Assembly (NCBI GenBank): GCA_050013255.1
Contig: JBEKFP010000003.1
Coordinates: 64,001 to 128,000 of the forward strand
From: Candidatus Bathyarchaeia archaeon
GTDB lineage: Archaea > Thermoproteota > Bathyarchaeia > 40CM-2-53-6
DNA: 64,000 nucleotides
Reading direction: 5' to 3'
Shown here: piece by piece, positions 1-64,000 of the stretch
Layout of the letters: each line of letters begins with the position of its first letter
Position numbering within the stretch: the first letter of the stretch is position 1
Notes under the pieces: generated by a model
Told to the model about the DNA's origin: nothing
Databases searched by the model: none
Seen by the model: the letters and a program-made list of their open reading frames with translations, nothing else
Position numbers and translations under genes: made by a program

Positions 1-808
1 CTTCTTCCCTGGCCGCCGAAATTTCCCGTAAGGCTTCAGCGTAATTAGTCATGTCAGTGATGATGACGAGTACATGCATGTCTAGTTTGAATGCGAAGAA
101 CTCTGCCGCGGTTAAGGCCATGCGTGGGGTGAGAATTCTTTCTATCGCTGGGTCGTCGGCTAGGTTGACGAACATTGTAACGTGTTCGAAGGCGCCTTGC
201 TTTTCGAAGTCTTCCCTGAAGAATCTTGCTTCATCTGCAGTGATCCCGATTGCCGCGAATACGGTTGAGAACGGTTCGCCTGTCCCCCGAACGCTTGCTT
301 GCCGTGCGACCTGAGCAGCAACGCGATTGTGGGGGAGCCCCGCGCCAGAGAACAATGGGAGTTTCTGTCCCCTAACGAGAGTATTCATTCCATCTATAGC
401 CGAAATACCGGTCTGAATGAACTCCCGGGGGTAGGTCCTTGCGTAAGGGTTAATGGGCGAACCGTGGACGTCCCAGTAATCCTCTGGAATAATCCGAGGG
501 CCGCCATCTATCGGGTTACCGCTTCCGTCAAGAATTCTGCCTAACAGGTCGCTTGATACGGGCAGCTTGACGGTTTCACCTAGGAATCGGACGCTTGTGG
601 AAGGGATGTCGAGGCCAGATGTTCCCTCGAAGACTTGCACAACTGCTAGGTCACGGCGAACTTCGAGAACTTGGCCGCGTCTTTCTTCGCCTGTGGGTGT
701 GCGAATTCTAACTAGTTCGCCGTACCCAACGCCCTTGACGTTTTTGACGAAGAGAAGTGGGCCTGAAATTTCATTAACCGTTGAATATTCGCGAACGATA
801 ACGGACAT
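1..808 (-). CDS. atpB: A/V-type ATP synthase subunit B (partial, runs off left edge)
   Basis: Not in ORF track. ATG at 808 reads [50 protein letters not shown]; directly downstream of atpA. Confidence 0.95.
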
Positions 809-817
809 TTTCTCGCC

Positions 818-2608
818 TCATTTTGCGGCTTCAAGAAGTTCGCTGCTTAGTTTCTCGAATTCGTGGCCCATCCTGGCCGTAAGTTCTTTGGCGAAGACGT
901 CAAAGGTTTGGGATGGTTGAATCTTGGCTCTTGCAATTTCATCTTTGACTGGGATTTCAAGGGTTCTTTGAAGTGGAACGCCCTTTTCCGTGGATTCCTT
1001 CATCTTCTCATAGAACTTCAAGATGAGAGACATTAAGCTGAAGGTCTTTTCGGGAGAGCAGTAGCTGTCGACTGGGTGCAGGGCGCTCTGAATGAGGAAA
1101 TCTTCCTTAATCATACGGGCCGCCTCCAGGACTACTCGTTGGCTCTCAGAGAGCGCGTCAGGCCCGACGAGCATCACGATTTCTCGAAGTTCCTCATCTC
1201 GCTGAAGCAGTGCCATGCCATCCTTTCGAAGATTGGACCATTCCGGACTAATTTCTGTCCGGTACCAGTTTTCTAGTGAATCCAAGTAAAGGGAGTAGCT
1301 GGTCAACCAGTCAATCGCGGGGAAGTGTCTTCGCTCGGCTAATGGTTTGCTTAACGCCCAGAATACCTTCACGATCCTAAGCGTATTCTGAGTGACTGGT
1401 TCTGAAAAGTCACCTCCCGACGGGGATACCGCGCCTACGAGAGAGACTGAACCAAGCTTGTTCGAGTCGCTACCGATCACTTTGACCCTGCCGGCCCTCT
1501 CGTAGATTTGAGCTAATCTGGACGCCAAGTAGGCAGGATAGCCTTCCTCGCCAGGCATTTCCTCCAGGCGGCCGGAGACTTCTCGTAAAGCCTCAGCCCA
1601 TCGTGAAGTAGAATCAGCCATCAATGCCACATTGTAGCCCATGTCTCTGAAGTATTCTGCCAGTGTCACGCCCGTGTACATACTCGCCTCGCGGGCGGCG
1701 ATGGGCATGTTTGATGTGTTCGCCACTAGGATTGTCCGTTCCATCAAAGGTTGGCCGGAACGCGGGTCCTTGAGCTCTGGAAATGTTTCCAGAACTTCGG
1801 TCATCTCATTTCCACGTTCACCGCAGCCGACGTAAACGATCACATCAGCATCGGCCCACTTGGCCAGCTGGTGTTGCGTTATCGTTTTCCCGGTCCCGAA
1901 ATCTCCGGGAATCGCGGCTGTACCACCTTTTGCGATTGGAAAGAAGAAGTCGATAATTCGTTGGCCAGTTATGAGGGGTGTGTCGGAGGGAACCTTTTCG
2001 CGGTTGGGACGTGGGATGCGGACTGGCCACGAATGCATCAAGTACAGCTTGATTACACCATGGCTTGTTTCAACTTCAGCAATCGGATCTTCAACGGTGT
2101 AAGATCCTTTCGAGACAATTGACTTGAGGGTCCCGTTCACGTCTGGGGGAACCAAAATCCTATGCTTCACCAGAACAGTTTCGGGAACTTCACCAAGGAC
2201 ATCTCCGCCGGTAGCTTTGTCTCCCTTTTTCATAGCCGGAGTAAATTCCCATTTCTTCTTTCGATCAAGTGCTGGGGCTGTTATGCCTCTTCGAATGAAA
2301 GGCCCTCCCTTTTCGAGGAGAAAAGGCAAGGGTCTTTGTGTTCCGTCGAAAAACTGATTCACCAATCCAGGCCCGAGTTCAACTGAAAGGGGTTTGCCTG
2401 TTCGCTCTACGATTTCGCCCGGTTTAATTCCCGTAGTCTCTTCATAGACTTGGATTGTGGCGGTGTCGGCTTCGACCCGGATAATTTCACCAATAAGTCC
2501 TGAGCCGCCCACTTTGACAAGCTCGTACATGCGGGACCCAAGCATGCTTGATGCTACGACGACTGGTCCGGCAACCCGTTCAATTTTCCCGGGTTTGAAG
2601 CCTGACAA
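818..2608 (-). CDS. atpA: A/V-type ATP synthase subunit A
   Basis: Walker A GDFGTGKT, GCGERGNEM, EEMPGEEGYPAYL; 596 aa, no intein. Confidence 0.97.
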   Translation of the reverse strand: MSGFKPGKIERVAGPVVVASSMLGSRMYELVKVGGSGLIGEIIRVEADTATIQVYEETTGIKPGEIVERTGKPLSVELGPGLVNQFFDGTQRPLPFLLEKGGPFIRRGITAPALDRKKKWEFTPAMKKGDKATGGDVLGEVPETVLVKHRILVPPDVNGTLKSIVSKGSYTVEDPIAEVETSHGVIKLYLMHSWPVRIPRPNREKVPSDTPLITGQRIIDFFFPIAKGGTAAIPGDFGTGKTITQHQLAKWADADVIVYVGCGERGNEMTEVLETFPELKDPRSGQPLMERTILVANTSNMPIAAREASMYTGVTLAEYFRDMGYNVALMADSTSRWAEALREVSGRLEEMPGEEGYPAYLASRLAQIYERAGRVKVIGSDSNKLGSVSLVGAVSPSGGDFSEPVTQNTLRIVKVFWALSKPLAERRHFPAIDWLTSYSLYLDSLENWYRTEISPEWSNLRKDGMALLQRDEELREIVMLVGPDALSESQRVVLEAARMIKEDFLIQSALHPVDSYCSPEKTFSLMSLILKFYEKMKESTEKGVPLQRTLEIPVKDEIARAKIQPSQTFDVFAKELTARMGHEFEKLSSELLEAAK

Positions 2609-2683
2609 ATTAGTTTCCTCTAACTGAGAGCCGCTGTCATATTGAAGGTTCGTACTTATTGCTTTCGTTACAAGTACGTCGGA

Positions 2684-3703
2684 CTAGTCCGGTGAGCTGA
2701 TTAGGTGTTTTCCCTCTTCCATTATCTGCTTGTCGTCAATCCAGATACTGCACTTCAGCATTATGCCGTCAACATGCGTCTTCGCACTCCAATCGGCACC
2801 TGTCTCTTCAGCGTAGGGGTCGCCGAACGCACAATGAACTGAAGGGAATTTTTCATCTTGTAGCAAATTCCCGGTCAGCCGTTCCAGGAATGTGTTTGTA
2901 CCAATTGCGAATTCTCCTAGTCGTGTCCCGTTGGGATCCTCGCTAAGATATCCTTGAAATTCGAGACGTAGTTGCTCGTTTGCGCATGTGATTGAGCCGA
3001 GGTCAACACGCGAATCTTTCACATGCAGTGTTACAGGGGTTTTTGAGAGGACACCATACTTCGGGCTGAACCAGTCTCCGAGTTCATCGATCACCATCTT
3101 GCCATTTGCTTTGTAGGCTGCGGTGAATATCTCACCGTCCGGAAGGTTCCCCCACATACCCTTTTCAGGGTAAAGCCCGTCGGACACTTTCCATCTCCAT
3201 GAGGGATGAAACTCGACGTTAAGTTCAGTTCCTGCCTTGTTAACGACCCTTGCCTTCTTACAACCCTTCACGACTTGATCTACTTTCTTTGTGAGCTCAG
3301 AGATCTTTCTGTAGTCAGCACACATTCCAGTTTCCATGAGTTCCCTTGTAATCCCGGGCATGTGTGCGTGCCTAGCGTACTTTATCGCTGTCCGGATGAA
3401 AGGCCCTCTAACTGAAAGCTCTCCCTTTTGACTAGCCGCCGCATAGAACGTAACATCTGCCCATGGAACTAGGTCAAGTATGGGTTTCGGTAATTTCTTC
3501 GCAGGGCGCTCTGTATAGTCTTCGAGGATCAGCAGTTTTACGTTCCCTTTTGATCTCTTGTCGGCAGCCTTGGAAATGGCATCGCCAACCTCGAACGTAG
3601 CACGGTCTGTCAAAATCAATACGTGTTCCCCATTCTTTACGGCCATACAGGCGTCTACAGCGTTTTTCGCGCCTTCTGCTAAGGTTCCCATTGCTTGTAT
3701 CAC
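2684..3703 (-). CDS. Aminopeptidase, M29 (aminopeptidase T-like) family
   Basis: GNLPDGEIF, LGEFAIGTN, DEK, HCAFG, HVDG motifs. Confidence 0.85.
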   Translation of the reverse strand: MIQAMGTLAEGAKNAVDACMAVKNGEHVLILTDRATFEVGDAISKAADKRSKGNVKLLILEDYTERPAKKLPKPILDLVPWADVTFYAAASQKGELSVRGPFIRTAIKYARHAHMPGITRELMETGMCADYRKISELTKKVDQVVKGCKKARVVNKAGTELNVEFHPSWRWKVSDGLYPEKGMWGNLPDGEIFTAAYKANGKMVIDELGDWFSPKYGVLSKTPVTLHVKDSRVDLGSITCANEQLRLEFQGYLSEDPNGTRLGEFAIGTNTFLERLTGNLLQDEKFPSVHCAFGDPYAEETGADWSAKTHVDGIMLKCSIWIDDKQIMEEGKHLISSPD

Positions 3704-4446
3704 TTCGAACTCTTTGACGTGTTAATTCTCATTCGAGTTATGACAATGATAAAGAACCCTTCTGCGATTAATACGATGCCGAATATTGCCAGATTTAGTG
3801 GGAGCACATAGGTTACTACTAGTCTGGGGTAGTAGTTTTCACTCGGAACTTGGTCATGCGTGAAGAATTGGGTGGTATAGAGGCTGGTTGCATATTCTTG
3901 TGTGTCTTTCACCACGAGCCCATAGTTACTCACGCCTGATTGCCAGTCTCTCATTATGTTGGTTATGTCCCAATTCACCCATAGCAAAGGCCCGTACCAG
4001 CCACCTTGGCCTGGCGGAACTGCAGCTATGGCGTGATGTTCTTCGGTGAAGTTGGGTTGATTAACCCAGTTAACCCCCGTTTCACTCCAAGGCTGTTTGA
4101 GGCGGTAAACTCCGTATATTCTGCCCGTTGAATCTTCAGTGCCCAAAGCTGGGTCGCCTTTGGACCACAACCGTAGGCGAAACTCGGCTGAAACAACCCA
4201 AGCCTCTGATGGAATCGAGCTCACATCGAATTCTATCCAACCTCTCATGTTGTATGGCGGCTTGTTGTAAGAGGTGATTTCAAAATTATCAGAGTGGCCG
4301 TTATTGGCCTTTGGAACTGATTGCCAACTATAACTATCCTTATCCGGATAGATTGTTGTGGTCTTGACCGATGTCATCCAAAAGATCCCAGCCGTGGAAA
4401 CGGCGAGAATGAGGATTAGTAGGAGGCTGCGTTTCATTGAAGGCAA
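3700..4446 (-). CDS. Secreted/membrane-anchored DNRLRE-type domain protein
   Basis: Signal peptide, DSY...N, FDVSSIP, WSETGVNWVNQP, WDIT..W....NYGL, PRLVVTY, C-terminal TM; 4-nt overlap with the aminopeptidase. Confidence 0.7.
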   Translation of the reverse strand: MPSMKRSLLLILILAVSTAGIFWMTSVKTTTIYPDKDSYSWQSVPKANNGHSDNFEITSYNKPPYNMRGWIEFDVSSIPSEAWVVSAEFRLRLWSKGDPALGTEDSTGRIYGVYRLKQPWSETGVNWVNQPNFTEEHHAIAAVPPGQGGWYGPLLWVNWDITNIMRDWQSGVSNYGLVVKDTQEYATSLYTTQFFTHDQVPSENYYPRLVVTYVLPLNLAIFGIVLIAEGFFIIVITRMRINTSKSSK

Positions 4447-4535
4447 CCTATTGGGTAAGCGAAGAACAAATGGTCAAAGCCATAACTCTTGTTGTTACCA
4501 GGTAACTTGAGGAGGCGAAAACCATCTTAAGATTC

Positions 4536-5117
4536 GTGCTTAGCTTGGCGAGAATGAAGTCGATTCCAAGAAGCGGGTGGATTACCCACGGAGTATCACT
4601 GCAGGATGTTGAATCAGTTGCAGATCATTCATTTTCAACTTGTTCGCTCGCGCTCCTCATCTCAGATCTCGAAGCGCAGCGAGGAGAACATGTGAACATA
4701 GAGCGCGTATTGCGATTAGCCCTCCTGCACGATTTGTCCGAATCCTTAACCTTCGATATTAGCAAGGCGTACTTAGAATACTTAGGTCCGAGGGGTGCGG
4801 CGATCAAAAGGGATCTGGAGCACTCAGCTTGGAAATACATAGTCGACGGTTTGCACAATCCGAAGCTCCATCGAAGCTATTCGGCCCTTCAGAAGGAATT
4901 CGACGCGGAAAAAACCTTTGAATCTAGAATTGTCCGCGCCGCCGACAGGTTGGACATACTCCTACAGGTAATTGAATACCGCCGAAGAGGCTACCCAGAA
5001 TACATGTTAGCAGACCTTTGGAGCGGAACGATCAAGAAGCTCCGTTCCTGTAGGATCCAGTCAGCCCTAAAGATTCAAAGGATCCTAATCCACGAAGCCA
5101 GAAAGAAGCGGACTTGA
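4536..5117 (+). CDS. HD-domain hydrolase (YfbR/HDDC2-like 5'-deoxynucleotidase)
   Basis: PRSGW, ESVADHS, LLHDLSE, ADRLD; true start may lie about 10 codons upstream. Confidence 0.85.
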   Translation: MLSLARMKSIPRSGWITHGVSLQDVESVADHSFSTCSLALLISDLEAQRGEHVNIERVLRLALLHDLSESLTFDISKAYLEYLGPRGAAIKRDLEHSAWKYIVDGLHNPKLHRSYSALQKEFDAEKTFESRIVRAADRLDILLQVIEYRRRGYPEYMLADLWSGTIKKLRSCRIQSALKIQRILIHEARKKRT

Positions 5118-5130
5118 AAATACCAAGGTC

Positions 5131-5562
5131 TCAAATGATGTGAATGTAGCTAATAGGTAGCTGCAGCACGCCTACTCCGTTCTCATATATCCAAATGCCA
5201 AACTCCCCAGAACTTGGTTCTGCAACTAGGGACAACGCGTAGGGGGAGAACTGGTAGAAGCCCATGTGAGTTTGGAGGTCCGTCTGTGAGAGGAAGAGGC
5301 CGTGACCCGGATGGGAATGGTACCATCCCACAATGCGTCCCTCTATTTTTCCTTCAACGATATCGTTTGCGACCTGTGCAAGGCGCTGGGCCGGAAAAAC
5401 GCAGGAAACCTCATTTGTTTCGTTCCCTCCGGCTATGATGTCATTGACCCAAAGCGATTCGTCCTCTAAGGCCCCCATTAGCAGGCCTATTCGCTCAAAG
5501 GGCCGGTTCACGTCCCGTGCAATTCGCTCAATTACACGGTTCGTTATGAATACCTTAAACAA
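5131..5562 (-). CDS. JAB1/MPN/Mov34 (JAMM) metalloprotease
   Basis: E-x-x-GLL...GWYHSHPGHGLFLSQTD; intact JAMM motif. Confidence 0.88.
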   Translation of the reverse strand: MFKVFITNRVIERIARDVNRPFERIGLLMGALEDESLWVNDIIAGGNETNEVSCVFPAQRLAQVANDIVEGKIEGRIVGWYHSHPGHGLFLSQTDLQTHMGFYQFSPYALSLVAEPSSGEFGIWIYENGVGVLQLPISYIHII

Positions 5563-5798
5563 CTTCGGTCACGGAACTAGGGGCAACCTCGCCGGCGTCA
5601 AGATAAGATTTCAACCCTAAACTCCAAAGAATGCAGCCTCCCACGAAGGCTTATTCACCATGAATCTGTCCATTAAAGACGGGACGGCAGAGTGCACCTG
5701 AACTCTGTTCTAAACTGTGAACGGCCTGTTCAAAAGCGCGGGATTAATGCGAGGGTGCTCATCATGCAGCTGAGTTAGACAAGCAGGAGGTGCAATGC

Positions 5799-6533
5799 AT
5801 GAGTGAAATTGCGAGTAGAAGGCTCTTCTATCTAGCTGCTATCGCCATGGTGGCGATTGTGCTCATTAGTGCTATAGCCCTGATTAAACCCACAACTACC
5901 CTTCAAACCCCCGGTCAGAACGCGAATCCAAAGACTATCCAAGTTACAGGTACAGCGATCGTAAATGCAGCCCCCGATAAGGCGATCTTGGTATTGGCCG
6001 TCCAGACACAAGCCGCTAGCGCAACACAGGCTGCTGCTGACAACGCGGCAACCATGACAAATGTTCTTGCCGCGCTGAGCAATTTGGGAATAGACAAGAG
6101 CTCGATTGAAACTGCGTTTTACACTTTATCGCCGGTCTACGATCAAACGACGCCCTCCAAGTTAATTGGATACTCCGTGCGGAACGCGATTCAAGTGACC
6201 TTGAAGGACTTTAGCTTGGTCGGCAAGGCGCTGGACGCGGCGGTCACGGCCGGGGTAAACGAAGTACAGGGAATCACATTCACCCTTTCGGACACCGCCC
6301 TAGCGACTCTTCAGAAACAGGCACTAGGCCAGGCGCTCCAGGATGCAAATGCTCAAGCGCGTGCAGCCGCTTCGAATCTAGGAGTCAGCATTGTCGGTCC
6401 AATATCGGTGTCGCCCGGATACGTTTTCCAACCAACCTACCGAACCTACAGTGCAGCTGCGGAACCAACTCCAATACAACCCGGTACGTTACAGGTAACA
6501 GTCACAGTGCAAGTAACTTACCAGTTCGCGTAG
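5799..6533 (+). CDS. SIMPL (DUF541) domain protein
   Basis: N-terminal TM, IQVTGTA...APD.A, GY...N, LDAAV.AGVN, PIQPG..V.VTY. Confidence 0.85.
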   Translation: MSEIASRRLFYLAAIAMVAIVLISAIALIKPTTTLQTPGQNANPKTIQVTGTAIVNAAPDKAILVLAVQTQAASATQAAADNAATMTNVLAALSNLGIDKSSIETAFYTLSPVYDQTTPSKLIGYSVRNAIQVTLKDFSLVGKALDAAVTAGVNEVQGITFTLSDTALATLQKQALGQALQDANAQARAAASNLGVSIVGPISVSPGYVFQPTYRTYSAAAEPTPIQPGTLQVTVTVQVTYQFA

Positions 6534-6540
6534 ACTTAGA

Positions 6541-7173
6541 CTAGAGGCCCAGGAAACGTGGCGTGACGTACGATTCGAAGTAGGCGGCGATGGCGAACAG
6601 ACCTACTGACAACAATGAGAGCAATAGCGTGTCGCTAACTCCCTCCTTTAGAAGCGGCCGGTCGACGTTACGGCCGCTTAACTTTTCGTATAACGCCCGC
6701 GTAGTCGTAATGTGCCACCGTGCAAGTCCAGCAAACTCCAGTATGAACGCCGGGATCTCGAAGACCCCGTGAGGCGTCAAACCAGCAATCGTGTACATTG
6801 CACCCTTCGTGAGATCCGCAAAAGAGATAACCGCACCTATCACGACAGCATTTAGAAGCAGTTCATAACCCAAACTAAAGGCGCCAATGAAAGGAGCCCA
6901 AACCCATATTCTGAGAGGATTCCAGAAGTGTCCGATGTTGCTCAGGAAAATCAAAACGTAAAGGCCCTTCGTATAAGGTGGGGGTATTGCAACATAAGTC
7001 CTAGTCGAGCCGACTAGATTTTCGAAGCTTTTCATCAGTTCAGGAGATGTCAAGAGAACGGCGTATGCAATTACCGCCGTCAGAATGATTATCGCGAAGA
7101 ACGTTATCGCGACTACTGAGATCAGAAGCTTGTTTCGAACGAGGGCCCCGCGTATGGCTGCGGTAATTGGCAT
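6541..7173 (-). CDS. Stage II sporulation protein M (DUF95)-like membrane protein
   Basis: IF..N, PHGVFEIPAF, AA.FESYVTP; likely start is the ATG at 7173 just after the upstream stop. Confidence 0.75.
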   Translation of the reverse strand: MPITAAIRGALVRNKLLISVVAITFFAIIILTAVIAYAVLLTSPELMKSFENLVGSTRTYVAIPPPYTKGLYVLIFLSNIGHFWNPLRIWVWAPFIGAFSLGYELLLNAVVIGAVISFADLTKGAMYTIAGLTPHGVFEIPAFILEFAGLARWHITTTRALYEKLSGRNVDRPLLKEGVSDTLLLSLLSVGLFAIAAYFESYVTPRFLGL

Positions 7174-7181
7174 TGAAGGCA

Positions 7182-8042
7182 CTAGCTCGCTTGCTGCGTC
7201 CTGCAGTGAGGGCAGAACTTCGCGCTTTCCGGTACAGCCCCGCCGCAAGTTACACATTTTCTAGTTGGTGACTGGGGCTTCAGAAGGGCAAGAATCTGGT
7301 CTTCATATTGTGCTTGGTCTTGGAAATGTTGATTGTAATCTTTCAACAATGTGTAGAACCAATATGTCCAGAAAAGCCCCCCTGTTATCGCGGTCAGTAT
7401 AATGAAAAGTAACGGGTCTCTCTTGTGAGGCCTAGACGGAGGAAGAGTTGGAGGTACGATGCCTGCCTCGTTTAGGGCTCCGAGTATGGTTGTTTGGTAG
7501 TTGGCCTGAAGTTCCTCGTGTCCGCGCAAGTCCTGGGTAAGGTTGAAGGCCACAATCAGGCCGACAATTGGTGTCACAAACAGGTACAGTACAGACCAAA
7601 GACCTGCTGGCCGATCGCGTTCTTCTAATATTGATTCCTCTGACGATTGCCAGAGGCGGAAGGCATTTTCGTTCCCGGGTACCCCTGTTTTCGAAGTTAA
7701 GTATTTTTGAAGAGTCGAAAAGAGCCGTTGCTGTCTCCTGAAATGGCCGTTTCTTCTTTCAATCATGTAGTAGATAGCGAAAGCTCCAAACGCGAGTATG
7801 ATGTAAAATGATACAATTGCGAAACCGTATATCGCAAGAATCTCGCCCGCTGCGGGAATGGCACTTTCAGGCTGCTGAAGGCTGCCAATTCTCGAGACCA
7901 CCGAGACAAGGATTCCGATCAATGAAACTGCGAGGCCAATTCCGACTAAAATCGGTAGTAAGGGCACAACCATCCATATGTAGCCCATCCTTCGATCGGT
8001 CGAAGAACGCCTCCGTATCAGTTCTTCTACCTGTTGAATCAG
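7182..8042 (-). CDS. DUF4234-like membrane protein with C-terminal zinc ribbon
   Basis: LTAITGGLFWTYWFY, CVTCG...FCPHC; frame stays open upstream of the ATG (7988) to a CTG at 8042. Confidence 0.65.
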   Translation of the reverse strand: MIQQVEELIRRRSSTDRRMGYIWMVVPLLPILVGIGLAVSLIGILVSVVSRIGSLQQPESAIPAAGEILAIYGFAIVSFYIILAFGAFAIYYMIERRNGHFRRQQRLFSTLQKYLTSKTGVPGNENAFRLWQSSEESILEERDRPAGLWSVLYLFVTPIVGLIVAFNLTQDLRGHEELQANYQTTILGALNEAGIVPPTLPPSRPHKRDPLLFIILTAITGGLFWTYWFYTLLKDYNQHFQDQAQYEDQILALLKPQSPTRKCVTCGGAVPESAKFCPHCRTQQAS

Positions 8043-8130
8043 TAATTGGGGCTGGATTGACGTCTTTATACCCCCAACCTTGACCGTGATACCTCTAGGG
8101 ATAATCTCATAATGCTCATCGGTACTATTC

Positions 8131-8385
8131 TTGGTGGGGTTTAAGTCATTGCCGAAGGCTTTCGTCTTTATGAATATTGACGCTGGCTCAGAGAATGAGA
8201 TTCTAAAGGACCTACGTCAAGTTCCCGAGGTTAAGGAATCCTATTTCGTATACGGCGTCTACGACATAGTGGCAAAGATTGAAACAGATTCAATGGATCG
8301 CCTGAAAGAAGTCATCACCTGGAAAGTCCGCAGGCTGGACAAGATTCGATCCACCCTGACTACCATTGTCAGCGAAGGCAAATAG
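8131..8385 (+). CDS. Stand-alone Lrp/AsnC ligand-binding (RAM) domain protein
   Basis: AFVFMN, VYGVYDIVAKIE, RSTLT. Confidence 0.85.
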   Translation: MVGFKSLPKAFVFMNIDAGSENEILKDLRQVPEVKESYFVYGVYDIVAKIETDSMDRLKEVITWKVRRLDKIRSTLTTIVSEGK

Positions 8386-8431
8386 TACTCCTAGTTCCGC
8401 CTTGGACCGATTCTAGGCGGGGGGCTTAGAG

Positions 8432-9589
8432 TCAACGGTAGGGGAGGAACTCTTTGCCAAGCAATTCGCGGGCGACAACGATTTTGTTAATGTCCGTTGT
8501 TCCGTCCCCGATCATTGCCCCACGTATTTCTCTCAATCTGTATTCGTCCAGGCATTGAGTCGTGAAACCGATTGCGCCTCGATTTTGTAGGCAGTCGTTT
8601 ACGATTTCGAAGCATAGTTGCGGCACGTACCATTTGATCATGGCTGAGTACTTCGTTATCTTCTCACCCTTGTCCTTAGACCAAAGCGTCCTGTAACAGA
8701 GCAGCTTGGCGGCTTCAAGCTTTGTGTAACCTTCAACAATTCGGGATTGGACTGATTCATATTTCCCGATAGGTCGCCCGAAGGCTGTACGTTGCTTCAC
8801 GTACTCGATATTTTCGTCTATGGCCGCTTCGGTCATGCCAACGCACCATACTGCTATCAGCGATCGCATGAGGTCGAAAGTTTCCATCACGTAATAGAAT
8901 CCTTTGCCTTCCTCCCCAATCAAGTTGGCAACTGGAATCGCTACGTCCTTCAACACGAAACCTCCGAAGGAGAACAACTTCCACCCGAGTGCTTCAAGGT
9001 CATACCTTTCGATTCCCGGCCTGTTCATCTCAACGAAAAACATGCTAACGCCCTTTGCTCCACCCTCTGGGTCCGTCTTAGCGAGAACACAATAAGCTCC
9101 ACATTCGTTTATGCCAGTGATGCACTGTTTCTCACCATTCAGCACATAGTTATCCCCTTTCCGAATTGCACGCGTGGTAATGGAAGCAGCATCTGACCCC
9201 GCGGAGGGTTCCGTGTTCGCGATTCCAAGCATTCTTTCACCCTTCGCCATCGCTGGCAGCCACTCCCGTTTCAAGTTCTCCGGTCCATGCAACGACAAAA
9301 TCTCCCCCATGATATCGCCCAGCGGAATCTGCCATCCTGCACGAGCGAGTTCCTCCACGAGAATTCCCATAGTGACTGCGTCAGCTTCCTGCCCGCCATA
9401 CTGCTTGGGAAACCTCAAGCCCAAGAGGCCATTCTGGCCCATTTTACGGTAGAGTTCCCAAGGAAATTCGCCCTTTCGTTCCGCATCTCTAATTTTCGGT
9501 GCGACCTCCTTCTTGGCAAACTCTCGAACAGTTCTACGGAAAAGTTCCTGCTCTTCGCTAAAGTCAAAATCGAGAGGCATTTCGCTCAC
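8432..9589 (-). CDS. Acyl-CoA dehydrogenase (cyclohexanecarboxyl-CoA dehydrogenase AliB-like)
   Basis: TEPSAGSDA, LNGEK, R.AFGRPI, IGDGT (Asp variant of the catalytic motif). Confidence 0.85.
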   Translation of the reverse strand: MSEMPLDFDFSEEQELFRRTVREFAKKEVAPKIRDAERKGEFPWELYRKMGQNGLLGLRFPKQYGGQEADAVTMGILVEELARAGWQIPLGDIMGEILSLHGPENLKREWLPAMAKGERMLGIANTEPSAGSDAASITTRAIRKGDNYVLNGEKQCITGINECGAYCVLAKTDPEGGAKGVSMFFVEMNRPGIERYDLEALGWKLFSFGGFVLKDVAIPVANLIGEEGKGFYYVMETFDLMRSLIAVWCVGMTEAAIDENIEYVKQRTAFGRPIGKYESVQSRIVEGYTKLEAAKLLCYRTLWSKDKGEKITKYSAMIKWYVPQLCFEIVNDCLQNRGAIGFTTQCLDEYRLREIRGAMIGDGTTDINKIVVARELLGKEFLPYR

Positions 9590-9820
9590 GGTTTCAGTTC
9601 TGGTTTACCATGCGTTGGCCTCTTAAGGTTGACTAGCAAACGGGTGAGCTCAAAGAGATGGCCTTCAGACAGTGCGATGCCGTTCCCCTCGGTGGGGTCA
9701 ACCGTCCACTAACTTTTCAGCCAGTCTTGTTCTTGAATCACAAGGACTCGAAAGGTATCAACTGAATTGGTTAGTTACAGGGTAGATTTATAACGAAAGA
9801 GAACTTGTTGGCTCTCGCTC

Positions 9821-10228
9821 GTGCAAGAGGTCCGAATTTTGGACGAGCTTGAGCAAATACGCGAAAAGAAATTACGTGAGCTGATTGGGCAAATGTCAAC
9901 ACCGAACATAGACAAACCGATTGTTGTTAGTGACAGGAACTTTGACCAAACGGTCAAGAATTACCCTCTAATTGTAGTTGATTGCTGGGCGGCCTGGTGT
10001 GCTCCATGCCGCGCAATCGCACCCGTGGTGGAGGAGCTTGCGAAGGAGTACAGCGGGAAGGTCGTGTTCGGGAAGCTGAATGTTGACGACAACCCAGAGA
10101 CTGCTGAAAAGTTTAGCATTAGGGCGATACCCACACTGCTTGTGATGAAGAACGGCAGTGAAGCGGACCGCATAGTTGGCGTACTACCTAAGAACCAACT
10201 TGAAGCGCGGATAGGGGCAGTCGCTTAG
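9821..10228 (+). CDS. trxA: Thioredoxin
   Basis: WCAPC active site, KLNVD, AIPT. Confidence 0.92.
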   Translation: MQEVRILDELEQIREKKLRELIGQMSTPNIDKPIVVSDRNFDQTVKNYPLIVVDCWAAWCAPCRAIAPVVEELAKEYSGKVVFGKLNVDDNPETAEKFSIRAIPTLLVMKNGSEADRIVGVLPKNQLEARIGAVA

Positions 10229-10345
10229 AGTTAACTGAAAACAAACTCTCTTACAATTCGTTCCGCGCCAGGCTAATTTCCTAGCAGGTCACCCAAAGCG
10301 CATCTTAAGAGCGGCCGTTCAAAATGGTGTGTTAAGGTGCCTTAG

Positions 10346-10870
10346 GTGGGAATATACGAATTTGAAGGGCGTATTCCGAAAATAGCACCCAACGCATACG
10401 TCGATGAAGACGCAAAGGTTCTGGGCGATGTTACAATAGGGCCGCAATGCTACGTTGGTCCAGGCGCTAGAATCAGGGGAGATTACGGGACGATTACAAT
10501 AGGTGAAAAAACGAGCATACAAGAAAACTGTGTCCTCCACGCAAGGATTAATGAAAAATGTGAAGTCGGCAACCACGTTCAAATCGGGCACGGGGCGCTT
10601 CTTCACAACTGCACAATCAAGGACTATGCTGTGATTGGCGTTGGCGCAATCGTGAGCGATTACGGGACCGTTGGAGTCTGGAGCATCGTAGGTGAGGGGG
10701 CAGTAGTAACTAGCAATCAAACGATTCCTGATGGTAAAGTTGCCGTCGGGGTTCCCGCGAAAGTTATTCGAGACGTTGTAGACGCGGATAAACAACTTTG
10801 GACTAAGTACAAGGAAGCGTATGCTGACCTCGCATTGCGATATCCTAAAGGCCTGAGGCGGATAAGGTAG
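10346..10870 (+). CDS. Gamma carbonic anhydrase family protein (YrdA/PaaY-like)
   Basis: Hexapeptide repeats, RGDYG, IQENCVLH, GHGALLH, GVPAK. Confidence 0.88.
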   Translation: MGIYEFEGRIPKIAPNAYVDEDAKVLGDVTIGPQCYVGPGARIRGDYGTITIGEKTSIQENCVLHARINEKCEVGNHVQIGHGALLHNCTIKDYAVIGVGAIVSDYGTVGVWSIVGEGAVVTSNQTIPDGKVAVGVPAKVIRDVVDADKQLWTKYKEAYADLALRYPKGLRRIR

Positions 10871-10931
10871 AAACGAATCAGGTCTTCGGCAATCTTAATG
10901 TTGGAATTCCACTAAGACTACCTGATGGGCG

Positions 10932-12470
10932 ATGCCCAAAGATCTGATAGCGGTTCTTGATTTCGGAGGCCAATATTCTCACCTCATAACTCGCCGTGTA
11001 AGAGAATGTGAAGTCTATTCAGAACTACTGCCATACACAATGACATCGCAAGACATCCTGAAACTGAAAACGAAGGGCATCATTCTCTCCGGCGGTCCGG
11101 CCAGCGTATACGACGAGAATGCTCCCAAGTGTGACCCCGGGATTTTTCGGTTAGGTGTACCTGTACTGGGGATCTGCTACGGCCTGCAAGTCATGGTTCA
11201 AATGTTGGGCGGCCGTGTGAAGGCGACAAAGCGCCGAGAGTATGGAAAAACACAGCTGAACATAATTGACCACTCGGACCTGTTCCAAGGAATCAATAGC
11301 CCCATAACTTCATGGATGAGCCATGGGGATTACGCGGAAACTCTACCTGACGGCTTCGAGGTTATAGCCAGTTCAGAAAATTGCAAAACTGCCGCCATAC
11401 GGGATCCTTCACGCCGACTATACGGGGTCCAGTTTCATCCGGAGGTCGCACACACAGAGAACGGCTTGGAAATCATAAGGAATTTTGCGACGAAAACAAG
11501 CGCTTGTTCCCAAAGCTGGAATCCAAAGTCGATAATCGAAACCGCAGTTCAACAAATTCGATCCGAAGTTGGAGATGGCGACGTCCTATCGGCTGTAAGC
11601 GGAGGAGTTGACTCAACGACGACCGCAGTGCTCGTACAGAGGGCCGTCGGCAAACGGCTGACGAGTATTTTCGTAAATCACGGCCTCTTGAGAAAAGATG
11701 AAGAGAAAGTAGTCCTAAGGACTTTGGAGGACACACTCAAACTTAATGTACATTACGTGGACGCTTCCGAAAGATTTCTCAAACGTCTCAAAGGTGTGAC
11801 TGACCCTGAACAGAAGCGGAAGATTATAGGTGAAGAATTCATCAAAGTCTTTGACGAAGAGAGTTCAAAAATCGGAACCTTTCGATGGCTAGCTCAAGGA
11901 ACGCTCTACCCAGATGTCATCGAAAGCGCGGGGACTGGTAGCATCGCGGCGCGAATCAAAACTCATCACAATGTTGGAGGAATTCCAGAGTGGTCGAGGT
12001 TCAGGATTCTCGAACCACTAAGGTTTCTGTACAAGGACGAAGTTCGCAAAATTGCACGAGAACTTGGTGTCCCTGAGGCGATTGTGAACACACACCCATT
12101 TCCAGGTCCTGGTCTAGCGGTTCGGATTGTTGGTGATGTAACGGAGGAGAAGATTCGCATATGTAGAGACGCCAGCGCAATAGTGGAGGAAGTTCTAGCC
12201 AGCCATGGCCTTTACGACTCGGTCTGGCAAGCGTTCGCTATCGTGGGCGATGATCTAGTGGTCGGAGTGCTTGGCGATCAACGCCAATTAGCGCATATTG
12301 TAACTGTCCGTATCGTCAAATCATTGGACGGTATGACCGCAGACTGGGCTAGAATTTCGCCTGATGTCCTAGAGGAGCTCAGCAGCCGAATTACGGGCGA
12401 AGTGCCTGGCGTAACTTGGGTGACATACGCCATAACTTCGAAACCGCCCTCCACGATTGAGCCGGGGTAA
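10932..12470 (+). CDS. guaA: GMP synthase (glutamine-hydrolysing), fused two-domain form
   Basis: DFGGQY, GICYG, QFHPE, SGGVDS, KTHHNVGG, PFPGPGL, KPPSTIE. Confidence 0.96.
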   Translation: MPKDLIAVLDFGGQYSHLITRRVRECEVYSELLPYTMTSQDILKLKTKGIILSGGPASVYDENAPKCDPGIFRLGVPVLGICYGLQVMVQMLGGRVKATKRREYGKTQLNIIDHSDLFQGINSPITSWMSHGDYAETLPDGFEVIASSENCKTAAIRDPSRRLYGVQFHPEVAHTENGLEIIRNFATKTSACSQSWNPKSIIETAVQQIRSEVGDGDVLSAVSGGVDSTTTAVLVQRAVGKRLTSIFVNHGLLRKDEEKVVLRTLEDTLKLNVHYVDASERFLKRLKGVTDPEQKRKIIGEEFIKVFDEESSKIGTFRWLAQGTLYPDVIESAGTGSIAARIKTHHNVGGIPEWSRFRILEPLRFLYKDEVRKIARELGVPEAIVNTHPFPGPGLAVRIVGDVTEEKIRICRDASAIVEEVLASHGLYDSVWQAFAIVGDDLVVGVLGDQRQLAHIVTVRIVKSLDGMTADWARISPDVLEELSSRITGEVPGVTWVTYAITSKPPSTIEPG

Positions 12471-12559
12471 CGATCAGAAAATCTGGCGAATAGACATAAG
12501 CCTCGCTCAAGTCAGGAGCAAAGAAAAAGAATCGGTGAAAAAAAGTTACGGTTTGTGGA

Positions 12560-12907
12560 TTACTTTGGTTTGAATGAGTGGCCGCAACCACACGTCTCGA
12601 TTGCATTCGGGTTGTTTACCCTGAAGCCTTCACCCATGACTGATTCAACATAGTCGACTTCAGATCCATCCACGTATTGCGCGCTTTGTTCGTCAACTAG
12701 AAGTTTTACTCCGTGAGCTTCAATGACATTGTCTCCGTCGGTCTGGTTGTCGAAGGCCAAACCGTACTGGAAGCCGCTGCAGCCACCGCCCGAAACATAA
12801 AGGCGCAGCCCGACGTTCTCTTTACCTTGCTTCTCTATCGCCGCTTTGACTTTCTCAGCAGCCTTCTCAGTCAACGAAATCTTCAAGGTGCTTGGGGAGT
12901 GTAGCAT
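12560..12907 (-). CDS. A-type Fe-S cluster carrier (ErpA/IscA/HesB family)
   Basis: GGCSGFQY, NPNA..TCGCGHSF. Confidence 0.93.
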   Translation of the reverse strand: MLHSPSTLKISLTEKAAEKVKAAIEKQGKENVGLRLYVSGGGCSGFQYGLAFDNQTDGDNVIEAHGVKLLVDEQSAQYVDGSEVDYVESVMGEGFRVNNPNAIETCGCGHSFKPK

Positions 12908-13039
12908 TCTAATGCACTAGGTTGCGGGTATTACGTATGGATTATTTAAGTTTAGGTCAATGAAAAACAAGACCCAAACGCATAACAAACGCCCCGCCTC
13001 CAAAGTGGGTGTTAAGCGCTTTTCGGGAGGTTTTCTTCA

Positions 13040-14176
13040 TTGACGCAGACGCTCGGCATCGTTTACAGCGACGCCTTCCAGCAGTACAATTTTGGGCCGA
13101 CCCATCCACTGAAACCTACTAGGCTGAAGTTGACCTTCGAGCTAATGAGATCAGCCAAATTACTTGCTTCGCCAAACGTGATGGTTTGCGAACCACGTGA
13201 GGCGACCTCTAATGAACTTACGCTCTTCCATGATGAAGAATATGTCAACCTAATCCATGAAGCTAGCAAGTCGGGGGAAGGGTTTCTCGATTTAGGAGAC
13301 ACTCCCGTGTTCAAAGGTTGCTACGAGGCATCAGCACTCGCGGTAGGCGCATCTCTGAAGGCGGTTGATATGGTAATGTCCGGTCAGGTAACTCATGCGA
13401 TGAACATTTCCGGTGGGCTACACCATGCTCATCCAAGCCGAGCCTCAGGTTTCTGCATCTTTAACGATCCTGCTATCTCAATCGCTTACCTGAAGAAAAA
13501 ATACTCCCTGGAGAAGATCCTCTACTTGGACGTGGATGCGCATCATGGAGATGGAGTAATGTATGGATTCTATTCAGACGCTGGTGTCTTGGACATAGAC
13601 TTCCACGAAGATGGCCACCATCTTTTTCCTGGTACTGGCTTCACGGACGAAATAGGGGAAGGTAATGCCTCCGGACTTAAGATCAATATACCCTTATCCC
13701 CCTTAACGGGCGACGAGCCGTACATGGAGTTGTTCCGGGAGATTGTTCCCGCCGCGGTAAGGAGGTATAAGCCGCAAATTCTGCTACTCCAATGTGGAGC
13801 GGATGCGCACGCAAACGACCTTCTTGCTCACTTGCAGCTCACCACCAAGGCGTACGGAGATGTCGCGAAAATCGTTCATGAATTAGCTCATGAGGTTGCT
13901 GGCGGCCGCCTCGTAGTTTTTGGCGGCGGCGGATACAACGTAGCCAATGTTGTGAGAACGTGGACGTTCGTTGCTTCTGCTCTGATTCAGTACGCGCCTC
14001 CGAGAGAGATCCCAAAGGTTTGGCAGAAGATGTTTGAAGCTCTGGTCGGGGAAAAGGCTCCGGAATGTATCAGCAGTGAGGGAGAGGCGAAGCACGTACT
14101 TTCGTCCGACGTAATCCAGAAGCAACAAGCCGAGATCCTAAAGGACCTGAAACGAAGAATACCATGTCTATCGTAG
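13040..14176 (+). CDS. Histone deacetylase family / acetoin utilisation protein AcuC
   Basis: HPLKP.R, GGLHHA, GFCIFND, DVDAHHGDG, FPGTG, GADAH, GGGGY. Confidence 0.92.
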   Translation: MTQTLGIVYSDAFQQYNFGPTHPLKPTRLKLTFELMRSAKLLASPNVMVCEPREATSNELTLFHDEEYVNLIHEASKSGEGFLDLGDTPVFKGCYEASALAVGASLKAVDMVMSGQVTHAMNISGGLHHAHPSRASGFCIFNDPAISIAYLKKKYSLEKILYLDVDAHHGDGVMYGFYSDAGVLDIDFHEDGHHLFPGTGFTDEIGEGNASGLKINIPLSPLTGDEPYMELFREIVPAAVRRYKPQILLLQCGADAHANDLLAHLQLTTKAYGDVAKIVHELAHEVAGGRLVVFGGGGYNVANVVRTWTFVASALIQYAPPREIPKVWQKMFEALVGEKAPECISSEGEAKHVLSSDVIQKQQAEILKDLKRRIPCLS

Positions 14177-14197
14177 CCTTTCATAGCAAGAGGAGTT

Positions 14198-15076
14198 TCA
14201 GGCATTCTCTGGCATTGATTCCTGCGGCTTCAGGACTCCTGTGAGGAGGTCTTTTTGAACTCGCAGATAATCCTCGGGTGTCCCAACGTCCGCCCAGTAG
14301 CCCTCATGTTTGTACCCGAAGATTGTGCCTTCCCGCATGAGCTTGGGAAACACATCCAACTCGAGCGAGGTTCGCCTTCCCTTTGGGATCTTCGCGAAGA
14401 CGGATGGGCGAATTACGTAGACGCCAGCATTTACCCAAACTTCACCAGCTGGTTGTTTTCGCGGTTTCTCAACGAAGCTTACAACTCTGTTATCATTATC
14501 GAGTTCTACGGCGCCGAACCTTGTTGGTGTCTTCGTCTTCGCTAAGACAACTGTGGCGAGCGAGTTGGACTTCTTATGCGCGTATATTAATTTGTCAAGG
14601 TCGAGTCCTGAAAAAATCACGTCGCCATTGAGGGCTAGGAAATCGGAGCTTAGCATCTGCTCAGCATTCTTGATAGCGCCTCCCGTGTCCAGTGGTTCCT
14701 TCTCGAAGCTGAAACGCAATCGTACCCCAAGCCGGTGCTCGTCCAAGTATCGCACAATTTGTTCCTGAAGGTAACCTACTGCCAATACGATCCTGTCAAA
14801 TTCGTATCGTTTCAGGTACTCAATTTGGTACTCAATCAACGCTTGGTATCCTATCGGCAGAAGAGCTTTGGGTGTTGAGAAGGAAGTCGGCCTGACCCGG
14901 GTTTCAAGCCCGCCGCACAGGATTAATGCTGTCCTTTCCGGGCGAAATTGTTCCATTCCAAGTTTCAAAAGGAATTCTGCTGTCTGGGATCGGTTGGTAA
15001 AGCGTGTACCGTCCACGAGTAAGTCCACTTTATGCATGAGCGATGGGTCTATGGTCATACTGAAACGGCGTTTCAT
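14198..15076 (-). CDS. Ribbon-helix-helix + sugar-phosphate nucleotidyltransferase-like fusion, putative transcription regulator
   Basis: N-terminal KRRFSMTIDPSLMHKVDLLVDG..FTNRSQTAEFLL (CopG/NikR-like), followed by an NTP_transferase domain with altered signature CGGLETRVRP...PK, NGD, YWADVGTPEDY. Confidence 0.8.
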   Translation of the reverse strand: MKRRFSMTIDPSLMHKVDLLVDGTRFTNRSQTAEFLLKLGMEQFRPERTALILCGGLETRVRPTSFSTPKALLPIGYQALIEYQIEYLKRYEFDRIVLAVGYLQEQIVRYLDEHRLGVRLRFSFEKEPLDTGGAIKNAEQMLSSDFLALNGDVIFSGLDLDKLIYAHKKSNSLATVVLAKTKTPTRFGAVELDNDNRVVSFVEKPRKQPAGEVWVNAGVYVIRPSVFAKIPKGRRTSLELDVFPKLMREGTIFGYKHEGYWADVGTPEDYLRVQKDLLTGVLKPQESMPENA

Positions 15077-15086
15077 GGCTAGCTTA

Positions 15087-15116
15087 GTAATACATCATAG
15101 CCTTTAATTGTATTAC
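15087..15116. promoter_or_regulatory. Bidirectional promoter with GTAATAC-N16-GTATTAC operator
   Basis: TTTAAT TATA-like box (15103-15108) flanked by GTAATAC (15087-93) and GTATTAC (15110-16). Confidence 0.6.
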
Positions 15117-15143
15117 GGTTGATTCTTGTTCGGTGTATTCTCA

Positions 15144-15257
15144 TTGGATACATGCCCGGCTTGCGGAAGCAGGGACTTGGAATTCCTCATGTCTCACGAG
15201 CAAGCAGCTCAGATCAAATGCACGAACTGCGTAAACATTTGGTGGGGCCAAAGCTAG
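15144..15257 (+). CDS. 37-aa zinc-ribbon microprotein (CPACG...CxxC-xNIWW)
   Basis: TTG start: MDTCPACGSRDLEFLMSHEQAAQIKCTNCVNIWWGQS*; paralogue at 15470. Confidence 0.7.
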   Translation: MDTCPACGSRDLEFLMSHEQAAQIKCTNCVNIWWGQS

Positions 15258-15409
15258 TCCAGAGAACAATCCGCAGCAAACTTAGCGTGCACTCTTGCCA
15301 CGAAGAATACTGGGGAAACTGCTCAATAGCAGAGAGTAACATTTTCACAGTCCTGCGGATAGGTGATACGCCGAAGGTCATACGGCGACGACTAATATTC
15401 AGTAGAGAA

Positions 15410-15439
15410 GTATTACCAGAAAGCCTTTAATTGTATTAC
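15410..15439. promoter_or_regulatory. Second copy of the promoter/operator, GTATTAC-N16-GTATTAC
   Basis: AGCCTTTAATTGTATTAC at 15422-15439 is identical to 15099-15116; additional GTATTAC at 15410-16. Confidence 0.6.
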
Positions 15440-15469
15440 ATTATTGTATAAAGGCTGGCGGTCATCTAC

Positions 15470-15622
15470 ATGATGCGTGTTTGTCCGGCCTGTGGGAGTC
15501 GGCGAATAGGATTGAGGCAGAGAAACACTTCGGAAGTACGAATTGAATATTTGCCTGCGTTTGAGGAGTTCACCCAAGTTGTATGCGCTAGCTGCCACAA
15601 CCTGTGGTGGGATCGCAGCTAA
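15470..15622 (+). CDS. 50-aa zinc-ribbon microprotein (CPACG...CxxC-xNLWW)
   Basis: MMRVCPACGSRRIGLRQRNTSEVRIEYLPAFEEFTQVVCASCHNLWWDRS*. Confidence 0.72.
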   Translation: MMRVCPACGSRRIGLRQRNTSEVRIEYLPAFEEFTQVVCASCHNLWWDRS

Positions 15623-15666
15623 GCTGGGGACGCGTGAGAGCCCACATCGCTGTGGGATATGAAGTC

Positions 15667-18027
15667 TTAACTCTTCTTTTCTGCGCATTGCTTTCTTGCA
15701 GCGTCTAGAACGACTCTCTGTTCGACTTGGGCAACCATCCTTCGTGTGTGGACTATGACATCTGGGTTCACTGAGATGCTATCTATGCCGGATTCAACAA
15801 GAAACTTCGCGAATTCAGGATAGACGCTTGGCGCTTGGCCGCAGATGCTTACGGTTTTGCCGTAGCTGTGGGCTGTCTCGATAAGTTCCTTGATTGCCCG
15901 TTTGACAGCGAGGTTTCTTTCGTCAAACAATGGCGCCAAAACTTCATTGTCCCTGTCGGCCCCGAGTATCAGCATTGTTAGGTCATTGCTGCCAATTGAG
16001 AAACCGTCCGCACCAGCTTTGCAGAATTCATCCGCCAATATTATGTTGCTGGGAATTTCTGCCATAATCCAGAGTTTGAAATCCTCTGACTGCACCAAGC
16101 CTTCCTGTCGGAGGAGCTCACGGATTTTCACGAATTCGTCTACCGTGCGGTTGAAGGGGATCATGCACCAAAGGTTTCTCATACCCATCTCGTTTCTGAC
16201 TTTCTTGACCGCAGCAATCTCAAGCTTGAATGCGGGCTGGAACCGCGGGTCAGTGTACCGGCTCGCACCTCTCCAACCGATCAGCGGGTTCGCTTCTTTG
16301 ATGGCACCCTCATATTTTTCTCCACCTTCGAGTTTAGCGTATTCGTTCGTTTTGAAGTCACTGAAGCGCAAAACGACCGTTCTCGGATAGAATGCTCTAC
16401 AGATCGTTTCAAGTCCTGCTGACAACTTGTCAACGAATTCTTCAGGGTGCTTTTGCTCAATGAGCATCATGGGATGTTTCTTGACGTGGTCGCTTACGAT
16501 GAATTCCATCCGCAGTAGGCCCACGCCGTCGACCGGTAACTGCGAGATTCTGTTGGCTAACTCTGGTTCACCAAGGTTGACGAAGATCTTTGTCCCGGTA
16601 ACAGTAGGGTCCTTGAAAGCCGCCAATCCATCTGCTGCTGGTTGAGGTCTCGTGTCGAGCTCGGGGGTTTCTAGCACTATTCCCTTGTACACGATACCCA
16701 TCTTTGCGTCAACTGTAACCTCTTCCCCGGTCTGTATTGTGTGAGTTCCAACTTTGGTTCCCGTTATGCACGGTATTCCTAATTCGCGACTTACAATGGC
16801 GGCATGGCATGTCATACCGCCGGCATCGGTGACGATTGCCCTTGACTTCTTCATTGTCGGCACCCAGTCGGGTGTAGTCATTTCGGTGACGAGGACTTCG
16901 CCGTTCTGAAACTCGCTTACGCGATCTGCCGTTAGGATAACGTGTGCCTTACCCGCTCCGACGCCAGGCGATGATGGCAGCCCTTTAAGGATAATTTTCT
17001 TCTCCGCCGCAACGAGAGGCGTGGGTTTCTTAATTGGACTTTTCTTGAGTGACCAAACTGTTTCGGGTCTTGCTTGTAGTATTAGTAGTTTCCCGGTCTG
17101 TGAGTCAACGCCCCATTCAATGTCCATTGCGTGCCCGTAGTGTTGTTCAATAGTCAACGCATATTTGGCCAGTTCAATTACTTCTTCATCTGTGATTACT
17201 TGCCGGTCCTTGAGATCGTCTGGAACCTTCTTCTCCTCTGTTCCCCCGGTCTTATTTCTCACAAGCATGATCGTCTTCGTGGGTATTTCCTTTCGGATGA
17301 TTTTCATGCTCCCCTTATCTACGTAGTAGTCATCGGGAGTGACAGTCCCCTTCACGACGTACTCTCCTAACCCATAAGATGCCTCAACCAGGATTAAGGA
17401 TTCATCGCCATTTGTTGGATCCATGGTGAACATAACGCCGCTGGATTCGGAGTAGCACATCATTTGCACTATTGCAGAAAGTGCGACGTCTTCGTGGTTG
17501 AAGCCTTTCTCAACTCGGTAGAAGATCGCGCGGTCTGTGAACAGACTCGCATAGCATTCCTTTACGCTCTCAATCACATTGCCTACTCCAGTAACGTTAA
17601 GGTAGCTTTCCTGTTGACCTGCGAAGCTGGCGTCGGGTAGGTCTTCAGCAGTTGCAGAGCTTCTAATGGCGACGAACGGGTTCTTGACTTTCTCTCGTTC
17701 GGCGAGTTTCTCATAGCCCTCGGCTATGACTCGTTCAAGTTCCTTCGGCATCGCCGCGGAACCAATCATCCCCCTGATTTCAGCACCAACCTTCTGGAGT
17801 GTGATCGTGTCGTTTGGGTCCAGCAAGGCCTTCAGGGCAGTAGCGATCTTGGATTCCAGCCCATTCCTTGCGAGGAACAACCTGAACGCGTCAGCAGTCA
17901 GGGCGAAGCCATAAGGTACCGGAACCTTCGTCTTGGAGGTCATTTCGCCCAGGCTTGCTGATTTTCCGCCAACGAGTGGCACATCTTGCTTACTGATTTG
18001 TTCGAACCAAAGTAGAAGGGGACCCAT
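15667..18027 (-). CDS. ppsA: Phosphoenolpyruvate synthase (pyruvate, water dikinase)
   Basis: VGGK.ASLGE, RSSATAEDLPDASFAGQQ, QARPETV, TCHAAIVSRELGIP, SIGSNDLT. Confidence 0.95.
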   Translation of the reverse strand: MGPLLLWFEQISKQDVPLVGGKSASLGEMTSKTKVPVPYGFALTADAFRLFLARNGLESKIATALKALLDPNDTITLQKVGAEIRGMIGSAAMPKELERVIAEGYEKLAEREKVKNPFVAIRSSATAEDLPDASFAGQQESYLNVTGVGNVIESVKECYASLFTDRAIFYRVEKGFNHEDVALSAIVQMMCYSESSGVMFTMDPTNGDESLILVEASYGLGEYVVKGTVTPDDYYVDKGSMKIIRKEIPTKTIMLVRNKTGGTEEKKVPDDLKDRQVITDEEVIELAKYALTIEQHYGHAMDIEWGVDSQTGKLLILQARPETVWSLKKSPIKKPTPLVAAEKKIILKGLPSSPGVGAGKAHVILTADRVSEFQNGEVLVTEMTTPDWVPTMKKSRAIVTDAGGMTCHAAIVSRELGIPCITGTKVGTHTIQTGEEVTVDAKMGIVYKGIVLETPELDTRPQPAADGLAAFKDPTVTGTKIFVNLGEPELANRISQLPVDGVGLLRMEFIVSDHVKKHPMMLIEQKHPEEFVDKLSAGLETICRAFYPRTVVLRFSDFKTNEYAKLEGGEKYEGAIKEANPLIGWRGASRYTDPRFQPAFKLEIAAVKKVRNEMGMRNLWCMIPFNRTVDEFVKIRELLRQEGLVQSEDFKLWIMAEIPSNIILADEFCKAGADGFSIGSNDLTMLILGADRDNEVLAPLFDERNLAVKRAIKELIETAHSYGKTVSICGQAPSVYPEFAKFLVESGIDSISVNPDVIVHTRRMVAQVEQRVVLDAARKQCAEKKS

Positions 18028-18213
18028 GTTTCAATTCCTCTGTCAGTCTCTTTGAAAGGTAACACTTCTGGGCGGAAGCCTTCAGAATAAGTAATATCTA
18101 CGTACGGTAAATACGGGAACTTACATTGACAGGCGGCCTTCAAATCGAGCCCGATTACGACAACCCCATCGCCACTTCTCCGAGATACACGCTGTAACTC
18201 AGGATAGAAGTTC

Positions 18214-20883
18214 TTGAGGAGATACGGTTTGTACGTCTACTTGTTTGAAGAAGGCACCACGAGGCTCCGGAACCTCCTTGGCGGCAAGGGGGCAGATTTA
18301 GCGGAGATGACAGGCCTCGGCCTCCCTGTCCCCCCTGGCATGACCATAACAACCGAGGCATGCAACTACTACAATTCTCACGGGTCAAAGTTCCCAGATG
18401 GGCTTGAAGACGAAATCCGCGTGAAAATAAAAGCCCTCGAATCGAGAACTCAAAAAACCTTCGGAGACGCTGCAAATCCGCTGCTAGTTTCCGTTCGGTC
18501 CGGTGCACCAATCTCAATGCCGGGAATGATGGATACTGTACTCAACCTTGGCTTGAACGACAAAACAGTGAAAGGTGTCATCCGACAGACGAGCAACGAA
18601 CGATTTGCGTACGACGACTACAGACGTTTCGTTCAGATGTTCGGTAAAGTGGTGCTCGGGGTCAAGGGCGACGGCTTCGAGTTAATCATTCGGCAACACA
18701 AAGAAAAGTTGGGTGTGAAATCCGATGTTGAGGTCGATGCGACAACTTGGGCGTCACTGGTTCAAGAATTCAAAGGTCTCATCAAAAAAGAGACGGGACA
18801 GGACTATCCCGAGGATCCGTGGACTCAACTGCAGATGGCGGTTGCGGCGGTCTTCCGATCATGGAATGGTCAAAGGGCTGTCTTCTACCGCTTGACCAAC
18901 AAGATTCCTGAAACGCTAGGGACGGCCGTCAACGTTCAGACCATGGTCTTCGGAAACATGGGGGCTGATTCAGGGACCGGCGTTTGTTTTACGAGAAACC
19001 CTTCATCGGGGGAACCAAAGCTGTTTGGCGAGTTTCTCATGAACGCACAGGGCGAGGATGTGGTTGCCGGAATCAGAACGCCTAAGCCAATAGCCCAACT
19101 AGCCGATGAAATGCCCACTGTCTATAGCCAATTGCTTGACGTGTGCAAACTCCTCGAACGCCATTTCAGGGAAATGCAAGATATCGAATTCACAGTTGAA
19201 AGAGGAAAACTATTCATTCTTCAAACCCGCTCAGGGAAGCGAACCGCCCCCGCCGCCATTCGAATTGCTGTTGATATGGTCAAAGAAAGGCTGCTTACCA
19301 AGCAACAGGCACTGCTTCGGATTCTACCCTCGCACCTCGAACACATTGTGCACAAGCAGATTGATCCAGGATTCAACGCTAAACCAATAGCAACTGGTCT
19401 ACCCGCGTCGCCTGGGGCTGCAACTGGGAAAGTGATTTTCGATACTGACGAAGCTCACTCTTTGGGCTCCAGCGGGGAGGACGTCATACTCGTTAGGGAG
19501 GAGACCACGCCAGAGGACATCCACGGGATGGTTGCTGCTAAGGGCGTGCTCACGAGCAGGGGAGGGATGACCTCTCATGCGGCGGTCGTAGCCCGCGGGA
19601 TGGGAAAGCCCGCCGTTGTTGGTTGCGAACAGATAAGAATTGATCTGGCCACTGATTCTATGCAGACGCGCAAGGTTACGGTAAAGAAGAATGACATAAT
19701 CACAATCGATGGGACGACTGGTAATGTGCTGCTCGGTACTGTGCCCACAATTGAACCGAGGCTGAGTGCTGAAGCTCAGCAGTTGTTAAGCTGGGCAGAT
19801 GAGACTCGAAAACTCGGAGTCAGGGGGAACGCTGACACTCCAGAAGGGGCTGCGTTGGCCAGGGAGTTTGGGGCAGGCGGGATTGGCCTTTGCAGAACCG
19901 AACGAATGTTCAACGAACAGGACCGGCTTCCACTCGTCCAAGAGATGATACTCTCCACAACCGAAGAGGACCGTTTCCGCGCCTTAGAGAAGTTGAGGCC
20001 TCTACAGAAAGAGGATTTCAAACAAATACTCCGCAATATGCATGACCTACCGGTTACGATCCGATTACTGGACCTTCCACTCCACGAGTTTCTACCCAAA
20101 TACGAAGAATTGGCAGCCGAAGTTGCCTCGCTGAAGGCGACAGGCGGTGACGCGGAATTGCTGGATTCAAAGGAACGAATGCTCAGGAAAGTCATGACGT
20201 TGGCTGAACATAATCCCATGCTAGGCCATAGGGGCTGCAGACTAGCGATAAGCCACCCTGAAATTTACGAGATGCAAACTCGTGCAATCTTCGAAGCCGC
20301 GGGCGAATTGCAAAGCGAAGGAGTTAGAGTTCGAGTGGAAATCATGCTCCCCCTAGTTGGAGCCGCCAATGAGATTCGGTTCCTGCGCGAAAAGATAACC
20401 TCCGTGGCCTCTAAGGTAATGGAGGAGAAGCGCATCAGTATCGACTACAAGATCGGGACCATGATAGAAGTTCCTAGAGCTGCATTGACGGCGGACGAGA
20501 TAGCCCGCTATGCTGATTTCTTCTCCTTCGGGACAAACGATCTCACGCAGGCGACATTTGCATTCAGCAGGGATGATGCAGAAGCGAAGTTCTTCAAGGA
20601 CTATTTCGACAAGAAGATCCTGAACTTCAACCCATTCGAGGTTCTTGACAGAGAAGGCGTTGGTAGGTTAATGCGCCTGGCAGTGGAGGCGGGTAGGAAG
20701 AGCAATCCGCAGCTAAAGGTTGGCATTTGTGGTGAACACGGCGGGGAGCCAAGCTCAGTTGAATTCTGCCATCAACTGCACCTCGACTATGTTAGTTGTT
20801 CCCCCTACAGAGTCCCCGTTGCACGCCTCGTCGCAGCCCAAGCAGAAGCCAGGGAGAGAGTGATTTCAACCAGCGAAAACTGA
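18214..20883 (+). CDS. ppdK: Pyruvate, phosphate dikinase
   Basis: PLLVSVRSGA..SMPGMMDT, GGMTSHAAVVARGMG, GLCRTE, SFGTNDLTQ, GICGEHGG. Confidence 0.96.
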   Translation: MRRYGLYVYLFEEGTTRLRNLLGGKGADLAEMTGLGLPVPPGMTITTEACNYYNSHGSKFPDGLEDEIRVKIKALESRTQKTFGDAANPLLVSVRSGAPISMPGMMDTVLNLGLNDKTVKGVIRQTSNERFAYDDYRRFVQMFGKVVLGVKGDGFELIIRQHKEKLGVKSDVEVDATTWASLVQEFKGLIKKETGQDYPEDPWTQLQMAVAAVFRSWNGQRAVFYRLTNKIPETLGTAVNVQTMVFGNMGADSGTGVCFTRNPSSGEPKLFGEFLMNAQGEDVVAGIRTPKPIAQLADEMPTVYSQLLDVCKLLERHFREMQDIEFTVERGKLFILQTRSGKRTAPAAIRIAVDMVKERLLTKQQALLRILPSHLEHIVHKQIDPGFNAKPIATGLPASPGAATGKVIFDTDEAHSLGSSGEDVILVREETTPEDIHGMVAAKGVLTSRGGMTSHAAVVARGMGKPAVVGCEQIRIDLATDSMQTRKVTVKKNDIITIDGTTGNVLLGTVPTIEPRLSAEAQQLLSWADETRKLGVRGNADTPEGAALAREFGAGGIGLCRTERMFNEQDRLPLVQEMILSTTEEDRFRALEKLRPLQKEDFKQILRNMHDLPVTIRLLDLPLHEFLPKYEELAAEVASLKATGGDAELLDSKERMLRKVMTLAEHNPMLGHRGCRLAISHPEIYEMQTRAIFEAAGELQSEGVRVRVEIMLPLVGAANEIRFLREKITSVASKVMEEKRISIDYKIGTMIEVPRAALTADEIARYADFFSFGTNDLTQATFAFSRDDAEAKFFKDYFDKKILNFNPFEVLDREGVGRLMRLAVEAGRKSNPQLKVGICGEHGGEPSSVEFCHQLHLDYVSCSPYRVPVARLVAAQAEARERVISTSEN

Positions 20884-20950
20884 TTACGGCCATCAAAAGC
20901 GATCTGTTCAATATCACAACAGCATAAGTTGCGATTTCAGGTAGAAATCG

Positions 20951-22672
20951 TTGTCTGAGACCCGACCAACCGTCATGGGTACACGTGGTGCCATTACTAC
21001 CTCAAACTACATGGCTACATCGGCCGGATTCGAAATCCTTCTAGCCGGGGGAAACGCAATCGACGCTTCCATTGCTGCAGGATTGGCGCTGCATGTCGTC
21101 GAACCACATATGAATGGGATCGGCGGCGAAACCCCAATACTTCTGTACTCTGCTAGAAAGCGTAGAATCTTTGCCATATCAGGGCAAGGGCCTGCCCCAA
21201 AGGCTGCGACTCTCGAATTCTTCCAAGGAAACGGAATCAGGTTAATCCCAGGGGACGGGCTTCTTCCCGCAACGGTCCCCGCGTCCTTCGACGCTTGGAT
21301 TACTTGCCTAAGGTTTTTTGGAACGATGACTCTCGGGGAAGTAATTGCCCCCGCCATTAGACTGGCCGAGGAAGGTTTTCCGGTGTATGCCGCGCTTCAT
21401 CAGAATGTGACGCGACACGCCAAGCGTTTTCTCAGCGAATGGCCTACAACTGCAAGAATCTATCTTCCGCGCGGCAGAGCCCCTCGAATTGGCGAGGTTC
21501 TGAGACAAAAAGAACTGGCAAAGACTCTTCGCAACCTAGCGGAGGCGGAGCGGCGCGCTGGGAAGGACAGAGAGAAGGGGCTCGAAGCAGCGAAACGCTG
21601 TTTCTACGAAGGGCCCATCGCGCGAAAGATAGCGCAGTTCGCGGCAAAACGATCATTCAAGGATGCAACCGGAAAGTATCACAACGGGTTAATCACCCTG
21701 GAAGATCTTGCCGACTACAAGACGAGACTAGAGAAAACTGTGAACATAGTCTACAAGGGCGTAACCGTGCATAAGTGTGGACCCTGGAGCCAAGGACCTG
21801 TTCTCCTCCAACAGTTACGCTTGCTCGAAGGCTATGATCTAAGAAGGCTTCGACACAACTCAGCCGATTATATTCATCTAATCACGGAAGCGTCTAAGCT
21901 TGCTTTCGCGGATCGGGAGGCTTTCTACGGTGACCCGCTCTACACCGACGTCCCTCTCACAAGACTGCTTTCGCGTGGCTATTCTAGGAAGAGGAAGGAG
22001 CTCATCGACATGAGAAAGGCGTCACTAACGCTCCGGCCAGGCAGCGAATCTCACATCCCCGTTGCAGAGGGTACTACGTTCTATGCCGGTGACACAACCC
22101 ACCTTGATGCCGTCGACTCAGATGGTAACATGGTTTCTGCAACTCCTAGCGGGGGGTGGATTTGGGGTTCTCCAGTGATCGAGGGTCTGGGGTTCCCGCT
22201 TGGAACGCGAGGCCAAATGTTCTCATTGGACGCCGCTCACCCGAATTGTATCGCGCCAGGGAAACGCCCGCGAACAACGTTAACTCCAAGCCTCATCACT
22301 TCGAAAAGGCGACCTGTTCTGGCCTTTGGGACGCCTGGCGGGGACCAACAAGACCAGTGGGCACTTCAATTCTTTCTCAATTTCGTGGAGTTCGGCATGG
22401 GTCTCCAGGGAGCCATTGATGCCCCATCATTCCATAATCAGCATTTTCCAAGCTCCTTCTATCCCAGAAAGGCAGAACTTGGCAGCCTGTACTTGGAAGG
22501 GCGAATACCCACAGGGATCGTGAACGAATTGAGGAGCCGAGGTCATAACGTGATTGTCCAAGGTGATTGGGTGAACGGCCGTATGACAGCAGTACATTAT
22601 GATTGGGAGAATCATGTGGTGAGCGCTGCGGCCTCGTCGCGATATCAGACGGCCTACGCATTAGCACACTAA
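20951..22672 (+). CDS. ggt: Gamma-glutamyltransferase family protein
   Basis: GGNA.DA, GIGG, DTTH (nucleophile Thr), PGKRPRTTLTP, GTPGGDQQ. Confidence 0.88.
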   Translation: MSETRPTVMGTRGAITTSNYMATSAGFEILLAGGNAIDASIAAGLALHVVEPHMNGIGGETPILLYSARKRRIFAISGQGPAPKAATLEFFQGNGIRLIPGDGLLPATVPASFDAWITCLRFFGTMTLGEVIAPAIRLAEEGFPVYAALHQNVTRHAKRFLSEWPTTARIYLPRGRAPRIGEVLRQKELAKTLRNLAEAERRAGKDREKGLEAAKRCFYEGPIARKIAQFAAKRSFKDATGKYHNGLITLEDLADYKTRLEKTVNIVYKGVTVHKCGPWSQGPVLLQQLRLLEGYDLRRLRHNSADYIHLITEASKLAFADREAFYGDPLYTDVPLTRLLSRGYSRKRKELIDMRKASLTLRPGSESHIPVAEGTTFYAGDTTHLDAVDSDGNMVSATPSGGWIWGSPVIEGLGFPLGTRGQMFSLDAAHPNCIAPGKRPRTTLTPSLITSKRRPVLAFGTPGGDQQDQWALQFFLNFVEFGMGLQGAIDAPSFHNQHFPSSFYPRKAELGSLYLEGRIPTGIVNELRSRGHNVIVQGDWVNGRMTAVHYDWENHVVSAAASSRYQTAYALAH

Positions 22673-22740
22673 CACGAATGACTCTCGACGCGGCATGGAA
22701 AGACAAGAGCACGCGGGTTAGATACCGACTACAGTCGTAG

Positions 22741-22780
22741 TGGTGCGCCGGGAGAGATTTGAACTCTCGACCGCCTTTCG
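22741..22780 (-). other. Orphan tRNA 3' half (variable loop, T-arm, acceptor 3' strand, CCA)
   Basis: Minus strand CGAAAGGCGGTC GAGAG TTCAAAT CTCTC CCGGCGC A CCA; no GCGCCGG 5' half upstream. Confidence 0.75.
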
Positions 22781-22878
22781 CTGCCAATGACCGAGTCTCA
22801 CATGACCTTCAACCAGAATCCATGATTGGACCTTTATCGGCGGAGAGAGGCTTGGACACTGCAGGCAATGAATCGTGG

Positions 22879-23823
22879 GTGGGACTTCTAACGGACAGCT
22901 CAAATTACCCAGTGGTTGAGGCGAAAGGCCTACAGAAAAGCTTCGACGGAGTCGAAGCGGTTCGGGGCATTAGCTTTGCAGTCCCTAAAGGCGAATGCTT
23001 TGGTTTCCTCGGCCCCAACGGGGCAGGGAAAACGACGACTATGAGGATTATAGGATGCGTTTCGCCATCAACCGCTGGTTCGTTTCACGTCTTCGGTTTG
23101 GATCCGAGTCGATCTCTAAGGGAAATCAAGAGACGGATTGGAGTCGTACCTCAGGAATCAAATTTAGACGAGGCATTGCCGGTTGAGGAGAACCTGACTG
23201 TCTACGCTCGATTCTTCAACGTGCCGTCACAATTAGCCAATCGACGGGCTAAGGAGCTGCTCAGCTTCATGGAGTTGACGGAGAAGAGGAATGCAAAGGT
23301 CGCCGACCTATCGGGAGGCATGAAGAGACGACTACTCATTTCTAGGGCACTAATGAGCGACCCTGAATTGTTGATTCTTGATGAGCCGACAACCGGGCTC
23401 GACCCCCAGGCGCGGCATCTCGTCTGGGACAAATTATTTGAGTTAAAAGGGCGTGGGGTCACGCAGATAATCACGACACACTACATGGACGAAGCTCAAC
23501 AGCTGTGTGATAGGATCGTTATCATGGATCGAGGGTTGATAATGGAAGAGGGCAGGCCGAACGAACTGGTGGAGAAGCACATTGGCCGAGAAGTCCTCGA
23601 GATGAGATTGCCTGAGAAGCTCATTTCTGAAATACCGAAGGATGATCCTTTGATTCGAGGGTTTGATACCGCCAAGGATCTATTGATCCTATATTCGAAC
23701 AAAGCTGATGCGCTATTAGACAAGATTCAGGCGATGGGTGTCAAAGCAGATTACGCGATTGTCCGGAGAAGCACATTAGAAGATGTTTTTCTAAAGCTAA
23801 CAGGTAGGCGTTTGACCGAATGA
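22879..23823 (+). CDS. ABC transporter ATP-binding protein (NodI/DrrA-like)
   Basis: GPNGAGKTT, LSGGMKRRL, LILDEPTTGLDPQ; probable GTG start at 22879. Confidence 0.92.
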   Translation: MGLLTDSSNYPVVEAKGLQKSFDGVEAVRGISFAVPKGECFGFLGPNGAGKTTTMRIIGCVSPSTAGSFHVFGLDPSRSLREIKRRIGVVPQESNLDEALPVEENLTVYARFFNVPSQLANRRAKELLSFMELTEKRNAKVADLSGGMKRRLLISRALMSDPELLILDEPTTGLDPQARHLVWDKLFELKGRGVTQIITTHYMDEAQQLCDRIVIMDRGLIMEEGRPNELVEKHIGREVLEMRLPEKLISEIPKDDPLIRGFDTAKDLLILYSNKADALLDKIQAMGVKADYAIVRRSTLEDVFLKLTGRRLTE

Positions 23824-24602
23824 ACCCATTCAAGCCCGTGAGGTTCTCGCCACGTCAGGCGTTTAGGGTCTGGCAGCGGGAGGTCAGCGTCTACAGACAT
23901 GTCTACAAGTCGACTATAATTTCGAATCTTATGGATCCGTTGGTGTATCTGCTCGCCTTAGGTTTTGGCTTGGGTGCGTACGTTACGCGAATTGAGGGGT
24001 TGTCCTACATTCAGTTCATTGCGCCTGGGCTAATTGCTTCATCGATAATGACGGCTGCGTCGTTCGAGACAACCATAAACACGTTCGTTCGAATCAATTT
24101 CGACAAAGTGTATGAAGCCATGATGGCGACCCCCGTAACTGTGGAAGACATCGTCGTGGGCGAATTGTTTTGGGCCACAACGAGGAGCACAATTTACGCA
24201 ACCGTGATGCTTGTTGTTGTCGTCGCCCTCGGGCTCGTGCATTCTTGGTTTGCGATATTCGTGCCTTTCATGGGCGTACTAGGAGGTTTAATGTTCGCAG
24301 TTATCGGCTTAACCTATACTTCATTCTTGAAGAGCATATATCACGTGAACTACTTCTTCACCCTCTTTGTCACCCCGCTCTTCCTTTTCTCGGGAGTTTT
24401 CTATCCGTTGGATCCGCTACCGCAAATTGTGAAGGACATAGCATTCTTCAGTCCACTGTACCACCTTGTTAGCGTAGTTCGACCGTTGGTTCTCGGAAAT
24501 GTCGGTATGCCCGTCCTGTTTGATCTCGCTTGGATTCTTGTGTTCCTCGCAATATTCACAGCAGTCCCAGTGAATTTGCTCCGAAGAAAACTAGTCAAGT
24601 AA
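23820..24602 (+). CDS. ABC-2 type permease (NodJ-like)
   Basis: SYIQFIAPGL, TPV...DIVVGE, FLFSGVFYP; ATGA overlap with the ATPase. Confidence 0.9.
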   Translation: MNPFKPVRFSPRQAFRVWQREVSVYRHVYKSTIISNLMDPLVYLLALGFGLGAYVTRIEGLSYIQFIAPGLIASSIMTAASFETTINTFVRINFDKVYEAMMATPVTVEDIVVGELFWATTRSTIYATVMLVVVVALGLVHSWFAIFVPFMGVLGGLMFAVIGLTYTSFLKSIYHVNYFFTLFVTPLFLFSGVFYPLDPLPQIVKDIAFFSPLYHLVSVVRPLVLGNVGMPVLFDLAWILVFLAIFTAVPVNLLRRKLVK

Positions 24603-24607
24603 CTTAG

Positions 24608-24703
24608 TGGGCCGGGCCGGACTTGAACCGGCGACCATCTGCGCTCGGAACATTTGGTGGTGTTTGTCAGGCAGATATCCTAACCAGGCTAGACGACCGG
24701 CCC
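24608..24703 (-). tRNA. tRNA-Val(GAC) with 21-nt canonical 37/38 intron (24644-24664), CCA not encoded
   Basis: GGGCCGGTCGTCTAGCCTGGTTAGGATATCTGCCT-GAC-A[AACACCACCAAATGTTCCGAG]CGCAGATGGTCGCCGGTTCAAGTCCGGCCCGGCCCA; all stems pair. Confidence 0.93.
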
Positions 24704-24852
24704 AAAGTGGCGCTGAATGAAGGACGCAGAGAAATAAAGACTACCCAATAGGTTGCAATGGTTCCGAGAATCCGGTGAGCCTAAGGTTAACTCGAAGCGC
24801 CCTTAGGGTGCCTTCGTTAAGAAATCGAAAGGTCTTTTTGTGAAGAAGAGAA

Positions 24853-25227
24853 TTGTGGAAGGAGCTGGTAAGGTTGCCTAGACTTTACGACCAGATAATG
24901 CGTTTTGATAAACAGGTCCGCTTCGCCGCCATCGTAGATGGCCACGGCCGAATCTTGGAAGGGGGCATGCGTGAGGGCGTTCAGCCAATCGAACCCCTCG
25001 AAAAGACACCACACCTAATTGCGATGTTGGTCTCATTTCAGAAAGCTGAAGACCTGGCAGATTTCTTCGGCAGACCCGAGTATTCAATCCTGGTTCATGA
25101 GAAAATAATGGCCCTGCTCTTTCGTTCGGAGAAGAAGTTCGTGCTTGTCACGGCGGACAGGAAATTCGGCGTGAACAAGATTGCAAAGTTACGGAACTTG
25201 ATTGTGAAAAAGCGCCAAAAGCGCTGA
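24853..25227 (+). CDS. Profilin/roadblock-like protein (DUF6659-like)
   Basis: D..VRFAAIVD..GRILEGGMREGV.P pattern typical of this TACK family. Confidence 0.6.
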   Translation: MWKELVRLPRLYDQIMRFDKQVRFAAIVDGHGRILEGGMREGVQPIEPLEKTPHLIAMLVSFQKAEDLADFFGRPEYSILVHEKIMALLFRSEKKFVLVTADRKFGVNKIAKLRNLIVKKRQKR

Positions 25228-25244
25228 ACATGTCCAGGATGCTG

Positions 25245-26438
25245 TCAGCTCGCTTGGTCACTCGAAGCGGCGACTGTTAAGGGCAGAGCTGTTTGTGATT
25301 CCGCTGGCTCCTGAACTGTGGTCGGCCGACCCCTATCAAAGATCCCACGAAGCCATTGTTTCACGTATGTTGATGGTAACTCCCAGAGCATGACCCTCTT
25401 GCTGTGCCGCATCGAATCATACATGAAACAGATGTGTGTGCAAAAACATTGATCAAGCTCAACCTGACGCACTTCCATCTTCCTTTCCAGTGAACCCCAA
25501 AACTCCTTGAAATTCATACCATAACGTCTTAGGTTTCCGATGGGTTTGCGGAGTTCGCAGACCCTTACATCCCCATTGTAATCAATAACGACTGAGGTTT
25601 GACCTGCTGTGCAGGGCATCTTCCACTTTGCGCGCTCAACATAATTCCGGTACTGTGTCTCATAGCTGAAAGCGTATCCCGCCTTCCAATACGCCCTCAT
25701 CAAGGGCTCCAGCAATGATTTCTTCCGCGAGGGTTTCGAGAGGTATCGGAAATTAATCGGTAATACTTCTCGATAGATGCGCCCGAGCTTCTGTGGTTCT
25801 ACGGCTTGAAGTGCTGGGTCTTTTGGGTCTCCGCGTATGACTTGGAAGTAGTGCCCATCGAGGTCGGCTTTCTCCTGGAAAAAGCGCCCCATCATTGTGA
25901 TTTCGTTTTGATTTTCCTGTGTTATGACTGAATTTATGTAGAGTGTGAAGTTGGGCCAATCGGCTCGCAGAGCTTGAAGTTCAGCGATTGTGGCGAGGGC
26001 TTTCTCAAAGTTGCCTGCGACTCCCCTAATCTTGTCATGCGTCTCGCCGAGACCATCTATCGAAACGTCGATTTCAAGGTGAAGTTCGGGGCATGTATGT
26101 AGAACTTCTTTCACGACCTGAACAGTTTGAGCGGCGGGGATCCCATTGGTCGGGATGCGTACGTCGCGAATTTTGTTGTTCCGGTAGAATAGTTGTATTA
26201 TTGCCGCAAGGTCCTTTCTAAGGAAAGGTTCACCGCCGGATACCCAAAGGTCGTGAAATTCAGGCATGGTTGATGATAGTTTGGTTAATTCTTCAAATGT
26301 GAGGTCGCCCTTGCGGTTTAGTTCAAGCCAGTAGAAGCATGTTCGGCATCTGGCGTTGCAGATTGAGGTTACAAAGAGGATGACTAGGTCAAGCTGTTTT
26401 ACGAAGAGGGGTTTTGCGAAAGCTTCACGGTGAGGCAA
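25245..26438 (-). CDS. Radical SAM protein with SPASM/twitch-type C-terminus
   Basis: CNARCRTC, SGGEPFLR, SIDG, CTAG...GDVRVCE, CFCTHIC. Confidence 0.88.
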   Translation of the reverse strand: MPHREAFAKPLFVKQLDLVILFVTSICNARCRTCFYWLELNRKGDLTFEELTKLSSTMPEFHDLWVSGGEPFLRKDLAAIIQLFYRNNKIRDVRIPTNGIPAAQTVQVVKEVLHTCPELHLEIDVSIDGLGETHDKIRGVAGNFEKALATIAELQALRADWPNFTLYINSVITQENQNEITMMGRFFQEKADLDGHYFQVIRGDPKDPALQAVEPQKLGRIYREVLPINFRYLSKPSRKKSLLEPLMRAYWKAGYAFSYETQYRNYVERAKWKMPCTAGQTSVVIDYNGDVRVCELRKPIGNLRRYGMNFKEFWGSLERKMEVRQVELDQCFCTHICFMYDSMRHSKRVMLWELPSTYVKQWLRGIFDRGRPTTVQEPAESQTALPLTVAASSDQAS

Positions 26439-27633
26439 GCGGGTTCATTTCCGTCAGCTTGTAAATTCGACCGCGCCATTCGATTTCACGGGTCCGGGTC
26501 GAATTAATTATGCAGTATGTCATAACCCAAGGAACAATAAGGCTTGCGATTGCTTCCTTAAATTTCGCTCTCCGGAATTCTTCTTTGAATTGGGGCATGG
26601 CTCGACTGAAGGTCGAGTTGCGCTGGATGCTTCGCAATATGCCTAGGAGGGATGGCGTGAAAAGCAAGGCTGATGGCACCAACCACAATGGGGCCACCGT
26701 CACCCCACATACCAAGCTAATGAGGCCCAGCAGAAACACGAAATCGAAGAATGCGTAAGCTCCCGCCGCATAATTCCAGAGGCCACGGTTGTAGACTTTA
26801 GTTAGGGCAGTTTGACGGGTCGCCCATCTAAGAAATTTGTGCCGGTCAGTTTGATTGAAAGTGGCGACGGTGCATTGGGGAAGAAATGTTGTTCGGTAAC
26901 CATGTTTTCTTAATGCGGCGTTCAGGGCCAAATCGTCGCTAATCGCAGTAGGCCATAGCCGCCGAATGCCAATTTTATCAAGGGTTTCCGCCCTTACCGC
27001 CATCGCTCCACCCCAAGGGAAATTGTACCGGTCGTTGAAGAGCAGGTTCGTTCCGGAAGCGTTCCACGCAGACTCTGCGTAGGACCAAAATCCGCCCCGA
27101 GAAGGGAAGAGCCAACGGAAGCCAGTCGTAGCTCCCACGGACCCATCCTTGAGTGGATCAACTAGATTTCCAAGCCAAGTGGGCGTTACTCGTGCATCGC
27201 TGTCTACGATGGCGTAGACCTGCGCTTGTCCCCTATCTCGCGCCAAAGCGGTTAGGAGCGCTGCAACCTTCCCGCTAGCGGAGGCCGCGGGATCTGAAGT
27301 GTAAATCTGAGAATTTTCTTCCGAGCAGCGTGACAATACAGACTTGGCCACGGTGTAAGCTGGGTCTTCAGTTGAATCAACAACAATGGCGGTGTGGTAG
27401 TTATCGTACTTTTGATGCAACACGGCGGCCAGGTTTCCTTCCAGACCTGGTTCTTCTCCTTTACACGCCATGATTAGGCAGACTCGGGGGCGAAAACCTA
27501 GCTGCGGCCTCGCAAGCGCTTCTGAAGCTTTACGGTCAAATTCCAAACCCAAGTACAAAGAGTACAAAGAGGCTGCGACGGCAAGAAAACCAACTATGAG
27601 GAGGGAAACGTAAAGGGTCTCTCCGGGGAACAG
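26425..27633 (-). CDS. Membrane glycosyltransferase GT2 (ceramide glucosyltransferase/HpnI-like)
   Basis: CKG, VDSD, WGGAMA, SDD, RQ; the N-terminal TM appears only with a CTG start at 27633. Confidence 0.82.
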   Translation of the reverse strand: MFPGETLYVSLLIVGFLAVAASLYSLYLGLEFDRKASEALARPQLGFRPRVCLIMACKGEEPGLEGNLAAVLHQKYDNYHTAIVVDSTEDPAYTVAKSVLSRCSEENSQIYTSDPAASASGKVAALLTALARDRGQAQVYAIVDSDARVTPTWLGNLVDPLKDGSVGATTGFRWLFPSRGGFWSYAESAWNASGTNLLFNDRYNFPWGGAMAVRAETLDKIGIRRLWPTAISDDLALNAALRKHGYRTTFLPQCTVATFNQTDRHKFLRWATRQTALTKVYNRGLWNYAAGAYAFFDFVFLLGLISLVCGVTVAPLWLVPSALLFTPSLLGILRSIQRNSTFSRAMPQFKEEFRRAKFKEAIASLIVPWVMTYCIINSTRTREIEWRGRIYKLTEMNPLASP

Positions 27634-27673
27634 AGGATATCCTCACTAGAAGCAGGATGCAGGATATATGTAA

Positions 27674-27868
27674 CTAAGCTTCGATAACTTCGCATCTAAT
27701 CTGTTTCAGCAACACGGCTGCTTGTTCCGGATCGATCTTGATTGTGTACAGTTGACTTGCAGTCCTAAGCTTCAGTTTTACGATATCCTTCAGCCGTTTC
27801 ACGCGGCATTCTGTGGCCCGCTCTGAAATCTTCAGGAATTGTTCGGTGTCGGAAATCTCAGTCGGCAT
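27674..27868 (-). CDS. rpl38e: 50S ribosomal protein L38e (eL38)
   Basis: MP.EI.D.E.FL...ERA.ECRVKR...VKLKLRT...LYT. Confidence 0.85.
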   Translation of the reverse strand: MPTEISDTEQFLKISERATECRVKRLKDIVKLKLRTASQLYTIKIDPEQAAVLLKQIRCEVIEA

Positions 27869-27926
27869 TCTAGCTCGGCTCTCTAATCGCTAAGAAAGGT
27901 TGGGAGAATATAAACCTGAACAGAAT

Positions 27927-28772
27927 TCAAGGCGTGAAAATCAGTAGCTCTTCTTCGTATCGCCTTCCATCAACTATCGAACCGGGCGGTTTTCGCTCAA
28001 CATGCCTTTGCGCAAGAAGCTCACCGAGTTTTCTGTCAGCTTCCTCACGCGAAATCGTGGGGTCTGTGAGCATCTTGAGTGGAACATCTACTCTGAGAGG
28101 GCGAGAAGGCATCACATGGCGTGTGATTTTGTGAGGCAGGAGGTGCCCCGTGATGCCGAATTCGCGAATTTGCTGTTTGCTGAAAATTGGTACAGAAATG
28201 ATGAGATTCAGTTCGTTTGACTGGAGTTTTTGCAGGGCAGTAGTTTCCGGCGAGTAGGTCACAGCGTGCCCTTTCTTGACCATCGTTTTTTCGAGGCTTA
28301 CCGCTGTTCTTGCGAGTTGAATTGGGTCTATTGATTCAGGCAATGAGAACTCCGCGTTGGTTCTGGTTATCATAATAGTTTGAGAATTGTTGCTCATTTT
28401 CGCCGGCTCAACCTTTCGCAATGAGTAGTGTAGCCCGGCGTCTATTAGCAGCCTTTCCGCGACTGTTTCAGCTTCGTCTACCGCGAAAAGCCTGAACCAT
28501 GCTCCCACCTTGATCAGAGGGTTGTCGTAGTCGACCAAGCAGCAAGGAACAAAACGACACTTTAGCAGCCTCAATGAGTTGAAGCGGTGCATTCCATCTA
28601 GAATCACATAGTCCTCCTGATCGACGACCAGTGGATCTCGGAGTTCTCCCTCTCCTAGAACTTCATTCGCGAGCGATCCAACAACAGGGTCTATGACTTC
28701 TTCGTGCGGCTTGAGTTCGTCAAGGTTGACCATGGAAATTCTGAAACTCAGCTTTGACGAGCTAATTTCCAT
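27927..28772 (-). CDS. ParB/Srx N-terminal domain protein (SerK/SbnI-like)
   Basis: LKPHEE, PLVVD, ILDGMHR, LLPHKITRH. Confidence 0.7.
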   Translation of the reverse strand: MEISSSKLSFRISMVNLDELKPHEEVIDPVVGSLANEVLGEGELRDPLVVDQEDYVILDGMHRFNSLRLLKCRFVPCCLVDYDNPLIKVGAWFRLFAVDEAETVAERLLIDAGLHYSLRKVEPAKMSNNSQTIMITRTNAEFSLPESIDPIQLARTAVSLEKTMVKKGHAVTYSPETTALQKLQSNELNLIISVPIFSKQQIREFGITGHLLPHKITRHVMPSRPLRVDVPLKMLTDPTISREEADRKLGELLAQRHVERKPPGSIVDGRRYEEELLIFTP

Positions 28773-28919
28773 TCTTCAACCCTCGAGACGGAAGAAGGTG
28801 GGATTGGAGTGGGCTCTAAGGGTTACTGACAAGTGTTCGGTTTGAAAAGGGCGGTAGGTCAGCGGAAGAAAGATAGGGGAAACCGTTCGAACTGTCCCAA
28901 ACGTGTCCTAAGATGAATT

Positions 28920-29066
28920 CTATTTCGTGAACTTCGTCATCTTAGTGCCGCAAGTCGGGCACGTCGCACGCATCATGTTACGACCCTTGGCAGTCTTCTC
29001 CATCGTGGTCTGATCGTCGGGCACAGTCTTCTTCTCCTTGCATTTCACGCAAAACATTTCGGCCAA
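28920..29066 (-). CDS. 48-aa zinc-ribbon protein (DUF5679-like)
   Basis: Not in ORF track: MAEMFCVKCKEKKTVPDDQTTMEKTAKGRNMMRATCPTCGTKMTKFTK*, GGAGG SD upstream of the TTG. Confidence 0.8.
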   Translation of the reverse strand: MAEMFCVKCKEKKTVPDDQTTMEKTAKGRNMMRATCPTCGTKMTKFTK

Positions 29067-29272
29067 TGAACATTCCCTCCCCTTTCTGAATTGACTTGGT
29101 GTTAGCGGATGGCGAAGCCATAAAAGGCTTTGCTAATCAATCCTGAAGGTCGCAGCATTTCTTAACGAACTATGTAAGTTTTGATAAGTCAAAAGCAATC
29201 CTGGAATTGGGTCGCTCCAGAAACGATGGAACCATAAGCAAGTTAAGTGAAAACAGCGCGTTGGTTGATTGA

Positions 29273-30208
29273 ATGCCAGCTCGAAAGCTAATATCAATTA
29301 TCGGTACCGGAAAGTTGGGAAGCGCCGTCGCCCTGCAAGTGGCGCAGAGAGAACTAGGCGACCTGAGACTTGTTGACATAATTCAGGGCCTTCCACAAGG
29401 CGAAGCCCTCGACCTTGGGCAGATGGCAGCAGAACAGGGCGTGGACGTTGATATTGTTGGGTCAAATGATTACAAAGACATCGCGGGCTCAGACCTCGTT
29501 GTCGTCATTGGCGGTTTAGGTAGAAAACCTGGGATGACGAGGCTCGACCTGCAAGAAAAGAACGAAGCGATCATCCGAGGCATTGCCGAGAAGATCGTGG
29601 AATACGCTCCCAAAACATTAGTCTTGATGGTGACCAATCCGCTCGACGTGATGACCTACCTCGCTTGGAAGGTCACAGGATTCGAGCCCTCTCGAGTCTT
29701 TGGCCAGAGCGGAATGTTGGACACGATGCGTTTCAAGTACTTCATCGCGAAAGCGCTGAGAGTGTCGACGAGTTCGGTTCAAGCCGTAGTCATCGGTGAG
29801 CATGGGGATTCCATGGTTCCGTTGCCAAGGTTTTCAACTGTGAACGGTGTCCCGATAACCGAGTTGCTCTCAGCCGCGGAGGTCAATGATGCCGTTGACC
29901 ATACCCGAAAGATTGCTGCTGAAGTCATTGCTCTGAAGGGAGCGACGATATACGCGCCCGCGCACGGAATTGCGCGAATGGTTGAGACCATCATCAAGGA
30001 CAAGAAGATGGCGTTGTGCATGACGGCTCACTTGAACGGTCAATACGGACTCAAGGATGTGTATGTTGATGTTCCAGCGATTCTGGGCGCACAGGGTGTC
30101 GAGCGCGTAATTGAACTGAAGTTGAACCCTGAGGAATCTGCAGCCTTTCAGAAGTCCGTGGAAATTGTGAAGGCAGCCTGCGGTCATTTGAAAACGGTCA
30201 AGGCTTAA
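29273..30208 (+). CDS. mdh: Malate dehydrogenase (LDH-like)
   Basis: GTGKLG, RKPGMTRLDL, VTNPLD, LD..R, GEHGDSM. Confidence 0.92.
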   Translation: MPARKLISIIGTGKLGSAVALQVAQRELGDLRLVDIIQGLPQGEALDLGQMAAEQGVDVDIVGSNDYKDIAGSDLVVVIGGLGRKPGMTRLDLQEKNEAIIRGIAEKIVEYAPKTLVLMVTNPLDVMTYLAWKVTGFEPSRVFGQSGMLDTMRFKYFIAKALRVSTSSVQAVVIGEHGDSMVPLPRFSTVNGVPITELLSAAEVNDAVDHTRKIAAEVIALKGATIYAPAHGIARMVETIIKDKKMALCMTAHLNGQYGLKDVYVDVPAILGAQGVERVIELKLNPEESAAFQKSVEIVKAACGHLKTVKA

Positions 30209-30986
30209 GCTTGTTCCCGGTACGCGCTCTAGCTACTCGGTTTGCTATTTGCGCGGCGACAACGCCTGCGGCTATACCTGAATCAATGTTTACAACCGAT
30301 AGCCCAAGGGAGCAGGCCTGAAGCATGGCCATTAACGCCGCTTGCCCTTTCCCACCATAACCGTAGCCCGACGAACTAGGGACAGCAATAATAGGTATGT
30401 CGACTAGGCCTGCCACTACTGTCGGTAACGCTCCTTCGCGGCCCGCTACGACGATAAGGCAGTCAACGTTGTTCTTCACCATACCCGTCAATGGTTCGAC
30501 CAATCGGTGGATGCCAGCGACTCCCGCGTCTGCTTCCAGAAAAGTTTCGCAACCCATTTCTTCTGCAATCATTGCTGCTTCTTCAGCGACTGGCAGATCA
30601 ACCGTTCCGGCAGTTATGATGCCAACCCGACCGCCAGTCTCGACCTTTTTGTGACCAGTGTCACTGATTACGATGGTTGCAGCGTGCGGAGGTTTTTTCA
30701 CTTCATAACCAACGAAGTGTTCTTTTAATTTCTGTAATTGCTGTTCGCTCACTCGGCTAACGATCGCTCGTCCATTCCTCGTAACCATCAAGTCGCAAAT
30801 TTGAAGTAGGTCTCCGCTTGATTTTCCTTCGGCGAATATTATCTCAGGGACCCCGCGTCGAATCGTCCTTCCAATATCCAGCCGAGCTATCTTGGCAACA
30901 TTCTCGATAGTGTTGATTTTCAACGCCCTCTCAGCATCATCGACAGAAATTTCGCCCTTGCGTAGTTTCTCAAGAATCTCTCGCAA
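30198..30986 (-). CDS. larB: Nickel pincer cofactor biosynthesis protein LarB
   Basis: RLD..R..R.GVPE.IFAEGK, AGT.DLPVAEEA, DAGVAGIHRL, AGREGALP, VVNIDSG. Confidence 0.92.
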   Translation of the reverse strand: MREILEKLRKGEISVDDAERALKINTIENVAKIARLDIGRTIRRGVPEIIFAEGKSSGDLLQICDLMVTRNGRAIVSRVSEQQLQKLKEHFVGYEVKKPPHAATIVISDTGHKKVETGGRVGIITAGTVDLPVAEEAAMIAEEMGCETFLEADAGVAGIHRLVEPLTGMVKNNVDCLIVVAGREGALPTVVAGLVDIPIIAVPSSSGYGYGGKGQAALMAMLQACSLGLSVVNIDSGIAAGVVAAQIANRVARARTGNKLKP

Positions 30987-31043
30987 GAAATTTCGCCAGC
31001 GTGGAAACGCCTAAGTACGAAGAGCTATAAGACCTACCATAAA

Positions 31044-32009
31044 ATGTTACCAGCAATAGCGTCCGAACAATCGATGCAAGTCACGCTTCGAAATGTGCCC
31101 CCTGCTCTCCGCGAGAAGACTTCGAAGGCCCTGACTATGTTCAGTGGATATGGTAAGGTCATCGTAGCGTTCTCCGGGGGAATAGATAGCACCCTCGTAG
31201 CCCTCTTTGCGAAACTCGCACTTGGCGAGAATGCGATCGCGGTAACCGCGGACTCCCCTAGCCTTCCGTCGTCCGAATTGAAAGAGGCCGAGCAACTGGC
31301 TGAGGTGATAGGCATCAGGCACATGGTCATTCGAACCGAGGAATTAGATGATCCGAGGTATGCGGTTAACCCTGCTAACCGGTGCTATTTCTGCAAAAAA
31401 GAGTTGAGCCTTAAACTGAAAGAGCTGGCCTCCAACCTTGGGATTTCGATCATTGCGGATGGAACTAACCTAGACGACCTACAGGGGCACAGACCCGGAG
31501 CGGCAGCCCTCGCGCAAGAAGCCGTGAAGAGGCCGCTAGCCGAAGTTGGATTCACAAAGGGTGAGGTCAGAGAGTTAGCTAGGTTGTTCGGGCTTCCGAA
31601 CTTCGACAAGCCGTCGATGCCATGCCTCTCCTCACGAATTCAGTACGGTCAAGCAATATCCCCGGAACGGCTGCAACGAGTTGAGAAATCGGAGAACTTC
31701 ATTCGCTCGCTAATAGGGGTAAAAGAGTTACGTGTTAGAGATCACGGAAACTTAGCAAGAATCGAGGTGGGGAAAGATGAGCGGAAGCTCTTCTTCAACG
31801 AGTACCTACTTGATACAATTGGGAAGAAGTTGCGGGATTTCGGATTCATGTACGTCTCTTTCGACCTATTCGGTTACAGGACCGGAAGCATGAATGAAAC
31901 ATTAATTTCCAGCATAAGATCAGAGCCAGAATCGCTCATGGACTCTAGAGCCTCAAGGCCTAGCCACCGTGGGCAACAGGCAGCAATGCCAACTCATCGC
32001 CTTCCTTGA
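31044..32009 (+). CDS. larE: ATP-dependent sulfur transferase LarE
   Basis: PP-loop SGGIDS, RCYFCK, DGTN.DD...RPG, PCLSSR, RVRDHG, GYRTGSMN. Confidence 0.92.
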   Translation: MLPAIASEQSMQVTLRNVPPALREKTSKALTMFSGYGKVIVAFSGGIDSTLVALFAKLALGENAIAVTADSPSLPSSELKEAEQLAEVIGIRHMVIRTEELDDPRYAVNPANRCYFCKKELSLKLKELASNLGISIIADGTNLDDLQGHRPGAAALAQEAVKRPLAEVGFTKGEVRELARLFGLPNFDKPSMPCLSSRIQYGQAISPERLQRVEKSENFIRSLIGVKELRVRDHGNLARIEVGKDERKLFFNEYLLDTIGKKLRDFGFMYVSFDLFGYRTGSMNETLISSIRSEPESLMDSRASRPSHRGQQAAMPTHRLP

Positions 32010-32256
32010 GTTCAGTTTCAAGACCCCTCAGGGTGTTAATCTCCCTTCCCGAGACCATGATTAGAGCGTTGGGCCGAGGGTCCGAAGTCGTACTGTCCAT
32101 GAGTAATGATCTGAGAGTCCTAAACTCTCCTAGCGCAAATATTCGCTCGATCGCAGACTTGACAGTGCGTTCATTCTCAGGAAGCTCAACGGTGAGACTG
32201 TTCGCGCTGGCGGCTGACCTGAAGACGCCGTACAGTTTTAGTTGTACTCGCATCAC
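31960..32256 (-). CDS. MoaD/ThiS/SAMP ubiquitin-like sulfur carrier
   Basis: Beta-grasp pattern ending LKEGDELALLPVAHGG. Confidence 0.88.
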   Translation of the reverse strand: MMRVQLKLYGVFRSAASANSLTVELPENERTVKSAIERIFALGEFRTLRSLLMDSTTSDPRPNALIMVSGREINTLRGLETELKEGDELALLPVAHGG

Positions 32257-32545
32257 TATTCTTCCGGAGGCCCGTCGAGTTTGCCCGCACTTATAGGATT
32301 TGCACGAGCAAACTATGGTTTTCTAACACATTAGCATCAAAGCTCCAACTAGGCTAATGCCGCGAGACCTTCAATTTTTGCCTTGAAATAAGCAAGAATT
32401 CTAATTCACAAGCGTTCGTAAACGAGTCATCTTTGCGATAAGAATCTCGCCCTCGTTTTCCGCGATTTTGACACGTAATGCTTACTTAATGTTATTAATT
32501 ATTGTCCGGACCTCGCTTCGTCGAACAAAACAGTGGTTGGTTCCA

Positions 32546-35368
32546 GTGGGCAAGACGAAGCTATCAATCATACTGATTACCGTATCATTAATTGTGTTGG
32601 CTGTTGGCGCGATTCCCGCGAGTGCGCAAATGGGCGTTTGGCGCGACATCAACCCAGACGCTTACATCACCCCGGCTGCGAACCCGCAATTGAATTCCAT
32701 CTATATGCTGTCATCGACAGAGGGATGGGCTGTCGGAGATTCCAGACCGACCACAAATACGATACTGGCGCTCCCAGCAATATTCCACTATGACGGATCA
32801 ACATGGAATATTGTCCCAGCGCCCAAATTCCCAAGCTTCCCCTATACGCAAGCCGCTTACAATTTGACCTCAGTAACGTTTGGGTCCCCAAACAATCCGA
32901 TTAGTAGAAACGATGGTTGGGCGGTCGGTTTCAATGGTACACTAGGCGCTGTCGTTGTGGGCCCGCCATTAACCCAACCATGTTCTGTTGTACCCACTCC
33001 GACTTTGAATCCCTGCCAGTCGGTTGCTCTACACTGGGACGGCGTTACTTGGCGTGCGGAAACCGCCGGCTTAAGCGGCGCGGATGCGGGACCGCTGTGG
33101 TCAGCGTTCATGGTCAGTTCAACTGATATTTGGGCCGTAGGACAGAACGAGCTGGGAACTGCTGGGACATTTTGGCATTGGACTGGCGTTCCGGGACTCG
33201 GCGGAGGATGGAATGAACCACAAATACCAGTCAAGGGCACATTCTTCTATGGCGTGTTCATGGTGAGCGCAACTGAAGGTTGGGCCGTCGGGTCAGGTGG
33301 CGCAATCTACCATTACTTCGGCGGCGTTTGGACCGCTTCCAGTTCTCCCATAACGGTTCCGCTAAGATCCGTATACATGCTGAGCCCAACGGAGGGATGG
33401 GCGGCTGGCGACGGAGGCACTATCGCTCACTATGCAGCGGGTACGTGGACAGGTCCCGTTAGTCCGGGAACGACGTTCAACAACCTGTTGTCAGTATTCA
33501 TGATTTCCTCAACCGAAGGTTGGGCCTTCGGAAAAGCTGGCACGATACTTCATTATTCGGGCGGTTCATGGACGGCACTTCCACCTAACCTCGTACCAAC
33601 GACCCCAGTAGCATCATTGAACTTCAACTCAGCATATTTCACAAGCGCCACCGACGGATGGGGCGTTGGAACTGATGGAGTGGTTCTTCATTTCGACGGG
33701 ACAAACTACGGGACTATAACTAGCCCGACGATTAATAATTTCACATCAATTTCCTTCGGGCCACCCTTGACGGGTCCTATCGACCCGAATAATGGTTGGG
33801 CCGTAGGTAACGCGTCCACAACGGGAACCAACGAGCCGACGATTTATCATTGGAACGGATTTGTGTGGACGAAGGGTGTTGCTATTGGCGTTCAGAACAA
33901 TCTGAATTCCGTCTTCATGGTGAACGGTGGCGACGCGTGGACTGTGGGTGGCGGAGTCACGCACCTGACTGCTACGTGCGCGGTACTTCCATGCCCAGTG
34001 ATCCTGCATTTCACAGGAGGATCCTGGAATACCCTTACTCCGCCGTCAGGGTCCTACTTCCTCAATTCGGTTTTCATGGTGAGTTCGACCGAGGGATGGG
34101 CAGTTGGCCAGCAATCCGTGCCGCCGTACCTGTGCCCGCCGAGGCTGACAATGTGTACTACTGCCGGGATAATCCTTCATTACACAGTTACTGGAGGTGT
34201 AGGAACTTGGGCCATCTTTCCTGCTCCCTCGAGCCCCGCCCCTACGCCACCACTCAAATCAGTTTTCATGCTGGGCGCAAATGAGGGTTGGGCTGTAGGA
34301 GACAATGCGACGATCCTTCATTATACGGTGACCGGTGGCATCGGTACATGGAATCCTATAGTGGTTAGTGGAACGCCGGGGCTGAGCCCGAACGCGAATC
34401 TCACGTCCGTGTTCATGCTAAGCCCGACGAGCGGATGGGCTGTTGGTGGCATACAGGTATGCCCGGTTGGCTGTCTGGGTGCACTAAACGACGCCCCCGT
34501 TATCATTTACTGGGATGGAACAAAATGGGAACCGATAACCACGCCGCCAATTCCGGGCTTCATCACGCCGAGCGGACATACAAGTGGGATTCTCAAATCA
34601 GTCTTCTTCACTACGCCTAATGATGGTTGGGCGGTGGGCTATCCTGGAATGCTTGTGGCCAACATAATGCATTGGGATGGTACCGCTTGGAACCTTGTCA
34701 CCTTGTCCCCCTCTTTGCTCGGCGCCACCGCTACTGGTCTAGGAGGTGCGCCACCAATCCTCACGTCCATATACATGACCACTGAAACCAGTGGCTGGAT
34801 TGTTGGCGCTGAACCTGAATTCGGTTCTTCCACCTCCGACCCAACATTCTTCACTGATCCCACGATCCCACGGCAGGAATTCATGAAACCGCTTTCAACT
34901 ATCCTTAGGTTCGCGCCGTTCGGAGGTATTTTCTCAACGACCTCCACAAACACGCTAGTATCAACGGTGTCTACTTCCACGACTGCTCTGACAACAACCA
35001 TCACGACCTCGGTATCTACGGTGCCGGGCAGCGTGCCGATAACGATCAAGGTAGTCGACAGTCTAGGCAACCCGGTTCAGGGCGCAACCGTCAGTATTCC
35101 ATCACTAGGGATGCAAGGCCAAACGGATTCCCAGGGCACAATTACTTTCACAGTACCACTAGGAACATATACGGTGAATATCGCTAAAGGTTCAACTTCA
35201 GCGTCTCCTTCGATTAACGTCGTAAGCGGAGGTCAAACGTTTACCCTCACCTTAGCGGTGGGGGGCGCTGGTATTCCAGGGTTCCCGGTTGAATCAATCG
35301 CCGCGGGATTATTCTTGGGCATGATGGCGCTCCTGCTAGCGCGTCGTAAGCGGAGATCGAGAGTTTGA
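32546..35368 (+). CDS. Cell-surface double beta-propeller protein (14 GWAVG repeats) + Thr-rich linker + Ig-like domain + IPGF sorting tail
   Basis: Signal peptide; 14 repeats of L.SV.M.S..EGWAVG...I.H..G..W; GIPGFPVESI-TM-RRKRR; probable GTG start at 32546. Confidence 0.82.
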   Translation: MGKTKLSIILITVSLIVLAVGAIPASAQMGVWRDINPDAYITPAANPQLNSIYMLSSTEGWAVGDSRPTTNTILALPAIFHYDGSTWNIVPAPKFPSFPYTQAAYNLTSVTFGSPNNPISRNDGWAVGFNGTLGAVVVGPPLTQPCSVVPTPTLNPCQSVALHWDGVTWRAETAGLSGADAGPLWSAFMVSSTDIWAVGQNELGTAGTFWHWTGVPGLGGGWNEPQIPVKGTFFYGVFMVSATEGWAVGSGGAIYHYFGGVWTASSSPITVPLRSVYMLSPTEGWAAGDGGTIAHYAAGTWTGPVSPGTTFNNLLSVFMISSTEGWAFGKAGTILHYSGGSWTALPPNLVPTTPVASLNFNSAYFTSATDGWGVGTDGVVLHFDGTNYGTITSPTINNFTSISFGPPLTGPIDPNNGWAVGNASTTGTNEPTIYHWNGFVWTKGVAIGVQNNLNSVFMVNGGDAWTVGGGVTHLTATCAVLPCPVILHFTGGSWNTLTPPSGSYFLNSVFMVSSTEGWAVGQQSVPPYLCPPRLTMCTTAGIILHYTVTGGVGTWAIFPAPSSPAPTPPLKSVFMLGANEGWAVGDNATILHYTVTGGIGTWNPIVVSGTPGLSPNANLTSVFMLSPTSGWAVGGIQVCPVGCLGALNDAPVIIYWDGTKWEPITTPPIPGFITPSGHTSGILKSVFFTTPNDGWAVGYPGMLVANIMHWDGTAWNLVTLSPSLLGATATGLGGAPPILTSIYMTTETSGWIVGAEPEFGSSTSDPTFFTDPTIPRQEFMKPLSTILRFAPFGGIFSTTSTNTLVSTVSTSTTALTTTITTSVSTVPGSVPITIKVVDSLGNPVQGATVSIPSLGMQGQTDSQGTITFTVPLGTYTVNIAKGSTSASPSINVVSGGQTFTLTLAVGGAGIPGFPVESIAAGLFLGMMALLLARRKRRSRV

Positions 35369-35385
35369 CCGCGGAGGAAAATCCG

Positions 35386-35547
35386 ATGCACAACCGCCGT
35401 ATCAGAATGGCGAACATCACTGCCACGCTTCCAGTCCAATTGCTGGATAGGGTGGATGAGCTAATCGATAATGACAGGGCACCATCTAGGTCATACGTGA
35501 TACGAGAGGCTGTTACGAAATACCTGAAGGACTTTGAGAGGAAGTAA
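35386..35547 (+). CDS. CopG/ribbon-helix-helix DNA-binding protein
   Basis: NITATLPVQLLDRVDELIDNDRAPSRSYVIREAVTKYL; GGAGG SD before ATG 35386. Confidence 0.82.
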   Translation: MHNRRIRMANITATLPVQLLDRVDELIDNDRAPSRSYVIREAVTKYLKDFERK

Positions 35548-35571
35548 TGTATTTGTGTGGCATAAGAAAAC

Positions 35572-35659
35572 GAACTCATCGACGAGCAGGGCTCCCTCTC
35601 GCTGATACATTATTAGAGAGGCTGTAAGGAAGTATCTCAGGGAGCTCAAGCATAATTGA
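35572..35659 (+). pseudogene. Decayed tandem copy of the RHH gene
   Basis: ELID/frameshift/SRAPSR*YIIREAVRKYLRELKHN*; 5' part missing. Confidence 0.78.
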
Positions 35660-35722
35660 CGTGTTCGTGTGGCACAGGACAACACTCAAATAGCATGACG
35701 TACACCTCAGCGACCAGTTGGT

Positions 35723-38320
35723 ATGAAGGTCAGGTCTGAATTGTCTAAGAGGAAGCTTCCGATTCTCCTAGCACTCGCGGTTTCCGTCATTATTTTGGTG
35801 TCGAGTTTAGTGCCTTCAACAGTCGCGACAGCCGGACAATGGCGGCTGCTGAACCCCACCGAGTATGTGCCGGTTCCCGGTCCGACATCAAATCTGAAGA
35901 GCGTGTTCATGATTAACGGTGGAACAAGCGGGAAAGGCAGCGGCAACGGTTGGGCCGTGGGTGAAGATGGGCTGATATTCTTCTGGGACGGATTTTCATG
36001 GAACCAAGCCACTCCACCTTCTTCGACATGCACCTATGATTCGGTCAATTTCGGAGGGCCACTGAACCCCATTTCGAACGGTGTACAGACAACCTCTGGA
36101 TGGACAGTCGGACTGTGCGGGACTGCCGCGACTTCACTCTACTGGAGCGGGGTTGGATGGCAAAGCTACCCAGTTCCCGCGTCGGGAGCATCTGAAGCGA
36201 GGTCCGTTTTCCTGATCAAGTCGGCATCATCGACCACCGACAACGTGATTGCGATTGCCGTAGGCAACGATGCAGGTTTTCCTGGCGGGGCGATCTGGAC
36301 TTGGAACGGAGTTCCAGGAAACGGCGGAGGCTGGGTTGAACTCCCTTCAGCGCCTACACCGAATAATCTCAACTCGGTATACATGACACAAGCTTACCTT
36401 TCGACCTGCGTCGGGCCCGGTGTTCAAGGAGTCGCCGTAGGTGACTTGGGGACTATACTCACAGATTGCGGGACTTGGAGTGCTGCTGCGACCCCCGTGG
36501 CCGCAAACCTGTACGGCGTCGCGATGTCTTCCTCGACGAGCGGCTGGGCCGTTGGAGCCTCCTGCACGATTATACGCACAACTAACGGTGTAACCTGGGC
36601 TCAGTATACGCCGATACCGTGCCTCGACCCCACCAAAACGTTAAGGTCCGTCGTACTGCTAAGCTCATCAGAAGGTTGGGCCGTAGGCGATTCAGACGCC
36701 AATGGTCATCCCGCTATACTTCACGGGACATCCCTAGATTCATCGCCTCAATGGACACAGGTTCCGGTCAATCAAGTAACCCCCACAGGACCGGTATCAG
36801 GTATAGGCCTCAATTCCATAACCTTCGCCACTTCGGGCGGAAACCTATGGGCGGTTGGTGCGTCGGGTGTTGCTGCTTTCTGCCAGAACAACTGCAGTTC
36901 AATGTCAAGCTCGATTTGGAGTACCACAACATCCCCATTGACGGGCGCCGCTACTCCCTATCAGCTGAATTCCGTATACATGGACAGTGACAGCGACGGA
37001 TGGGCCGTAGGCCAAGCCAATCCTTTGGGCGCGCCTGTCTTGATTCAGTGGAACGGATACAGCTGGACTCAAGCCGCTTCTGTGCTTCCTGTTGTTACAG
37101 CGCCTCTGTACGGCGTGGCCATGTCGGGCTCATCGAACGCGTGGGCAGTAGGTGGAACGAGTACGAACGTTCCATCAACCCTCTATTTCAACGGTAACAC
37201 ATGGACCGGAGTCGCCGCTCCAAGCTGCACCTGCATTCTCAAGTCTGCATTCATGATAAGCGGGTCCGAAACTTGGTCAGTTGGGACAAATGGAGTAATC
37301 ATGCACTCTACTACACAGGGTGGAACCTTCTCGTCTACCACCAGTCCTGTCCCGGCAGCAGCGACTCTGGATACTGTCTTCTTCACGGATTCGCAGAACG
37401 GCTGGGCCGGTGGAACATGTACCGCAGTTACAGCTAACTGCTTGGCTGTTGGTGATCCGATAATAATCCACACGGCGACCGATGGGGGCGATAACTGGGG
37501 CACGATTTTTACGGCCAGCCTCGGCCTACCCGTAACATCACCTACCTCCTATACTATTACATCGTTGTTCTTCCAAGACAACACCCACGGTTGGGCGACT
37601 GCGTCAAGCGGGTTCGCGAATCCCACCCTCATCCTTTTCTGGAACGGCGTTTCGTGGACTAAGGCTTCCCCAATAACGACGCATCCAAACGACGACTTGT
37701 TCGGTATCTCAGTGGAAGGAGGCACTCCTGCAACCGACGGTTGGGCAGTCGGACAGGATAGCGCCACAAGTATTCCGATGACGCTTCACTATGATGGTAC
37801 CTCGTGGACGGAGATGTCTCTGACCCCCGCCATTCCAAATCCGGCGGTGCCGTCCCCGAACGGTGGGCTACTTGCGCTCTATCTTAGGTCAAGCACTAAC
37901 GGTTTGGCCGTCGGCACGGGCTTTGGTGCTAATACGCTCGCAACAATTCTTCACCTCGACCCTCCGGGCTCATTCCAGAACACCGTTGTACAACAGACAA
38001 CTGTAACGAACATCGTCACGACAACTCCAAGTGCAACTTCAATTACGAGCAGCACATCGGTCACTTCAACGAGTTCATCAACGACGGCGAGTAGTTCATC
38101 AACGACGACGAGTACCTTACCACCGACTACGATAGTGAGCACATCGATGGCGACAGTCACGGTCGGGAACACACCCACAACTACGACTTCGCAGGCTACA
38201 AGTTCGGTTTCAACGCCTATGGCGCTGCCCCCAATCCCAGGCTTCCCACTGGAATCGATCCTTGCAGGCATACTCGTTGGCATCGCGGCCCTGACAATTC
38301 TCAGACGACGCAGAAAGTAG
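35723..38320 (+). CDS. Cell-surface double beta-propeller protein (14 repeats) + Ser/Thr stalk + IPGF sorting tail
   Basis: Paralogue of 32546-35368; PIPGFPLESI-TM-RRRRK. Confidence 0.82.
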   Translation: MKVRSELSKRKLPILLALAVSVIILVSSLVPSTVATAGQWRLLNPTEYVPVPGPTSNLKSVFMINGGTSGKGSGNGWAVGEDGLIFFWDGFSWNQATPPSSTCTYDSVNFGGPLNPISNGVQTTSGWTVGLCGTAATSLYWSGVGWQSYPVPASGASEARSVFLIKSASSTTDNVIAIAVGNDAGFPGGAIWTWNGVPGNGGGWVELPSAPTPNNLNSVYMTQAYLSTCVGPGVQGVAVGDLGTILTDCGTWSAAATPVAANLYGVAMSSSTSGWAVGASCTIIRTTNGVTWAQYTPIPCLDPTKTLRSVVLLSSSEGWAVGDSDANGHPAILHGTSLDSSPQWTQVPVNQVTPTGPVSGIGLNSITFATSGGNLWAVGASGVAAFCQNNCSSMSSSIWSTTTSPLTGAATPYQLNSVYMDSDSDGWAVGQANPLGAPVLIQWNGYSWTQAASVLPVVTAPLYGVAMSGSSNAWAVGGTSTNVPSTLYFNGNTWTGVAAPSCTCILKSAFMISGSETWSVGTNGVIMHSTTQGGTFSSTTSPVPAAATLDTVFFTDSQNGWAGGTCTAVTANCLAVGDPIIIHTATDGGDNWGTIFTASLGLPVTSPTSYTITSLFFQDNTHGWATASSGFANPTLILFWNGVSWTKASPITTHPNDDLFGISVEGGTPATDGWAVGQDSATSIPMTLHYDGTSWTEMSLTPAIPNPAVPSPNGGLLALYLRSSTNGLAVGTGFGANTLATILHLDPPGSFQNTVVQQTTVTNIVTTTPSATSITSSTSVTSTSSSTTASSSSTTTSTLPPTTIVSTSMATVTVGNTPTTTTSQATSSVSTPMALPPIPGFPLESILAGILVGIAALTILRRRRK

Positions 38321-38529
38321 GCCGCCGTGCTTCGTCTCAGGTTACAACCTGACACGCTCTTTGCGCCATCCCAACGATGCTCTCTATGGCTGAGACAATC
38401 AACGTTAGGCTTCAACTACGCAACAGACTGTTAAACCACCGCATCATGGCCACTGGAAAATGACATGGGTTTGAGGGTTTTTGCGGGTAGCTTTATCTTC
38501 CGAGCTTCCAACACGACTGTTGATTTCGG

Positions 38530-39081
38530 TTGAGGCTCAAATCACTAATCACAATGTGCATCGTTCTGGCGGCTTTAGTTGGTACGTTGAGTTTAACCGC
38601 CCCTGCCTCAGCTAACAGCCCGCAAGAGACAACCAGCATTAGTTTCACAATCACAACGACAACGAACTACCCAGTCCAAACGGGCGGCATGTTACAGGTG
38701 AATTTTAACTCGGTTCAAGTGGACACTGTTCCCCCGCAGGCCTACTCGTTCGGGGTTAACGCCAAGACTTCTCTAGGCTTGTGGATAACCAGGCTGCACT
38801 GGGAGTTTGGCGACGGTGCATTCCTGGATGTTCCATATTGTTGCCAGAGCCAGGTCAGCGAGGTACAGAACCACGCTTACTCTCAACCAGGCTCATACAC
38901 GGTAGTCGTAGTGGCTTATGATAACTCGGGGAACTTTGGCGACGCATTCGTCACCGTAAACTGGGTACAACCTGTCCCAGAGTACCAAACCCCCGGCCTA
39001 CCACTCTTAATGTCCGTGTTTGCAGTCCTCGTAGTCGCGACATATGCAAAGAGCAAACGCCCCGTCCGCAGGCCTGTCTAA
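38530..39081 (+). CDS. Secreted PKD-domain protein with PEF-CTERM-like tail
   Basis: WEFGDG, H.YSQPGSYTV, PVPEY-TM-KSKR. Confidence 0.78.
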   Translation: MRLKSLITMCIVLAALVGTLSLTAPASANSPQETTSISFTITTTTNYPVQTGGMLQVNFNSVQVDTVPPQAYSFGVNAKTSLGLWITRLHWEFGDGAFLDVPYCCQSQVSEVQNHAYSQPGSYTVVVVAYDNSGNFGDAFVTVNWVQPVPEYQTPGLPLLMSVFAVLVVATYAKSKRPVRRPV

Positions 39082-39220
39082 TTCACCAAGGGTTACCTTC
39101 CCTTGGCACCGTTTGGCACCACCCCTTGATGGGTGGATCCACCCTAGCCCATGCCAGCTTGGTGCAACAGAACCCTTTTTCCCAGCTTAAAAAGGCCTTA
39201 TATATTGAAGGTGGTTACGA

Positions 39221-39838
39221 GTGCCCAATTCCCCCCTATATAAGGTGACCAATCTGCCGGTCAAGAAGGCATTCATCAACGTCGAAAACGTCGTCGCCTC
39301 CGCGACCCTTCACCAGAATATCGACCTAAATTCAATCGTTCGCGTTTTCCCCGGCGTCGAATACCGACCCGAACAATTCCCCGGGCTCGTGTACAGGCTG
39401 AAGAAACCGAAAACGGCCACACTGATCTTCAGCTCGGGAAAGATGGTATGCACCGGTGCGAAGTCGGAGCGGCAAGCTAGGAAGGCTGTAATGAAAGTTG
39501 TCGATGAACTGAAGAGGAATGGCATCGTCATACTTGGCAAGCCGGAAATTATGATTCAGAATATTGTTGCGTCAGCCGGCCTCGGCGGAGCCATCGACCT
39601 GGAAAAGTCCACCTACTCGCTTAAACGCACGATGTACGAGCCAGAACAATTTCCAGGCCTAATCTACCGAATGGACGACCCGAAAGTCGTCATACTTCTA
39701 TTCGCGAGCGGAAAATTAGTCTGCACAGGGGCGAAGAAGGAAACAGAAGTTCACAGGGCCGTCAATAAGCTTCAAGAAACACTTGAGGAAAAAGTTCTCA
39801 TAGCATACGAAGCACCCGAGGCGACCCCCAAATCCTAA
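39221..39838 (+). CDS. tbp: TATA-box-binding protein
   Basis: Two repeats NVVAS/NIVAS, YRPEQFPGL/YEPEQFPGL, GK.VCTGAK; true start probably 39245 (GTG) or 39254 (CTG). Confidence 0.97.
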   Translation: MPNSPLYKVTNLPVKKAFINVENVVASATLHQNIDLNSIVRVFPGVEYRPEQFPGLVYRLKKPKTATLIFSSGKMVCTGAKSERQARKAVMKVVDELKRNGIVILGKPEIMIQNIVASAGLGGAIDLEKSTYSLKRTMYEPEQFPGLIYRMDDPKVVILLFASGKLVCTGAKKETEVHRAVNKLQETLEEKVLIAYEAPEATPKS

Positions 39839-39883
39839 GGGCGGAAGCGAAAATGAGCAAGGCCCGCCAGTAGCCTCTATTGA

Positions 39884-40153
39884 TTGGCAATGGCGGAGAA
39901 ACGAAAGATCGCGGCCTACATTCTGATTAAGATCGCTCCAGGCAAGTCGAGGAACATTACCGATCAGTTATCGAAGATCGAAGGCGTAAAGACAGCGCAC
40001 CCGGTCACGGGTATGTTCGATATCATCGCATACCTTGAAGCTGCCGACATCAACAACCTCACCGGAACCGTTAGGACACGCATACAAACATTAGGCGGCG
40101 TGCTTCGCACACACACTGCAATAGTGGGTGAACTCGTCACTACAGGTGACTGA
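39884..40153 (+). CDS. Stand-alone Lrp/AsnC ligand-binding domain protein
   Basis: AYILIK, VTGMFDIIAY, GVLRTHTAIV. Confidence 0.85.
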   Translation: MAMAEKRKIAAYILIKIAPGKSRNITDQLSKIEGVKTAHPVTGMFDIIAYLEAADINNLTGTVRTRIQTLGGVLRTHTAIVGELVTTGD

Positions 40154-40198
40154 GACCCAAACACGCTTTGTTTCTTGAGGTATTCGCGAAGCTATGCT

Positions 40199-40741
40199 CT
40201 ACTTGTGCTTCCTAGCAGATTTCGATTCGCTATATTCAACAAAGATGATTAACGCAATTAATAGAATTATGAGAGTAATCCCTAGAGGTCCGCGGAGTTC
40301 TAGGCTTATCAGCCCGATGTAAGGGATTTTCATTACGTACACTCCCATGAGGTTCTCAGCGGGCACCCTCCAGCCATCCTGAACGCCATTGTGGTCGCCC
40401 TTAGTTTCGAAGAAAAGTGAGCCTCCATCGTTGAGCACAGCAATAACGCGATGGACTATCGGCATGTCATATTCGTACGGGCTGTGGAAGATGATGATTG
40501 TTCCCACCGTCACGCTTTGTGGGTCTACGCCCCGAACAATGATGATGTCCCCAACGTTCAGTACGGGCACCATGCTTCCCGATGAGACGACCATTAACGG
40601 GGAATCTGTGTGAAGCGCTAAACGCATCACCTCAACCCCTCCATAGGTTGCCGCGAAAAGTATGGCGATGAGAATCAGGACGCGCACAGTAGGATTCTTG
40701 AATGCTCGGACGGCTTTTGAGAAAGGACTGTCCTTAGACAA
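40199..40741 (-). CDS. Signal peptidase I (archaeal Sec11 type)
   Basis: VVSSGSMVP, GD, PIVHRV, TKGDHN. Confidence 0.92.
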   Translation of the reverse strand: MSKDSPFSKAVRAFKNPTVRVLILIAILFAATYGGVEVMRLALHTDSPLMVVSSGSMVPVLNVGDIIIVRGVDPQSVTVGTIIIFHSPYEYDMPIVHRVIAVLNDGGSLFFETKGDHNGVQDGWRVPAENLMGVYVMKIPYIGLISLELRGPLGITLIILLIALIIFVEYSESKSARKHK

Positions 40742-40806
40742 GCTTAGGTCGCAACCTCGAAACCACCCATCATTGATATTACTTTCGCATTTCCTACGCG
40801 CCTGAG

Positions 40807-41151
40807 TCAGGGCTTTGAACCCGACGGCTGCCCTTGCATGAGTCGGGCAAGTTCAAGCGTGGCGCGCTCCCCCGCCTCTAAGAAACTGATTCCGCCTTCG
40901 GTGATTTTGTAGATGCGACGGCCGCGGCCCTTTTCCGATTCCCATTCTCCCTGAATGTAACCATCCTCTTCAAGTGAATGTAGCAACGGATAGAGTGTTC
41001 CCGCGCTCAGGTAGACTCGATACTTGTCTCGGATTGCAATATTTACTTCGTAACCCCATTGAGGCTTCGCGCGTAGGAGCCTAAGTATGATTAGGTCAAG
41101 GTTGTTCTTGACCACCCGCTCTCGCCAATCTTTCTCCATGTTTCTTATCAA
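40807..41151 (-). CDS. PadR family transcriptional regulator
   Basis: GYE, GTLYPLLHSLE..GYI, RRIYKITE.G. Confidence 0.9.
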   Translation of the reverse strand: MIRNMEKDWRERVVKNNLDLIILRLLRAKPQWGYEVNIAIRDKYRVYLSAGTLYPLLHSLEEDGYIQGEWESEKGRGRRIYKITEGGISFLEAGERATLELARLMQGQPSGSKP

Positions 41152-41281
41152 GCGTTAAGCCTCGCGACTTCTTGACATGCAAGCGATTAGTGGAATACGG
41201 TTACTCCCTTCATGCCCTGAATTATAAGTTCCCATTGGTTTCGGGCAATATGGCAGGAGGTCGGTCGGTGATGTTTACTGT

Positions 41282-41509
41282 TTATTCAACTATGTTGACT
41301 TGGCTTCCTTGACCGAGGCCAAGTGGCTGCTCTTCGAATTTCACTACGAGAAAGTCTGTCTCAATCCCGATGACTTTGCCTTTGAAATCCTTGGTCTTCG
41401 AGAATTGGAAGCTTGCATCGTGACCGATGAAACGGTCCAAGTCTGTCTCGGAGACTGTTATCCATGCCTTGTTTTCAGCGTCGTCAAATGTGATAACCAC
41501 GCCTATCAA
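41282..41509 (-). CDS. Acidic ribosomal protein L35Ae (eL33)-like small beta-barrel protein
   Basis: GVV...FIG...FKGKVIG...VKFE...G..G..V.IV aligns by eye with archaeal eL33, but has 13 D/E versus 7 K/R. Confidence 0.5.
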   Translation of the reverse strand: MIGVVITFDDAENKAWITVSETDLDRFIGHDASFQFSKTKDFKGKVIGIETDFLVVKFEEQPLGLGQGSQVNIVE

Positions 41510-41604
41510 TTTAGCCGACCTAGTTGGGTAGGTAACAGTTGTGAGTCTTGAAGTTTTCCAACAGACTCAGTCTAACTGCCGGCATGGCTTCGGTATTTAG
41601 CCCT

Positions 41605-42090
41605 CTACTCACCATTCCCTATTTCCTCCAGCCTTTGCCTTCGTCTTTCCTCAGCCTCCTTCCAGCGGCGTTTTTCCTCGTCCGTCTCGAGTTTCAAGAG
41701 GGGGACTTGGATGGGTCTATGAGACTTGTCGAGGGCGACGTAGGTGAGGAAACATGTGCCCGTGTGCCTAACTTCTCCTGTTATGGGATTTTCAGCTTCG
41801 ACGCGGACACCAATTTCCATCGAAGTTCTGTGAACGTAATTGATGGAACCGATTAGACGTAGCATGTCGCCGATGTAGACTGGGGAATAGAAGTCCATTC
41901 GGTCTATTGATGCAGTTACCACGTTGCTGCGGGCGTGCTTGAGGGCGACAATGGATGCTGCTTCATCAATCATCCTGAGTATGCTGCCGCCGAATACGTT
42001 TCCCGCTACATTCGCATCCATGGGCATCATTATTCGGACCATGGTGGTTGACGATTGACTTGGAGTCTTCGCGGTTTGAGCCATAATCAT
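41605..42090 (-). CDS. Acyl-CoA thioesterase (YciA hotdog family)
   Basis: P.DAN..GNVFGG..L..IDE, VVTASID, TSMEIGV, YVALD. Confidence 0.92.
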   Translation of the reverse strand: MIMAQTAKTPSQSSTTMVRIMMPMDANVAGNVFGGSILRMIDEAASIVALKHARSNVVTASIDRMDFYSPVYIGDMLRLIGSINYVHRTSMEIGVRVEAENPITGEVRHTGTCFLTYVALDKSHRPIQVPLLKLETDEEKRRWKEAEERRRQRLEEIGNGE

Positions 42091-42291
42091 TGACCGAATG
42101 TCAAGGGTAGTAATCTTATGGAATAACGGTTTCTCTGGTTGAATTCAGGGCCGTGGGTCGATTCGAGAGCCTTCACGAGTGGATCTACTCAAGAATTGGT
42201 TGTTTGGGCAGCCACACCTTTCACCTTAGTTTTGGTTTGGAAAGAATTAATATAGATAAGAGCCTAGGCCCGCCTTAGTTCACTTTGTACG

Positions 42292-43968
42292 GTGGTTAAT
42301 ATGGAGACAATTCAGGTAGAAAGGGCTGAGACTAAGCTAATCAGGGAAACCAGAAGCATCTGCCCTGATTGCAACAGGATTCTTGCCGCAAATGTCTTCG
42401 AACGTGAAGGCAAAATTTGGTTAGGCAAAACTTGTCCAGAACATGGCGAGATAGAGGAACTGTACTTCGGTTCCGCCGACATGTACTACAAGTTCTCTAA
42501 GTTCTCCCACAATGGTAAGGGTATCGAGAACCCGAACGTTCCCTTGGAGAAGTGTGCCTGCCCAACTAACTGCGGCCTTTGTACGAGTCACCTTAGCCAC
42601 TCAGGGCTAACGAACCTCGTAATCACCAACCGCTGCGACCTAACCTGTTGGTACTGTTTCTTCTACGCTAAGAAAGGAGTTGAGGGCGCATACGTCTATG
42701 AACCTACACAGGCAAAGATTCGTGAAATGGTTCAAGTCCTCCGCGCGGAGAGGCCTGTACCAGGCAATGCAATCCAAATCACAGGCGGAGAACCAACGCT
42801 ACGGGAAGACCTACCCGAAATCATCCGAATATGCAAGGAAGAAGGCGTTGAGCACATCCAGCTGAACAGTAACGCAATCAATATGGCGCAAGATTCCGGC
42901 TGCGCAAGGCGAGTCAGGGAAGCCGGAGTCAATACAGTTTACATGAGCTTCGACGGTGTCACCCCAAGAACGAACCCGAAGAACCATTGGGAAGCGCCGA
43001 TTGCAATTGAAAACTGCCGACAAGCAGGACTAGGAGTCGTCCTCGTCCCAACAGTCATCAAGAGCATAAATGACCATGAATTAGGGGGCCTCATCAGATT
43101 CGGCCAAAGAAACATGGACGTAATCCACGCAGTGAACTTCCAGCCAGTCTCGTTGACAGGTCGGCTCAGCAAGTCCGAGCGAGAGAAATACCGAATAACG
43201 ATCCCAGACTGCATCCAACGCATCGAAGAGCAGACGAACGGAGAGGTTCGAAGTGAAGACTGGTTCCCAGTCCCAAGTTGCGTTCCAATAACACACTTCG
43301 TCGAAGCCCTAACGAAACGCCCAAGATACGAGCTCTCAATCCACTTCGCCTGCGGAGCGGGCACCTACGTATTCAAAGAGGGCGACAAGCTAGTTCCGCT
43401 CTCATCGTTCGTTGACCTAGAAGGTCTCCTCGAATACTTGGATGAGAAGGCGGATGAGCTTAAGGCTGGCAAGAACAAATACCTAGTCGTTGCGAAAGTC
43501 CTCGCCAAGATGGGAACTTTCATCGACAGAAGCAAACAACCAAAGGGCCTAGCACTCAGCAAACTCCTCTTCAATGCACTAGTAAAGAACGACTACAGCT
43601 CCCTCGGAGCATTCCACCACAAATCCATGTTCCTAGGCATGATGCACTTCATGGACAAGTACAACCACGACGAAGAACGTCTCCGAAGATGCGACATACA
43701 CTACCTAAGCCCAGACATGAGAATCATCCCATTCTGCGCATTCAACGTAATTCCAGAATGGTACAGGGACGCGATACAGCCAAAGTACGGAATTCCAATC
43801 GAACAATGGGAGAAGGAACACAAGACAACCCTCGAACAAGGATTGTACAAGGGCACACTCAGAAAAGGTAAGGGACACGCAGCAGGCTGCGGATGCCCAC
43901 TCGGCGCGCTCAACACACCAAGCTCAGAACTACTCTCAATCGAGAACGGCATGATAAAGGGCAAGTAA
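42292..43968 (+). CDS. tes: Tetraether lipid synthase (GDGT macrocyclic archaeol synthase), radical SAM
   Basis: N-terminal SICPDC...CPEHG, CPTNCGLC..H, CDLTCWYC, HFACG, RCDIHY...IPFCAFN; matches the MJ0619/Tes architecture. Confidence 0.9.
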   Translation: MVNMETIQVERAETKLIRETRSICPDCNRILAANVFEREGKIWLGKTCPEHGEIEELYFGSADMYYKFSKFSHNGKGIENPNVPLEKCACPTNCGLCTSHLSHSGLTNLVITNRCDLTCWYCFFYAKKGVEGAYVYEPTQAKIREMVQVLRAERPVPGNAIQITGGEPTLREDLPEIIRICKEEGVEHIQLNSNAINMAQDSGCARRVREAGVNTVYMSFDGVTPRTNPKNHWEAPIAIENCRQAGLGVVLVPTVIKSINDHELGGLIRFGQRNMDVIHAVNFQPVSLTGRLSKSEREKYRITIPDCIQRIEEQTNGEVRSEDWFPVPSCVPITHFVEALTKRPRYELSIHFACGAGTYVFKEGDKLVPLSSFVDLEGLLEYLDEKADELKAGKNKYLVVAKVLAKMGTFIDRSKQPKGLALSKLLFNALVKNDYSSLGAFHHKSMFLGMMHFMDKYNHDEERLRRCDIHYLSPDMRIIPFCAFNVIPEWYRDAIQPKYGIPIEQWEKEHKTTLEQGLYKGTLRKGKGHAAGCGCPLGALNTPSSELLSIENGMIKGK

Positions 43969-44138
43969 GCAAGCCATAACACGGCTTCGCCCTTCACCCT
44001 TTTTTCCTTCCACCTCCAAAGTTACTGTAGACTCTGCGTCGGATTTGCTTGAAGAAAATCCGACGGTCTGTAAACCTGAACGTTTTTGTGTTGAACCAAT
44101 TCTTAGTTCAGATAGCATTTCGGTGAGGCGGCTCTAGA

Positions 44139-45596
44139 ATGGAACCCGATTATGATGTCATAATCGCCGGGGCTGGAATTGCAGGAATGATTACCGCAGC
44201 ATCTGCTGCAAAGCACTCTAATCAGAATCTTAGGATTTTGGTTGTTGACCGAAACCCTAGGTCTCAAGCAGGAATGAAAACCGCGACTGGTTGGGTTTGC
44301 GGAGACGCAGTCAGCAAGAACAGCGTAGACTATCTGGCCTCAGAGGTAGGGATACACTATGGCAAACCTGAACTTGAGCGACCCGTTCACGGCGTAGTTG
44401 CATATTCCCCGGACCACGAATCAAAGGCCATGTTCGACGGGGAGGGTTTCGTCTTAAACCGCAAACTCCTGCCTCAAAGGCAGTTGAACGACGCGGAGAA
44501 ACTTGGCGTAGAATTCTTGTTCGAGGCCTATGCTGACGCACTCGTCCATGAGGGCGGTTTCATCAAGGGCATTCATTGTAGGTCGTCGAAGGATAACTCC
44601 AGTTTCAAGAAGACTGCGAAGCTAATCGTAGACGCCACGGGATCAGCCTCGCGGCTTCGAACAAGCCTTCCAATAGACAGCCACATCGAGAAAGAGATCG
44701 ACAAGGAAAACGACCTGGAATCAACGGGACGATACATTCTCAGGTTTGACGTTGCCAAGAAGGACGGAACGTTCTTCGACCCTGATTATTGTATCATTCA
44801 CTTGGACCGGGAGATCGCGCCAGGCGGGTATGCTTGGGTGTTTCCGAAGGGCGAGGACAAGGTGAACATCGGCCTCGGTGTCCAGAAGAGACTGCTTGAA
44901 CAACGAAATAGACAATTGGGGCGAAACGATACCTTACAGTCCTTAATCGATGAGTACGTGCGCACGAATCCAGTCATTAAGAATTGGAAGCTTGCGGACG
45001 GTTCGGAGGATATTGGAAACGAGAAAGGGAGCTGGCAGGTGCCTGTCCGAAGACAGAACGATTGCATGGTCGCAAACGGGTACATGATTGTGGGCGATGC
45101 CGCCTGGATGGCACGACCAATCGACGCGGGCGGAATTGGACCCGCGATATATGCTAGCACCATAGCTGGCAAAGTGGTTGCTGAAGCATTGCAAACGAAC
45201 GATACTTCTGAGCGGGGGCTCTGGAAGTTCAATACGGAATATGTACGCACATACGGCTACAGAATGGCCAGCTTCGAAATCCTGAGGCGTTTCCTGCAGA
45301 TACTGAGCAATGATGACCTAAACTATGGAATGAAACATTTCCTCGGACAAGATGATGTAGACAGCATCACCCGAAGAGAGCATCCAGAATTCAAACACGT
45401 CGGCTTTGCCAGTCCCGCAAGAATTCTCTGGGCTCTCCCACGCCTCGCGTTGGCGAGAGGTCTGCGCTACACGGCTGAAAAAAGCAGGAAACTTATTCAA
45501 CACTACATGGACTACCCGACCTCTCCGGATGGGTTCCCTGAATGGCATAACCGGTTCACCGAGGAACTGCATGAGGCGTACACGCGATTCTCCTAA
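44139..45596 (+). CDS. Geranylgeranyl reductase family (digeranylgeranylglycerophospholipid reductase-like)
   Basis: GAGIAG, CGD, DATG, PGGYAWVFPKG, NIGLG, VGDAA..P..AGGI. Confidence 0.85.
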   Translation: MEPDYDVIIAGAGIAGMITAASAAKHSNQNLRILVVDRNPRSQAGMKTATGWVCGDAVSKNSVDYLASEVGIHYGKPELERPVHGVVAYSPDHESKAMFDGEGFVLNRKLLPQRQLNDAEKLGVEFLFEAYADALVHEGGFIKGIHCRSSKDNSSFKKTAKLIVDATGSASRLRTSLPIDSHIEKEIDKENDLESTGRYILRFDVAKKDGTFFDPDYCIIHLDREIAPGGYAWVFPKGEDKVNIGLGVQKRLLEQRNRQLGRNDTLQSLIDEYVRTNPVIKNWKLADGSEDIGNEKGSWQVPVRRQNDCMVANGYMIVGDAAWMARPIDAGGIGPAIYASTIAGKVVAEALQTNDTSERGLWKFNTEYVRTYGYRMASFEILRRFLQILSNDDLNYGMKHFLGQDDVDSITRREHPEFKHVGFASPARILWALPRLALARGLRYTAEKSRKLIQHYMDYPTSPDGFPEWHNRFTEELHEAYTRFS

Positions 45597-45722
45597 AGTA
45601 GATAATGCCTACTCGTTCGCGTGCTAAACGCCGAGGCGAGCCTCTCCCAATGAAAACACGCATCAAATTCAAATAGGGCCAAGAATGCACCAGAAAGAGA
45701 CAGCAAAGGGCACTGAGCTGAA

Positions 45723-46109
45723 ATGCAGGAATTCCTCGAGAAAGTCAAGCCTAAACAGAAGAAATACTTCACCCAACTACGAACAGCGATCCGCGGCCTT
45801 CCTGAAACTGAAGAGTCTATTGAAATCGACGAGGTTTCAGGGGAATGGTGTCCAGTATACCGCGTCAAGGGCTCCGACTTAGTTTGGGTTCACTTCGATG
45901 AGCACTTGTGGATCAACTTTCCAGTAGAACCGAACTTTGAGAAGAAAGTCCTTCAAGATGAAAACCTCGACACCGAGGTCGTTGATTTCGTGAAAGAAGC
46001 CGAGGAGACCGGTGGGGTAAAATGGGCAACGGCCGAAATAAAATCAGTTGAAGGCGTCGACCAGGTCATCCCAATATTGAAGCTCAGGCATTCCGTATTG
46101 GTTTCATAG
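45723..46109 (+). CDS. Hypothetical acidic protein (possible YdhG/DUF3788-like fold)
   Basis: 128-aa ORF with coding-like composition; fold assignment tentative. Confidence 0.55.
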   Translation: MQEFLEKVKPKQKKYFTQLRTAIRGLPETEESIEIDEVSGEWCPVYRVKGSDLVWVHFDEHLWINFPVEPNFEKKVLQDENLDTEVVDFVKEAEETGGVKWATAEIKSVEGVDQVIPILKLRHSVLVS

Positions 46110-46204
46110 AATCAATCCCATTCAATCGGAGTTGCACTCGGCTCCTGTGAGAGCCGATGGAAACATCGAAAGTATCTTATACGATGTGGGACAGAAACTG
46201 AAAA

Positions 46205-46624
46205 ATGCCCACTCTTAGTTACCAGGGAATTGGGCCGCGGCTGGTCGCGCAGATAATCGATTCTGTGGTACTTGTTGTCCTCTTCCTGTTGGTCGGGTTC
46301 GCGCTTTCAGGCTCATTCACATTCGAATTCCAAGGTGAGGCCGCTTATCCCTTCCTGATCGCCTACGGTTTAATCGTAATACTGTACTACGCAATCCTTG
46401 AGGGTACTATGGGTGCAACATTCGGCAAGAAGCTTGTCAAAATCAAGGTCGTTAAGGACGATGGGTCTGCGTGTGGTATTGGACCCGCTTTCGTCCGCAC
46501 CTTACTGCGTTTCATTGATGCTTTGCCATTCCTCTACATCATTGGCTTGGTCCTCATCGCCCGATCAGAAAAGAAGCAGAGGCTCGGGGACCGCTTAGCG
46601 AGAACAGTCGTTGTGAAAGCCTGA
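46205..46624 (+). CDS. RDD family membrane protein
   Basis: R.VA.IID, G.TFGK...IKVV, R.LLRFID, KQRLGDRLARTVVV. Confidence 0.9.
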   Translation: MPTLSYQGIGPRLVAQIIDSVVLVVLFLLVGFALSGSFTFEFQGEAAYPFLIAYGLIVILYYAILEGTMGATFGKKLVKIKVVKDDGSACGIGPAFVRTLLRFIDALPFLYIIGLVLIARSEKKQRLGDRLARTVVVKA

Positions 46625-46680
46625 GGATACCGGGGCGAATCTCTGTACTCCGGACACCGAATCCTTTCCTAAGTTAGAAT

Positions 46681-47463
46681 CTATTGTTTGCCTTTGGGCG
46701 TTTTCTGATCAGGCGTACTGTCGGCCCACAGGTATTCGAAGTAGGTCTTAGCGAATTTTGCGAGGCCAATATGGTCGGACCAAATGGCTAGGCCTATCGC
46801 CTCTTCTCCTTCCTGTCCGAGGAGGAGGATGACTTCGTGGCCATCGGCGATTATTCCGCCGCCGAACATCTGTTCACGGATGCGCACATCACAGAACTTC
46901 GCCAGTTTGTCCATGGTTTCACTCATTGGGGTCTTCATAGTCATTATTTGCACCTTGACGCCCCTTTCCACAATGGTTTTGACGATCGGGATCAGCATTT
47001 CCGCGGTTGCGTCAGGTATCCCGGGAACTGCAACGAGGATCTCTTTCTGCACGTGTTCCACGGTTTCCCTGATCTTGGCGAGAACGTTGAAGGTTCCGCG
47101 CACGATCCAGATATCTGGGCGTTCCCTCACGCCTTTCTTCTCATATATTGGTTGAAGTTCATCTAGGACTAATCCTTCGTTCGTCTTGAGTGAGTTCTCA
47201 AGTTGGGATTTCGTAATTTCGAGTGCTACTGAGGGCGGTTTCGGATAGTACTTGCTTGGTCGCCCGTGTTCCATTTCAATCCAGCCTTTCTTTTCGAGCG
47301 ACCCCAGCACTTCGTAGATTTTCGAATAGGGCACATCGGAGGCTTCGCTTAGCTGGCTTGCCGTTGCAGGGCCAATTTCAAGGAGTGAGGTGTATGAGCG
47401 TATTTCGTAGTCGGTTAGTCCGAATTCTTGGAGCGAACGCCTTGCTTTGTCGCTTATTGTCAC
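46681..47463 (-). CDS. TrmB family transcriptional regulator
   Basis: FGLTDYE..Y..LL, VPYSKIYEVL.SLEKKGW, PLD-like effector domain. Confidence 0.9.
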   Translation of the reverse strand: MTISDKARRSLQEFGLTDYEIRSYTSLLEIGPATASQLSEASDVPYSKIYEVLGSLEKKGWIEMEHGRPSKYYPKPPSVALEITKSQLENSLKTNEGLVLDELQPIYEKKGVRERPDIWIVRGTFNVLAKIRETVEHVQKEILVAVPGIPDATAEMLIPIVKTIVERGVKVQIMTMKTPMSETMDKLAKFCDVRIREQMFGGGIIADGHEVILLLGQEGEEAIGLAIWSDHIGLAKFAKTYFEYLWADSTPDQKTPKGKQ

Positions 47464-47546
47464 TGCTAGCAGGCCTACGAATTGCGCTGATGGAGCTTTC
47501 TAGCTGGGATTGAATATAAGATTTCACTACTGAAAGTGGTTAACGA

Positions 47547-47999
47547 TTAGTGGTTTTGTCGGGGTTCGTTTGAAACCCAATATGATTCCTTCGTCGTGAA
47601 TTCCTTCTTCCAAATCGGGACTTCCTTCTTCACCCTCTCAACAGTTTCGGAAAGTGCGGAAAAAACGTCGTGGCGGTGTTTTCCAAGCACAGCGACGAAG
47701 AGGCTTGGTTCACCAACGTTCAAAGTATCAATAATGTGATGGATCGACACCTCGAGTATCCCTGCGCGTTTCTTGATCGTATCTCTAATTTCTTGCATGC
47801 GTTTGAGGGCAACATCAGTGTAGGCTTCGTATTCAAGGCGAACCACTTTCGCTTCAGACTCACGTACCGGATCTTCGCGAACCACACCGACGAAGCACGC
47901 TACTGCCCCGGCCTCATGATAACCAGCAAGCTGAGAAAGGTCACCCATTATTCTGTTCAGGTCAACCTCCCCCTTCTTGTGAAGTCCGATAACGTCCAT
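47547..47999 (-). CDS. moaE: Molybdopterin synthase catalytic subunit
   Basis: GAV..F.G.VR, LEYEAY, HR...F, K.EVPIWKKE. Confidence 0.9.
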   Translation of the reverse strand: MDVIGLHKKGEVDLNRIMGDLSQLAGYHEAGAVACFVGVVREDPVRESEAKVVRLEYEAYTDVALKRMQEIRDTIKKRAGILEVSIHHIIDTLNVGEPSLFVAVLGKHRHDVFSALSETVERVKKEVPIWKKEFTTKESYWVSNEPRQNH

Positions 48000-48083
48000 C
48001 GGGGTTGGCGTCCAAGAATTACGTTGTCATGCTCAGGATGAAAAATGTTCTTTGAGGCTGAAGAGCAGAGGCGATTCTGTGAC

Positions 48084-48320
48084 CTACGTTTTCTGCTGTA
48101 TCTCGGTTTTCATTTTCTCGAGGTGTTGATTTTCAGAGTCAAACTTCGTTCCGACGATCTGCACTTGGTAGATGGTTTTGGGAGCGTTACAGAAATCGCA
48201 CGGGGGCCCAAACCCTTCGGGGCTCGGTGAAACCCTAAGCCAGAGCTGGTTTATCCCAGCATAAGTAAGGTCAAGTCTGACTTTATCGCGGGCACAGTTC
48301 TCGCAAAGATAGAAAGGCAT
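48084..48320 (-). CDS. Small zinc-finger protein
   Basis: MPFYLCENCA...PCDFCN; ATG at 48320. Confidence 0.6.
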   Translation of the reverse strand: MPFYLCENCARDKVRLDLTYAGINQLWLRVSPSPEGFGPPCDFCNAPKTIYQVQIVGTKFDSENQHLEKMKTEIQQKT

Positions 48321-48380
48321 CGCGTACACTAGGGGACGCGATAGGCTTAGACCCGTTATTAACACTTCGAATCCGCGGGC

Positions 48381-48593
48381 GTGATCTACTTATGGGAAAC
48401 TGCGTGCTTTCACAGGAGGCGTTATCTTCTGCTGGCCCTGCCAATGGGGTTAGTGGACTTCTTCGTCCCATTCGTAGGAAGCCTAACACTGCCCGTATTC
48501 GAGTCGTTCCTCTTTGCACTGGGGCTGGGATGTCTGGGTTTGACTTTGATAGTTGGGAGAGGCTTGGATTCCCCCAGCCGGCGACGACGTTAG
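48381..48593 (+). CDS. Small two-TM membrane protein
   Basis: Two hydrophobic segments flanked by Arg clusters. Confidence 0.4.
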   Translation: MIYLWETACFHRRRYLLLALPMGLVDFFVPFVGSLTLPVFESFLFALGLGCLGLTLIVGRGLDSPSRRRR

Positions 48594-48823
48594 TGAGTCC
48601 CAGTTCCGTTCGGCATTATGCGACTCAGGGTAAATGCCTTATCAACACAAAATGTTCAGGTTAACTCTGATTCCCTCATCGTCGCATTTCAAGTATGGGT
48701 TTGAACTTGGTTTAAACTTTCCCAGTTTCGAGAGGGTCCGAATAGAAGCTCTCCGACAGCCCAACTTAAATACAAACTGTGCCTATTTAGCTGCATTCGG
48801 TATCTCGCAAAGTTGGAATCTCT

Positions 48824-50356
48824 TTGAGATCTTCGAGTTTAGTTATCATACTGGGTGTTATGCTTGTGGCTTTGTTGCTTCCGACGAACGTACACGCCCC
48901 CCCTCCCCCTGTATTCTTGACGCTTACTCCTAGCCCGCAGACAATTTCTCAAACTCAAACTGCTACTTACCATATCGGCATCACCTCAACCCCGAGCACT
49001 TCTTTCACGATGTCAGTTTCGGGTGTTGTGGGGTCTTTCACCGCCAATCCTGTGACAACTGATCCCATCGGCGGGTTAGCCTCGGTAGACCTTGTTGCGG
49101 ATGCGAGCACTCCTCCAACCTATTGCCCGGGAACATACAGCTTCACTGTTACGGCCACAGGCCCAGGGTCAGCGTCCATTGGGGGCGTGCTCACGGTTAA
49201 CCAGGTAGGACCCCCTCTAATAGCTACGGTGTTTACAGACAAAACGAACTACCAGACGGGACAAACCATCAGAATATCCCTCTCGGTTTCTAGGCCAGCC
49301 GAAGGCCAAATCACGGTTACGGGGCCTTCCGGGTACTCTCCTTTAGGCTACCCATTCCAGACGTCAAGTGCTGGCAGCGGTGCCGTAGCGAGCTTCACCG
49401 CCGGAGCCATAGGAACGTATTCCGTTAGCGTGCAGGCGGATGATTATTGCAGCGGCTTCAGTAGCACCCAAACGACTTTCACCGTTAGCCCCAACAGTTA
49501 CGACGTATCAATCACTGCCTCGGGAATACCTTCTCAGTATTCAACAAACGTGCAGATTGATGGGCACAACCAGGGGACAATCCAAGGTTCCCAGACCAAG
49601 TCGCTCAGCTTCCCAATTGGTTCCACACACTCAATAATGGTGGATCAATATGTTGCAGGGGACACGGGAGTGAGGTACTATGCATCACAAAACTCTTGGT
49701 CCGTATCGTCCACGGACAGTCACACGTTCAACTATCAGATCCAGTACCAGTTCAATGTGCTTACCGATCCGAGCGGCGTTACTCCTACGACAGGGGGAGG
49801 ATGGTACCCTGACGGCCAATCGGTGCAGACGAACCAAGCTCCCCCGACCGTGGCAGGCCCAAGCGGCACTCAATTCGCTTTCAAGGACTGGGAACTTGAT
49901 GGGGCACCCCAGAGCGGCAACCAACTAACTGTCACGATGAATGCGCCCCATACCGCTGTGGCCAAGTATTCAACTCAGTATCAGCTCGTGGTTGATTCAC
50001 CCGGTGGACTTGGCAACCCACAAGGAGCGGGATACTACGATGCTGGGTCGACCGCAACCTTCTCTGTAACCTCACCCGTAGGCTTCCTGGTGCAGCAAGT
50101 CCTCGTCCATTGGCAAGGCGACTATACTGGGACTAACCCGCAAGGCACAGTCACTATGGACCAACCAAGAACCGTGCACGCAGTTTGGACGACAAGTTAC
50201 ACGCAAGCCTACATCGTTGGAGGCATTCTAGCAGTTGTTATAGTTGCAGCTGCAATCATGATGATGCGGCGAGGGAAGGGCGGCACGAAGGCTGATAAGC
50301 CGGCTAAGAAGAAAGGGTTCGGTTTGCGTATAGGTAAACCGAAAACCGAGAGTTAG
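48824..50356 (+). CDS. Membrane-anchored surface protein (Ig-like domains + divergent InlB-B-like repeats)
   Basis: Signal peptide, YCPG, TDK..Y..G, G.GWY..G repeats, C-terminal TM + basic tail. Confidence 0.78.
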   Translation: MRSSSLVIILGVMLVALLLPTNVHAPPPPVFLTLTPSPQTISQTQTATYHIGITSTPSTSFTMSVSGVVGSFTANPVTTDPIGGLASVDLVADASTPPTYCPGTYSFTVTATGPGSASIGGVLTVNQVGPPLIATVFTDKTNYQTGQTIRISLSVSRPAEGQITVTGPSGYSPLGYPFQTSSAGSGAVASFTAGAIGTYSVSVQADDYCSGFSSTQTTFTVSPNSYDVSITASGIPSQYSTNVQIDGHNQGTIQGSQTKSLSFPIGSTHSIMVDQYVAGDTGVRYYASQNSWSVSSTDSHTFNYQIQYQFNVLTDPSGVTPTTGGGWYPDGQSVQTNQAPPTVAGPSGTQFAFKDWELDGAPQSGNQLTVTMNAPHTAVAKYSTQYQLVVDSPGGLGNPQGAGYYDAGSTATFSVTSPVGFLVQQVLVHWQGDYTGTNPQGTVTMDQPRTVHAVWTTSYTQAYIVGGILAVVIVAAAIMMMRRGKGGTKADKPAKKKGFGLRIGKPKTES

Positions 50357-50367
50357 GTGAAATCGTC

Positions 50368-50610
50368 TTGTCAACCGAAAAGGATGCGCAGAAAGACCTG
50401 CTGAAACTCTACGCCTACGGCACCCTAGCAAACTTCTGGGTAACCGTCGGGGCTAAGGACGCCGTAGACGAGGACGAGGCTCAAGCATTTCTTCAGCTTC
50501 AACAGTCTCTAGTCAAACGCTTCGAAGAGACATTAGAACCGCACTTGGATGAAGACTCAATGGAAGCCTTTCGAAAATTCGTCAGCCACTACAGAATCCG
50601 AATGGGATGA
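50368..50610 (+). CDS. Hypothetical 80-aa helical protein
   Basis: AGGTGA SD before the TTG; lies between the paralogous surface proteins. Confidence 0.6.
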   Translation: MSTEKDAQKDLLKLYAYGTLANFWVTVGAKDAVDEDEAQAFLQLQQSLVKRFEETLEPHLDEDSMEAFRKFVSHYRIRMG

Positions 50611-50714
50611 CTTCAGAACTCTAATCTCAGCTGAGCATGCATCATCAGCGTGAGATTTGAGCTACGCGTAGCCAACCTGCGAATCTCGCCTGCTCAGAGG
50701 GACAGATATATTAG

Positions 50715-52391
50715 ATGTCGGCCACGAGGCATACCAAGATAATTCAGGTAGGGTTTGCCTTGAAATACTCGAAGGCCATGTTCCTGACCGCGTTCATAAT
50801 TCTGGCGTTGATGGTTCCAAGCGTTCGAGCCCCCGGGCCGCCTGTCTCCGTAACAGTGACTCCAAGTTCGCAAGCCGCCGCTCAGGGCAGTCAGGTGACC
50901 TATACAGTGAACCTTGCAGGCGCTCAGAACCCCAGTGGACAATATACCCTCAGCTTGTCAGGGTTGAACTCTGGACAATATTCATTTTCCCCGAATCCTC
51001 TAACTGTCTCAGGTGGATCCGGAGTCAGCACGCTAACAGTAAACACGAGTAGCGCCCCTGGGCTGTACTGTCCAGGTAGCTATCCATTCACTGTGACCGC
51101 GCAATACACTGGCCCACCGGCAATTCCAGACTCAGGCACAAGTTCAACAACCTTCCTGACAGTGACTCAGGTGGGACCACCACTGTCGATTTCTGTAAAC
51201 ACGGACAAACCAGCCTACATGATCGGAGATAAAGTAACCATATTGGTCACTCTTAACAGGCCCGCCGAAGGGTCAGTACAAATCTTGCCTCCTGGAGCAA
51301 CGCCGCAGACATATTCCTTCACCACGAATGGGCCACAGACATTACAGAAAACCCTCTCCGCCTCTCAGTACATTGGCCGCTGGACCGTGCTTGTTCAAGC
51401 TGATGACTACTGCAGTGGGGGGGCTAGCGGAACCGCCTACTTCGACGTAACGCCGAATGCCTATGATGTTTCAATCTCGCTTTCCGGCGTGGCCACATCC
51501 GTTTCGGTTAACCTCCAGGTTGACGGCCAGAATGCGGGGTCGATGCTTGGTTCCGATGTTAAGACATTGAGTTTCAAGATTTCGACGCAACATTCCATAT
51601 CAGTCGATCAGTATGTCCAAGGCGATACGGGGGTAAGATTCTACGCGGCACAGAATACCTGGACTACCAGTTCCGCCAGCAGCCATACCTTCTCGTACCA
51701 AGCGCAGTACTTGCTCACGGTCGCGACCGATCCGGATGGTATAACTCAGGTAAGTGGAGGGGGCTGGTATAATGCGGGTACTCCGGTTCCAATCGGACAA
51801 CTCCCGCAAACGGTGAATGGTACAAGTGGCACTCGCTATAATCTGGTTGGCTGGTTCTTGGATGGAGCCGCGCAATCCGGAAATCCATTGACCGTTACCA
51901 TGGACAAATCTCACAAGGCTGTTGCGAAATATGAGACGCAGTACCAGCTTCTAATCGACTCGCCTTTTGGGGATCCGAAAGGCCAAGGCTACTACACGGC
52001 CGGGTCAACGGCGACCTTCTCGGTAACTACCCCCTGGGGATTCCCAGTGCAACAAATCTTCCTCGGATGGCAAGGTGATTACACAGGCACGTCGCCACAA
52101 GCTTCCATCACAATGGATGGGCCGAAAGTTCTTCGCGCTACGTGGTCAACCAGCTACATACCACTCATAGCCCTAATCGTGGTGGCACTTGCAGTCGTGG
52201 CCGGGATCTTGTTTTGGAAGAAGCGAAAAAAGCCTCCTCCCGAAACTAAACCGACACCAAGCGCGGCCGCGGGGGAAGAGGCAGCCAAGAGCGTGAAATG
52301 CGCCTCGTGCGGAACCGACAACTCCACCGACCAGAAATTCTGCACAAACTGCGGAGAAAAACTGACAGAGAGCAAAAAGCATCACACTTAA
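50715..52391 (+). CDS. Paralogous surface protein with cytoplasmic zinc ribbon
   Basis: Shares YCPG.Y.FTVTA, QVGPPL and VQADDYCSG with 48824; TM then CASCG...FCTNCG. Confidence 0.8.
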   Translation: MSATRHTKIIQVGFALKYSKAMFLTAFIILALMVPSVRAPGPPVSVTVTPSSQAAAQGSQVTYTVNLAGAQNPSGQYTLSLSGLNSGQYSFSPNPLTVSGGSGVSTLTVNTSSAPGLYCPGSYPFTVTAQYTGPPAIPDSGTSSTTFLTVTQVGPPLSISVNTDKPAYMIGDKVTILVTLNRPAEGSVQILPPGATPQTYSFTTNGPQTLQKTLSASQYIGRWTVLVQADDYCSGGASGTAYFDVTPNAYDVSISLSGVATSVSVNLQVDGQNAGSMLGSDVKTLSFKISTQHSISVDQYVQGDTGVRFYAAQNTWTTSSASSHTFSYQAQYLLTVATDPDGITQVSGGGWYNAGTPVPIGQLPQTVNGTSGTRYNLVGWFLDGAAQSGNPLTVTMDKSHKAVAKYETQYQLLIDSPFGDPKGQGYYTAGSTATFSVTTPWGFPVQQIFLGWQGDYTGTSPQASITMDGPKVLRATWSTSYIPLIALIVVALAVVAGILFWKKRKKPPPETKPTPSAAAGEEAAKSVKCASCGTDNSTDQKFCTNCGEKLTESKKHHT

Positions 52392-52424
52392 CCAACACAA
52401 ACGCTCCCTCAGCTTTGTTGCGCG

Positions 52425-53501
52425 ATGGCCTCGCTAACGGAGTCACTCCCAGAACAGAATCAAACCGACAGACTATTCTTCGTTCTTTCAGGCGAGCACG
52501 CATCCCTCCCCGCCGCAGAAGTAAAAGCGATTCTAGAAGCGAGTGGCGCAAAATTCTCCGGACCGACTCTGAGCTACAGGTTACTCACTCTAAACGCTCC
52601 ATTCAGTGCCTTGAAGGCGGTTTCGGAAAGGAGCTTAATGTACGATTGGTGCGGCCTATGCTTGGGAGAATGTGAGGCCAATGAGCGGCAAATTGAGGCA
52701 TTCGTGAAGAGTCAGCCGAATGAACGGTTAACTCGCGGCGCTGAAAGTTTTGCGGTTCGGTCTGTGCGGTTGGGTGGGGCTGCCAAGTCGGTCCGGCGCG
52801 TACCTTTGGAAGGGAGGATTGGGTGTGTTTTGAAAGAGTCGGTTCCACGGTTACGTGTTCAACTCGAGAACCCTGACCTCGTCTTTGCTTGCGTGTTGTA
52901 TGAGGACAAGTTTCTGCTCGGTTTATCGAGCTATTCGAAGCCGTCTGGCCTCATCGCGCCTAGGCTGCCACGTAGGCGTCCCGCATTTCACCCGTCCACG
53001 ATGCCGCCGAAGATAGCGAGGTGCATGGTCAACTTAGCGCGATCAGTTCCGGGCACAAGATTTGCCGATCCATTCTCAGGAGTGGGCGGTATTGCCATCG
53101 AGGCTGCGGTGATCGGTTGTAAAGTTCTAGGAGTGGATGCTAACCTTCGCATGCTTAGGGGCGCTCGGAGAAACATAAACTATTTTGGCTATGAGGCTGA
53201 AGGCTATCTCAATGCTGATGCCCGCCATCTCCCCATGCATGACTTGGACGCCATCGCAACTGACCCCCCCTACGGGCGGGGCTCGTCAACCATGGGAACT
53301 AAAGTAGCCGCTTTGGTTAAGGAGTTCCTAGAAGGAGTGAAGAGCTCGTTGAAAAAAGATGCCCACCTCTGCATATCCGCCCCCGTCGAAGTTCAAATTG
53401 AAGAATACGCAAAACAAGCAGGTTTCACGCTGAGGGAAAGACATCTCGCGAAAGTTCACCGCAGCTTAACTAGACAATTCGTCGTATTGCAAAACTCTTA
53501 G
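52425..53501 (+). CDS. tRNA (guanine-N2)-methyltransferase Trm11-like (THUMP + MTase)
   Basis: LSGEH..LP.AE, RPAFHP...P..AR.MVNL, DPF.G.GG, TDPPYGR, VHRSLTR. Confidence 0.88.
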   Translation: MASLTESLPEQNQTDRLFFVLSGEHASLPAAEVKAILEASGAKFSGPTLSYRLLTLNAPFSALKAVSERSLMYDWCGLCLGECEANERQIEAFVKSQPNERLTRGAESFAVRSVRLGGAAKSVRRVPLEGRIGCVLKESVPRLRVQLENPDLVFACVLYEDKFLLGLSSYSKPSGLIAPRLPRRRPAFHPSTMPPKIARCMVNLARSVPGTRFADPFSGVGGIAIEAAVIGCKVLGVDANLRMLRGARRNINYFGYEAEGYLNADARHLPMHDLDAIATDPPYGRGSSTMGTKVAALVKEFLEGVKSSLKKDAHLCISAPVEVQIEEYAKQAGFTLRERHLAKVHRSLTRQFVVLQNS

Positions 53502-53502
53502 A

Positions 53503-54435
53503 ATGGCTTCGAAAATGCCAATTTCCGTAACCTTTCTCGGGACGGGAGGAAGCGTCCCAAGCAAGTATCGAAACCTCCCAAGCGTCCTCGTGCGGAGAGG
53601 CCCAGAGGTAATGCTCTTCGATTGTGGGGAAGGTACGCAACGCCAATTCCTCCAAGCCAAAGCAGGAACCAACCGAAAGATGCGCATATTCATCAGCCAT
53701 ATGCACGGAGACCACGTATTCGGATTACCAGGATTACTCCACACCCTCTCCTTCATGGGAAGAACAAATGAGCTGGAGATTGTGGGCCCAAAAGGAATCG
53801 CAGACCTTGTAACCTCGGTTAATCGGGTTGTCAAATTATATTCGCGATTTCCCATTCGAATAAAGGAGGCACAACATGGCCGCGTTGTCAGTGACGAGGA
53901 ATACGAAGTGCACGCTGCCCCGGCCGAGCACGGCATGCCTTGCTTGGCGTATGCATTCGTGGAGAAACCACGGCCTGGGAAGTTTGACCCTTCCAAAGCG
54001 CTGAAACTTGGCATTCCGGAGGGCCCGATGTGGAAGAAATTACAGGCCTCTGGTTCCGTGAAGATAGGAAGAAAACTGATTCCGTCAAGGCTTGTTGTTG
54101 GACCGCAAAGGCCCGGTGTGAAAATAACGTACGCTGTTGACACACGACCGTGCGCGGCCGTCGTAAAATTGGCGGCTAGGTCAGACCTTTTAATTCATGA
54201 CAGCTGCTTCGCGGAAGCAGCTTCGGCGAAAGCAAGAGATTATGGCCACTCGACCGCGAGCGAAGCCGCGGGTGTTGCGAAGAGGAGTAAGTCCCGGAAA
54301 TTAGCGCTCTTCCACATTAGCGCCATGTATGAGAATCCCGCGCCACTGCTGGCGCAGGCCAAAAGAATATTCCGCGAAACAATTCTCTCGAGAGATATGG
54401 CTACCGTCTACGTCTCCCCACATACTCTTGACTGA
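53503..54435 (+). CDS. rnz: Ribonuclease Z
   Basis: FLGTGG..P, FDCGEGTQRQ, SHMHGDH, GP exosite, DTRP, HST, HIS. Confidence 0.94.
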   Translation: MASKMPISVTFLGTGGSVPSKYRNLPSVLVRRGPEVMLFDCGEGTQRQFLQAKAGTNRKMRIFISHMHGDHVFGLPGLLHTLSFMGRTNELEIVGPKGIADLVTSVNRVVKLYSRFPIRIKEAQHGRVVSDEEYEVHAAPAEHGMPCLAYAFVEKPRPGKFDPSKALKLGIPEGPMWKKLQASGSVKIGRKLIPSRLVVGPQRPGVKITYAVDTRPCAAVVKLAARSDLLIHDSCFAEAASAKARDYGHSTASEAAGVAKRSKSRKLALFHISAMYENPAPLLAQAKRIFRETILSRDMATVYVSPHTLD

Positions 54436-54838
54436 GGCCTGGTCCGGGGCGTGCCAAGAAGTCTATGACCGATTGAGGGTCCGACGACTCTATCTCGATA
54501 GAAATTGGTCCATTAGGAGATTCCCCCGTCGGTTCACAGAACGAGACTCGTCCCACGAACGCCGCTTGTTTGTTAAGATAGATCCTAATTCGTTGCCCTT
54601 CAGTTCGGCTGAAGAGAATCGACCTCGCGGCTGTCCGAATCCTCTCCTGCCTAATCAGATTCTGCAAGGTGGAAAGGAAGGTCAAACCGTCCCCTTGAAT
54701 CCTGAGAACGACTTCGTTCCCCCGCATGCTGGTCTTGTGTATAGGTTCTGATGGGAACAGGTTGTGAAGTGCGCGTTCCACTTTCGCCTCATCTTCGGTT
54801 GGATTAACAACGGACTCGGCAGTGACGTCTGTGTCCAT
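54401..54838 (-). CDS. UPF0201 (DUF54) RNA-binding-like protein
   Basis: VNPTED..KV..A..N.FP, RIR.AAR, LNKQAAF.G. Confidence 0.85.
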   Translation of the reverse strand: MDTDVTAESVVNPTEDEAKVERALHNLFPSEPIHKTSMRGNEVVLRIQGDGLTFLSTLQNLIRQERIRTAARSILFSRTEGQRIRIYLNKQAAFVGRVSFCEPTGESPNGPISIEIESSDPQSVIDFLARPGPGLSQEYVGRRRR

Positions 54839-55389
54839 TATGTTTTCAACTTATTGAGAATGCCTTTGACGGTCGATTGAAGTTCGGTAATTGAATTTTC
54901 GTTGACGGCCAAATGATCAGCCAGAGCAATGACCTGTCCTAATCCCACCGTCAGCTCTCGATTATCGCGCTCGTAGAATGTGTCCCATGTCTTAGGATCA
55001 TCGCTTCTTCCCCGCGACAGGAGCCGCTGAAAACGCGTCTTGGGTGAGGCGTGAATTACTAAGGTGATCACTTCAAACTTCGATTTGAGTTCGGTAAGCT
55101 CATGGAAGCTTCTGACTCCCTCCACGATGACTACGTTGGATTGGCATTGTTCAATCTTAGGAAGTAGCCTTTTGGCTACTGCGGCAGACCCCTCAAGTTC
55201 CCTAACCTGCAACATAACAGCGCCGATGTTTTGGGGGGTTGGGTCGAGCCCCCTGCGCTCAGTTTCTTCTCTGATTACGTCGCCGAGAACCAACACGTCG
55301 AAGCCAAGTTGCTTCGCCGCCGCTGATGCTACCCCCTTCCCAGCGCCGGGCATGCCGGAGATCGCGATGACTTTCTTTCTTGGCTGCAT
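54838..55389 (-). CDS. UPF0200 P-loop kinase (dephospho-CoA kinase-like)
   Basis: GMPGAGK, GD.IREE, EGVRS, R.RSDD, RD.REL..G. Confidence 0.85.
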   Translation of the reverse strand: MQPRKKVIAISGMPGAGKGVASAAAKQLGFDVLVLGDVIREETERRGLDPTPQNIGAVMLQVRELEGSAAVAKRLLPKIEQCQSNVVIVEGVRSFHELTELKSKFEVITLVIHASPKTRFQRLLSRGRSDDPKTWDTFYERDNRELTVGLGQVIALADHLAVNENSITELQSTVKGILNKLKT

Positions 55390-55481
55390 TTGCCGGCAAA
55401 CGTCTCCGAGGTCTTCCCGCCCAATGGCTATGAACCGTTAAATTAGGTCATTCAATATTAGCCTTCGCTGACGGGAATCAT

Positions 55482-56054
55482 ATGTCGCAGGAACGCATAC
55501 GGAGCTTCATCGCAGTTGACCTCGATGAGGCTTCAATACGCGAGCGAATAGTCGCGGTTCAGAGGGGTTTGGAGCAGACACGCGCACAACTGAAAATCGT
55601 GGAGCCAGAGATAATGCATCTGACACTCCGCTTTCTAGGAGAGGTTCCACAGACAACGGTTGGGAAAGTTGAGGAGGCGATGGATTCTGTGCGTTTTCCG
55701 CCGTTCGAAGCAGAGTTCACCGGCCTCGGAGTGTTCCCAAACCCGAGGCGAATCAACGTTGTCTGGGTGGGAATGAAGCATGGGCAAGAGCAATTGAACG
55801 GTATTTTCCAGCAGCTTGAACCGAAGCTTAGGCAGATTGGCTTGCCACCCGACGACAAGGGTTTCAGCCCTCACATGACAATCGCTCGCGTCAAGTCCGC
55901 TATGAACAGGGATGCCTTGGCGCAGTATGTTGAGAGTAAGCGTAGCGAAGAGTTCGGGAAGATGGCGGTAAAGGCTGTGCGATTAAAGAAGAGCACATTG
56001 ACCCCTAGGGGGCCGATTTACACAACAATCCACGAGGTAATAGCTTCGCCCTAA
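55482..56054 (+). CDS. thpR: RNA 2',3'-cyclic phosphodiesterase (2'-5' RNA ligase family)
   Basis: Two HxT motifs (HLTL, PHMTIAR), S.LTP.GPIY. Confidence 0.93.
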   Translation: MSQERIRSFIAVDLDEASIRERIVAVQRGLEQTRAQLKIVEPEIMHLTLRFLGEVPQTTVGKVEEAMDSVRFPPFEAEFTGLGVFPNPRRINVVWVGMKHGQEQLNGIFQQLEPKLRQIGLPPDDKGFSPHMTIARVKSAMNRDALAQYVESKRSEEFGKMAVKAVRLKKSTLTPRGPIYTTIHEVIASP

Positions 56055-56062
56055 CGGATCAA

Positions 56063-57502
56063 GTGTACGTCTTGGACAAGTTCGGAGAGGTTTGTGATGC
56101 CGTTAAGAAGAAGATTGCTCCTTCACTGAAATTGAAAAGCGCAGTTGAGACAAGGGCTGAGCAGATTAGGGCTGCTGTCGAGCAGGAGTGCGTTAAGGCG
56201 AATCTCGAAGCTGAGGTCCGCTTGGACGGCTCCGTCGCGAAGGACACATGGATACGGGATCATGCCGACGTCGATATTTTCATGAGAGTAAGCCCACAGC
56301 TAACCAAAACGCAACTGCGAGATGTGTGCTTGCCAATTGCACGCGAGGCGCTTCTCCCTCACACAATCGTCGAGAGGTATGCGGAGCACCCGTACATAGA
56401 ATCAACAGTAGAATTGGGTAGTAAGAGTGAGCTTCGGGTCAACGTTGTCCCATGCTACAAAGTCGAGAAAGGTAAATGGCTAAGCGCCACAGACAGGAGC
56501 CCCTACCACACCGAGTACATTAACCAACACTTCACTAAGGAGCAGCACGACGAAGTTCGCTTGCTCAAGGCCTTCATGAGGGGGATAGGGAGCTATGGAG
56601 CAGACATCAAAACTGGCGGCTTCAGCGGCATGCTATGCGAGACGCTCATAGTTTCGCGCAAGGATTTCCATCGTGTTGTTCAAGATTTCATGGGATGGCA
56701 TGAGGACGAAGTCATAGACATTGAGAACTACTACGAGGGCAGGCGTGCAGAAGCGCACCGCGTCTTTCGAGAACCATTGATCGTCATCGATCCTGTGGAC
56801 AAAGGCCGCAATTTAGCAGCCGCGGTCCGAGAGAACCAGCTCTGCAATTTTGTCGCTGCATGCAGGCAACTTGACTGGAAACCCACATCTGCTCTATTCG
56901 CGCAACCAAAAGTGAAGGCGTTGACCCCCGCTAATTACCGGAAACTCATTCGAACCCGTGGGTCGACAATCATCTGCCTAGTCGTGGGAAGAATAGATGC
57001 AGTTGTCGACATTCTATGGAGCCAACTCTACCGCACGCAGAGAGCGCTCGTCAACCTTCTGGAGAACAACGATTTCAAAGTGGTCCGATCATGGGCGTGG
57101 AGCGATGAAAAATCGTTGAACATAATTCTCTTCGAACTGGAGCAAGGATGTTTGCCTCGTCCGAAACGCCACGATGGTCCTTCAGTTTACGGGTTTGATG
57201 AGAGTGCTTCGTTCCTATCAAAACACGCGCCGAATCCCAATACAATCTCGGGCCCTTGGATTGAAAATGGCCATTGGGTTGTAGAAAAGAGGAGGTCAGT
57301 TGTTTCCGCAAATGCCTTGCTCAAGTCAGCACTTCGTTCTGGAGGGAAAGACGTCGGCGTTGCTTCTTTGCTTGCTGAGTCCTTCAGGAAGAGGTTACAA
57401 ATTCTTGAAAATGAAAGGATTGTAAGGCTGATCGTCTCAAATACGGAGTTTGCCAAGGCCATGAGAACTTACCTCTCAGGAAGGCCAGCATGGTTTGCAT
57501 GA
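56063..57502 (+). CDS. cca: CCA-adding tRNA nucleotidyltransferase (class I, archaeal)
   Basis: GS.AKDTW....DVDIF, YAEHPY, SATDRSPYHT, VRLLKAF, GFSG, DPVD..RN. Confidence 0.94.
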   Translation: MYVLDKFGEVCDAVKKKIAPSLKLKSAVETRAEQIRAAVEQECVKANLEAEVRLDGSVAKDTWIRDHADVDIFMRVSPQLTKTQLRDVCLPIAREALLPHTIVERYAEHPYIESTVELGSKSELRVNVVPCYKVEKGKWLSATDRSPYHTEYINQHFTKEQHDEVRLLKAFMRGIGSYGADIKTGGFSGMLCETLIVSRKDFHRVVQDFMGWHEDEVIDIENYYEGRRAEAHRVFREPLIVIDPVDKGRNLAAAVRENQLCNFVAACRQLDWKPTSALFAQPKVKALTPANYRKLIRTRGSTIICLVVGRIDAVVDILWSQLYRTQRALVNLLENNDFKVVRSWAWSDEKSLNIILFELEQGCLPRPKRHDGPSVYGFDESASFLSKHAPNPNTISGPWIENGHWVVEKRRSVVSANALLKSALRSGGKDVGVASLLAESFRKRLQILENERIVRLIVSNTEFAKAMRTYLSGRPAWFA

Positions 57503-58253
57503 AAACGAAATACCCCTACATGGGCTTCTGCAGTCCCGTTACTCACACATACTCACCTATCCTGGTACAGATCCCGATGAAGCGAAGGAAAGGATAATGG
57601 AGCTTTCAGAGATTGGGATTTCCGCTCTTCGTTTCCGAGGGGTCACCCAGATAGGCGGTATCCCAATTCTTGGGAAAGGTTGCGTTGGCGTCGTGACGCA
57701 GGCTCGTCTTGAAGGGAAACTTGTCGCTTTGAAGATCCGGCGTCTGGACGCCGACCGGCCATCGATGAACGACGAGGCTAGGCTGTTGCGGTTGGCGAAT
57801 AGCGTTGATGTTGGGCCGCGTTTGATTTCTGCATCAAAGAACTTTCTAGCAATGGATTTTTTCCGAGGCATTCCACTATTCCGATGGGCAGAGGGTTCAA
57901 GGACAGGTGGAAGAGTGTTGAGGGAGCTAGTCACACGCCTCGTTACATGTTGCTTCATGCTTGACTCGATTGGGCTTGACCACGGGGAGTTGAGCCACGC
58001 CCCCAAGAATGTTCTTGTTAACAAGTTTGGCCATCCCTGTATTGTTGATTTCGAGAGCGCGAGCACGGCAAGGCGCGTCGCAAACGTCACATCACTACTT
58101 CAATACTTCCTGTTCGGAAGGGTGTCGAAAACGCTTCACGCTTCACAACTCTTCCCGGACAGAAGGAAGATCGTGAAGGCCCTAGGCGAATACAAGCACG
58201 ATGGGTCGGTTGAAAATTTCCAGAGCGTGTTAGGCGCGCTTGGCCTGTTATGA
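57495..58253 (+). CDS. RIO-like Ser/Thr kinase (archaeal COG2112-type)
   Basis: LGKG..GVV, ALKIRR.D, DHGELS, VDFESAS. Confidence 0.85.
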   Translation: MHENEIPLHGLLQSRYSHILTYPGTDPDEAKERIMELSEIGISALRFRGVTQIGGIPILGKGCVGVVTQARLEGKLVALKIRRLDADRPSMNDEARLLRLANSVDVGPRLISASKNFLAMDFFRGIPLFRWAEGSRTGGRVLRELVTRLVTCCFMLDSIGLDHGELSHAPKNVLVNKFGHPCIVDFESASTARRVANVTSLLQYFLFGRVSKTLHASQLFPDRRKIVKALGEYKHDGSVENFQSVLGALGLL

Positions 58254-58292
58254 AAGGTTCTTATGAGCGCTCATTTCTTTTCTGCCTCGAAC

Positions 58293-58472
58293 GGGGCCGT
58301 CGTCTAGAAGAGACTGCTTAGCAACTCTCTGGACAACTTGGTCTGGGAACACGATTCCGCCAACAGGATACCAGAGCGCAAATGCGCGCGGTGAACCTGG
58401 GGCGCTGGCGTCCCTAAGAACGAAAAGTCTCAGGGCCAGAGGTCGTGGGTTCAAATCCCACCGGCCCCACCA
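58293..58472 (+). tRNA. tRNA-Pro(GGG) with four BHB introns (15/16, 20b/21, 30/31, 45/46), CCA encoded
   Basis: Exons 58293-307, 58337-344, 58365-374, 58396-410 and 58442-472 join to a 79-nt cloverleaf GGGGCCGTCGTCTAGCTTGGTCTAGGATACCAGCCTGGGGCGCTGGCGGTCGTGGGTTCAAATCCCACCGGCCCCACCA. Confidence 0.9.
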
Positions 58473-58631
58473 TCTAACGAACCGTCTACCCTCAGCGAAA
58501 TTGCAACATTCGCATTCCATCTCAAAAAGAACGGCTAACGAGACTCCACGATTAGAGGAACAGTCCAGACACTCAAAGCCATAGGAAGAAACGTAAACCT
58601 GTTAGAACGAATAGCCACGATAAATTTCTGA
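58473..58631 (+). pseudogene. Fragment of tyrosine integrase (region following att)
   Basis: In frame through the tRNA end: QIPPAPP-SNEPSTLSEIATFAFHLKKNG*RDSTIRGTVQTLKAIGRNVNLL; internal TAA at 58536. Confidence 0.55.
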
Positions 58632-58737
58632 GTAGAGACATAGTGCTAACGGCAGAGTAGTTTATCCACTTGTTAGCAGAAAACACTTGTGATAGGGACT
58701 CCAAGGACTTTATCCTATAATTGATACGCTAGAGGGC

Positions 58738-59526
58738 CTACCTCTTTCTCTTCCGCTGCCTAAGCAGCATAACTAGAGTGACCACGAACAGAGCAGCGAA
58801 TACTACAGCTCCGCCAGCATAGAGCTGGTCTGCTGAAAACGTGAATGCCTGGGTCAGGGGCTGCGAGATAGCTTCGGTTTTGAGAAGGTTCATCGTCGTA
58901 GACGCAGGAATGGGGTTCGTAGCAGTGGTGTACATTGTGAAAGTTTCGACTTGAGACTTTGCGGACCACACGTTCAATGTGTACTGGACAGACTTTCTGC
59001 TATTTCCGGTCGTTAGAATCCAATAGTACTGGCCATCGCCCGGAGCTGTCCAGGCGGTTTCATAGGATGTCAAGATTTGAAACATTGCAAACACCGCAGG
59101 CCAAGCGCCGTTGTAACCATTTTGTGTGCCACATACAACGACATTGGGTGTTATAGGAGAATAATCGGGTTCATTTATGATGTTCAGAGAAGCAAACTGA
59201 GCTGCCGTCATAATATAGAAAACAAGCGGATTGTTGTTCGACGTTATCGAAAAGGAAACTTCAGCGCCCTGGGTCACGACAAAATAGTCATACACGATGG
59301 GACAGAGTTGAAGCAAGGAACCCTGGGAGTACACATAGATTCCAGGTGTTCCACCCAGCTTGCCTGCATAAGGAGAGGAACCATAATCGGTAGTGTAGGT
59401 TGTTGTCCCATAGCTTGTAGCTACAGGGGTGGTGACCGTGGTATACGCCTGACTTTGAACTGCTGGCAAACTGACAACTGGAAGCATAAGTAGAATCGTT
59501 ACTAGAAGGCGAATAAATTTCGACAA
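58738..59526 (-). CDS. Secreted, C-terminally anchored hypothetical protein (possible GOLD-like beta-sandwich)
   Basis: Signal peptide, Thr-rich ends, FYIM, P.DGQYYW, TM + RQRKRKR. Confidence 0.72.
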   Translation of the reverse strand: MSKFIRLLVTILLMLPVVSLPAVQSQAYTTVTTPVATSYGTTTYTTDYGSSPYAGKLGGTPGIYVYSQGSLLQLCPIVYDYFVVTQGAEVSFSITSNNNPLVFYIMTAAQFASLNIINEPDYSPITPNVVVCGTQNGYNGAWPAVFAMFQILTSYETAWTAPGDGQYYWILTTGNSRKSVQYTLNVWSAKSQVETFTMYTTATNPIPASTTMNLLKTEAISQPLTQAFTFSADQLYAGGAVVFAALFVVTLVMLLRQRKRKR

Positions 59527-59998
59527 GGCTACTAAGTAGCTTTCATGGTTTACAATAAATCGCTTTGTATATCATACGGCATTGTTCTCGACTGATTGTG
59601 AGTCAGACGACTTCGTACCGAACGTTACAAGGACCGTTATAATACGATTAAGGACTACATGCGTCTTCGAGACGCCTAATCCATACTTTATCATCAGAGC
59701 GGCCAACTCTCAACAGCTTCAAGAATTGGAAGTTCCCGCCACTATCCGAAAGAGTCTTCAGCAAAGGCAGCTGCACGCTGGTTTGTTCCGGCAACGCCAT
59801 AGTATGGTCATTCAGATTGAGAATGGCACTCTAGGTTAAATCGTGACTCGTAATTGATTCTTTCCCAAGAATCAGCCCAAGAGACAGTTTTGGGTTCCTC
59901 TCGCTCGTCATGCTCGTCTACTTTCACAATTCACTGACCGTTAGACAGAAGCATCGAGTCCAGTTATTTGCTTACATGATTCACGGCAAGAACCGTGA

Positions 59999-60151
59999 AT
60001 GAAGTTGAGCTGTCCGATTTGTGACCTGGAACTTCTCGGCCAAGATAAATGCCCGCTGAAACGTTGCGAACGATGTTGCTTATGGTTTGAGCTGCAGGAT
60101 GACGGCAAGCTCATTCCCCTACGAATTGATAATCTAGCGAAATATCTCTAG
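59999..60151 (+). CDS. 50-aa zinc-finger microprotein
   Basis: Not in ORF track: MKLSCPICDLELLGQDKCPLKRCERCCLWFELQDDGKLIPLRIDNLAKYL*. Confidence 0.55.
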   Translation: MKLSCPICDLELLGQDKCPLKRCERCCLWFELQDDGKLIPLRIDNLAKYL

Positions 60152-60163
60152 AGCTGTCTAAGA

Positions 60164-60346
60164 TTGCTATTCGAGAACAAGTCAACTAGAAGTCCTAACT
60201 GCAAGAACCAACTAGTGTGGATTAGCCACGTTAAACTGTGGAAGCGTGCGAGGGAGATTAACGAATTCAATTTCTCCTGTGAAACATGCAAGCGCCAGTA
60301 CCAATTCATAGATAACAAGATTATCGAGAAGATACTCTCCTCCTAG
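60164..60346 (+). CDS. Small zinc-ribbon-like protein (first Cys replaced by Ser)
   Basis: SPNC...FSCETCKRQY. Confidence 0.45.
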   Translation: MLFENKSTRSPNCKNQLVWISHVKLWKRAREINEFNFSCETCKRQYQFIDNKIIEKILSS

Positions 60347-60574
60347 ATAACCTGGTTTTTGTTTCGGAGAATTTTCTCAATGCTGCAATTCCTACTGTTG
60401 CAACCAAGAGGGACGCAGCCATTCCGCGTTTTGCTATTGGATTCTGCTGTGATGGCCAATGAGAACAGAGAAGTTATGGGCCTGAGAGGCCACTGGGGTC
60501 AAGGAAAACGGGGAGGATTTGGCAAGTATTAAGAGCCTTCGACTTCAACTTATAGATTCTCTAGGTTTGAAGTT

Positions 60575-61309
60575 ATGAAGAGATTCATCCCAGTCACCTT
60601 AGTCCTACTGTTCCTATTCGCGTTGCCCCATGTGGCGGCATCTCCAAGTGCCGTCATTCACAACAACACTAGCAACTACATAGATGAGGTTGGTTACCTT
60701 CATGTGGTGGGCGAAGCGCAAAATACCGGCGATGTTTGGTTACAATCTGTGCGCATCGGCGCCACCTTCAAAGACCAGAACGGCGCCGTAGTGGGTACTT
60801 CCTTCACTTACACGTTGCTCGACCGCCTGCCCCCCGGTGTTACTTCAGGCTTTGACGTGTTCGAATTTGACAAGGGGAAGTCGGCGATGATTCGAAGTTA
60901 CACACTCGCAATAGAGTTCGAGACGGCCGAACCATTGACCACTGCCCTAGAGATTATCAATACGTCCTCATCAAAGGATAGCTTTGGATTTTTGACTATA
61001 GTGGGCGAAGTCAAGAACAACGGTGACACAATCAGCGAATACACGGAAGTCGTAGCCATCTTCTACGGCGCCAACGGCAATGTGGTCGACGTGGGCTACA
61101 CGTTCACTGAACCGACCACCGTTCAACCGCGCAGCCAACAATCCTTCAAACTTATACCAACAAGTGACCCCCAGAGCAACTTAGCCACTAGGTGGGTCTT
61201 GGACACGCAAAGTAATCAGTATGCAAGTGTCTCCGAAACCATTTGGCCAGCACTCATGTTGGCCGCAGCCCTGTCCCTATGTGGTTTTGCTATGCGAAAA
61301 AAGAACTGA
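60575..61309 (+). CDS. Tandem FxLYD-domain surface protein
   Basis: Two repeats of VVGE..N.G...V...F.D..G.VV; signal peptide; C-terminal TM. Confidence 0.82.
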   Translation: MKRFIPVTLVLLFLFALPHVAASPSAVIHNNTSNYIDEVGYLHVVGEAQNTGDVWLQSVRIGATFKDQNGAVVGTSFTYTLLDRLPPGVTSGFDVFEFDKGKSAMIRSYTLAIEFETAEPLTTALEIINTSSSKDSFGFLTIVGEVKNNGDTISEYTEVVAIFYGANGNVVDVGYTFTEPTTVQPRSQQSFKLIPTSDPQSNLATRWVLDTQSNQYASVSETIWPALMLAAALSLCGFAMRKKN

Positions 61310-61417
61310 CAAGCGGATATCAGTGTGTTCGTGAGAGCTTCGCCCAACAAAATTGAGCTCATAAGGCCTGCCCGAAGTTTCTGACTAGGCTTTGGAGTCC
61401 CATGATTCCCACGATTC

Positions 61418-61445
61418 GTGGATTCGAATCCCATCGGCCCGACAA
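61418..61445 (+). repeat. Degenerate tRNA 3'-end (att remnant)
   Basis: GTGGATTCGAATCCCATCGGCCCGACAA, 23/28 identical to the tRNA-Pro 3' end. Confidence 0.6.
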
Positions 61446-61531
61446 AAATCAAGGCTTCACAAAGATAATTAACACAAAGGCGAGGATTAAGATACTGGAA
61501 ACAGGTTTCGTCCAGCCTTTGAGTTGGAAAC

Positions 61532-62848
61532 TTGCCCTTTCCCGATCCTAAGGCTCTTGTGGCACTGGCTATTTTCGTCGCAACTTATGGTGTTCTAGCT
61601 TTTCGCAATGTGAAAGGATGGAAGTTTCCAATTTGGCTGATTCTGCTGATTGGTGCAGCTGCGATGGTTTTGTCAGGGTCGATCAGTGTAACCGACGCCT
61701 ACAAGGCAGTTGACCTTCATGTCATTCTATTTCTCTTCAGCATGTTCACTCTCGTCACAGCACTCGACATCGCAGGCGTCCTGGACGCATTTACAACTAG
61801 GCTCTTGCTTAGGGCGAAAAAACCCGAGGACGTCTTGTATCTCACATTCTTCGGCTTTGCAGCAGCCAGCGCCGTTCTGATGAACGACACCCTAGCCCTC
61901 ATGGGTACACCAGTCATGATTTCGCTCGCCAAGAAGATGAAGATTTCCTCACGACCTCTTCTTCTCACCTTAGCATTCGCTGTTACTATTGGCAGCGCCG
62001 TAACACCGATGGGAAATCCGCAGAACTTACTCGTAGCTTTGGGCAGCGGAATGCGTGCCCCCGTTCTCACCTTTGCGAGATACCTCCTCATTCCTACAAT
62101 AGTCAACCTCCTGCTAACCTACTATCTTCTGAGGCATCAGCTCCGCAACGAGTTTGCGAAAGCACGAAAAGGTTTCCGTGACCTGGTCGATTTCGAAGCG
62201 TCAACACAGAAAGACGTGATGAAAGACGGTGGACTGGCAAAGCTTGCCATCTCTGTCACCTGTCTAACTATTGCGGCAATCTTTCTCATAAACATCCTTG
62301 AAGAGGCAGGTGTTCCAACGCCTTTCGGAATCGCAGAGGTATCACTTTTCGGAGCAGCCCTGCTTTTGGCCCTCTCCGGTCGAAGCAGGGAGATCATTCA
62401 ATCGATCGATTGGGGTATCCTTGTTTTGTTCGCTTCTCTCTTCGTGCTTACGCAGGCCGTTTGGGATAATGGGATCATCGCGGCGATGGCGAGCTACTTG
62501 CCTACGATCAGTGCTCAGAATCCGCATTCTTCGATACTCGCAATTCTGGTTTCTAGCGTTGGGCTTAGCCAAGTCTTGAGCAATGTGCCGATGGTTGCGC
62601 TCTATATTCCGCTCATGAAATCATTGAATTTTGGTCCCCAGAACGTGTACGCCTGGATTGCGCTTGGAGGCGGAAGCACGCTGGCAGGTAATTTCACGCT
62701 CCTTGGGGCAGCCAGTACCCTCATAATTATCGAAGAAGCTGAAAAACAAGGGCACACCTTAGGATTCTTCGACTTTCTAAAAATCGGGATCATCGTAACA
62801 GCGGTCACAGTCGGGGTGCTCTACTTCTTCCTGCTTCTCGTAAGTTGA
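61532..62848 (+). CDS. ArsB/NhaD/SLC13-type anion permease
   Basis: MND, IGSA.TPMGNPQN, SNVP, STLAGN.TLLGAAS; many TMs. Confidence 0.88.
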   Translation: MPFPDPKALVALAIFVATYGVLAFRNVKGWKFPIWLILLIGAAAMVLSGSISVTDAYKAVDLHVILFLFSMFTLVTALDIAGVLDAFTTRLLLRAKKPEDVLYLTFFGFAAASAVLMNDTLALMGTPVMISLAKKMKISSRPLLLTLAFAVTIGSAVTPMGNPQNLLVALGSGMRAPVLTFARYLLIPTIVNLLLTYYLLRHQLRNEFAKARKGFRDLVDFEASTQKDVMKDGGLAKLAISVTCLTIAAIFLINILEEAGVPTPFGIAEVSLFGAALLLALSGRSREIIQSIDWGILVLFASLFVLTQAVWDNGIIAAMASYLPTISAQNPHSSILAILVSSVGLSQVLSNVPMVALYIPLMKSLNFGPQNVYAWIALGGGSTLAGNFTLLGAASTLIIIEEAEKQGHTLGFFDFLKIGIIVTAVTVGVLYFFLLLVS

Positions 62849-62897
62849 GTTGATTCTCAGTATCGAGGGTTCGAGAGTCTCATTGGTCCCACGATTT

Positions 62898-62925
62898 GTG
62901 GGTTCAACTCCCATCGACTCCACGA
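62898..62925 (+). repeat. Degenerate tRNA 3'-end (att remnant)
   Basis: GTGGGTTCAACTCCCATCGACTCCACGA, 23/28 identical to the tRNA-Pro 3' end. Confidence 0.6.
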
Positions 62926-63034
62926 GTGATTGGATGGGGTCTTGCTAGAACTCAGGAAGCAGAAACGGCTCAAAATGGGACGATTTAGAAGTAGCCCCAC
63001 CGTACATTACAATTAAGTCCCACCGGCCCCACCA

Positions 63035-63250
63035 CGAATTCTTGCGGTTCACGCGGCGGGTCTCAGATGGCATGACTTGAGGGATTATTTCCACACATCC
63101 TGCGTGAAGGTTGGCATTCCACACCGTGTAGTCCATTTCATGCTTGGACATGTGGCTGAACGAGAGGATCATTTCAGGGACATGATGTCTCGCGACATTG
63201 ACTATCTGCGGAAGGAGTACCTCAAAGTGGAAACACAGTGTTTCGCCTGA
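63035..63250 (+). pseudogene. C-terminal fragment of tyrosine recombinase/integrase
   Basis: GLRWHDLRDYFHTSCVKVGIPHRVVHFMLGH...EDHF...LRKEY; HxxR and LGH present, no start codon, Phe at the expected catalytic Tyr. Confidence 0.75.
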
Positions 63251-63375
63251 TCAAAACGAATAGTAAAACCATCATGTGTGAATGAGGGCACTTTGTCTGA
63301 CGAGAAAATCCCACAGACCCAGAAACGTCCGGTGATCAATCCGCCAAGAACGGGTAGTACGGGAGGTTCCCTGAG

Positions 63376-63778
63376 ATGTTATCGATGAGTCAAGCGAACA
63401 TGGCCATGACTATCCTGGCGCTAGCTTTTGTGGGGGTGGGCTGTCTGTGCGGCGATCATTGGAGTTGGAATGATGTTTTCTTCTCAGATCAACGCCCTGA
63501 TAGCGCACGCAATTGGAGCACCTGTCGTCTTTGCGATTATATCCTTACTCTACTTCAAGAAATTCAGGTATACAACGCCGTTACAGACCGCCCTGATTTT
63601 TCTTGCATTCGTTTTCCTGATGGATTTCTTTGTCGTGGCTTTCGCAATCATGAGGAGTTTCCAAATGTTCATGAGCGTTCTCGGAACATGGATTCCTTTT
63701 GCTCTGATCTTTATCTCGACCTATGCGACAGGAGTGTATGTGACGATGACGCAGCAACAGAAAGGGGGTCACGTGTGA
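63376..63778 (+). pseudogene. Frameshifted membrane protein gene
   Basis: Deleting one G from the G5 run (63432-36) joins MLSMSQANMAMTILALAFVG to WAVCAAIIGVG...MDFFVVA...GTWIPFALIF. Confidence 0.6.
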
Positions 63779-64000
63779 GAACTTTGGGAATGGAGTCCAT
63801 TCTCCTTTTCGGCTTTTATTGCTTCTTCTAGTTTCCTTTCTAACTCAGCAACTTCTTTTCTTTTTTCTGTTAGTTGTTCGGCAAGCAGGACTTTTAGTTT
63901 GGCTTTTTTTTGAACCGTCAAATAATATCCTTTTTCAATCTCTTTCCCTCCAGTCAATGCTGTTGCATTTTTAGAGCCGAATACAATAAGTTCTCCCGGA
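63769..64000 (-). CDS. Partial hypothetical protein (C-terminal coiled coil), continues beyond window
   Basis: Frame open to the window edge: PGELIVFGSKNATALTGGKEIEKGYY... Confidence 0.45.
   Translation of the reverse strand, partial: PGELIVFGSKNATALTGGKEIEKGYYLTVQKKAKLKVLLAEQLTEKRKEVAELERKLEEAIKAEKENGLHSQSSHT

Follow-up and report, generated by a model that had tools for sequence, protein, structure and literature searches.

Few archaeal transcription factors are, to our knowledge, described together with their signal, their site and their regulon, and for the Bathyarchaeia, an abundant uncultured group of soils, peat and sediments, we know of none. The locus studied here, at positions 14198–15622 of a window of 64,000 nucleotides (the whole stretch of DNA that was analysed) from a soil archaeon of this group, raises the question whether an enzyme gene can be recognised as such a factor. 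A sugar-1-phosphate nucleotidyltransferase appears there fused to a ribbon-helix-helix (RHH) domain and, divergent from it, two small open reading frames each lie behind a copy of the same operator-like element. A sequence-only reading had proposed a regulatory module made of these parts, and our comparative analysis supports that interpretation. We consider it probable that the fusion is a one-component transcription factor, which clamps the TATA box in a NikR-like manner, represses its own gene, governs a small regulon linked to gluconeogenesis and uses the nucleotidyltransferase domain as ligand sensor; within this picture we infer the binding to DNA, the geometry of a tetramer, repression rather than activation, and the identity of the ligand.

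A Sugar Nucleotidyltransferase with a Predicted DNA-Binding N-Terminus

The fusion gene (14198–15076, minus strand, ATG at 15074–15076) is a monocistronic ORF of 292 aa, convergent with an HDAC-like gene at 13040–14176. Residues 50–278 (14243–14929, minus strand) match the sugar-1-phosphate nucleotidyltransferase family NTP_transferase (Pfam PF00483) with E 1.4e-41 and 143 bits, against a cut-off of 21.2. The closest relative in the PDB is GMPPB (7d72, E 4e-38), with PK, LNGDV, EKP, NAGVY and WADVG all aligned, and the best Foldseek matches were VTC1, GMPPB and HddC (E about 1e-20), with GDP-mannose pyrophosphorylase at E 7e-21. The domain is nearest to GDP-mannose pyrophosphorylases, without the C-terminal left-handed beta-helix, and database entries for it are labelled 'NDP-sugar pyrophosphorylase' or 'mannose-1-phosphate guanylyltransferase'. 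The substrate- and metal-binding residues K70, D152, E203-K204-P205 and D263 are unchanged in 24 orthologues and align with those of GMPPB. The genome holds four other nucleotidyltransferase genes, which can cover the housekeeping needs for this activity. A type II toxin–antitoxin system, pairing an RHH antitoxin with a Pol-beta-type nucleotidyltransferase toxin (MNT/AbiE), was considered and rejected, since the fold is that of the sugar-phosphate enzymes GlmU/RmlA and the locus has one fused gene, vertically conserved and single-copy.

The assignment of the N-terminus as an RHH domain is the weak point of the analysis, its statistics being marginal. Profile search, hhalign and AF2 modelling suggest a NikR/CopG-like RHH domain at residues 1–42 (14951–15076, minus strand). 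Against Pfam RHH_1 the fusion reached E 0.11 and 13 bits, under the cut-off of 20.5, and the call therefore needed further evidence. When a profile of the N-termini of 22 orthologues was searched against 177,635 PDB sequences, the RHH domains of NikR (E. coli, Pyrococcus horikoshii) ranked first (2bj1, E 0.022; 1q5v, E 0.04). The next match was an unrelated chain (4axg), after which came the RHH domains of HicB3 and ArtA, both within the top five; the profile aligns NikR in register from residue 3. The alignment with the genome's own NikR-like protein by hhalign is also in register, with E 6.7e-4 and a probability of only 27%. In the sequence, a strand of alternating polar and hydrophobic residues (KRRFSMT, within K-R-R-F-S-M-T-L-D) precedes two helices at about 11–20 and 29–38, which fits the strand and two-helix layout of an RHH domain with a G-x-x-x-NRS-type turn. 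The AF2 model has its helices at 11–20 and 29–38 (pLDDT of the N-terminus below 55) and does not form the strand, as expected for a monomer model, because the RHH strand pairs only in the dimer. The base-facing positions of the strand align in the two proteins, R4, S6 and T8 in the fusion with R3, T5 and T7 of E. coli NikR, which we take to be the base-contacting residues.

Conservation points in the same direction: G23 and N28-R29-S30 do not vary in the 22 orthologues and, across four families, residues 1–48 match the enzyme domain in conservation, with R4, T8, G23 and the NRS motif invariant. A phmmer search of 1.84 billion cluster representatives with residues 1–48, a short query for so huge a database, returned two fragments of the same family only, and the Protein Atlas held no match to the RHH part. 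The proposal that a NikR/CopG-like domain is fused to a nucleotidyltransferase stands for the 292-aa ORF and, resting on the PDB profile and hhalign rather than on Pfam, more weakly for its RHH portion. Membership of the NikR family itself was rejected: where NikR has its ACT-like His/Cys nickel domain, the last 240 residues of the fusion make up an NTP_transferase domain, so the fusion is not a NikR, though it may work like one. As a point for annotation, about one third of the database gene calls for fusion orthologues begin at Met7 and lose the predicted DNA-reading strand.

Two Promoters with the Same Palindromic Element

Operator 1 (15087–15116) consists of GTAATAC (15087–15093), nine nucleotides, the TATA-like TTTAAT (15103–15108), a single T and GTATTAC (15110–15116). 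It is the common divergent promoter of the fusion gene and of microprotein 1; 29.5 nt separate the centre of the TATA box from the ATG of the fusion, and 38.5 nt separate it from the TTG of microprotein 1. As first noticed in the sequence, the half-site at 15087–15093 falls in the interval from the TATA box to the start codon of the fusion. Judging from this spacing, the fusion mRNA is probably leaderless; the typical TATA-to-start distance in the genome is longer. Operator 2 (15410–15439), the promoter of microprotein 2, reads GTATTAC, the BRE-like CAGAAAGCC, TTTAAT (15426–15431), T and GTATTAC. The identical 18-mer reported ahead of each microprotein, AGCCTTTAATTGTATTAC, occurs exactly at 15099 and 15422 (0.02 occurrences expected with up to 3 mismatches). 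Both copies of GTAWTAC-N16-GTATTAC around TTTAAT are also present, with the correction that each heptamer is a palindrome by itself.

The genome-wide motif scan that the sequence-only reading had called for found the 30-bp pattern GTAWTAC-N9-TTTAAT-N1-GTATTAC twice in the 2.46-Mb genome, both times at this locus. The 124 GTAWTAC heptamers of the genome form only two pairs at 60 bp or less, both with spacing 16 and both here. With one mismatch allowed, the search of the whole genome for further operators gave a single, unconvincing match, on contig C1 at 257297. Operator 2 is nearly unchanged across three aligned genomes and a fourth, one spacer base differing (G/T), and the 150 bp of intergenic DNA that flank it have diverged, with large indels, in the three aligned genomes. 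Nothing points to a structured RNA here, since Rfam gave no match in 14900–15750 and the 150-bp spacer from microprotein 1 to operator 2 is poorly conserved.

Co-Occurrence of the Operator with the Fusion

In a comparison set of 105 genomes of the order, orthologues of the fusion with the N-terminal extension were found in 37, always in single copy and, in all but one, in a frame of 285–337 aa. The exact N16 operator was present in 26 of the 105 genomes, 25 of them with the fusion, and missing from 67 of the 68 fusion-less ones, among them sister genera whose promoter machinery is the same; the reversed pattern, used as a control, matched 2 genomes. A variant with N15 occurred in 11 genomes (8 with fusion), and in G070, which is 88% complete, the operator is present and the fusion was not detected.

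Within the genus, the operator lies 8–10 nt upstream of the fusion ATG at all 20 distinct orthologous loci, with both heptamers and the TATA box fixed (the sole exception being one half-site base in L013), while the 9-nt spacer varies freely. More distant orthologues (55–60% identity) carry RTAWTAC-N16-TATTAC at 2–9 nt from the ATG. The motif is thus conserved beside orthologues, strictly within the genus; of the other families examined, three have a degenerate form of it, and at family f8 orthologues no operator could be recognised. The earlier reading had the fusion act through the operator on the microproteins; the element is first of all the putative autoregulatory site of the fusion itself.

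It may be asked whether the protein is a plain sugar-1-phosphate nucleotidyltransferase with an inert N-terminus, the GTAWTAC pair being bound by some unrelated factor or forming a gene-specific element of the core promoter. The Pfam call under threshold and database names that mention the enzyme only would agree with this, as would family f2, where the probable TATA box and the distal heptamer overlap. However, an inert tail would hardly keep pace with the enzyme domain over its first 48 residues in four families, nor match NikR in register, and a core-promoter element should not be absent from nearly all genomes without the fusion. The GAPDH-like gene described below is without the motif wherever the fusion is absent; moreover, we know of no basal element in which a palindromic heptamer flanks the TATA box on both sides. 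We consider this alternative very unlikely.

Possible Action at the TATA Box

In the regulator that we favour, the N-terminal RHH domains would dimerise and each dimer would read one palindromic GTAWTAC, the nucleotidyltransferase domains joining two RHH dimers like the metal-binding core of NikR. Held together in this way, two dimers would allow one oligomer to cover both heptamers, whose centres are 23 bp apart. With a heptamer on either side of the TATA box, the bound protein would be expected either to keep TBP/TFB and RNA polymerase out or to trap them there. The targets in the source genome would be the fusion's own promoter and both microprotein promoters. With its site placed across the TATA boxes of its own gene, the microprotein genes and, in relatives, gluconeogenesis genes, the fusion would represent an undescribed metabolic feedback regulator; a full-text literature search found no paper on an RHH–sugar nucleotidyltransferase fusion.

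Known systems offer precedents for the separate parts. The E. coli NikR operator, GTATGA-N16-TCATAC, is bound by a tetramer with two RHH dimers, one at each end (PMC7055735). Two short sites with N16 between them are found in the fusion operator as well, suggesting by analogy a similar oligomer, and both proteins have a C-terminal regulatory domain. They differ in that the C-terminus of NikR is ACT-like and binds nickel, whereas that of the fusion is a sugar-1-phosphate nucleotidyltransferase with no evident metal site, and in that the half-sites of the fusion operator are each palindromic and bracket an archaeal TATA box. PutA likewise carries an N-terminal RHH domain fused to a metabolic enzyme and represses its own divergent promoter region (PMC5293562); it is bacterial, with another enzyme fold, pathway and set of operator sites, and is switched by redox state and membrane association. 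After PutA and NikR, the RHH domain would here gain a third enzyme-type partner.

Targets in Relatives and the Nature of the Signal

In relatives, the operator precedes a GAPDH-like gene and genes for other microproteins of zinc-ribbon or Cys-rich type, and it also lies in the intergenic region between TIM and FBP aldolase-phosphatase. It stands upstream of the GAPDH-like gene in 5 of 5 cases in this genus and in several genera of family f2; in genus g15, which has no fusion, the gene is found in 6 of 10 genomes and the operator was absent at the 5 full-length loci examined. The source genome lacks this gene. In genus g2 the operator is found in the stretch between FBPase_3 and TIM, and in family f8 the fusion is located within a gap-pgk operon. 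At every target the module has the same order (heptamer, purine-rich BRE-like stretch, TATA, heptamer, 25–45 nt, start codon), an architecture that fits the genome-wide promoter peaks, with TATA at −48 to −40 and SD at −12. The GAPDH-like, TIM and FBP aldolase/phosphatase targets tie the regulon to gluconeogenesis and give substance to an earlier remark on ppsA and ppdK, which adjoin the fusion locus in the source genome. What the nucleotidyltransferase domain would then sense is the end of the gluconeogenic route, in the form of an NDP-sugar, a sugar-1-phosphate or a nucleotide.

Functional analogues are found in the Thermococcales, where Tgr/TrmBL1 and TrmB are one-component sugar-sensing regulators of glycolysis and gluconeogenesis, which link sugar availability to FBPase- and GAPDH-type genes by binding near BRE/TATA. 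These are winged-helix proteins of another phylum, with a different sugar-binding fold and an unrelated TGM motif.

The second targets are for the most part rich in Cys, among them the CPACG...WW ribbons of the source genome, a peptide of about 37 residues with 11 Cys, a 10-Cys peptide and a DnaJ-like CxxCxGxG protein. Together with the NikR-like DNA-binding domain and operator geometry, this could indicate that the regulon concerns metal or thiol chemistry instead of sugar, with a NikR-like factor controlling Cys-rich, zinc-binding or metallothionein-like peptides. The C-terminal domain, however, has the nucleotidyltransferase fold and not that of the NikR metal-binding domain, the orthologue alignment shows no conserved His/Cys cluster in it, and the gluconeogenic genes listed above are among the targets; we give little credence to this explanation.

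The signature loop at residues 55–63 (14888–14914, minus strand) reads GGLETRVRP in place of the canonical GGxGTRxRP, as originally reported, but the G-to-E change proved to be restricted to this genus. The genus protein (G-L-E-T-R-V-R-P) departs from the signature G-x-G-T-R-x-x-P, whereas orthologues in other families agree with it, retaining GGLGTRLRP. The Glu occurs at 20 of 20 genus loci and in all 120 database homologues above 80% identity, while the next residue varies (T/S/P/A/R). A Gly to Glu change that is fixed, beside an unconstrained residue, suggests relaxed catalytic constraint in the genus, and the loop sequences suggest that it may be shifting from a bifunctional enzyme-regulator towards a pure sensor. 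The orthologues would thus form a natural series from canonical-loop enzyme-regulator to probable pseudoenzyme sensor.

The fusion could also bind the operator and remain a fully active 'trigger enzyme', switched between catalysis and DNA binding by substrate supply, as in PutA, rather than serving as a pseudoenzyme sensor. PutA, an autogenous repressor with RHH and enzyme domains (PMC5293562), is the precedent; the canonical loop outside this genus and the sugar- and metal-binding positions, all kept in the genus too, would be in agreement, and the orthologues with that loop may be no more than enzymes to which an autoregulatory tail is attached. Set against this are the near-universal third Gly replaced by Glu in 120 of 120 homologues, the unconstrained Thr position, and GMPPA, in which the fold serves without catalysis as an NDP-sugar sensor (PMC11228364). 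GMPPA and GMPPB are the closest in solved fold and in sequence to the C-terminal domain; they are eukaryotic, act by protein–protein allostery and have no DNA-binding domain, and their beta-helix is missing from the fusion. We hold a fully active trigger enzyme to be somewhat unlikely. Comparative genomics alone yields a candidate factor, a 30-bp operator of defined geometry, a small putative regulon and candidate ligands, and the whole package can be tested in vitro on recombinant protein, with no need of cultivation.

Predicted Zinc-Ribbon Microproteins behind the Operators

The two paralogous microproteins described as divergent from the fusion were confirmed as ORFs with 37% identity, sharing the pattern CPACGSR...CxxCxN[IL]WW. 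Microprotein 1 (15144–15257, plus strand; 37 aa, CPACG...CTNC...WW) starts with TTG, with GGTG 9–12 nt upstream; it has orthologues in 3 relatives, the closest of which (96% identical) starts with ATG at the same codon. Microprotein 2 (15470–15622, plus strand; 50 aa) has a 12-residue insert by comparison. Both ORFs are under purifying selection, with pN/pS 0.17–0.43 and a single, in-frame indel for the first, and pN/pS 0.07–0.16 across 4 genomes for the second. C5, C8, C39 and C42 do not vary in 10 microprotein sequences. AF2 modelled microprotein 2 as a three-stranded ribbon (pLDDT 74), for which the best Foldseek matches were zinc ribbons of the TFIIS/Rpb9/C11 type at a non-significant E of about 0.1; the Pfam ribbon families matched weakly, all below cut-off. 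The microproteins fit a predicted zinc ribbon, with two Cys knuckles on a three-stranded sheet. A homology search with microprotein 2 in 5.8 billion proteins gave no candidate, the ORFs not being called as genes, the Protein Atlas contained only small nameless clusters, and tblastn with a regex scan found no further paralogue in the genome.

Archaeal C(P)XCG zinc-finger micro-proteins, of less than 70 aa and with two Cys knuckles, the first being CPxCG, are often unannotated, and some are regulatory (PMC11241148, PMC10716476, PMC2253796). The present ones resemble Haloferax HVO_0758 and HVO_2753 and Halobacterium Brz in size, in the knuckles and in weak Pfam matches to the same ribbon families; they differ in having no significant sequence match to them and in the C-terminal N[ILV]WW, which, like the CPACG...WW family as a whole, was found in this genus only.

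The expected conservation of the microproteins next to the fusion held in part. Of the 23 genus genomes, 11 have intact copies, which in 10 cases adjoin the fusion, and 3 more have decayed remnants next to it; in other families the same operator-promoter module is followed by another kind of zinc-ribbon microprotein, and hhalign of the genus and f2 microproteins matched the CPxC knuckle alone, at a probability of 8%.

In archaea, repressors classically bind downstream of the TATA box and ahead of the start site, and the second heptamer is placed there; nine genus loci, moreover, have the operator with no intact microprotein next to it. Both observations count against the idea that the factor activates, or that the microproteins are co-regulators (anti-repressor or co-repressor) and not passive targets, which we judge unlikely. 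This idea draws on the upstream heptamer, placed just 5' of the BRE-like stretch as are the sites of archaeal activators, on small zinc-finger proteins such as Brz that can regulate transcription (PMC2253796), and on family f2, where the regulated operon opens with the microprotein gene, two copies occurring in G099 as in the source genome. Our most extended reading, that Bathyarchaeia use a new class of gluconeogenesis regulator, a NikR-like tetramer with a nucleotidyltransferase sensor of NDP-sugar or hexose-1-phosphate levels and a clamp on the TATA boxes of its own, the gluconeogenic and the microprotein genes, the microproteins as partners or enzyme adaptors and a pure sensor in this genus, is offered tentatively, with odds somewhat against it. 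The conserved modules would tie these unannotated zinc-ribbon microproteins to a defined regulatory circuit.

Organisation of the locus

All the elements that the sequence-only reading had described were found in their places. The minus-strand fusion gene (14198-15076) encodes 292 aa, of which residues 50-278 match NTP_transferase (E 1.4e-41) and include the altered signature loop GGLETRVRP, and the plus strand carries the twin microprotein ORFs, microprotein 1 (15144-15257, 37 aa) and microprotein 2 (15470-15622, 50 aa), which have CPACGSR...CxxCxN[IL]WW in common and are distinguished by a 12-residue insert. The 18-mer preceding them occurs twice, against 0.02 copies expected, and both copies sit within GTAWTAC-N9-TTTAAT-T-GTATTAC, forming operator 1 (15087-15116) and operator 2 (15410-15439). 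The whole genome (2.46 Mb, three contigs), close relatives of which are recorded as Bathyarchaeia MAGs from soil and peat, contains 124 GTAWTAC heptamers; only two pairs are less than 60 bp apart, both with a spacing of 16 and both at this locus. A lone GTATTAC at 12928-12934, between an IscA-like gene (12560-12907, minus strand) and an HDAC-like gene (13040-14176, plus strand; Pfam Hist_deacetyl), is probably due to chance, since it has no partner. The HDAC-like gene converges with the fusion gene, and on the other flank lie ppsA (15667-18027, minus strand) and then ppdK.

The two domains of the fusion

The N-terminal 48 residues match Pfam RHH under threshold (E 0.11). When a profile of 22 orthologues was compared with 177,635 PDB sequences, the RHH domains of P. 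horikoshii NikR (E 0.022) and E. coli NikR (E 0.04) ranked first and second, with alignments beginning at residue 3 or 4 in both proteins. An unrelated chain came next, then HicB3 and ArtA, again through their RHH domains. With the NikR-like protein of this genome, hhalign gave an alignment in that register (E 6.7e-4, probability 27%), and the AF2 model, poor at the N-terminus, yet has helices at 11-20 and 29-38. Taken together, the orthologue profile, hhalign and the modelled helices make an RHH domain likely. The gene of the 127-aa hhalign comparator (L079:1492-1875, contig C1) immediately follows one for an ABC-type metal permease. Of the 120 orthologue gene calls in the database (P0001-P0120), about 35 begin at Met7 or later (MTLDPS...) and so lack the beta strand that reads DNA, which is probably the reason for the missing RHH annotation.

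As its C-terminal domain the protein has a standard sugar-1-phosphate NTase, without the C-terminal beta-helix; among solved structures it is nearest to GDP-mannose pyrophosphorylases (7d72, GMPPB, E 4e-38; Foldseek E 7e-21). Alignment with GMPPB matches the Lys of PK, the Asp of LNGDV, EKP, NAGVY and the Asp of WADVG, all of which are invariant among orthologues. The Gly-to-Glu change in the loop is confined to the window's genus, where GG[LFM]E[TSPA]R was found in 20/20 loci, as it was in each of the 120 database homologues sharing more than 80% identity. In the other families the loop still reads GGLGTRLRP, or GGLG[IV]K in a single family, so that the catalytic loop of the ancestral fusion was canonical. 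Biosynthesis could be covered by the four other NTase genes of this genome.

Association of the operator with the fusion

The N-terminal segment was found, always in single copy, in 37 of the 105 genomes of the order, heading an open frame of 285-337 aa in all but one of them. The fusion is present in 20 of the 23 genomes of its own genus, the window's included, in none of the 36 genomes of four sister genera of the same family, and in 12/16, 2/2 and 3/3 genomes of other families. In the exceptional genome (G099, family f2; L114:2026-3441) the fusion, lacking its first ~8 residues, continues in frame from an upstream zincin-like ORF (HEVGHMLGLTHPF) in a combined frame of 471 aa or longer; a true gene fusion, decay and an assembly artefact are the candidate explanations.

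The conservation of the motif next to orthologues, a test named by the sequence-only reading, was complete in the genus: CAT-N8-10-GTAWTAC-N9-yTTAAyT-GTATTAC lies upstream of the fusion ATG in 20/20 distinct loci, with or without a neighbouring microprotein gene, the heptamers and TATA box being fixed (a single base differs in one locus) and the spacer free. Orthologues of 55-60% identity from two other families have RTAWTAC-N16-TATTAC 2-9 nt from the ATG. Across the order, the exact N16 pattern occurs in 26/105 genomes, 25 of which have the fusion; the sole exception is G070, 88% complete, and the pattern is in none of the other 67 fusion-less genomes. The reversed-pattern control matched in 2 genomes. 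An N15 variant was found in 8 more fusion-bearing genomes, as well as in an incomplete genome whose genus bears the fusion; the two remaining N15 matches, without a TATA-like spacer, are probably chance. Related genomes not being independent, the count was also made by genus: the N15/N16 pattern with a TATA-like spacer occurs in 7/9 fusion-bearing genera versus 0/16 fusion-less ones. The operator belongs to the fusion, which is predicted to bind it.

G070, which is of the same genus, keeps a CPACG...WW microprotein beside ppsA (L107:1480-1608); a SixA-like phosphatase gene occupies the expected place of the fusion gene and operator, and an orphan operator lies at a contig end.

Other targets of the operator

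Sites away from the fusion gene always present one module: heptamer, purine-rich BRE-like stretch (e.g., AGAAAGCC, AGAAAAGG), 6-bp TATA box, 0-1 nt, heptamer, 25-45 nt, start codon. In the window's own genus it precedes three further kinds of Cys-rich small protein and, in 5 genomes, the gene for a 353-aa protein, distantly related to archaeal type II GAPDH, in which the catalytic Cys of VSCNT is retained. In family f2, genera g22, g24 and g25 have behind it a 35-38-aa zinc-ribbon microprotein (CPHC...DYYLHI.LC..C) and then the same GAPDH-like gene; genus g20 has one operator upstream of the GAPDH-like gene, with no recognisable zinc-ribbon ORF, and a second, separate one at a stand-alone microprotein of the CPHC type; and G099 has a second operator-microprotein module, echoing the window's twin arrangement. 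Elsewhere the operator lies between triosephosphate isomerase and FBP aldolase/phosphatase genes (Pfam TIM, FBPase_3; genus g2) or, in family f6, has a CPGCG zinc-ribbon gene on one side and a small uncharacterised gene on the other. Family f8 has no recognisable operator; there the fusion occupies third position in a gap-pgk operon. In genus g15 the GAPDH-like gene occurs without the fusion, and neither operator nor microprotein was found at that gene in five full-length loci. The recurrent theme of the targets and of the ppsA/ppdK neighbourhood is the triose-to-hexose half of gluconeogenesis.

The GAPDH-like family (L092:1559-2620; relatives L115-L139) is present in 24/105 genomes of the order, has no Pfam match and hits NCBIfam PRK04207 (E 2e-25) far below the cut-off. 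In G002, G003 and G009 (L089-L091), a peptide of ~37 residues with 11 Cys (TCFVCG...CVCCPEDGHVCC...CPVCGP) and metallothionein-like composition starts with TTG ~30-60 nt from the operator, also with no Pfam match.

Proposed mechanism

The heptamer GTA-W-TAC is palindromic, which suits a two-fold symmetric RHH dimer. The NikR tetramer carries one RHH dimer at either end and binds GTATGA-N16-TCATAC (PMC7055735). The same arrangement is seen here in the paired heptamers, whose centres are 23 bp apart; the likeness concerns the DNA-binding module and the geometry, the fusion being outside the NikR family. Sugar NTases are commonly dimers or tetramers, and a tetramer across both heptamers would close around the BRE and TATA box. 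For the rightward genes one heptamer lies between TATA box and start site; in the leftward direction that TATA box stands 29.5 nt from the ATG of the fusion gene, so the transcript would be leaderless and the proximal heptamer would fall at about -10 to -17. Repression would occur by exclusion of TBP/TFB or of RNA polymerase, the most economical reading because the heptamers flank BRE/TATA and one falls between TATA and start site.

The fusion is predicted to be a one-component or trigger-enzyme regulator, of which Tgr/TrmBL1 of Thermococcales is a functional parallel. The conserved binding residues, the regulon and the example of GMPPA (PMC11228364) suggest that a ligand may exert control through the NTase domain. 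PutA similarly joins an RHH to an enzyme and is autorepressing (PMC5293562); the fusion is outside the PutA family and its autorepression is predicted. A full-text literature search found no description of an RHH-sugar NTase fusion. For a predicted regulator, the protein has an unusually well-defined operator and regulon.

The microproteins

The microproteins are real genes. Among four genomes, the 50-aa form has a pN/pS of 0.07-0.16 and the 37-aa form one of 0.17-0.43, with 0.22-0.64 among single-copy forms; indels are in frame, and the four Cys and WW are invariant. The start codon is ATG in some genomes and TTG/GTG in others, at the same position and usually with a GGTG-type Shine-Dalgarno-like stretch ahead, and the TATA-to-start distances (38.5 and 41.5 nt) agree with the peaks seen across the genome for TATA boxes (-48 to -40) and SD sequences (-12). 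Their expected persistence beside orthologues was partial: the CPACG...WW family, seen only in the window's genus, is intact in 11/23 genomes, and the rest have no intact copy, three of them keeping remnants beside the fusion. It had no match in protein databases; the AF2 model suggests a three-stranded zinc ribbon, weakly resembling those of TFIIS/Rpb9.

The 150 bp from microprotein 1 to operator 2 (15258-15409) have diverged with large indels among close relatives and contain no ORF or Rfam match; leftward firing of the operator 2 TATA box, if real, would give a transcript antisense to microprotein 1. Between the stops of microprotein 2 and the convergent ppsA, a hairpin (CCCACA-TCGC-TGTGGG, 15641-15656) is mostly kept in the two closest relatives, and less in G018; given this conservation, it may be a shared 3' end element.

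Follow-up and report, generated by a model that had tools for sequence, protein, structure and literature searches.

Positions 58293-58472 (+) of the window, as the whole 64,000-nt stretch of DNA that was analysed is called here, raise the question of whether a tRNA gene divided into five exons can be a working gene. The alternatives are that it is a decaying copy, a gene with another architecture or a product of faulty assembly. The analysis indicates that the locus is very probably a functional, single-copy tRNA-Pro(GGG) gene spliced via four bulge-helix-bulge (BHB) introns. The genome in which it lies measures 2.46 Mb in three contigs (C1 to C3) with 50% G+C, and was estimated to be 100% complete with 8.55% contamination. 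Its relatives within the genus are Candidatus Bathyarchaeia or Bathyarchaeota MAGs from Danish soils and SPRUCE peat, and hence the Thermoproteales setting implied in a preliminary description of this DNA was wrong. The locus occurs in 20 DNA runs; the sequencing runs listed for the window region 56500-60500 are peat and wetland metagenomes, with no RNA run among them.

The gene is 180 nt long (G000:C3:122293-122472). On removal of 58308-58336, 58345-58364, 58375-58395 and 58411-58441, a 79-nt product is obtained, which ARAGORN calls as tRNA-Pro(ggg) with a full cloverleaf. The introns have lengths of 29, 20, 21 and 31 nt, which sum to 101 of the 180 nt, and the exons have lengths of 15, 8, 10, 15 and 31 nt, exon 2 being the smallest. 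In standard numbering, the introns lie at 15/16, 20b/21, 30/31 and 45/46, and the site 37/38 is unused. The preliminary description had given the same coordinates, the 79-nt product with its encoded CCA and the anticodon stem CCAGC/GCTGG, all of which hold; the coordinates likewise bear out its statements on the absence of a 37/38 intron, the intronic share of 101/180 nt and the smallest exon of 8 nt. The features are as follows.

58253-58268 (+): putative promoter, a BRE-like purine-rich GAAAGG and then a TATA-like TTCTTATGAG, some 25-40 nt before the start of the mature tRNA
58293-58307 (+): exon 1, 15 nt, with the acceptor 5' strand, U8, C9, the D-stem 5' strand, A14 and G15; invariant in 18 genus sequences
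58308-58336 (+): intron 1, 29 nt, at 15/16, HBh' with H = GTCT/GGAC and h' = AGAGA/TCTCT; loop sequence and length vary in the genus
58337-58344 (+): exon 2, 8 nt, D-loop positions 16-20b including G18 and G19; one C/T difference in 2 of 18 genus sequences
58345-58364 (+): intron 2, 20 nt, at 20b/21, H = TGGT/GCCA, h' = GGAA/TTCC, outer helix of 2 bp; also in three-intron orthologues
58365-58374 (+): exon 3, 10 nt, with A21, the D-stem 3' strand, A26 and anticodon-stem positions 27-30; invariant in 18 genus sequences
58375-58395 (+): intron 3, 21 nt, at 30/31, H = TACC/GGTG, h' = GCGC/GCGC; also in three-intron orthologues
58396-58410 (+): exon 4, 15 nt, with position 31, the anticodon loop CUGGGGC (GGG, G37), the anticodon-stem 3' strand and positions 44-45; a single exact copy in the genome
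58411-58441 (+): intron 4, 31 nt, at 45/46, H = CTGG/CCAG, h' = CCCT/AGGG; also in three-intron orthologues
58442-58472 (+): exon 5, 31 nt, with positions 46-48, the T arm, the acceptor 3' strand, A73 and CCA; 58445-58472 invariant in the genus

The spliced molecule has a 7-bp acceptor stem (GGGGCCG/CGGCCCC) with the discriminator A73 and an encoded CCA, a 4-bp D stem (GUCU/GGAU) that includes two G-U pairs, and an 11-nt D loop with G18 and G19. The 5-bp anticodon stem (CCAGC/GCUGG) carries the loop CUGGGGC, and the T arm reads GUGGG-UUCAAAU-CCCAC with a stem of 5 bp. A parse of the cloverleaf found U8, A14, G18G19, U33, G53, U54U55C56, A58 and C61 all present. Upstream of the gene, the block ATGAAAGnTTmTTATGAG is kept in 12 members of the genus and the flanks diverge. 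The block is taken as a putative archaeal BRE/TATA promoter; part of its conservation may be due to the stop codon of the upstream ORF.

Every intron exhibits BHB geometry with a 4-bp central helix, two 3-nt bulges and an inner stem directly after them. In the central helix, exon bases -6 to -3 from the 5' cut pair with intron bases -6 to -3 from the 3' cut, and all four positions are paired in all four introns. The bulges, in intron order and with the slash marking the cut, are AG/A and AA/C; CT/G and AC/A; AG/A and AA/C; and CG/T and AG/G. At all eight sites, the exon/intron boundary as set by uninterrupted orthologues (see below) falls after the second bulge base. The inner helix h' measures 5, 4, 4 and 4 bp and the outer helix h measures 0, 2, 0 and 1 bp in introns 1-4, respectively. 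All central and inner helices claimed earlier are present in this geometry, with the cut 2 nt into 3-nt bulges, and it was also correctly stated that most motifs have no outer helix, as three of the four have 0 or 1 bp. Since three central helices also contain one G-U pair, these motifs are weak substrates by the canonical standard. Class was assigned from central-helix pairing, two opposite 3-nt bulges and a helix of at least 2 bp (h or h') on one or both flanks, following the BHB/HBh' classes defined by Marck and Grosjean (2003) as quoted in a 2026 preprint. Judged in this manner from their sequences, the four introns are of the relaxed HBh' class, for which cleavage and ligation are predicted.

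BHB-like motifs of a loose kind are common by chance, so that the motif by itself is weak proof. There are 27 loose candidates within the 180-nt gene, and by our own estimate their chance density in the genome is too high for genes to be found from motif clusters. It was therefore considered whether the gene is real and has another architecture, with fewer or shifted introns, a retained insert or pieces joined in trans. Besides the plentiful candidates, this explanation can draw on the fact that intron 4 may be slid one base to the left (44/45) with the same product. However, when all combinations of loose candidates between the acceptor strands were enumerated, a tRNA was obtained only from four-intron solutions, the alternatives being 1-4 nt slips of the same introns with lower scores. 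Moreover, uninterrupted orthologues fix the mature sequence, and hence all four boundaries are set independently of the motifs, save for the 1-nt ambiguity at intron 4, where the BHB geometry prefers 45/46. A different architecture is accordingly regarded as very improbable. In the MFE fold of the 180-nt precursor (z = -4.0), the four inserts form separate hairpins beside the acceptor stem and the T arm. As the four central helices occupy different exon bases, all four motifs can coexist.

It had been predicted that the gene would escape standard tRNA finders, and it was found that neither ARAGORN nor the Rfam tRNA model makes a call on the unspliced gene. The tmRNA model gives a sub-threshold match that spans exactly 58293-58472 by way of the acceptor and T arm. 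On the other strand, the entire gene is covered by a 90-aa ORF (window 58248-58520, -), which is probably spurious; it can be annotated because the tRNA-Pro gene goes undetected. The sole Rfam-detected tRNA in the window is a tRNA-Val(GAC) at 24608-24703 (-) with one 21-nt intron, cut at 39/40 counted from the 5' end. This intron has a full hBHBh' motif with h of 7 bp, h' of 3 bp and a central helix paired at three of four positions.

Genome-wide, the Rfam tRNA model found 18 loci at threshold and one just below it (19), and ARAGORN with introns allowed made 30 calls, several of them with wrong anticodons or kilobase 'introns'. A census by ARAGORN with a rule of 'fewest introns' was rejected, as it gave wrong anticodons. 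A solver was used instead, which takes the T arm and acceptor as its anchor, lists BHB candidates and gives each cloverleaf a score. By this means, 22 genes were rebuilt with confidence, all of them confirmed by ARAGORN when spliced. Introns are borne by 21 of the 22, with a mean of 1.8 introns per gene, in a census that is partial (about 10 real loci, notably genes with T-arm introns, stand outside it) and biased towards less interrupted genes; a version with strict motifs returned 15 genes only. Four introns occur in the census in tRNA-Pro(GGG), in Lys(UUU) at C1:291271-291457 (-) and in Leu(CAG) at C1:524984-525175 (-), and three in Cys(GCA) at C2:242772-242918 (+). At C2:632656-632884 (+), a 229-nt locus yields a tRNA-Trp(CCA), as called by ARAGORN, when five segments are removed, one of them in the T loop, and is likely a five-intron gene. 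Four introns are thus neither unique nor maximal within this genome. When each intron with its flanks was searched against the genome by blastn-short, only chance-level matches were obtained; there is no sign of recent intron transposition, a result that neither supports nor excludes it.

For the study of orthologues, one genome per species was searched with the 28 nt at the 3' end of the gene; matches were found in at least 120 archaeal contigs, and the tRNA was rebuilt at each. The rebuilt tRNA-Pro(GGG) genes carry 0, 1, 2, 3 or 4 introns and have a nearly constant mature sequence. An uninterrupted gene is present in six MAGs labelled Nitrososphaeria, Thaumarchaeota or Conexivisphaerales (L035, L049, L088, L090, L092 and L115). 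It has no introns, unlike the Bathyarchaeia gene, and is otherwise alike, being identical to the spliced body at 74 of 76 positions and throughout the 3' 28 nt, a degree of agreement well outside what chance would give. One of these orthologues scores 59.7 bits with RF00005 (cut-off 29 bits), a score that belongs to the orthologue and not to the spliced product. A three-intron form (20b/21, 30/31 and 45/46, with none at 15/16) was found in two other genera of the family and in several soil MAGs named 'Bathyarchaeota BA_x' and 'Crenarchaeota 13_1_40CM'. Since these three introns are common to the sister genera, they are older than the genus, and on parsimony, applied here without a tree, the 15/16 intron would have been gained on the genus stem or lost in the sister genera. 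The survey of relatives for intron number proposed in the preliminary description thus gave four in the genus, three in the sister genera and none in the Nitrososphaeria-type MAGs.

The complete four-intron, 180-nt gene occurs in at least 17 other species of the genus with 84-96% overall identity. In an alignment of 18 genus sequences, the exons are almost invariant, and the intron loops differ in sequence and length with the stems kept paired. Exon 5 positions 46-47 (58442-58443) read AG or AA for GT in 5 of 18 rows as aligned. The cells of the BHB pairs are paired in 98.8% of cases, compared with 29-47% when the partners are slid. Three pairs in the inner stem h' of intron 4 show compensatory CG-to-UA changes across the genus, and one pair of the central helix of intron 3 is broken (GGTC) in three of the 18 relatives. 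The covariation support within the genus is modest and comes mainly from the h' stem of intron 4, as most BHB pairs never vary.

These comparisons bear on the view that the locus is a decaying pseudogene, the inserts of which are never removed, with the CCC/CCU codons read by another tRNA. That the splicing of tRNA-Pro(GGG) is predicted from sequence alone, that standard tRNA models are blind to the locus and that it adjoins a region rich in integration scars would all suit such a view. On the other hand, the exons have stayed essentially invariant in 18 species while the inserts vary and yet keep their pairing, the BHB geometry is exact at 8/8 splice sites, and the product is identical at 74 of 76 positions to working-type genes elsewhere. 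No other Pro(GGG) gene was found in the genome that could take over its role. A pseudogene is considered extremely improbable.

The sole-copy status was examined by BLAST of the mature sequence and by an anticodon-arm scan of the whole genome, a check that the preliminary description had called for, and neither search revealed a further Pro(GGG) gene. Within the 2.46-Mb assembly, exons 1 and 4 each occur only once. The gene is apparently single-copy; given the contamination estimate of 8.55% and the partial census, a hidden copy with different exons is conceivable. A sole copy with invariant exons argues for function, and the reading as a functional four-intron gene is retained. Among other proline tRNAs, a tRNA-Pro(UGG) with one intron lies at C2:712228-712326, and Pro(CGG) was not found in the partial census. 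Several candidates were rejected. The strong 3'-end matches at C2:295575, C1:122343, C1:124705, C1:1306697 and C3:131047-138190 are bare 3' fragments that are not preceded by a tRNA. The ARAGORN 'tRNA-Pro(tgg)' at C1:755912 is, by eye, a serine tRNA (loop CTCGAGA, anticodon CGA and a long variable arm), for which the solver gave no solution, and the 'tRNA-Pro(agg)' at C1:1237017 overlaps a Thr(CGT) gene.

The possibility that a chimeric contig, or a repeat collapsed at the tRNA, has produced the interrupted gene was also weighed. In metagenome contigs, the depth jumps over exon 5 and many contigs end there, and the contamination of the MAG is estimated at 8.55%. Nevertheless, the same interrupted gene is present in 17 other genomes of the genus and in at least nine independently deposited MAG records, some with contigs of 0.5-2.4 Mb. 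In four independent DNA runs from peat and wetland, Logan contigs span the gene from exon 1 to exon 5; their strain variants lie in the introns and the upstream flank only, with no exon variant, and no intron-less joint was seen among them. The shared 3' end, together with the att-like repeats, accounts for the depth peak. The probability that faulty assembly or binning produced the gene is practically negligible.

The surroundings of the gene were inspected on both sides. Three genes lie directly upstream (window 55482-58253, +), two of which are tied to RNA-end metabolism, and degenerate copies of the tRNA 3' end lie downstream. Those within the window are listed here.

55482-56054 (+): LigT-like 2',5'-ligase/phosphoesterase
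56063-57502 (+): CCA-adding enzyme
57495-58253 (+): weak kinase-like ORF
61401-61445 (strand not given): degenerate repeat of the tRNA 3' end
62881-62925 (strand not given): degenerate repeat of the tRNA 3' end
63015-63034 (strand not given): degenerate repeat of the tRNA 3' end

A gene for the CCA-adding enzyme is thus found upstream, yet the tRNA-Pro gene has an encoded CCA. Downstream, the 3' end of exon 5 (T arm, acceptor strand and often CCA) recurs in 9-12 degenerate copies, every 0.7-3.2 kb over about 16 kb, in a region that covers window 58473-64000 and continues beyond it (L143 = G000:C3:122001-140000). Most copies are preceded by ATTAGTCCCACGA, and a tyrosine-recombinase ORF (L143:9049-10086; Phage_integrase, E 4e-19) begins inside one of them. 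Stray copies also occur at the C1 and C2 positions of the bare 3' fragments given above. Judged by their sequence, the copies look like a pile-up of remnants of integrated elements at an integration hot spot in exon 5.

Cutting by EndA and joining by RtcB is the established route for archaeal tRNA introns, and the genome encodes both enzymes. Two EndA paralogues are present. The alpha paralogue (L141:1213-1785, 190 aa) is closest to the alpha subunits of A. pernix, S. tokodaii and P. aerophilum, with which it aligns end-to-end (E 1e-38 to 1e-28), and retains the Tyr/His/Lys triad. Its segment GIPKPKP stands opposite DVEKPRG of the Aeropyrum enzyme, so that K43 corresponds to APE K44 and K45 to APE R46 in the Crenarchaea-specific loop. 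Hirata et al. showed that this loop gives the enzyme the ability to cleave non-canonical motifs and positions (PMC3241643). The second paralogue (L142:1204-1767, 187 aa) is without the His motif and is likely a structural beta subunit. The genes point to a broad-specificity EndA of the (alpha-beta)2 type, the heterotetramer being predicted from the genes alone. The need for such an enzyme had been proposed beforehand and fits the alpha and beta genes and the K43/K45 loop pair. The RtcB match (G000:C1:110968-113778, -) is in two parts, Pfam 1-60 and 49-426, about 1.4 kb apart in a single 1039-aa frame, which suggests an intein-containing RtcB.

From the gene structure, motifs, conservation and enzyme genes, we infer the following course of transcription, cleavage and ligation. 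Transcription, probably driven by the gene's own BRE/TATA-like promoter, which lies about 30 nt upstream, would yield a 180-nt precursor. This RNA would form the acceptor stem and T arm, and each insert would fold into a hairpin arm of its own with an HBh' motif. An (alpha-beta)2 EndA would then cut every motif at both of its 3-nt bulges, behind the second bulge base, eight cuts in all, the Crenarchaea-specific loop of its alpha subunit permitting the cutting of motifs without an outer helix, and RtcB would ligate the exons to the 79-nt tRNA with encoded CCA. The order of these steps is constrained by the smallest exons. In the precursor, exons 2 (8 nt) and 3 (10 nt) depend mainly on 4-bp pairing with the introns to stay in place, and exon 2, in the D loop, has no pairing to other exons. 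If all cuts preceded ligation, exon 2 would be set free as an octamer. As the micro-exons are tethered mainly via intron helices, the model probably entails stepwise removal, one intron after another, or ligation-coupled cutting.

According to a review (PMC4033280), and likewise to the tRNAscan-SE 2.0 paper (PMC8450103), an archaeal tRNA gene contains at most three introns. The preliminary description quoted the same maximum and suspected that the present gene exceeds described cases. The figure is indeed the one stated in these accounts, but it has been surpassed in Asgard archaea, and the claim of novelty fails. Supplementary Data 4 of Valentin-Alvarado et al. (2024) contains intron-4 columns and lists a tRNA-Trp with four introns from Atabeyarchaeia (PMC11291895), and for Asgard families, as many as five intervening sequences in one tRNA gene are described in a preprint of October 2026. 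A search of the literature available for the analysis found no publication on tRNA introns of Bathyarchaeia.

The closest likenesses are with the multi-intron tRNAs of Thermoproteales (Pyrobaculum, Thermofilum and Caldivirga; Sugahara et al. 2007/2008, via PMC4033280 and PMC8450103). These have the same 20-30 nt introns, non-canonical sites in the D arm, anticodon stem and variable region, relaxed HBh' motifs and an (alpha-beta)2 EndA with the Crenarchaea-specific loop, and the genes are likewise missed by ordinary tRNA finders. They differ in their published maximum of three introns per gene, as against four in the Bathyarchaeia Pro(GGG), and in their hyperthermophilic hosts, the Bathyarchaeia host being a mesophile of soil and peat. 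In Asgard archaea too, most tRNA genes bear introns, many have several, the sites are mostly non-canonical with many in the D arm, tRNAscan-SE under-calls the tRNAs and the habitat is wetland soil. Four introns were tabulated there for the tRNA-Trp of Atabeyarchaeia-2 (PMC11291895) and five reported in the 2026 preprint. Unlike the present case, these archaea belong to another phylum, and their tRNA-Pro(GGG) has one intron in the tabulated genomes (PMC11291895). The gene therefore belongs to the known multi-intron tRNAs spliced via relaxed BHB motifs by an (alpha-beta)2 EndA and represents neither a record nor a new mechanism.

It may further be supposed, with a little more confidence than doubt, that this Bathyarchaeia genus is a third independent hot spot of tRNA introns after Thermoproteales and two Asgard classes, that the introns of Pro(GGG) were built up stepwise from none to three to four, and that exon 2 forces ordered or ligation-coupled splicing. 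The hot-spot reading draws on a mean of at least 1.8 introns per gene in the rebuilt genes, with up to four or five in one gene. For genomes of this kind, the results mean that annotation badly under-counts tRNAs, so that an essential isoacceptor appears to be 'missing', and that tRNA-based completeness or codon-usage inferences are unreliable for this lineage. The locus adds a well-supported four-intron tRNA from Bathyarchaeia, a phylum-level lineage for which no published tRNA-intron survey was found. Its internal exons of 8 and 10 nt pose a testable question on the order of cleavage and ligation. The series of 0, 3 and 4 introns with a near-constant mature sequence offers clean material for dating intron gains, and it may also be used to test whether the type of EndA allows introns to spread.
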